Shown one piece after another: positions 1 to 33,385 of a stretch of DNA of 33,385 nucleotides. The translations under genes were made by a program, and so were the position numbers. The stretch is from Dimargaris cristalligena (Eukaryota). Below the pieces are notes generated by a model. The model had not been told where the DNA came from and did no database searches. It worked only from the letters and a program-made list of their open reading frames with translations. The stretch is from the NCBI GenBank assembly GCA_003614675.1, contig ML002406.1, forward strand, positions 1 to 33,385, given 5' to 3'. The number at the start of each line of letters is the position of its first letter. The first letter of the stretch is position 1.

Positions 1-395
1 TTGGCCAGTTTTCTGCTGTGAAAAGGGTTTACTTACTTTACAATGCAGCTAGTGTAGATTGTGTGTATTCACCATTTAGAATTATTTATTAGGTGATTAA
101 TTGCCAAAGGAAAGGGGGTACAAGTAACCTGGGAAGCTCAAAGGTTTGGTTGAATTGGCAGTAGTTTGTATTTGGGTGGATTGGTGGGGATTGGTAAGAA
201 ATTTTAAAGTATTAGAAGGGTAGTTTAATTAAAAAAACACAGTTTCTATATACTAGCTGCAAGATTATATATAAAAGAAAGTTTAGGTTTATTGTAATTT
301 AATTTAGTATAGGAATAATCCTTTAAAAAGTAGTAGAAAATAGCTTAAAAGTATTGAAAAATAGTGGAAAGTAGCTAAAGAAAGCTAATTTACCA
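1..395. other. AT-rich, CpG-free block, probably the edge of a degenerate repeat
   Basis: No CG dinucleotide seen before ~396; composition resembles the repeat-containing blocks at 12.2-13.7 kb and 30.1-31.9 kb. No recognisable coding content. Confidence 0.3.
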
Positions 396-1914
396 CGTCC
401 GGTTGCCAAACATCAATTTACATAATACAGTTTTTTTTTTGGCTTTCCTAAGGCATTATTCATAGATTTATTATAGGTCTTATGATTGATCTCAGGGTCA
501 GTGATCATTTTTCCCTCATTTTAAAAAAAAGTCCCATCGATGTGCCTATCTTCCGTTTTAATAAAAAAATAGTACCGCTACATCAATTGGAACTTTCATC
601 CAAATCATTATATAGTTACATTGAACTTCACCCAATATATACTCTATTATTCATTCACGTTAGTTGTAGAATTTCCGTACCGATTCTCAGTTCATTCAGG
701 TGCCATAGGTGATGGGCACGATTGGTCACTGAAACAAATCATATCCCAAAAATTAAACCTCAGCTATAAATGGTCTTAGCGTACTGTAGCAATGTGCAGA
801 AATGTGGGGAAGTCTATTAGCCTAGCCGCATTCCTATTTTATTCGGATGGGGTGGTTTTATCGGCGGAAAATTCGTGCTTTATAGCCATCCCTTATTATA
901 TTGTATCGTTAATCCCAATATTCATCAATATTCCTCGAGCCTCTATTATCACCCTTCAATTCCCGCCTCTTTTGTTAAAAAATGGTCATAAAGTAAACCA
1001 TTCAGCTGTATTGTCCAGAAAAATTACGGACGGATTGCCTTATCATTGATCTATGTATAGGTTATTGAAGTACCGTTTTATTTATATTTCGTATTCATCC
1101 GTTGACGCCTTCACCGACCCTATTAGAAAGGGTAGTAATGCGTGAAGACTGCATCCAGATAGCGAGTACATCCGCCATGAGTGAATATTTGAATTCAGTC
1201 GAGCGGACGTTTTGGTTCTTCTACTTTAATCACCCTGACATCGCTCCAAGGTAATTACACTCAATGCCTCCGGCGGATCGGAGGAAGAGCATCATATTAA
1301 AAAAATAACCGTAATGTATACCTCATTTTCATTTACTGTATTATTTATATATTTAGTTGGGCAACTGCATAAGTCACTTATTTACGTACTGGCAAGGCAT
1401 CTTTACTAAAATCATCGTTACGCCACAAATATCTCGTTCCTTGTTTTACGTATCCCGATAAATAGATACAACCCGCAATGGCCCATTCTTCCCACATTTT
1501 ACCCAGTCCGCCTACGAGATTGCGGATGTATGAATTACGTTTTGACCATCCGGTAGCTGATTCGCCCTTTCCATCAAGACTGCCGAGTTTTAGGCAAGAT
1601 GCCATAACTCACAACAGTATTACTTCATCAGGTCTTGATGATACACTATCATAATAACATTCTATATAAGGATGCATTTAGATACAGCTGGCTGATATTT
1701 TGATTAAAATATAGAGGGTAAAGCTGGGGAGAGGTTTATTTTTAACCAGTAAAGCCCATCCCACCGAATATAAGTATCTTTTTTTTTCACCTCTCGCTAC
1801 ATAGCCTGCTTGTACTTCTCCCATTATGATGCCTGAATCTTCAGGACCAACAACCCCTCTTCTCCCCCTAAGTTCTCCTTCAACTATGTTTCCAGAAGTT
1901 GAGATGGATCACCG

Positions 1915-4900
1915 TCAGTGGGAATTCAGAATCGTATCAGCCGCATTCCAGATTTGGGAGATCATCTGGCGAACCTGGGGATCGAAGCGAGTATTTTCGG
2001 ATTGAAGTTGCGTTAAGTATTGCTTCAGAGTTTCCAGATTATCCTGGTGGTCTTCCGTGGTCTGGCGGGCCCGCAGCAGGTACGCTTTAAGATTCATGGG
2101 AATAGTAGGCCCTAAAACACCGGATTCGCTGATTAATCCATCTGGGGTATGGCTGTTAACTGGGCGATGGCCGAGTGGATCAGGGGTATAGGCGGACGTA
2201 GGGGCATGCTGGGAAAAGACATGGTGATTGGATTGCGGAAGTTGGGGGGAGGAATCGATCAGCTTTCGCCGGCAAGTATCCCAATCAAGCCGGGATTTTA
2301 TCTGATTGGATAGGGGCTGGGTTTCCGGGGTTCGCTGAAGCAAGTTGCTCGGTTCCGAATGTTTCAGCAAATGATCATAGAAGTTCATTTCGCTGGCCTA
2401 AAATTGAGGTCGTTTTTATTTCATCCATCCAGCCGGCCAGTCAAGAGCGCACATGGTAATGGTAATAGCCGAAATCACATAATACAAGCATACATATATA
2501 TACATATATACATTGGTTAGAAATGGCCTAGCTTGTTCGTCGGGTATGTTTTAAGCCAAATTTAAATAAATGTCAATGTGATAGTGGTAATATGGTCCGA
2601 AATTGAATCAAGTCGAAAAGGTCGTTTGGTCTAGTTACCTGAGGGGTTAAATGCGTCGACTCAGCAGCTCCAGGCGAGTCTTCAGCAACTCTGCTTTCAA
2701 TATAAACCTCCAAAGCAATTTGTAACGAGTCGGGAACAATAACATCGAGTACATCGGGTTCTCTGGTACTAGTGGCAAAGTGAATCTACATGGATACCAT
2801 TCCCACGCATTGTCAGCCAATAAAATAATTAAATAGATGCAAACTAAGTATTAGAATGTAACTATAATTACAGTAGCAGATCTACTAATGAAGGGATCTA
2901 CAGGTCACTATAGTCCAAAATGAGGCTAGGTAGTCATTAAAATTGCTCCGTTATTAGCGTAGAGCTATGTTTCTTCATCGGCTGTACTTACCAGTTGGGC
3001 AAGAGTCTCTTGGATAACGGTCCAGTCTCGCGCCTGACTCCCCACTTGGAAAATGGCAGCCAAAAGTTGGCCATACCTTGCCTATAGAAAACATATAGTA
3101 AAGTTAAATTGTAAGTAGCAATAAAGAGCTAGGGAACCGAGATGACAAAAAAACAATACGGCTGGCGATATACATAGTACAACCGTTTTCATGATGGATA
3201 TTGTAATTATGCACTGTAATATTTAGATTAAGGATACCGGTGCTTACCAGATTATCTTGAGAAGGTAAAGACACACTGGCACACGACCCAGCCAGGTTTA
3301 ATAGCGATATTAGTGGAATCATGGGCTGTAGGCTACTGCCTATTAGTTGGTTGAGTAGTTCCAATAACTTGAAAATGGAAATAGGAGAATCCAATATACA
3401 TAATTTAGGTAAAGGTGATGGGTTAGGGGTGGTTCGCTATGCACCATATCAGAAAAGACCAAGGAGCCATAATGACTATGTTCATGACGGGTATAATTAT
3501 GTTTGGTGATGTTTGTCCCGGTGCAAAAAGTTTTCCATAGGGGATGGCCCTACATAGGAGAGGCGCAGCTCGAAAACTTACATCAAAGACTTGACTAGCT
3601 TCAAAAGGCATCAGCATGGCTAATAGGTCGAAAACGATTTCCAGTTGGCGATGGAGCTACCATAGAAAAATGTGAACAAGTTGAATATAATGCGACCATT
3701 ATGGGGGCTTGGGGGTTAGTTATGTCCTATTAAAAAGGCAATGGGATACTGGCACCTGCCATACCTAGAGAAGTATAATCGTCAACAGGGGCCATCCATA
3801 ATGGTTCCACGGCTATTCATATTGACTGTTAGAGCCCCTACCTGGGCTGCGAGACCGTCGGGCCGAGTCGACATAGCTGGTCGAGAAGCGTTGGTCGATT
3901 GTTGAATCATGGTTTCCAAATAGCGGCCAATGGAATTGAACAGCGTGTTCCGCGCAGTTGATAACGATTCCATCGAAAGTTCACTTGAGCGCAAAATATA
4001 ATACAGGTGGGCAAGCGGCACGTTCTGTGATTTTGGTATCAGGGGCAATTGAATAAAAGAAGCGTTAGTAAACCATGGCAACTGTTACATAACTCGGCAA
4101 TAGGCGTTGGCCGGCACCCTTATTTAATCAAACGCGTATCGAATACGATGTCGTCGTAATATATATACCAAATGTAGGCCTACCAGTGAACTGTGTTTAG
4201 TGGACAGGGACTCGGCGGACTTGGAAAAATGGTCAACTAGGTTTTCAAGAAAAATCATGCAGAGGGGTATGTGTTGCTGCGACATCTGTAAAAATGGTGT
4301 AACAATTATGGTGTTAAACATAACGTAAGTCGAGAAATAGTAAGTGATTCTATTCGCACAAAGCCATCAAAAAGTGCTTGTAAACCAAGCTGACGCACAT
4401 CAATGTGCTACTGCATTGCCGTATTGAAATTAATTGGGTGGGACATACCTCACGCATGGCAGGACTCGTTAAGGGCAATACAATATGTATTGATGGTGAA
4501 GTAGCCGCCATCTGGGATACCCAGCTGCGATCGATGGAATCATTGTTAGGAAGGGAAGAACGATATAATTCATCCGCAAAAGTCGTCTAACGATGGGAAA
4601 GGATAAGCTAATGCAGAGTTACATGTTAATAACATTGGCAGTAGTTACTAATTATATATATATAAGTGATACAAGGTGTAGGGTTGCTTCCCCGTTATAA
4701 AGTGGGATCGGTTTGGAGTACTTACTGACGAGCTCGACGGAAGTACCAAAAGTAGGTTGTATAAAAGTTTCTCGAGTCGGTGCGCAATTAAAGCAGAAGA
4801 CCAAAAAAAGGTTTCCATCTAATTATAGGCATAACAATAAAAGTCGAGTTTCGGGGTATTCAATGGGGGTAAATTATTATAGTTAGTTATTCAATGTCAC

Positions 4901-6759
4901 TAAATCTGACCAACGTTTTTCCCCATGTACACACCCCTTGCGTTAAAAAAATATATACTTACCATGTGAGAGAGAAACCGGATTTGGGATTCTATGGTGT
5001 GCGGTAGCAATCGCTGGGCCAGGAGCACCCACGTATCGGCCGCTGCATTAGCGGAGGGAGTCAAACCCCGTACCAAAGACTGGAACAAAACGCGATCCCA
5101 CTGGTGGGCCAATTCATCCGTGGGGATAGTCCGGCCGATTCGGGTCCAACTTGCCACCAGGGCCAGATAGCCCTGTTCGATTGTATCCGATGCCGAATCG
5201 TTGGGCGTACTTGCGATCGGCCCCTCCAGTTCTACGGTATGAAGCAGTCGATGTATATGACCATCCAGGGATAGGATATGGCGAAGCATGAGTGGCATCT
5301 GGTTCTGGGGGTCATTGGAAATGAGAAGGCCTTTATAGAATTCCGGGGATAGTCGACCAACTCGGTCGAGGATGAATTGGCGAAGGAGGAAAGTCGCCCA
5401 GAGATTTTCGGGCGTTTCATTGGCGGGGAGGCTAAAGGAGTCGCGGAAGAGCGTCAGGTGCCACTCGGGATGGAATTCCGGGGCTAGTTCGGCATCGGAG
5501 GCCCCGAGTAAACCCCCGACCAAACCCGTGACCATTGGCCACAGCTGCTCCTGAATCATGGCAACCACAGCTGAGGGCAGATCTTTGGCCAGCAACTGGG
5601 GGGTGGAAAGCTGGCCCAGCAGGTCACGGATGTGCCCCACCACGACCTGGCGTTCCGGATCCGTCGCTGAACTCGAACCCTTCAGCCAGTCTTCGGTGCA
5701 GGGCTTGGTAACGGCGGCAAAGGTATTCAAAAAGAATTTGGAAATGGCAATATGCCGATTAACCGTCCTCTGGATACCAGGCGCCAGGCTTGTCGGGGTT
5801 GCGGAACGGGGGCCGTAGGAAAGCCCCCATAATTTGGCCATTTGGTCGTGGTGGCTAGCCCGAATGAAATTAAGGAGAGGTGTGAGTGGGAAGGCTTGCC
5901 GGAACGCGGGGGTGGGGAATTGGAGGGTAAGCGCTATGATATATTTGCAGCCAGTCCCGAGGCATTTAATATCCGACGGGCGACTACGGGCCACCTCCAG
6001 GAATTCGGTACAAGTTTCGGCCGCGAGGGTTTCCAGGGTGGTAAGGTAGGATTCTGGGGCTTCCGGCCCGGCTAACTGTTGCAGTTTTTTGAAGAAGATG
6101 GCTAAAATGGGGGTGGATACCAGAGCCGCTTGGACGGCGTCCGCAGCCAATTTCTTAATTTCGGTAGGGGTGTTGGCATCGGGTGTGAATAAAAGGGGCT
6201 CCACGATACATCTGGTATAGGAGCGTATAAATGGGGCCAAAACGTCAGTCGGCCAGGCGGGATGCTTCAGCTCCCGCCAATAAGCGTGTACCAACTCCGC
6301 GGTATTTTCGACGGGGTGATCTAATAGCATTTGCCCTAATATTTGCCACTGGGCGAAGGTTTGGCAGGTTCGCACGAGGGTGTCCACCTTGGGCATATTC
6401 CCTTGGACAGCTGGGGCCGAGCGAAGATGATGATAGATGATATCGGTCGCATCGGGAATAAGAGTCGGCCATACGGATAGCCAGTCCAGGAGAAACACCG
6501 TGCGGGCGGGTTCGGCGCATTGCTCCCAGGCCGCCTTACACATTTGACTGGTTTCCAAGGGGGTCACTTGGGCACCATGAATCAGCCCCGGTCGTAGGGC
6601 AGTGGCTAATGTAGACCAGAGTCCGCTTTGCGCTATTTCGGTATACGCTTGGGCTAGGGTGCCCGAGAGGGCTTGCCATTGGCCCGGGGTAACCTTGGCC
6701 GGATTCCGGGTTACTTTTTGAAACTGATGGGCGAAATCGTGGGGGCCTTGGGGCTGCAT
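1915..6759 (-). CDS. Uncharacterised ~1075-aa, probably alpha-helical protein; 10 exons: 6759-4963, 4818-4726, 4586-4449, 4285-4184, 4024-3842, 3656-3582, 3367-3248, 3081-2992, 2785-2639, 2397-1915
   Basis: Manual splicing joins the ORF-track fragments 4900-6759, 4124-4321, 3782-4081, 3423-3617, 3104-3394 and 1915-2388 into one open frame. Donors GTAAGT, GTAAGT, GTATGT, GTAGGC, GTAGGG, GTAAGT, GTAAGC, GTAAGT, GTAACT; acceptors TAG/CAG (one AAG) after pyrimidine-rich tracts; introns 139-241 nt; ends in TGA. Leu/Ala-rich amphipathic sequence, no family motif recognised. Confidence 0.75.
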
Positions 6760-8535
6760 GGCGAACTAGGGGGTGTGCTGTCGTCCAGTTTCTTGGGTTG
6801 CCGGCGGTATGAATTGACAAGGTAAGGGTAAACACTAGAGAAACAAAGGGCAAGGATGCGCAAAAACACTGGCTGTTGTAAAGGGTAAAAGGGGGTCGGT
6901 GGGTCTAAGTCGTGGTCCAGGAAAATTCGTCAAAAAGAGCAGAAGGACAAATGGGCTATTGAATCAAGGGAAGGGAGAGTAAATAGCGAGTATAAGTTAC
7001 AAGGGAAAGTGTATTGTAGAGCCAGCCCCCTTTGATGCATATAGCCACGGCCACTAAAAAAGTGGAGCATATTGGATACGACGCAGCAACAGTAAACAAT
7101 GAATCAGCTAAAGTTACCATTTGTAGCGGTTAAAATTCAGGGAATATTGAAGATACTTTTCGAGTCGGCCCAATAATAACAACATAGCGAATGTCGGGCT
7201 TTAACCTCTAGTGTGACCTCACCATTGCCTTTGGGCAGGGCCTAGCGTCGGCAAAACAAGTAGGAAAATATGAAATATTGGGCGACCCAGTAAATGTAAA
7301 CATGAATAGCTCAGCTATGTTCATCCAGGAAAACACCCACCCAACTCAGTAAGTTTTTACATAGAGTATGGGCGAATATAACGATGGTATACATATGTGA
7401 GGGAGATTCAGTTCAGCCGGATAGCGAACGATTCGTTTGGTGACAGGTTTTTAAGGGTGAAAATAGATAACCCTCCTATCTGCATATTTATCCGTATTAT
7501 CATATTCCAAATAGACAAGGTATTGTTTAGTGTCGAAGGTTTTCCTACGAATTAACCCCTTACCTACTTATTAGCGGATCACCACCATCTACATTTACTA
7601 GCTCAGCCCCAAGTTACGACTAATGCTGCGGCTCGTTGAATTTAGTGGATCGCTGGCGTGGATGAAAAATACAGCCTCATAGATCCATTCAGCAATAGTT
7701 AGAGGGTCACCCTACCAAAATAGCAATTTTACTGGTAGTGAACTCCTAGAACCTAGTACACCGGGTAGCTTTGTCTAAGGCCTTAGCTAATAAAAACATC
7801 AATGGGCAGAAAATAATCAATAGAAGCATGCGAAGTGGCTATTGTGGACCGGATTGCCGGTGGTCGAAGGGGTTCGGTGGCGGCCGGGTTCAAAGGTCGG
7901 AAGTAGATGTGCAGCTTTAGTGTAGTTGTTCGACAAACCAAGCTACAAGTTTTATCCACAGTCGGTGAGGGGGCTTGTCAACAATCGGTATTGTAGGGGA
8001 CAAATTCAAGCCTGTAAGCGAATATTATTTTCAACTTCTAAATCGACTTACTTCCGATCAGGTAAATATGCTGCATGAAAAGACGGTATTGTAAGGTAAA
8101 TAGGTAGCCTCAAAAGTTGTTGCCCACGAAAATAGTGCATTGATGCCCACCCATTGACAAACTAGGAATGCAAGGTAAGGGTGAATGGCCAAGTACAGAT
8201 GGAATGAGAATTACTGAAGAAATCAGACCAGCAGGAATGGCGAATGTTTCCCGATATACCCATCCGGCCACTGCTCTAATGTCGCACCGAATGGCACACC
8301 CTGATTGTATCTATACTATAAGCCAGTTTGTTTAAAAGCTGGGCATTTCACCTCTTATCTAGTACTTTATATCATCCTCATCTTTTCCTTCTACAACGTG
8401 CATGTACCATTGCCATAGCCACTTACTTTTTTACCATCAGCTATTCCACTATTTATCACCAGTTTAAGATAACCCGTTGACCGGCTTACTCGAATTTACA
8501 TTATTTCACAGCTCCAACAGCCACCATTCCCTAGA

Positions 8536-10270
8536 ATGCCTCAGGAAGATAACAACGCGTCGGCCACCCCCGAAACCCAAACGCAGCCGGTGGACCCTGC
8601 CAACCAGCCCAGCCCTCCCCCCGTCGATTCACCAGGAATGGCCCTCCTTACCTGGTTATTTTCCGACGATAGTGCCCCATGCGGCCGAAAAGTCACCAAG
8701 CACTTATCCAACCGGGACCAACTCCACCTGGCAACCACCAACAAGTTGCTCCGCCCGCAAGTTATGAAAGCCTACCGTTTCGATAACTAACTCGACCAGG
8801 TGCTTGGACAGGCTATTACGGCCATACCTCCGATCAATTCCGTTGGCGATGGCACCATTCGGACCTTGGACGTAGACTTTCCGGGAGCGTCCCTTTAATG
8901 CGGCCCGGTTCGATAGGCTTGCATGATTTGAATGGTTTTACAGCACTTGGACAGTGCGCCTGGAATCTCCACTGTGCCATATCCAACTTAGTGGATTGGT
9001 CCCAGGTCATCAAATTGGCCATTGGACTCCTCCCCAGAAAGACGCAGGTGTTCTGATGGAAATGGAGCCTGTGGACTAGATATGTTTAGTAGGTATACAT
9101 CGTGGTTTGTACTAGACTACTGCTATGGCTCTATTGGTTCTGGCTGAACATTTTCATATAACTCACCCTAGTAGCGGTTTTCTACTGGGTGAAAATATAT
9201 CTGCTCAAGAATCATATACATTGAAACTACTAGAGATTTATTAATAAAACTGTATAGAAGGAAGGAAAACAGCTAGAGGACGATAGAAGCCCCCAGGTGG
9301 TTTGTTTTATATTAAATAATATAGACGGCAGGGTACATTTCAAATAGTTAGAATAAAAGGACATATAGTAATTAAAAAAACTACCGGAATTAGCCGGAAA
9401 CAATAGGTAATAATATATCCGTAGGGACGGACTTTTCAACAATATGTCTTATTGTGGATCGTCTGTATCCAACATGATGATGAGTTCAAATCTAGGGAAC
9501 ATGTCACATAATATCACTTTAGCTCCTTGGGTCTCCAGCTCACTTGGATCTACTAATGATTACGACCGTAAAACTGCGAGATACCATGACCACAGCCACC
9601 TCCAGTTTTAGGTGATGTTTGACGCCACTTTGCCCGTCATAATCCCGCCATCCATTAAACTGATCCACCAGATTGGCATAAATACATGATACGTCGGCAA
9701 AAATGATATAGTGGACACTGATATTGAAATAAAATAATCCCATCTACTTATTATCCACCTAACCCTTTATTAGAGCCGTCTCTTCGGCGGGCCTTTAGCA
9801 AGTCCATTGTTTTGGTTTTCAATAATCCGGCGCTTACCTAATGAGTTATCAGGCTTGGTGCCCTGCTACCTCGCACTCAATAAATTACGGACAAAATGCA
9901 ATAGGCATACCCATGAGCTGTGGCCTCTACTGATAATCTATACCCTTTTCCACCAACTATGTCACACGAGCCCGCAAGCCTACTTCCTGGACTTATTCAT
10001 ATTTAGCCAAGTACCTCTTCAATTATTTCGACTCATAGTTTCATGGATCTAGTGATACCGGCAATCCCCGAGCTCCATATTCCTTTTTCCATGGGAGTCG
10101 GAGGTGGGTTTCATAATCCAGCTCCTTTGCTACTTAGAACCATCACCGTTTTATTCATCAAAATCTGTAAGTGAGCCGTTATACTACATACAGACCTTTT
10201 TCGGTATGACTTGTTTCCTATATACCTGCATCTGGTTTCTATGCTGGTTGCTCTTGACGGTGGTACCAGC
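8536..10270 (+). pseudogene. Decayed F-box-like/LRR-like gene, paralog of 10277-11758, interrupted by a ~660-bp insertion (~9070-9730)
   Basis: LFSDDSAPCGRKVTKHLSNRDQLHLATTNKLLRPQV aligns with LFSPLAPCTCHNIIQYLFDQDQLKLTDICHYICPQV of the neighbour. Past the TAA at 8788 and frameshifts, matches continue: IRTLDV/IRSLTV, EWFYSTW/KWFCSYW, LVDWSQV/LAEWSKV, PRK/PRK. After ~9730: LLIIH/PLIIH, QVHC/QVRC, LNKLRTKC/LKSLEVKC. The 3' end is approximate. Confidence 0.6.
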
Positions 10271-10276
10271 GGATTT

Positions 10277-11758
10277 TCAGATAGTTGAGGTATGTAGGTA
10301 GTGAATATTGGGGAATCGCATTCGGAGGGAATTGAGGTCGCTCGGGCTGGCATCCGGGCTCAGTGGACAAGCAGTCACTAATTTGCTACTGAATTCCATC
10401 TCTATAACTTGGGAATACAATTCACTTTCGGGAAACTCCAGGTTAGTTTCCTTAAGATTGGCGGAGCTGGATGTAATCAAAGGGCAGACAGGACCCATAT
10501 GGATGCACTCGTGAAAAAACAATCGATGGAGGCTTGGTAGATTTTGTGCAATTCGTGAGCTATCCCTAAGCGACAGGAACCAGTCACCAAGTACCCATTG
10601 AGTTACACGGGGCCACGACTGGCCCAGAACCCAAGCGAGGTAGCCTACATCCTGACTGAGCTCTTCAACCTTTCGGAACTTTTGGCGGAATATCAGGCAT
10701 TGCAGATGAGGAAATTGATTGGTGTTTAGAGCGGCTATATGACCTAAATCATCACTTTCGCTTTGGCATACCAAGTCCAAAGCCACCAGGTTGGTCAGCC
10801 ATCCTACCGGGAGTGGAGTGATGAGAAGGGGGTATCCCCCCCCCCCAAACATGGGGATTTAAGTTCTTTACACTTGCAAAGCGCCGCATAAGCTCTATCC
10901 CCAAGTCTGACAGATTATCGGTACACTTAACCTCCAGAGACTTGAGTTGGGTAAATGAAGATAGAACAGCTAAGACGATGCCCATGCTGTTCGAGTAATG
11001 AGCAATTGTAAGTATTAGACATCGAACCTGTCCCAAGAATGCCCGAACAGACTCGGCGTACATTTCATGGATAATCAAGGGGGAATCTTTTCCTAAAGAT
11101 GAATCCTGGCATTTGATTACCAGCTTCCGGGGGGGGGGGTTAGGTATATTGACTATGATGGCGGCAACCTTGGACCATTCCGCGAGTGAATTTAACTGGA
11201 ACGAAATTTTATTCAAATGGCCTATCCAGTAACTGCAGAACCATTTCAAAGTCTCGGTTTCGGCCGTCTCATTGATTCCCGGGCCATAGTAGACTGTTAA
11301 ACTTCGGATCATATCGTAGCCATCAAAGACTTTACGCATCGAGTTTCGGTCTCCGGTGTCGGCAGGCTGATTCTGCGCAACATCCAAATGCAAGGCTGGT
11401 AGAACTTGGGGACAAATGTAATGGCAGATGTCAGTTAGTTTCAGTTGGTCCTGGTCGAATAGGTATTGGATGATGTTGTGGCAAGTGCACGGTGCCAAGG
11501 GGCTGAAAAGGGATAATACCAACCTCTGATCGGGCGAGTCGGTCAATTCGGACGACTGGCCTTCATTGGGGACATCGTCAGAAGTCAGTAGTGAGTTTTT
11601 AAGAACAGTCAAATAGTTGCTTCGAACGTGTTGGTCTTTACGTAGTTTCTTGATGTATTTGGCTGCCAGATCGTAATCAAACTGTGTTTTCCCAGATTAA
11701 GGACGGTATCGTCCGTGGACGGGCGTGGTGGCAGCGGGGGACTGGATGAGCGGGACAT
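10277..11758 (-). pseudogene. F-box-like plus LRR-like (RNI-type) gene with two apparent frameshifts
   Basis: ORFs 10752-11612 and 10277-10852 join if one G is removed from the G11 run (plus-strand C run 10836-10846). LxxLxL-type repeats: FTQLKSLEV, LTNLVALDL, FPHLQCLIF, LPSLHRLFF, FPNIHYLH. The likely ATG at 11758 (MSRSSSPPLPP) is out of frame with the main ORF, with a shift near 11700. Confidence 0.6.
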
Positions 11759-12339
11759 TGACTGCAATGGCAATGAGTGAGGTTATAACGTGGGGATGTA
11801 TGATGAAAATATATAGAACTACCAATCTGGTAAAAACATATGAAACTAATTTAAAGTATAATCAATGGTATGGGTATCCTTGGGTATTTATAGGTTGCGC
11901 AGGGCGAAATTAGATACAAGGTATTAGCGAACATGTATATTCCAGAAATTTCATGAATCTCTGTTGCTGACCACTAATCGATTCCAACATCCTAATGACA
12001 GACACTGAAAGTGGAGTATCCTATAGTTTAAGCTATACTATAGTGAAGCCCATCGTTCTCGGATTCTACCAGCTGGAATAGCCATGTCAGGGGCTTTTTA
12101 CTTCTCCAATGGCCTATACTATGAAGTTTCTACTATGGATTAAGATGCCATCAGATATTCACTCCAAAATATGAATGTATATTTTACAGTATATATATCT
12201 AAGCTAATTGACTTAAAACGAAGCTGCCTATGGAAACCTGTGGTCACCAATTGATCAGTTGAAAAAATCAGTCAGTGAAATATACATTTTTTAATTATTC
12301 TGCCAGTATGCTCTGAGCAAATTTATTTATATTTCAGTT

Positions 12340-12923
12340 TGTTAGCCCTTCTAATCCAGCTTAAACCAGATGTAGTGATCATCTATCCCAACTAGGCCTT
12401 ATAGCACCCTATTAACCTCCCCATAGTCACCCCTGGTACTATGGGATCATCCTATATTATATAACCCTTCCCTTCCTGGACTCTGTGTTTTACATTACTT
12501 ACTCCTGGGCTGATCTAATAACTCTTACAGTTCCCATCTGAGTCTTCTGAGCCCTCACACCTGTCTGGTTAGCTATTTATCCTATCAGTAGTCTTAGTAG
12601 TATCCTCCTTTGGGGACCTCCCTCTGGAGTTGTCCCCTGCATATATATAACTAGGCCCCATTGGGACCAGTTTGATTCCTTAGCTTATTCTTACCCCCTA
12701 GTTTATCCCAATAAACTCTATATACACTCACTCCCCTTGTACTGACTAGTAAGTGTACTCCCTGTACATCCTTTGCCTGATCCTATATTTATAGCTTTTA
12801 TTAGTTAGTACCATACCCTCACCCTAATGCTAGGACCCACTTGGCCAAGCCCAAGCCCCATCTACTATTAAAAGCCTATCCTTGGGACTCTTGATGGACT
12901 AAGAGTGGTTAACCTGGGTAACA
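12340..12923 (+). mobile_element. Solo-LTR-like repeat, copy 1 (584 bp)
   Basis: Termini TGTTA...TAACA (5-bp inverted), TATA-like ATATATATAA at 12641-12650, AATAAA at 12710-12715. Colinear along its whole length with the reverse complement of 30579-31161. No target-site duplication, PBS or PPT found. Confidence 0.7.
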
Positions 12924-13698
12924 TTAGAGGTTGTTGGATATTAAAAGTAGAAAATTGATTTTATATAAATATCAAATTATATAAACTCTTAATTTTAAGA
13001 CTCAAAGATAATCTAAAATATTAACAGTTAGCTTACATATTATAGTGGTTTATAGTTCTATTACTAAATCAGAGTTAATATAGATAGACTTCAAAGGAAT
13101 ATAGCACCAAATATCAAATCAGCTGGCACTTAGTCAACAGGGGGTGTTGATGGGGTAATGCCAATAGGTAGGTATAAAGGGCCCAAGCACCAGCTAGGAG
13201 TGGGCATATAAGGAGTACAATGGGATATAGCTGATAAGTACAAGCTGAGGAATAGATATGGTATGGTCTGGGAGGATATTTATGTGCAGGGACAATACCA
13301 GAAGGCCACTCTAAGAATCATAAACAGTGATATTGGCTAGAGGATATTGGTGTCTGGAAGAGCCTTCAGACTAACATTAAGGTGTAGGACTAGGGCCCAT
13401 GAGGTGTTTTATTGGGCCAATTCATGGATCACTGTGGTTCTAAGTGTTGTTGTGGGAAAGGTGAGATAACAAAACAACAAAACACCCCAATACAGGGCTA
13501 CAACCAGAATATGACCTGGCCCTACTGAGTAAGATTATCTGGTATGGCAATTGTATTTTCACTATAGTACCTTGAAAAAACTTTTAGTTATTTAATGTGG
13601 ATAGCACTCCCAATATGGGATTTATCTGGTCATGACCATAGTGGATACACCCAATGTTCTACAATAACTGGAAACCTCTAGTTTAATCCCATTGTGGG
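12924..13698. other. CpG-free degenerate sequence next to the LTR, possibly containing a decayed minus-strand coding relic (~13135-13470)
   Basis: No CG between 12221 and 13698. One minus-strand frame reads protein-like (HQYPLANITVYDS*SGLLVLSLHINILPDHTISIPQLVLISY) with scattered stops; family not recognised. Confidence 0.25.
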
Positions 13699-15332
13699 CG
13701 TATGGTGAAATACACAATTCATTCCTACAGCAATAGTCGCTGGTGGTTTTTTAATGGAAGTTTACTGTAAGGTAAATTTAATAAGGATATTTTGTAAATA
13801 ATATATTTACTGGACTCAGAGCTTTCAGGTGAAAACATATGATTTGCCCCATCGACGTATACAATGGTGATGAATACCTCCTACATACCTTGTTGTGTTC
13901 AGTTTTATGGTGACTATTAATCAAAAGTGGAGATAGTGACAGAAGTCACGTGAATACTGCACATGAGAAAGGCGGTGCACTGGTAGTACAGTGGTCAGTA
14001 TAGTTAAAATGATGGAGGGAGTGGGTCTCGATTAAGTGGGAGATCAATGGGTCTTCAAATCCAGAATAGAGGTGTGCTATATCAAATACTGATTGCACGT
14101 TGACATGTATCACAGCACATAATTTATACTGGACCTATTCAAATAAAAAATGACCCTAATGGCCATGGATGTTTAACTATTATTATCCACACTACTCCCC
14201 TCTTCCATTTCCAGATTGCGAATCCTTTTACGACTGGCGGGGATAGATAGAAAGTACGACAATACCAGACAACATCACAGCGTTGGCGTATCACTTGCTA
14301 AATGGTTTACTCATTTTCCTTACAAAGATGGGCACATTGATAAATTGTTCGTATCATCCAACGGCTTTAAGCAGCCACCCAATTGCTTGGCAGGATCAAC
14401 TCCTTGGGATCGTTTATTTTATTAAATACTCATATTTTGCACCACTACCCTTCAATTAAACCAGCTATTTTTCCCTGGGTATTTTTACTTTGGGTATAGT
14501 TTTGGATCAGCATATTCTGGGTGGTCAACTGAATCTGTACCCAGACGGGTATATGGAGTCACCAAAGCGGGTGGGTGGTATATCGGGCCGAAACATCCCT
14601 CGCTATACCTCTACTAAAGTTGTTTTGCACTGTATTGGCCCATGTTACTGCAATCACACCCGCTGTTTACTCTTGAGGCAACACACCACCAGCCATCATC
14701 CCAATGCGGATCACTTTACTAAAGCCGCTGGAAGGGGATGTATTCCCAAACGATGACGGCCTCCCAGTCCCATTTCTAATAATCAAGCATGGCTCCCCCT
14801 TGCTGAATCTCACCCACCAGCCCCTTTACCAACGTTTTCCCCTATATCCTTTTCACCGTTTTAAGGCCAAATCTGCTTAGGGTTTCCCATTTCCCTAGAC
14901 GAACGGGCGGAGTTCGAAAAAAAATGCCCCGCAGTGGAGCCCCTTTAACCTGGATGGGCAAATCAATGAGCAGAGCCAGCCCGCGATTCTTATGAACGGC
15001 CGTTTGTTGTGGTTTTTTTGGAGGCAAAGCCATGGGACTGTTAGGCCCATACCACGACCCTGGCTTGGCTGAGTGGCTGTGCTTTGGGAGCCGTTGGTGG
15101 ACCACCACCACCACCCTGTTTTCACAACAAACCGACTATCTATCCCTGGAACCCTTCCACTTGTATTTTCCTCTGCTTCCACTGTCGCCTCCGATTCGCA
15201 CCTTCCATCGCTAACCAGTCGCCGTTCCCTAACGTATAGTTAGTTAGTCGCCCCGTTCTGTTTCACTCGCCACTTGTCGACCTCCTCTTTTTGTACACAT
15301 ATTCCTACTCCTCTTGTGCCCCAATCCATGTC

Positions 15333-16613
15333 ATGTGGAGATCCGGATTCCCCCTATCAACCTCCCAGGTTATCGCCGATTCCCCTCACAATCCCTTTTA
15401 CATTGCCACCAAGTCTCTGCCAACACCCATAGACGACCCCAGTCCCGTCCATGTTGCGCCTACCCAGGTAGTTGCTAGCCCCCCCGAGTCGCGGGCCCCG
15501 GTCCACGTCTCCCAACCACCCCGCGAACCCCCGATTCAAGACCGGAGTGACAGTGTCAGTGGCTACTCCACCGTTTCGGAATCTATTGTGGTGGTAGGCC
15601 CCCGTGCCGCCACCACCTCGGCCGAGCCTGTCGGCGACTGCTTCCAGGGCTCCCAGGACTCCATCACTGTTGTTTCAGCCCAACTGACCACCACAACACT
15701 TGGGGAGGACCCTCAGACTGTGGCAACTGATACTAATGCCACCCTACTGAAGTTAGGCGCCTGGTCATCCCCGACCCTATCAAAACCGCCGCGTACCTGG
15801 CCGCTTCTGGCCTATTGTCCGCATAATCCCTTTGATGTTAATTCCGACCGTGGTCGGGGCAGTCGTCCCGCCGACAATTCCCCGCCGTCGGCCCCTCTTG
15901 AACCTCATCCATCGGCTGACCCATCCCAGACCCACGCACTGCCTCTGGGGGTGTCGGATTCCAAGCTACCGGGGCCGCTGTCCCCCCATGAACTTTACGA
16001 CGATGATATCCCGCCGGTGTGTGGGTCGTTTCCGCCCCCACACGACGAGTTTGGGGCCCCTTCCGAATCATTCGATTTACCACCGCCCCACCCCGAAGAC
16101 AGTGACCACCCAATGCCTTATTTTGTCAACTTCCAGCCCGAGAGTGATGTCGATCAATGCCAGTTCCCCATGGACACTGGTCCCGAATTTGATTATAGCT
16201 TATACCACGATGTCGACTACCAACCGGACCCGATACTATCTGCACCAGTTCCCTCTATCCCCAGGGCCCCGGATGGCTCGGTAGGCCCGCGCCCCTCTTC
16301 ACCACCCCTCCTACCGGCCGCTTCGATCACCACCAACCCCCCTTCTTTAGGTGGCACCACGCTCGATGGGTGTAGCCAGACCGAAGATCTTTTGCCTACT
16401 AACCCCCCCTCCCCCCAGCAGGAACTGGCCCCACCGCAACCCCTGTCAATGCGCCCATCGCCACCGGTGGTATCCAGCAAACCGGCTGCTCGGACCACCC
16501 ACCATTTAATTCCCAAGATATTCCCTGATATTATCGAAGATGCGGGTCGGAACCCCTTCTGGGTATCTGCCCGATCGGTCACCGCCCATCATCTCGTCTC
16601 CGAAAACACCTAA
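15333..16613 (+). CDS. Pro/Ser/Asp-rich, probably disordered 426-aa protein with three NPF motifs
   Basis: Long GC-rich ORF, first in-frame ATG at 15333, CT-rich leader and trailer; motifs SPHNPF, CPHNPF, GRNPF and many PxxP. Confidence 0.6.
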   Translation: MWRSGFPLSTSQVIADSPHNPFYIATKSLPTPIDDPSPVHVAPTQVVASPPESRAPVHVSQPPREPPIQDRSDSVSGYSTVSESIVVVGPRAATTSAEPVGDCFQGSQDSITVVSAQLTTTTLGEDPQTVATDTNATLLKLGAWSSPTLSKPPRTWPLLAYCPHNPFDVNSDRGRGSRPADNSPPSAPLEPHPSADPSQTHALPLGVSDSKLPGPLSPHELYDDDIPPVCGSFPPPHDEFGAPSESFDLPPPHPEDSDHPMPYFVNFQPESDVDQCQFPMDTGPEFDYSLYHDVDYQPDPILSAPVPSIPRAPDGSVGPRPSSPPLLPAASITTNPPSLGGTTLDGCSQTEDLLPTNPPSPQQELAPPQPLSMRPSPPVVSSKPAARTTHHLIPKIFPDIIEDAGRNPFWVSARSVTAHHLVSENT

Positions 16614-17533
16614 TAATATTCCCCACCTTTAATTTTTTTTGCCCTTCTCCCCTCCCCCAATTCTCTCTCCCATCATCTTCAATCGCCGCGCCCTGTCCAC
16701 TAATATACATTTGCCATTCCTACCGTACTTAATGACATCTTAAATATAATGCATCCAACTAACTTCACTCGCACTAGCCATATTCCCCAATATAATCTTA
16801 AATCGAAATCATGTGCAGCTACCCAGAAGCGGCCGGTTCACTTATGAGGGAGGAGTTAGTCTAATTGACCTTAATCAAGGATATGGTTGAGGGTGGGGAA
16901 TTGGCGTATAGAACTGGGTTTTGTTTATTGAAGGGATATGGTGCCAGTGCTTGGGTAATAGTTAGATTGACTAAATGACTTGGAGTAGGAGATTCTGGAC
17001 CATGGTTTGCATTTGTTGCTGTACCAGAAAGAGAGCGATACATGACAGTTCAAATATACTAATTGTAAAGAATGCCATACCAGTTTCCACATGATATTTT
17101 ACCCCCCAATAACCATTTGGTCTTCAAACACCAATTCTTAATGCATCCCTATATATATATATATAATACGTGTTCACTAGCCATACACGTATGTCCCAAT
17201 CCCAAGCACTCATTAATCCCAAAAATGACCCACCTAAACTACTAGGCAAGCTCACGACGGGAATTCGTATCCACTTATGGATTTGACCCTTGCTTATTCT
17301 AGAAATCTCGCAAATGAGGTGGTAGAGCCCCACAGACTACCCACCGAAACAACCCACCCATGTTACAGTCATTCCCAATCGCTATTAACCGGGCTTTTTT
17401 ATAAAGAGGGGTAGGAAATCCGACCGGCATTAAAGTCTGATAAGCCATTGTTTTGTCCAGCATTACGAAATCGAAAAGAAAAACATTATTAATTCAAACA
17501 GTGCCTGACCGACAAGGACATTTCTCAGTGAGC

Positions 17534-19021
17534 CTACATCATCCGCCGGCGTTTAAAGTGAGGGACCTTCATAGTCAATTTGCTGGCCGTCCCTTCAAGG
17601 GGAACCTGGGGAAGGATATCCAAGCAAAACGCCTGTTTCAGCTGGGGCAAGGGCAGGTCCTTGGTACTGAAGACGTCCTGGTGTTGGTAGGAGTTGTAGG
17701 CCCGGATGAAATTCCGGTAGGCTTCGTGGGCCATCGTATACATCCAGTGGATTTTATGGACATAAGCCTTGGGGCTCTGCCATTCAACCACCAATGGTGT
17801 TGGGATCTTACATGACATGGCTTCGGTCGAGATACCGGCCTTCTTCAAATGCGTGAGATATTTAGGGGATTCATTCTCCAGCAGCAGCAGTAAATGCTGG
17901 GGAGACGGCGACGAACTACCACTAGTCGAGGCCAACAGACGCCGGCTCAAGTCAATATCATCCAGGGTTTCAAACTGAATCACCCACTGGGTAGTCGGTA
18001 GGTAGGACCATTGGGCGGCAAGGGCCGCGGTGGTAATGAGCAAGCCTGCGGTGGATGCGGATTCGAATTCCGCTAGAGAATCGGAGCGAGTACCCGCTGG
18101 TTTGGATTCCAGTACGGTAGTTACGGGTACGCCTTCATTCTGGAGCAACGCGGAATAGAATTGGGCCAGTTTATCGTTGGTGAATAGAACCAATAGCTTA
18201 TCGGACGCATGCAGCTGGTGAATCCGGCGTAGGAGGGGCAGCCGCTGGTCCACGGTACATACGGTGTAAGCAACGTGGGGGAGGTCGTCCGTAGGGACTA
18301 CGGTCTTCTTCTTCGCGGAGCTCACGTCGGCGGATATGAGACTAGGGATCACTTCGATGGACTGGGTGTCCTTGCGGGTCAGACGACGCTCCAGGACGGT
18401 CTTGGCCGGCGGATTCACCGCTTGGGTCGAAAACTGGAGGGTTTGGCGCCGTTTAGTGATGGGCAGATGCTTGAGTATATGCTGCAGCGATTCGGTAGCC
18501 TTGGTGTCGGTCAACAACGAGTCCGTTTCGTCCACGACTAGGCACTGGACGGCCTTAAGGTGCAAATCCGGAATGGCGCGCATGAGTTTAACGAACCGGG
18601 GCGCCGTGGCCACCAGAATATTCACCCCCGAGCGGAGGCGCTCCTCCTGGGAGGCCTGGGTACCGGTCTCCGTAGCGAGCCACACGCCGAGCTTGAGGTC
18701 CGCGGCCAGGTGCTTGAGCACGCGGTAAACGGCGACGGCCCGGTCGGGGGTATGGCAGATAATGAGAGCCCGCAGGCCCTGGCGGGGTCGGATCATGAGG
18801 GCCACGATGCGGGCCACCACGGGAATGAGGTAGGCCAGGGTTTTACCGGAGTTGGCCGGGGAAGTAACGGTCAGATCTTCACCCTGAAGGGCCAGTGGGA
18901 TAGCGGTGGCCTGGACATCAGTTAAGGAGTGGATGCCTAGCTCACTGAGAGCACCCTTCAAGGGATCCGAAATGTCGAGGTCGTCCACGGTTAGTAGTTC
19001 GGCTTCTTCCGGGACTCGCAT
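17534..19021 (-). CDS. HAS1/DDX18-like DEAD-box protein with degenerate helicase motifs (495 aa)
   Basis: First ATG at 19021. Q motif LTDVQATAIP, motif I SGKTLAYLIP; Has1-typical segments RPRQG, GVNILVAT, YTVCTVDQRLPLL, WVIQF..DD and the C-terminal extension AYRNFIRAYNSY...DLPLPQLKQAF. Confidence 0.85.
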   Translation of the reverse strand: MRVPEEAELLTVDDLDISDPLKGALSELGIHSLTDVQATAIPLALQGEDLTVTSPANSGKTLAYLIPVVARIVALMIRPRQGLRALIICHTPDRAVAVYRVLKHLAADLKLGVWLATETGTQASQEERLRSGVNILVATAPRFVKLMRAIPDLHLKAVQCLVVDETDSLLTDTKATESLQHILKHLPITKRRQTLQFSTQAVNPPAKTVLERRLTRKDTQSIEVIPSLISADVSSAKKKTVVPTDDLPHVAYTVCTVDQRLPLLRRIHQLHASDKLLVLFTNDKLAQFYSALLQNEGVPVTTVLESKPAGTRSDSLAEFESASTAGLLITTAALAAQWSYLPTTQWVIQFETLDDIDLSRRLLASTSGSSSPSPQHLLLLLENESPKYLTHLKKAGISTEAMSCKIPTPLVVEWQSPKAYVHKIHWMYTMAHEAYRNFIRAYNSYQHQDVFSTKDLPLPQLKQAFCLDILPQVPLEGTASKLTMKVPHFKRRRMM

Positions 19022-20007
19022 TGTGTGGTGTGGGTTCGTGTATGTGTCGTCGGTAAGGGGCTTCAAGGTACGTGCAACGACGTAGGTGGATGGGCCAAAA
19101 GGTTGGGAATAGCGAACTTGAATTAGTTTCGGGTAAAAAAGTTTAGGAACAGCCAATGGTCAATTCGTAGCCCTACTTCAGCCCTTTCCTAGGTGTGCGT
19201 GCTTTTTTTTTTTTTTTGATTTAACCTGAAATTATTATCACTCCTAAAATTCGGATGCAGTTGGCAGAGATGTAATTTTGTCCTGTACTATTTGAGCAAG
19301 GGATATGATCCTGAATCACGTGATTCTAGTAACACGAAATTTAAGGGGGGTAAGCCCAGTTAATCAACCACCCCGTCTTAACAAGAGAAAACCACCGTAT
19401 ATAGTAATGAAGGGTTAAGAAAGGGCTGGCTAAAGAGAGTAGCTTTGGCACTGAAGGGTGTATTAGTGTAGTGGGGGTTATATTCCAACATAAAGCTGCA
19501 CCAATCCCCATTTACAACTAAAAACCCTATCCCTTCGGCATGGATAACGATCTGTAATAACTATCGCATAAATCGGCCAGTATAAATAATTATAGACTAA
19601 GTAGGCAAATAGCACAATCCAATTGTAACTTCGCCAGGCCCATTCATCTTTCTTTCAGAGCCTTTAATAGATAGGCTGACGAGTCCATATATTTATACCT
19701 AGGTCCTTGCTATTTTTATCTGCCAGCGTTAAAATATCTACTTGTCATTTCAGACATTAAAGATTTAGAGGTAAAAAGCTGTAATGTATGTGTATTTGGG
19801 GGCAACGGGATTGGGAGGTACGGTATGTATTATATTAACGGTAAACGTATAAATTATCTATAGTAGGTAGTGGTTATACAAATAATATTTTGTGTTTATA
19901 CATTCTTGCTAACACACTCCACAGCCCTGTCGCAGCCAATGGTTACGATCCCTTAAGAGCTATTGCAATACATTTATATTATACTATCCAAATTTCGGAT
20001 ATCATAT

Positions 20008-20080
20008 GGGGGGTTGGCGCAATTGGCAGCGCGTGCGTCTCCAAAGCGCGAGGTTGGGTGTTCGAGTCACTCATTCCCCA
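20008..20080 (+). tRNA. tRNA-Trp(CCA), intronless
   Basis: Cloverleaf: acceptor GGGGGGT/ATTCCCC, D stem GCGC/GCGC, anticodon loop CT-CCA-AA, T arm GGGTG-TTCGAGT-CACTC, discriminator A. Confidence 0.9.
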
Positions 20081-20083
20081 TCC

Positions 20084-20088
20084 TTTTT
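20084..20088 (+). terminator. RNA polymerase III terminator
   Basis: T5 run three bases after the tRNA 3' end. Confidence 0.75.
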
Positions 20089-20756
20089 GATCATTCAGAG
20101 CGAATTTTTTGTTTGGAGAGTTTTAGGGAGGCTGATAATATATTTTAACCAAGTAGAACTAGTTTCACCTATCGTTGTTGTATAACAAAAAAAAACTATA
20201 TAGTATTTCCTTCAAAATCCCCCTACAGCATTATTGAGTTTCACCCTTTTAATTTACCGTTTAAAGCGAAACTTGATGGTTTCAGCCTGGCATATTTAGT
20301 GCAATCTTTTTCAATGAGATGATGATTCAAAAAAAACTAGGTACATATAGAAAGCAGTGAATAAATATAACGACACAACTATTTGCTCCTATTTAATATA
20401 GTTAATACTTAGTTATTATTATATCATTTAAACTAACTAATATGAAAAGCGAGTTTGTTCTGCTAACCTAGTGTTCATGTAAATTAAGAAGAGTTGTGTG
20501 CTTTTTTATTGGAAGTAAGGAATAGTACAAAATAAGGCTCGACCTGTAAATTGCAGCAGTAGGGATCGAACGAAGCAATGGGCTGAGAAAAGAGTGAGAT
20601 AGTGATAAATAAACTTTTAAGCTCTAACTCCAAGGGGGGAAGGCAATGTGATACTTGGCGTGGGCCTTTTGCTTGCTGTTTTCGTTAGAATAAGTGAAAG
20701 ACGAGCATTGCAGGGGGAAGAGAGACTCAGCAAATCAGCCTGTTAAGCAGATGGGT

Positions 20757-21986
20757 TTACTGGTTCTCGGGGCGGAGGGAACGGACAGTCTTGCCAGTGC
20801 GCCACATCTCGTGCTGGTTGATGGCCTCGAGTTCCTTCTCGAGTTCCTCACGGTAGTTGGAGGCCGAGTTTTTTTCGATGGAGCGACGGGCTTCGTTACC
20901 GTTGGCAACCTCTTCGTACAGCTTCTCGAACACGGGCTTGGTGGCATCATGGAAAGGCTTCTCCCAGTCCAGGGCACCGCGCTGGGCAGTGGTGGAGCAG
21001 TTGGAGTACATCCAGTCCATGCCCTTCTCGCCGATCAGGGGGTAGAGGGACTGGGTGGCTTCCTCGACGGTTTCGTTGAAGGCCTCGGAAGGAGTGTGGC
21101 CGCGGGCGCGGAGGACATCGTACTGGGCACGGAACAGACCCTGGATGGCACCCATGAGGATACCACGCTCACCGACCAGATCGGAAGAGACTTCGCGCTC
21201 GAAGGTGGTTTCGTACAGGTAACCACTGCCGATGGCGATACCAAGGGCGGCGGCGCGTTCCTGGGCCTGACCGGAAGCGTCCTGGAAGATGGCGATGGAA
21301 GAGTTGATACCCTTACCGTCCTGGAAGAGACGGCGGACGGTGAAGCCGGAACCCTTGGGGGCGGCCAGGATGACATCGATGTCCTTGGGGGGCACGATGT
21401 TGGTCTGATCGCGGTAGACGACACCAAAACCGTGGCTGAAGTACAGGGTCTTGCCGGCGGTCAGGTGCTTCTTGATGGTGGGCCAGGTGTGGACCTGAGC
21501 GGCATCGGAAAGCAGGTTCATGATGACGGTACCCTGCTGGCAGGCCTCCTCGATGGGGAACAGGTCCTTGCCGGGGGTCCAGCCATCTTCGAGGGCCTTC
21601 TTCCAGCTGCGGCCGTCCTTGCGGGTACCGATGATGACCTTGAGGCCATTGTCGCGCATGTTCAGGCTCTGGCCACGGCCCTGGGGACCGTAACCGAGGA
21701 CGGCCATAGTGTCTTTACCGAAAATTTGCTGAAGCTTCTCCTTGGGGTAGTCGGCACGCTCGTAGACGGTCTCCTTGGTGCCACCGAAATCGAGGGTCTT
21801 GAGGGTACGGGCGGGGACAGAGGTAAACCGGGTGGCGGCGGCGGCCCAGGAGTTGGCAGTGGGGGTGGCGCTCAGACGGGTAGCGCGGGCCAGAACGGAG
21901 TAGCAGCGGGCGGCGCCGAGGCGGGAAGTAGGGGCAGCGGTGGCCACGCGGCCAGCGAAGGTCTGGATGGTACGGGTAGCGCTCAT
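20757..21986 (-). CDS. ILV5: Mitochondrial ketol-acid reductoisomerase (acetohydroxyacid isomeroreductase)
   Basis: 409 aa; Arg/Ala/Thr-rich presequence without acidic residues; VYERADYP, LGYGPQGRGQSLNMRDNG (dinucleotide binding), FSHGF, SDLVGERGILMG, CSTTAQRGALDW, C-terminal VRSLRPEN; strong codon bias; intronless. Confidence 0.98.
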   Translation of the reverse strand: MSATRTIQTFAGRVATAAPTSRLGAARCYSVLARATRLSATPTANSWAAAATRFTSVPARTLKTLDFGGTKETVYERADYPKEKLQQIFGKDTMAVLGYGPQGRGQSLNMRDNGLKVIIGTRKDGRSWKKALEDGWTPGKDLFPIEEACQQGTVIMNLLSDAAQVHTWPTIKKHLTAGKTLYFSHGFGVVYRDQTNIVPPKDIDVILAAPKGSGFTVRRLFQDGKGINSSIAIFQDASGQAQERAAALGIAIGSGYLYETTFEREVSSDLVGERGILMGAIQGLFRAQYDVLRARGHTPSEAFNETVEEATQSLYPLIGEKGMDWMYSNCSTTAQRGALDWEKPFHDATKPVFEKLYEEVANGNEARRSIEKNSASNYREELEKELEAINQHEMWRTGKTVRSLRPENQ

Positions 21987-22205
21987 ATTGATTGAGTGTG
22001 TGTTGTTGAGTAGGGGAGAGAAAGAGTGACGACTTTTAGAAGAACACGTTCAAGGGAAATTAAATACAGATGCAGTAATATATAGACTACTATAGTAGAA
22101 AGGCCGGCTGGACAGAATAGCGCGAGCTTGGGGAAACTAATGTGATAAACACGAGGAGAAGAGAAGATGAGGTGAGAAACGGTAGAAAAAGGGCGACCCG
22201 GGCGG

Positions 22206-22212
22206 TTATATA
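22206..22212 (-). promoter_or_regulatory. Putative TATA box of ILV5
   Basis: TATATAA on the minus strand ~220 bp upstream of the ATG, followed by a CT-rich leader. Confidence 0.5.
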
Positions 22213-22575
22213 GGCCGGGGGAATAAGGAGGGAGGGGGGTACAGCCAGTAGTAGAGATGATGGGGGGGGGGGTTGTATGCGCATACATCCCGAGGAGGAC
22301 CACTATACCTGGTGCAGCATAATTGGCTTAAACGGTATGGCCATGATGGCGAATTGAGGATATTACTCATTAGATAGCCCGGCCGGACGAGGTTGGCTTG
22401 GGAGGGGAAAGGCCCGCGTGCTCAGGATGCCGCTCGACGAGAAGAAGGGGAGAGAATTTACGCCAGGGGGCGAAGGAGGGAGGAACCGACGCAGATGGGG
22501 TGGGTGGTGCACCACCACTTAGAGGAAGTAGTAGTATAGAGAGAGGGTATCGCACCTCTCTCTAGGGTGGTAGTG

Positions 22576-22662
22576 GTGAGTCATTGCTCCCCCATCCGCA
22601 TTAACGGCCAATCACCCCCAAGGTGAGTCAGAATCAATCATATAAACCCTATCAATGACTAA
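22576..22662. promoter_or_regulatory. Gcn4/CpcA (AP-1) site cluster upstream of ILV5
   Basis: TGAGTCA at 22577-22583 and 22624-22630, variant TGACTAA at 22656-22662, CCAAT at 22608-22612. Confidence 0.7.
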
Positions 22663-24166
22663 CCTAACAACCAACCAGGGCAATCGGAATCTAAACGAAA
22701 CACAGCCCTCTTTCCCCCTCTTCCATCTCCTATTTGTTTCGGAGACAGCCGCTCCCACAACAAATTGGCCCTAGTCGCCTCATTTAGACAGGCCTAATTA
22801 TTATTAGTAAAAGTAGAAGTAATAGTGGCAGGGTAGGGTATGTGACACAACTGCCAGTGATCTAGCAATAACCACTAGCCCGTCACATGGCCGTGTAGTG
22901 TAACCCCTTCCATTAGTGGTGTCCGGATTGGTCCCCGGGTAGTAAAAGGCGTGTACCTGCGTGGATACAGCCAATAGTGGTTGGCTCCATCCCGTGATCC
23001 CTTTGGCTTGGTGCTTATCTCCACTATGCGAAAAGTGATCAGTCAGTCACCTTGGGCAATAAGAAGGAAAAGGGGCTAGAAGAATAGGCATGGGCTTATT
23101 GGTGGGTCCATTTCCCACCCCTTCCTTAGCCGCGGGAATCCTCTTAGGGCGCACACCTCTCCTAAAAGAGTTCTCTTTGGTATAACCCCCCCCACCAACC
23201 GGCCGAAATTTGGTATGATATGCGCCCCCTCCCATCTACCTGGGAGAGAATGCTATTTGTAGTTAATTTATCAACACACTATATATCAGTTACCGTAGCG
23301 GGTATATGGTATGGTCCTTCTGCTGATTAGTAGTAATAGCCATTCTCCCGAAATCTCTCCCAGGAACATAGCTACGCAAGAGATGCTAACCAGTAAGGTT
23401 TTTGCTGGGATGGTGGTGGATGTTAATTTTTCGCTAGCAATTCTGGGGTCTAGCCAACTTCAGCAAGCCCCCGAAATTAATGATCGGGCATGGCTTGGTG
23501 GCGGAGATTTCCCTCTATGCAAAACAAACCGACCAAGGTTTTGGGAGTAGCCCCACCGGAGTGCATTCGGCACGTGTTAGTCCATCGGATGACAATTTGG
23601 GGGATGGTCCGACTAATGGGTGCCGTAACTTTGGGACTCTAGGGGGAATGGTGGTCTACAAGCCATCCGGGCCATTGCGAGATAGTGGCGGACCTCCTAA
23701 TTAGCGATGGTCTGGCATTATTACTACTACTACTACCACCACCTTCATATTTACTTTCTAGTTCGGGCTGGTCAGGGTATATACTCCTCTAGTGGGTAAA
23801 TTCTATCACCATCGAACTTGGCGGGTGCCCAAGCTAGTAGTAATGTAGTCCTCTAAAGCCCATCGATAAAGTTATTTTAAAATGAAACACTATACCAGGA
23901 CCCATTTGACGGTCAAATCAGGGCAATAGTTGGTAGTCGAATTAGGAAATGAAACGTCTGGATGTGACGGAGAAAGCGGGTGTACGAAAATGGCGTCAGG
24001 GTTGCGAAGTACGCTGAAATTGAAACCGAGTTGCAGGGTCTGCGTCACGACTGCATGGCGGCCCATCCAAGTAGTGCGGTATAGTTTATTCGGTGGAGTT
24101 CTTGATCTATTATTATCTTTTAGCCTCCTCCTCCACCACCCACAAACTTCAGAAGATTAAGGGAGG

Positions 24167-24175
24167 GTGAGTCAT
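24167..24175. promoter_or_regulatory. Gcn4/CpcA site upstream of ILV6
   Basis: GTGAGTCAT ~470 bp upstream of the ATG; variant TGCGTCA at 24041-24047. Confidence 0.65.
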
Positions 24176-24641
24176 CAACGCCTCCGGAATGGCCGACTGC
24201 CGAGCGAGACACGCGAGTGGAGGATGAGGAGATATCCCATTTTACTTCCCAGCTCCACCCCAGTTTATCGAGTCATCATCATCTTTGTAGTAGTAGAAGA
24301 AGAGATTATGCAGAAGGCAGGAGATCCCACCAGCCTGTGCTTAAGTGGGCCCACGCCCTTTACGCCGACTCCTGAAACTATCAAAGAGTAGTAGCCGTAT
24401 AGTGTCGTGCCGTGATAGGTTCGTACAATCAGCGAGTTAGTTAGTAAGCCGTATCTTCTTCGTTGCATTTCTTAGTAGTCTCCTGTAAAAAAACCTTCAA
24501 TCCGTTCTCGAGCTGTTTTGTGTAGTTAGTACCCTCTCGGTCCTGTTTGTCTCTTATTTACCTATCGGTTTTCTTTAGACCTTCCTAAATCGAAGACAGC
24601 CATCTCCCAGTCTCCATTTACAGAATACCCCTTTCGCACTC

Positions 24642-25753
24642 ATGCTGACCACTCGTTCAGCATTGACCCGGGCCGGAGCCTTCTCCTCCGGGGTATCCCG
24701 CTGGCTAGGGATGGGGACAGTCGTCCCTTTATGCCGTCATCCATTGCACCTGGGTAGCCGGGCTCTATCGACCACTGCCACTACCCTCGACTCGAACCCA
24801 CCGCATCAGTACCGCCGGCGGTTTCCTTCGCCACCCCAGCCCACTGTCCAGGAGGCCGTGCAAAACATCGTTATCAACACCCCCGAGGGCTCCGGTGCTG
24901 GTGTGAACGAAGAGCGATCCTATATTCTCAATGTACTCGTCCAGAACGAACCCGGGGTGCTCAACCGCGTCACCGGGATTATGGCCGCTCGTGGGTATAA
25001 TATCGATACGCTGGTGGTGTCCAAGACGGAAGTGCCGGCTCTGTCCCGGATGACTATTACAATCCAGGCGAACCCCTTTCAAATGACCCAGGCTAAACGC
25101 CAGCTGGAAGATCTGGTAAGTATGCTAACTATCCACAGCCTCTTGATTCACGCCTATTGCTGATGCTAGATCATTCCAACTAGCCAGTGCCGTATGCTAG
25201 ATTATTTTTTTGCTTGGTGCCACGAAACTGATTCAATCATTTCCTAATCTGTTTACATCATTTTATCCGCCGACAGGTTCCTGTATGGGCCGTGGTGGAT
25301 TATAGCGAGTCCAAGATTGTCGAACGTGAAATGCTGCTGTGCAAACTCTCGATTGTCGGTCCGGAACTGACTCTGGCTGCGCGGAACTCGGCCTCGGCGA
25401 CCCCTTCTACCGGGGATGGTGATGGCAACAGCAATGGCCACTCACCCGCCTACTCCGAGCACCTCCTCAAATCCCACGACCACATTCGGGCCATCAAGGA
25501 GCTGACCTCTCTCTTTCAGGGCCGTGTCGTGGATGTGAGCGCCGAAAGCGTGATTGTGGATCTGTGTGCCAAATCATCCCGTATAGATGCGTTCCTCAAG
25601 CTAATCCAGCCCTTTGGTATTCTGGAGGCTGCGCGGAGTGGCATCATGGTTATGGGGCGGTCGGTGCAGCTCAGTATGTTCCAGGAAGAAGCGGAGGAGA
25701 AGGTGGTCAGCAGTGGACCGGAAGTGGATGTCTCAACCCTCCCGCCGGGCTAA
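24642..25753 (+). CDS. ILV6: Acetolactate synthase regulatory (small) subunit, mitochondrial; exons 24642-25115 and 25277-25753 (316 aa)
   Basis: ACT domain LNVLVQNEPGVLNRVTGIMAARGYNIDTLVV; splicing of the GTAAGT...CAG 161-nt intron restores the conserved QLEDL|VPVWAVVDY; GILEAARSG; C-terminal LPPG; N-terminal presequence. Confidence 0.96.
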
Positions 25754-26151
25754 ACAAGCTATTCGTGGTCCCGAAGTTTTAAGATCGGGCGGTGAAATAT
25801 GTGTGCATACTAGTCTAGTGTCAATCTATTTTTGGGGCTACGGAAAAGCAGAAAGTAAAGCACTGGCTTTGAAAATCTAATTATTCTGGATTGACAAAGA
25901 TACCTTTCCGATGGGTAAATAAACTATGTAATGGATGTTAATTAGATATGACGTCCGTCAATCGGTGAATGAGCTAAGGAACAGGGCTAAATTACCGAAG
26001 ATTGATTCATTACTGCTGTTTAGGTATAACAGTACCTTTCATTCCTCGGTTAGCCATGGCCATTATTATGTCAGGGCTAGCCAAAGAATATTAAACACTT
26101 TCGTTTGCCTTTTGGAGACCCGGTCAACCTAATGCTAGATTGGGGTCACTT

Positions 26152-26174
26152 AAACAAAACAAAACAAAACAAAA
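26152..26174 (+). repeat. (AAAAC)n microsatellite
   Basis: aaacaaaacaaaacaaaacaaaa. Confidence 0.8.
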
Positions 26175-27729
26175 TGAGTTGGGTCTAGCTAACCGGTAAA
26201 ATATCGCAGGAATATACTACTACTTGGGGGGTAGTAAATACATTCCATATGGGAAATGAGCAATAGATACTTGTCCCGAAATGGTTGATTTAGTTTCCTA
26301 ATTTATTCAACTGATAGAAGGAGAGACCCACAGCATCGGAAATTTAATCTACCCTCCTCCTTGTTTTGACTGCCCACTGTGGCGTTACAAAGACTAGCAG
26401 GTGGTGTGACAGGAATGGAGGTTGGACATTGGTCCAATGTCTGATACACAAGGGAAAATGGGCTTGACACACAATATACTCGGCCCACATGAAATAACAC
26501 ATCGCCCAATAGTGTACGTAGAGGATAAAATGGGTTTTTATCTTTCAACGATTCCTACGAAGAGAGGAGGAGGGCCCAGGGCCAGTTTTCCTTTCAAACC
26601 TACCTATATCTCGCATGACCGGCTGATTAGGCCCAAAAATATTTCAATGGGGAGGACTTACCACCAAGGACCCCGGCGCTACAAGATCGCCCGATATTAC
26701 CTTTGTTTCACTAATCCTTTCTTAGGTGTGGTGGTCGCCCAAAGTCCGAAATAAATGATGCGGGCAAAAAAAACAACAACAGGGTGTAGCGGGGCTATAT
26801 AGAAAATGGCTAGACTCTCCCTTTAATTTTATATACGCCAAATGGCTGAGTCGAAGAGCTCTCAACCTCTGGTTACGGGGACATGCTAACGAGGGTAAGG
26901 TGGTTTGCCGCGGCGCCAATCGAGACAGCCACCACATACGGCCATGCCTACTACTTCACAGCATATCCGTTCCGAACCCACTAACTGGCTGGCGGTTGGA
27001 GGGGGCTGGGCTGGGCCGAAAGGGGAATGCGTAGAGTGGTAGGTATTGTATGGTTTGGTCAATCCATATTGTCCAGCGGCAAAATATCGCCCCATTATCC
27101 CTTTACCCCTTCTCTCTAACTAACCCAGCGTCAACAAGCGGGATAGGGAACGCGCCAAGTCTGACAATCCCGCACTGGCAAATTATATATACTAGGGCAC
27201 TCACACTCCCAACCCAGGGGACAAGGGCTGTAAATTAAGGTGGTGGAATGGGTTTGATATACTGGAATCAATATATAATACTAGAATATAATAATATACA
27301 TATAACCAGCTCAGCCCAGCTGCACATTCTCTCTCCTTCTCTCCCCATATTAATACATCCCACCTCCTTACTACGAACCGGCCACACACAACTCAACTCA
27401 ACTCAACTCAGCCTGCGTTTTGCTTTCTCCTCTGACCTCCTCTCTCTCTTCCAGTCTGTTGTGGCCAACCCGGCTTATTTTATCGCCTAATAGAGAACCC
27501 TCTGCAGTATCCAACACCACAGCCAGTACTCTTTTCCTCGTCCCCTTCCCCTTCTTCCTCGCTCTTAACATCGCTCCATCCAGCCTTACATTATCCGTCT
27601 TACCTGCAGCGGTACTCTATTCCTACTACTCCCTCTGTATTATCGTTACTGGTATTACCTAATTGTATTGGTTTTGCACCTCCTCGCTTCAACCCCGCCA
27701 CACCGACAAACTATCATTTCTAGTCCGCC

Positions 27730-29223
27730 ATGTCGAACCCACCTGCCACCGACAGCACCGATGTCATTGAGGTGCCGACCCAGGCTGACCTCGCCCAGCT
27801 CAAAATATCCGGCAACGGCGTCGAATCTCCCACCGACAAGCAGCACCACGTCCTGACCGCCGAAATTGAAGGCATCGAGCCCGCCCCCGTCAACGGTCAG
27901 GAGATGGAAAAGTCCCGTTTCACCGCATTGTGGGGCATCCTCCACAAGTTGGTGGGAGTCAAGGACTTTGTCAATATGCGCATTTCCCTACCGGCCGAAC
28001 TATTGGACCCCGTGCCCAATCTAGAGCACTGGAACTACATGGAGCGCCCCGACTACTTTGCCCGGATTAGTGACCCCGAGGACCCCGTCGACCGCATGCT
28101 GGCCGTGGCCGCCTGGTGGTTTACCAAGGATATCAAGTATATTCACCATAAGCTAAAGAAGCCCTACAACTCCATCCTGGGCGAACAGTTCCTGTGCCAC
28201 TGGCTGGTGGAGGACCCCGCCAAGACCGCTGCTACGGCAGACACTAACCCCGGACGGTCTAGTTCGGATGGATCGGCGTCATCGACGACCGCCGCTGCCA
28301 CCACCACTACGACGACGACCACCTCCGCCAATCCGGGCCGTGACAGTGACGATGGTACGGCCGTCATCGAAGGCGAAATCCCACCCGGCAAACTCCGCGT
28401 CGAATACATTACTGAACAAATATCGCACCACCCACCGGTCTCCGCCTACCACTACCGCTGTTTGGAACGCGGTATCCATGCTTCCGGACTGGACCACATC
28501 TGCGCTCGATTCACCGGTACTTCGGTCCGCGTCGAGCCCGGCGAGCGCGCCCGGGGTCTGTACCTCCAGCTTGATCAGCGGGATAACGAGGCGTACACCG
28601 TGACCCATCCCGCAGGGAATGTCACGGGTTTCCTCCGCGGACAATTGACCGTGCAAATCGCTGACCAGAGTGTAGTGACCTGCCCCCAGACCGGTCTGGC
28701 CCTCATTATCATTTACAAGGAAGAGCGCTGGTTTGGGAAAAACAAGTACGCCGTCGAAGGCAAAGTATTCCGATACGACCCTAAAGTGGCGAAGGATAGT
28801 AAACACCATCCCGAGAAAATGAAGTTTACGGACATTCCCAAAAACCAAGTGGTGGCCACTCTGGAAGGCAGCTGGCGGGGTCAGATTCACGTCACCCGGA
28901 CCTCCACTGAATCGGGAGCGGCCGCCTCGTCACAATTGTTGGTGGACCTGGAACAGCTGGCTATAATGCCCAAGCGGGTCAAACCCCTGGAACAACAGCA
29001 CGAACTCGAATCCCGGCGGGTTTGGGCCGATGTGACCGACCATTTGGTCGCGGGCCGGTACTCGGCCGCCACCAAGGCTAAACATATCATCGAGGACCGT
29101 CAGCGCCACAAAGCCGCCGAAGATAAGAAGCTCAATCGCGAATTCCAATCCGAATTTTTCACCTTTGAGTCGTGTAACCCCTATAATCCTATCTTGAAGG
29201 AGGATCGGCCATTTAATATTTAA
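27730..29223 (+). CDS. Oxysterol-binding protein (short, ORD-only Osh/ORP type)
   Basis: 497 aa; KKPYNSILGEQF, signature EQISHHPPVSAY, LEGSWRGQI, ESRRVW, KHIIEDRQR; contains a low-complexity Thr/Ser/Ala insertion. Confidence 0.95.
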   Translation: MSNPPATDSTDVIEVPTQADLAQLKISGNGVESPTDKQHHVLTAEIEGIEPAPVNGQEMEKSRFTALWGILHKLVGVKDFVNMRISLPAELLDPVPNLEHWNYMERPDYFARISDPEDPVDRMLAVAAWWFTKDIKYIHHKLKKPYNSILGEQFLCHWLVEDPAKTAATADTNPGRSSSDGSASSTTAAATTTTTTTTSANPGRDSDDGTAVIEGEIPPGKLRVEYITEQISHHPPVSAYHYRCLERGIHASGLDHICARFTGTSVRVEPGERARGLYLQLDQRDNEAYTVTHPAGNVTGFLRGQLTVQIADQSVVTCPQTGLALIIIYKEERWFGKNKYAVEGKVFRYDPKVAKDSKHHPEKMKFTDIPKNQVVATLEGSWRGQIHVTRTSTESGAAASSQLLVDLEQLAIMPKRVKPLEQQHELESRRVWADVTDHLVAGRYSAATKAKHIIEDRQRHKAAEDKKLNREFQSEFFTFESCNPYNPILKEDRPFNI

Positions 29224-29330
29224 TCAGTATGAACCGCTGGAAACCATGACTTCATTGGTGGAGTTCTGAAGGGGGCGGGAGAGTAAGGGGGGTTTTGGTG
29301 GGCTATATCCCTTTAGTCATCTTTCCATTT

Positions 29331-29371
29331 ACACACATACACACACACACACACTCTCTCTCTCTCTCTCT
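29331..29371 (+). repeat. Compound (AC)n(TC)n microsatellite in the OSBP 3' region
   Basis: acacacatacacacacacacacactctctctctctctctct. Confidence 0.85.
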
Positions 29372-30578
29372 GTTTTTCACTTTCTTTCTCTCAAACCTTT
29401 TGCTTTTCAATATCTTTGGAATAAGGTACTCCTTGACATCGGTACTCCTCTTTCGCCCTTAATCGCTTTTCAGTCATTAGAGTCAGTCACGGTGATAGTA
29501 CTTGGATTGTGAGCCTATCCCAAAGTCCACCGCACCCATTTACTCATTATTATTATTTTTCCTTCCTATTATGGAATATGTCTTTCTACTATTATTTTCC
29601 GACTGCCACTTAAAGATTCTATTTCTGCAAGACCTTGATTTCTTCCAATCTGCAACCTATACGCCTTTTTTCTTTTCTTCTACAGATCTATTATATATAT
29701 ATATACATATTTATTTACAATCCACCCACCGCATCGCATCATTGGTAATTGGGGAAACAGTTTACTTTAGAATATGCATTTTTGGAAGGTGACTTATTTA
29801 TTGTTGGGTCTATGGGCCCTCTTCGTCATGCCCAATATCTCATTCGGCTTCCATTGACGTCATCCATCAACTGGGCCTATTTACCTGTTCTCTCTATTTC
29901 TGAACAAGGTCTTCAATTCGCCTGTTCATCAGCATTTTATATGACTGATGGCAGTTATATTAGAGTATCCAGTGTCGTGAATCAGACCATTCCTCGAAAC
30001 CGGAATCCAGACTTTTGTACTTTCTATATGTTTTCTTGGTAATGGGGGAACTAAGCACTGCCCTGACCTTCAGGGATTTGGAGTAAACTGCTTCCCCTTT
30101 CCCACATCCTTTCCGCATTCTAACGGCCTAACTGAACCTAGCCTGTTAAACCAATCTACTATCACTTTCAACCTCAGATATTTGCTTATATGTGTGTTAG
30201 TGTGGGTATATAGGAAATGCATCTGATAATAGCTGTTTCTGACCCTTCATTTATTTTTGAACATCATTGGCTAAAATTTATATTCTATATCTATAGGAAT
30301 TCTTAATAATGTTTGTAATAAATGCTTTTCATTCTTGACTGAAAATGCAGCTGATATTTAATTAGTTTACTATAAATATAAGCCAATACCTTCTAACCAA
30401 CACTATTACAATCAACACTATTAGAGTCTGTAAGAGCCAGCACAAGGGGTTTAATTAAGTCCAGTGTTTACTAATAAATATGTTAAAGTATGGTATAACA
30501 TTGTTACTATAATTAAACCAACTTAATCCTACTGGGGCCTTTCTGTAACTCACCTATATCAGGGTGTATTATACCTTA

Positions 30579-31161
30579 TATTACCCAGATTAACTACTCT
30601 TAGTCTATCAAGAGCCCCAAGGGTAGGCTTCTGATGGTAGGTGGGGCTTAGACCTGGCTAAGTGGGCTACTAGTATCAGGTATGGGGCACAGTACTAACT
30701 AATAAAGGCTATGGCATGTATATATAAGGGATATGTAGTGGGTACACTTACTAGTCAGTACAAAGGGGGTGTGAGTGTATATAGAGTTTATTGAGTAAAC
30801 AGGGGGGTAAGAATAAGCTCCAGAATCTAACTGGTCCCAATGGGGCCTGGTTATATATATATAGGGACAACTCTAGAGGGAGGCCCCAGGGGAAGAATAC
30901 TACTAAGACTAAGGTATAGGTAAATAGGTTAACCAGATAGTTGCTAGTATCTGGAAGACTCTAATAGTAACCAGAAGAGTCTTAGATTAGCACTTGAGTA
31001 ATTAGTGCAAAGAGGCAGAGTCCAGAAGGGGAAGGGTTATATAATATAGGATGATCCCATAGTACTAGGGGTGACCATAGGAAGTTTAATATGGTGCTAT
31101 AAGGCCTAATTTAGACAGGTGTCTAATCCAGCTGGATTAAGGTGGATTAGATAGTCTGATA
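30579..31161 (-). mobile_element. Solo-LTR-like repeat, copy 2 (583 bp), inverted relative to copy 1
   Basis: Reverse complement aligns end to end with 12340-12923, e.g. identical GTACTATGGGATCATCCTATATTATATAACCCTTCCC and GTACTGACTAGTAAGTGTAC. Termini decayed to TATCA...TAATA. Confidence 0.7.
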
Positions 31162-31265
31162 GCCATTACTTAATATCATTTGCAGATAATTTGTATTTCC
31201 TCTAATTTACCTGATACTTAATTACTATTATTTTTTAACTCCCTCCCTTAAGCCACTGTCCTAGA

Positions 31266-32571
31266 ATGCAAGTCCACAGGGTACCTGGTCTACTTTGGCT
31301 AGGCCTACCTACTGTGGTAAGTACTACTGAACTAACCCCTTTTGGGGTCAATCCAGAATATACTATATTATATGCCCCCAGCTCCAAGCTCAATGTTAAT
31401 AACCCAGCCACATGTGTATTCCCAGCACCCCATCCCATTGACTCCTCACTTAATGACTACTATAATGATTTAAACAGATAATCCTACAGTGAATTTTGAC
31501 CATTCAGCAATCAGATCAAATCATCTGTGGATAGCAGCAGTACCTTTGGGCACTGGGAACTAAATGGCCTCCACTATACCCATAACCTAAACAGCATACC
31601 CAGGTCTATTGCATCTCTTCCTCATTCTGGGGATAGCACTTATAATGCACTGGTCAATGGCTATTATCAGGGTAATTCTGACCTGTACCTAAATTAGATT
31701 GACAATCTGGTTGATATGACTTTGGATCCCACTACTGTGAGCTTCTGGGCATCCAAAGACATCCTACTGTACCAACAGGTGAATGATAGCTTGGAATTTG
31801 ATCCCAAAAACTGCCTTAGTAGTCTACTGGGCCTGACATTTCCCCTTCCTCATGGTAAATAATTGAAATTAGACTATGCAAAAAGGAATTACACTAGTGA
31901 TCCTTGTGAAAGTTCATACACAATACAAATAGCTCTGAAGATCCACACGGAATCACCCACTGGGGCTAAACCTTATTTGTGTAGTTCTTGCAACCAATCA
32001 TTCAAGAAACATAATTATCTTGTGCAGCATATTTGGCATACACATAATGAAAGGGTTTGCCACATTTATAATTGTAGTAACACCCCATTCAACAACTAAA
32101 ATGCCTTCTAAGGCCATTTAAAAGTACAACACAGACTGAAGACTCTGTCTGTTGGAACTGGGGGGACAATTTTACCAGACCCTAACCCTCTGATGTGTGA
32201 TTTAATAACCCAGGGTAGGCACAAACTTGTTGCTTGTAATATATGTGACTTTGCGGCCACAAAGCAGTCTTATGTCCATACACATGCCAGAAAATTGCAC
32301 CTCAACAAAGCAAAAAAAACCCTGCTGTGGGCTTTGTCCAAACTCATTTATGTTCCCCAGTGAAGTAGCCAAACATTGGAAAATGCACACCATGTAAGGC
32401 CTATTCAGTTGTGGCCATTGTGAAGGATTCTACACTACCCATAGTGACCTTAATACATTTATTAATAAGGCTCACCCTGAGCAGACACCATATTTTCGTG
32501 AAATTGATGGAAAGTTCATTGCACATTGCCCCAACTTCAAACAGCAAGTTTTATTATACCCCAATACGTAA
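31266..32571 (+). pseudogene. C2H2 zinc-finger gene relic (about five fingers)
   Basis: One frame from the ATG at 31266 with stops at 31479, 31497, 31695, 31860, 32097 and 32109, a frameshift in the A8 run 32312-32319, and a stop at 32395. Fingers: TGAKPYLCSSCNQSF..HIWHTH, CHIYNC..F*GHLKVQH, CNICDF..HARKLH, CGLC..F..HWKMH, CGHC..(F)INKAH. Confidence 0.8.
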
Positions 32572-32960
32572 CCCTATTTAAGTGATTTTTTTATGATTTA
32601 AACCTAATGTTTGTTTTACATGATATGGATGTGGGAAAGTATGCTGGATATTCATTTTAAACCTGTAATAGTTGCTCAATCTAACGGTTTTTTCGTTTTA
32701 CAGCATGGTTGAACCACTCCTAGATAAATAGATGGATTTGCACTTGAGATTGGCCATGGTCCACTTGACAGTACTATACACCACCAATTGCTTCCAAGAA
32801 TAATAATAAAATTGCGTTTTTGGCTAAATTGCATCTACATAATGCACCAACTTATCTAGGCTTATTCGTATGATGATTGAAAGTCGGAAACAATCCCATT
32901 ATACGCATGGACGATTATTTATCCAGTTGTATACGATTTAAAATAATTAATTAATGGGAA

Positions 32961-33385
32961 TGTTGGCGGTATACATATTATTGGCTAGAATAATAACATG
33001 GTGATTAGCTATTCTTTCGCAGAAGAAGTCCATACAGGCAGGCTCCCAATGGGCAGTGTTTGGAGTTGTCTCAACCAGCACCTACTCAATAGGAAATAGG
33101 TAATATGGAGATGACAAATAAATACGCATTGATGTCCATCTACTAAGGATAAGACTGGTATATATGATTTATTAGGATAAATGAGAAGGGGGTATACGCC
33201 AATGGATCAATAGGTCTGTAATCTGGGAGAGTAATATTTATATACAAGGACAATGCTAAGAGGGGAAGGGGGGTTGTTCGGAGCTCCTAATAGCAACATT
33301 GGCCAGAGGCTACTGGTAACTGGAAGTCACTGGTGGGAACAAGAATAGTAGTTGGATTAACGCTCAAGTATATGTTAAAATCCAA
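32961..33385 (-). mobile_element. Divergent third LTR-like copy, truncated by the window end
   Basis: Patchy colinear similarity to copy 2 (tatatgatttattaggataaa vs tatatagagtttattgagtaaa; tatatacaaggacaatgctaagaggg vs tatatatagggacaactctagaggg; ctggaag...ggattaacgctcaagta vs ctggaag...agattagcacttgagta). Minus-strand TATA and AATAAA are retained, and TGTTGG lies at the position expected for the terminus. Confidence 0.45.

Follow-up and report, generated by a model that had tools for sequence, protein, structure and literature searches.

Few pseudohelicases have been described so far, PriA of D. radiodurans reportedly being one. In the small-subunit processome, the DEAD-box-like protein Utp25 has been proposed to act as a scaffold or cofactor of ribosome assembly and to have arisen by duplication (PMC9539457). 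For yeast Has1, the scaffold and enzyme roles are reported to be separable, as the protein joins pre-60S particles and triggers 27SA3 trimming without ATP (PMC3763536). Inactive Has1 was found to bind at the 5.8S/25S sites but not at those in 18S, and each 90S particle was reported to contain two molecules (PMC6846684). On pre-60S, Has1 is described as open, nucleotide-free and docked on 25S helix 16 away from its canonical RNA site (PMC6340896), where Erb1 provides the platform (10.64898/2026.05.22.727207; PMC5745149). Motif VI is required for both binding and hydrolysis of ATP (PMC1616962), yeast has1 H375E and T230A are inviable, and overexpressed K92A Has1 is dominant negative (PMC3763536). 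Whether catalysis by Has1/DDX18 is required on pre-60S is still debated on the basis of point mutants (PMC3763536, PMC6846684, PMC9196750). In the literature searched, which comprised few subscription journals and was taken without supplements, no pseudohelicase derived from Has1/DDX18 was found described.

Here, we analyzed a window of 33,385 nt from Dimargaris cristalligena (contig ML002406.1 of assembly GCA_003614675.1, positions 1 to 33,385), in which a sequence-only reading had proposed a catalytically dead HAS1 paralog. D. cristalligena is a mycoparasite.

An intact Has1-derived reading frame

The Has1-derived protein encoded in the window (hereafter, the window paralog) occupies an uninterrupted frame of 495 aa on the minus strand (19021..17534), and its claimed integrity and colinearity with Has1 were confirmed. 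Pfam assigned DEAD to aa 34-198 and CTE_SPB4 to aa 428-473, with a sub-threshold match to Helicase_C at aa 264-335 (16.8 bits). In the PDB, the best sequence matches were to DDX18/Has1 and covered residues 10-493 (E 1e-48 to 1e-40), with 143-169 bits versus 56 bits for Spb4, and the next full-length PDB relatives scored far below them; within the genome, HAS1 matched at 151 bits versus 98 bits for DBP4. With two RecA domains, a CTE_SPB4 extension and Has1 as the closest relative, the window paralog can be assigned to the Has1/DDX18 subfamily by domain make-up. A sequencing or assembly artefact was ruled out, as the ORF was free of variants in all four sequencing runs compared over 16800-22300, three of which may themselves be the source DNA of the assembly. 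Runs X1 and X2 each spanned the whole ORF in a single contig at a depth of about 170 and X6 covered part of it, while the differences seen in X2, including two synonymous changes in ILV5, all lay outside the window paralog. The neighbours in the window are a proline-rich ORF with no Pfam match, tRNA-Trp, ILV5, ILV6 and an oxysterol-binding protein, which have no bearing on the finding.

The basic C-terminus had been read as a possible nuclear localization signal. It resembles the basic end of D. cristalligena HAS1 itself (PFKRQKKAD), and its function as a signal remains putative.

Table 1 Features of the window paralog and its upstream region
Feature	Positions	Strand	Residues (aa)	Description
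ORF	17534..19021	-	1-495	Single exon; RecA1-RecA2-CTE, probable pseudohelicase without N-terminal extension
E-box	19315..19324	.		ATCACGTGAT, roughly 300 nt before the ATG, no intervening ATG
Q motif	18911..18937	-	29-37	GIHSLTDVQ; T and Q retained, aromatic F to I, upstream Phe to V12
Motif I	18839..18862	-	54-61	SPANSGKT; GKT retained
Motif Ia	18737..18754	-	90-95	HTPDRA; RNA-binding Arg to Pro
GG doublet	18662..18673	-	117-120	TETG
Motif Ib	18593..18607	-	139-143	TAPRF; T and R retained, G gone
Motif II	18521..18532	-	164-167	DETD; D, E and D retained
Motif III	18422..18430	-	198-200	STQ
Motif V region	18002..18034	-	330-340	TTAALAAQWSY; ARG and D gone
Motif VI region	17918..17947	-	359-368	SRRLLASTSG; His, Gly, second and third Arg gone
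C-terminal extension	17603..17740	-	428-473	CTE_SPB4 (Has1/Dbp4/Spb4/Dbp7 type), Pfam
Basic C-terminus	17543..17563	-		PHFKRRR; putative nuclear localization signal

Erosion of the catalytic motifs

Every motif string quoted in the sequence-only reading was found in the window paralog (Table 1), and motif I keeps its GKT as had been stated. The Q motif, said to survive, is incompletely preserved: T34 and Q37 remain, but both aromatic positions have changed, the first to Ile where intact relatives carry F or Y (119/133) and the upstream one to Val where they carry F or W (124/133). The RNA-binding motifs, reported as lost, are eroded rather than erased. The Arg of motif Ia, the GG doublet, the Gly of motif Ib and the ARG and D of motif V are indeed gone, but T139, R142, R312 and T330 are retained; these four residues are invariant across an 8-row alignment, and we take them, from DEAD-box structures, to be RNA-backbone contacts. 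Motif III may be SATQ minus its alanine. In motif VI, which had been regarded as replaced, the His, the Gly and the second and third arginines are absent in both registers, but the first Arg is retained in one of them.

Four of the seven scored catalytic residues are lost in the window paralog. As for the signatures of an active helicase, GKT and DExD were present, and the Q-motif aromatics, a full set of RNA motifs and the HRxGRxxR of motif VI were not. Because motif VI, the ARG of motif V, the Arg of motif Ia and the GG doublet are missing, RNA-coupled ATPase activity and unwinding are very unlikely. Without motif VI, the pair of RecA domains fails to form a complete ATP site, which precludes RNA-stimulated hydrolysis and unwinding. 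The suggestion of a catalytically dead protein thus holds as a very probable one, judged from the lost motif residues, and we regard the window paralog with high confidence as a pseudohelicase. Given the need for motif VI and the inviability of has1 H375E and T230A in yeast, it could not stand in for HAS1. Weak binding of Mg-ATP by RecA1 through GKT and DExD may persist.

Origin of the window paralog and other dead HAS1-like proteins

A canonical HAS1 with all motifs intact was found on a separate contig (G000:C50), and its protein is identical to the entry named HAS1-type helicase of Dimargaris cristalligena; the window paralog as a divergent sole HAS1 is thereby ruled out. The genome contains six CTE_SPB4 genes. 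Three were assigned from sequence as SPB4, DBP7 and DBP4 (our own labels), and since under these names each has its own gene, the window paralog is not an ortholog of any of them. The remaining genes are HAS1 and two dead copies, the window paralog and a second, differently broken copy of HAS1, PAR2, which is split over contigs C1513 and C378 (full-length protein P0367, 705 aa). PAR2 reads AKPDSGQI at Walker A, followed by NEAD and TTT, has no motif VI, and its Walker A/B motifs have lost K, T and D. It retains an intron near the HAS1 intron position; as this intron sits in the N-terminal part missing from the window paralog, retroposition is supported neither way.

Besides the HAS1 gene on C50, phylogenetic placement supports the proposed duplication of Has1. 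In an LG+G4 tree with 20 canonical HAS1 proteins, the window paralog grouped within Dimargaritales (100/100), with PAR2 as sister to D. cristalligena HAS1 (99/98). In a 14-row tree, the window paralog and PAR2 were sisters (100/99) and joined to HAS1 (100/97), and AU tests on this alignment (LG+G4) rejected both a HAS1+PAR2 group excluding the window paralog (p 0.012) and a window paralog outside Dimargaritales (p 0.009). When two other dead proteins (P0100 and P0111) were added under the site-heterogeneous LG+C20 model, the Dimargaritales placement received 95/100, the branching order inside Dimargaritales HAS1 was unsettled, and a single clade of four dead fungal proteins was compatible with the data (AU p 0.16). 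These three tree sets were built without a DBP4 outgroup; a 50-row quick tree that included one put both copies amid other long branches outside Dimargaritales and left their position open. Residues private to D. cristalligena HAS1 were common to the window paralog at 11/53 sites versus 3/27, 1/24 and 2/22 (pooled 6/73) in the same test with three sister taxa, patterns that favour a local origin. On these grounds, D. cristalligena's own HAS1 appears to be the parent.

No ortholog of the window paralog was found among the best 150 matches of 1.84 billion representatives, a search in which relatives above 50% would stay hidden and in which the best other match reached 155 bits at 30%. None was found in the 90% clusters (7,999 candidates scored, its own cluster having one member) or in JGI metagenomes, and the search with PAR2 gave matches from D. 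cristalligena only.

Dead HAS1-like proteins are not confined to this genome. Of 161 relatives in the alignment, the 14 with gaps at key sites were removed; at least two of the seven catalytic residues were lost in 14 of the 147 scored. They include proteins of Phlyctochytrium (P0100), Chytridium (P0211), Nadsonia (P0111), Anaeramoeba (P0103), the wasp Leptopilina (P0143) and two shrimp species of Penaeus (P0176 and P0372), and further of Rhynchospora (P0156) and Rumex. Their entries in the source databases read as ordinary active helicases, and annotation errors or pseudogenes may account for some of them. The Phlyctochytrium and Chytridium proteins have lesions in common and share 59% identity, and such conservation of a dead protein between two chytrid genera would count for a non-catalytic role. 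The first Gly of the GG doublet is D or E in 7/14 dead versus 0/133 intact proteins, a change that might reflect helix-cap stabilization once RNA binding had been lost, with the ease of G-to-A mutation as a contributing factor.

A ribosome-biogenesis-type E-box upstream of the window paralog

The identical 10-mer ATCACGTGAT (Table 1) also stands upstream of HAS1, PAR2 carries GCACGTGAT, and the region upstream of NOP16 likewise has TCACGTGA. The sequence beyond the E-box of the window paralog holds nothing but a tRNA gene and the ILV5 3' end. Scanned over fixed upstream lengths (2,100 nt in 24 genes, 1,500 nt in 4), TCACGTGA, a motif noticed post hoc, occurred upstream of 8/14 DEAD-box genes of ribosome biogenesis versus 0/14 other DEAD-box genes, by our own assignment of gene names (one-sided p 0.001). 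Removal of HAS1 left 7/13 (p 0.002), and with FAL1 additionally counted as non-ribosomal the p value was 0.016. Genome-wide, TCACGTGA had 414 sites versus 329 for the reversed control, corresponding to a 0.7% chance per 500 nt. No pattern emerged for the promoter motifs RRPE and PAC.

Four-fold sites between the window paralog and HAS1 are at background identity (0.35 versus 0.33 expected, n=75). With synonymous sites saturated, a neutral promoter word should have vanished, so the E-box would reflect selection for co-expression with ribosome biogenesis. The link to ribosome biogenesis drawn in the sequence-only reading thereby gains independent support.

Proposed role on pre-60S particles

Our main reading, to which we give a probability of roughly 45%, is that the window paralog is a nuclear pseudohelicase, regulated along with ribosome biogenesis, which acts non-catalytically on early pre-60S particles as a placeholder or modulator. 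HAS1 would have been duplicated in the D. cristalligena lineage, and the dead copy kept in the nucleus and switched on together with ribosome-biogenesis genes; the promoter, the CTE and the basic C-terminus suggest a nucleolar location. The copy would stay in the open state of Has1 on pre-60S, with H16 docked and the ATP pocket empty, a state that a copy unable to close would fit. At the Erb1/Nop16/H16 site it could hold the place, provide part of the scaffold or act as a brake, and the ATP-dependent 18S work would remain with canonical HAS1. A Nop16 gene was found in the assembly; ERB1 was not found in this draft by Pfam BOP1NT or by a motif pattern, the one pattern match being non-coding. 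A broader version, in which HAS1 does the ATP-dependent 18S work, the dead copy, driven by the shared promoter element, takes or tunes the ATP-independent pre-60S job, and such copies evolved many times over in eukaryotes (twice in Dimargaris, and in chytrids, Nadsonia, Anaeramoeba, a wasp and shrimps) as a so far unrecognized class of Has1 pseudohelicases regulating ribosome output, seems unlikely. Complementary retention relative to HAS1 was absent: the window paralog kept the consensus at 14/81 sites where HAS1 departs from it and at 89/242 where HAS1 conforms.

AlphaFold2 with a 112-row alignment gave a pLDDT of 85.6, the rows being mostly canonical HAS1 on which the model leans, and 35.1 from the single sequence. 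The top 15 Foldseek matches of the predicted model were Has1/DDX18 chains in pre-60S structures, and the ESM Atlas model (pLDDT 0.74) reached TM 0.75-0.79 to DEAD+CTE clusters. Judged by these models, the sequence is compatible with the Has1 fold. Pseudohelicases have been characterized by degenerate motifs, a helicase fold, and expression and function without catalysis (PMC9539457); the first were observed in the window paralog, the second comes from predictions, and the signs of selection and the promoter element bear on the third. At columns conserved among canonical proteins, it retains 44/107 hydrophobic residues (69 similar), 11/27 G/P and 24/76 motif residues, versus 16/70 (23%) for polar or charged residues outside motifs, where HAS1 itself keeps 59/73. 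As hydrophobic columns are kept better than polar ones, the fold would be more tightly constrained than the surface. The net charge of the core is +2 versus +12 to +25 in canonical proteins, and the KKK patch of RecA2 reads SDK.

The low polar retention and the near-neutral core disfavour pre-60S docking, and the dominant-negative effect of K92A means that a docking dead copy could be costly. The lack of complementary retention, the empty ortholog searches and the weaker TpA depletion (below) also weigh against the main reading. In the strongest alternative, the pseudohelicase works off pre-60S, its fold being selected for some other non-catalytic function, exerted on a different nuclear RNP or in a single life stage. 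Loss of the Has1 surface would then have avoided interference with the essential parent, with nucleotide binding perhaps kept. A core that outlasted its polar surface and positive charge fits such a move, as do the very long branch of the window paralog (3.7 to 10 changes per column), the missing N-terminal extension, the presence of two copies with different lesions, and the precedent of MUT-15, a DEAD-box fold reused as a scaffold for other partners (10.64898/2026.09.04.749402). Against it, the E-box, the basic C-terminus and the CTE persist despite saturated synonymous sites, and we hold a relocated role to be possible, yet less probable than one on pre-60S.

Maintenance of the reading frame

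The window paralog looks maintained by selection, in line with its earlier description as a retained copy. Over 450 aligned codons, identity to HAS1 was 0.46 at codon position 1, 0.56 at position 2 and 0.34 at position 3; the corresponding values for PAR2 were 0.44, 0.52 and 0.38. GC3 was 0.70, compared with 0.60-0.80 in the other eight frames and 0.38-0.42 in three intergenic stretches. The frame has no stop codons despite an identity to HAS1 of about 30%. In simulated neutral decay of HAS1 to 29% identity (kappa 3, 40% GC, with a single neutral branch carrying all the change), 17.6 stops accumulated on average, 0/100 frames stayed open, and GC3 was 0.48. The gap between positions 2 and 3 was 0.22 observed versus 0.03 ± 0.03 simulated, a contrast that the single-branch assumption overstates, while the stop-codon result is independent of it. 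The copy has thus been under purifying selection at the codon level. A pairwise dN/dS check (dN 0.81, dS saturated at no less than 2) bounded omega only loosely. CpG O/E was 0.95, like control genes, which speaks against methylation- or RIP-driven decay, and TpA was less depleted (0.94 versus 0.60-0.79 in five control genes).

A duplicate once under selection that is now dispensable, too recently for stops to have appeared, is improbable. Absence of orthologs from the databases searched, low retention even in the motifs, weaker TpA depletion and the loose bound on omega would all agree with such recent decay, but the open frame, the high GC3 and the codon-position gap of the simulation do not, nor do the intact E-box and first-ATG context or CpG that has not been stripped.

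About as improbable, or slightly more so, is a slow ATPase completed by a partner, in which a competent RecA1 would receive its arginine finger from a cofactor and work as a switch. K60, T61, D164 and E165 are all retained against the 23% polar background, whereas PAR2 lost three of the four; noticed post hoc, this hints at selected nucleotide binding, and several RNA-backbone residues persist as well. However, both Q-motif aromatics are gone, and we know of no DEAD-box protein whose arginine finger is supplied in trans. A host-directed decoy, a dominant-negative mimic of Has1 that the fungus would deliver to its host so that ribosome assembly stalls there, is hardly credible, for although inactive Has1 has a dominant-negative effect in yeast (PMC3763536) and the lifestyle would suit, the N-terminus reads without a hydrophobic leader, the promoter element is of housekeeping type and the conserved Has1 surface is gone.

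Significance and comparison with known systems

The window paralog and HAS1 offer a natural test of whether the enzyme-independent scaffolding of Has1 can be transferred to a separate gene. Natural dead copies beside their parent are separation-of-function alleles, and could reveal the surfaces on which the scaffold role depends. Should the copy have left the ribosome, it would be an ordinary lineage-specific pseudoenzyme of a little-studied fungus, of modest interest.

With Has1/DDX18 (S. cerevisiae Has1, human DDX18; 11aa_p, 8fkp_SW, 8i9p_CE), the window paralog has in common the RecA1-RecA2-CTE_SPB4 order, colinear over about 470 aa, and differs by its low identity (about 30%), broken motifs Ia, GG, V and VI, missing N-terminal extension and near-neutral core. 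The dead HAS1-like proteins of the databases share with it at least two of seven catalytic losses on a Has1 backbone; the two tested, P0100 and P0111, fell outside Dimargaritales in the best trees, unlike the window paralog. Utp25/DEF of the SSU processome likewise has a DEAD-box fold with vestigial motifs, but is described as ancient, essential and present from yeast to human (PMC9539457), whereas the window paralog comes from one species so far, is traceable to one parent (Has1), and keeps GKT and DExD. C. elegans MUT-15 resembles the proposed role as a tandem RecA, DEAD-box-like scaffold without ATPase; it differs in that its Q motif and DEAD are reported wholly absent, it serves small-RNA amplification, and its inactivity was shown biochemically (10.64898/2026.09.04.749402). 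The model for the mechanism is given by the yeast has1 mutants K92A, DAAD and H375E, which are catalytically dead and reportedly still join 90S and pre-60S particles; they are single changes on an intact surface, whereas most of the conserved surface of the window paralog has changed (PMC3763536, PMC6846684).

A second dead HAS1 copy and related eroded proteins

A second dead HAS1 copy, PAR2 (705 aa, protein P0367), was located in the D. cristalligena draft genome, where one public annotation had broken it into fragments. In its protein sequence the Walker A motif reads AKPDSGQI, accompanied by NEAD and TTT, and motif VI is absent, while the N-terminus is long and its own and the tail is lysine-rich. 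Its intron lies near the position of the HAS1 intron, and GCACGTGAT was found upstream. Dead HAS1-like proteins from two chytrid genera, P0100 of Phlyctochytrium planicorne and P0211 of Chytridium lagenaria, are 59% conserved and have lesions in common; as a subject for experiments this pair is better conserved than the window gene. Motif erosion is also seen in a further DEAD-box-like protein, at C432, which carries DELQ, lacks SAT and has a mitochondrial-type leader; it was tentatively labelled MRH4-like.

Locations of features in the window and draft genome (E-box loci in gene order)
Feature	Location	Strand	Locus
619-aa ORF	window 4900-6759	-	
426-aa proline-rich ORF, convergent with the window gene	window 15333-16613	+	
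tRNA-Trp(CCA)	window 20007-20083	+	
Antisense open frame over ILV5	window 20751-21995	+	
ILV5 (ketol-acid reductoisomerase)	window 20757-21986	-	
ILV6 (AHAS small subunit)	window 24642-25753	+	
Antisense open frame over eIF4A		reverse	L019
Canonical HAS1	C50		L002
PAR2	C1513:3-1490; C378:23738-24537	+; +	L005; L048
Eroded DEAD-box-like protein	C432		L020
E-box promoters of HAS1, DBP4, DBP8, DBP9, MAK5, DBP10, ROK1, FAL1, NOP16			L002, L003, L006, L007, L055, L060, L075, L074, L046

Neighbouring genes

ILV5 and ILV6 are divergent, about 2.7 kb apart, and possibly form a branched-chain amino-acid gene pair. Strong codon bias probably accounts for the long open frames that run antisense to ILV5 and eIF4A. 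At window 20082-20083 the letters differ in three sequencing runs, probably reflecting either further copies of the tRNA or a slip in the assembly at the tRNA-Trp 3' end. A Pfam search with the 426-aa and 619-aa ORFs returned nothing above cut-off.

HAS1 divergence and the promoter E-box

At 81 of 327 conserved sites the canonical HAS1 of D. cristalligena differs from the fungal consensus, compared with 43-57 sites in three sister Dimargaritales and 3-13 in four other Zoopagomycota. By these counts, which cover HAS1 only, the gene appears accelerated across the whole order Dimargaritales, most of all in D. cristalligena. NOP16 and RRP14 are present in the genome; ERB1/BOP1NT had no match in the whole draft, where the search's control likewise matched nowhere. 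An assembly gap or a search miss probably explains the missing ERB1.

In this zoopagomycete many promoters of ribosome-biogenesis genes carry the TCACGTGA E-box, those tabulated among them. Since the signature has been described as holozoan, with no E-box at most promoters of the fungi studied there (PMC2570694), an early-diverging fungus may have kept or regained it.
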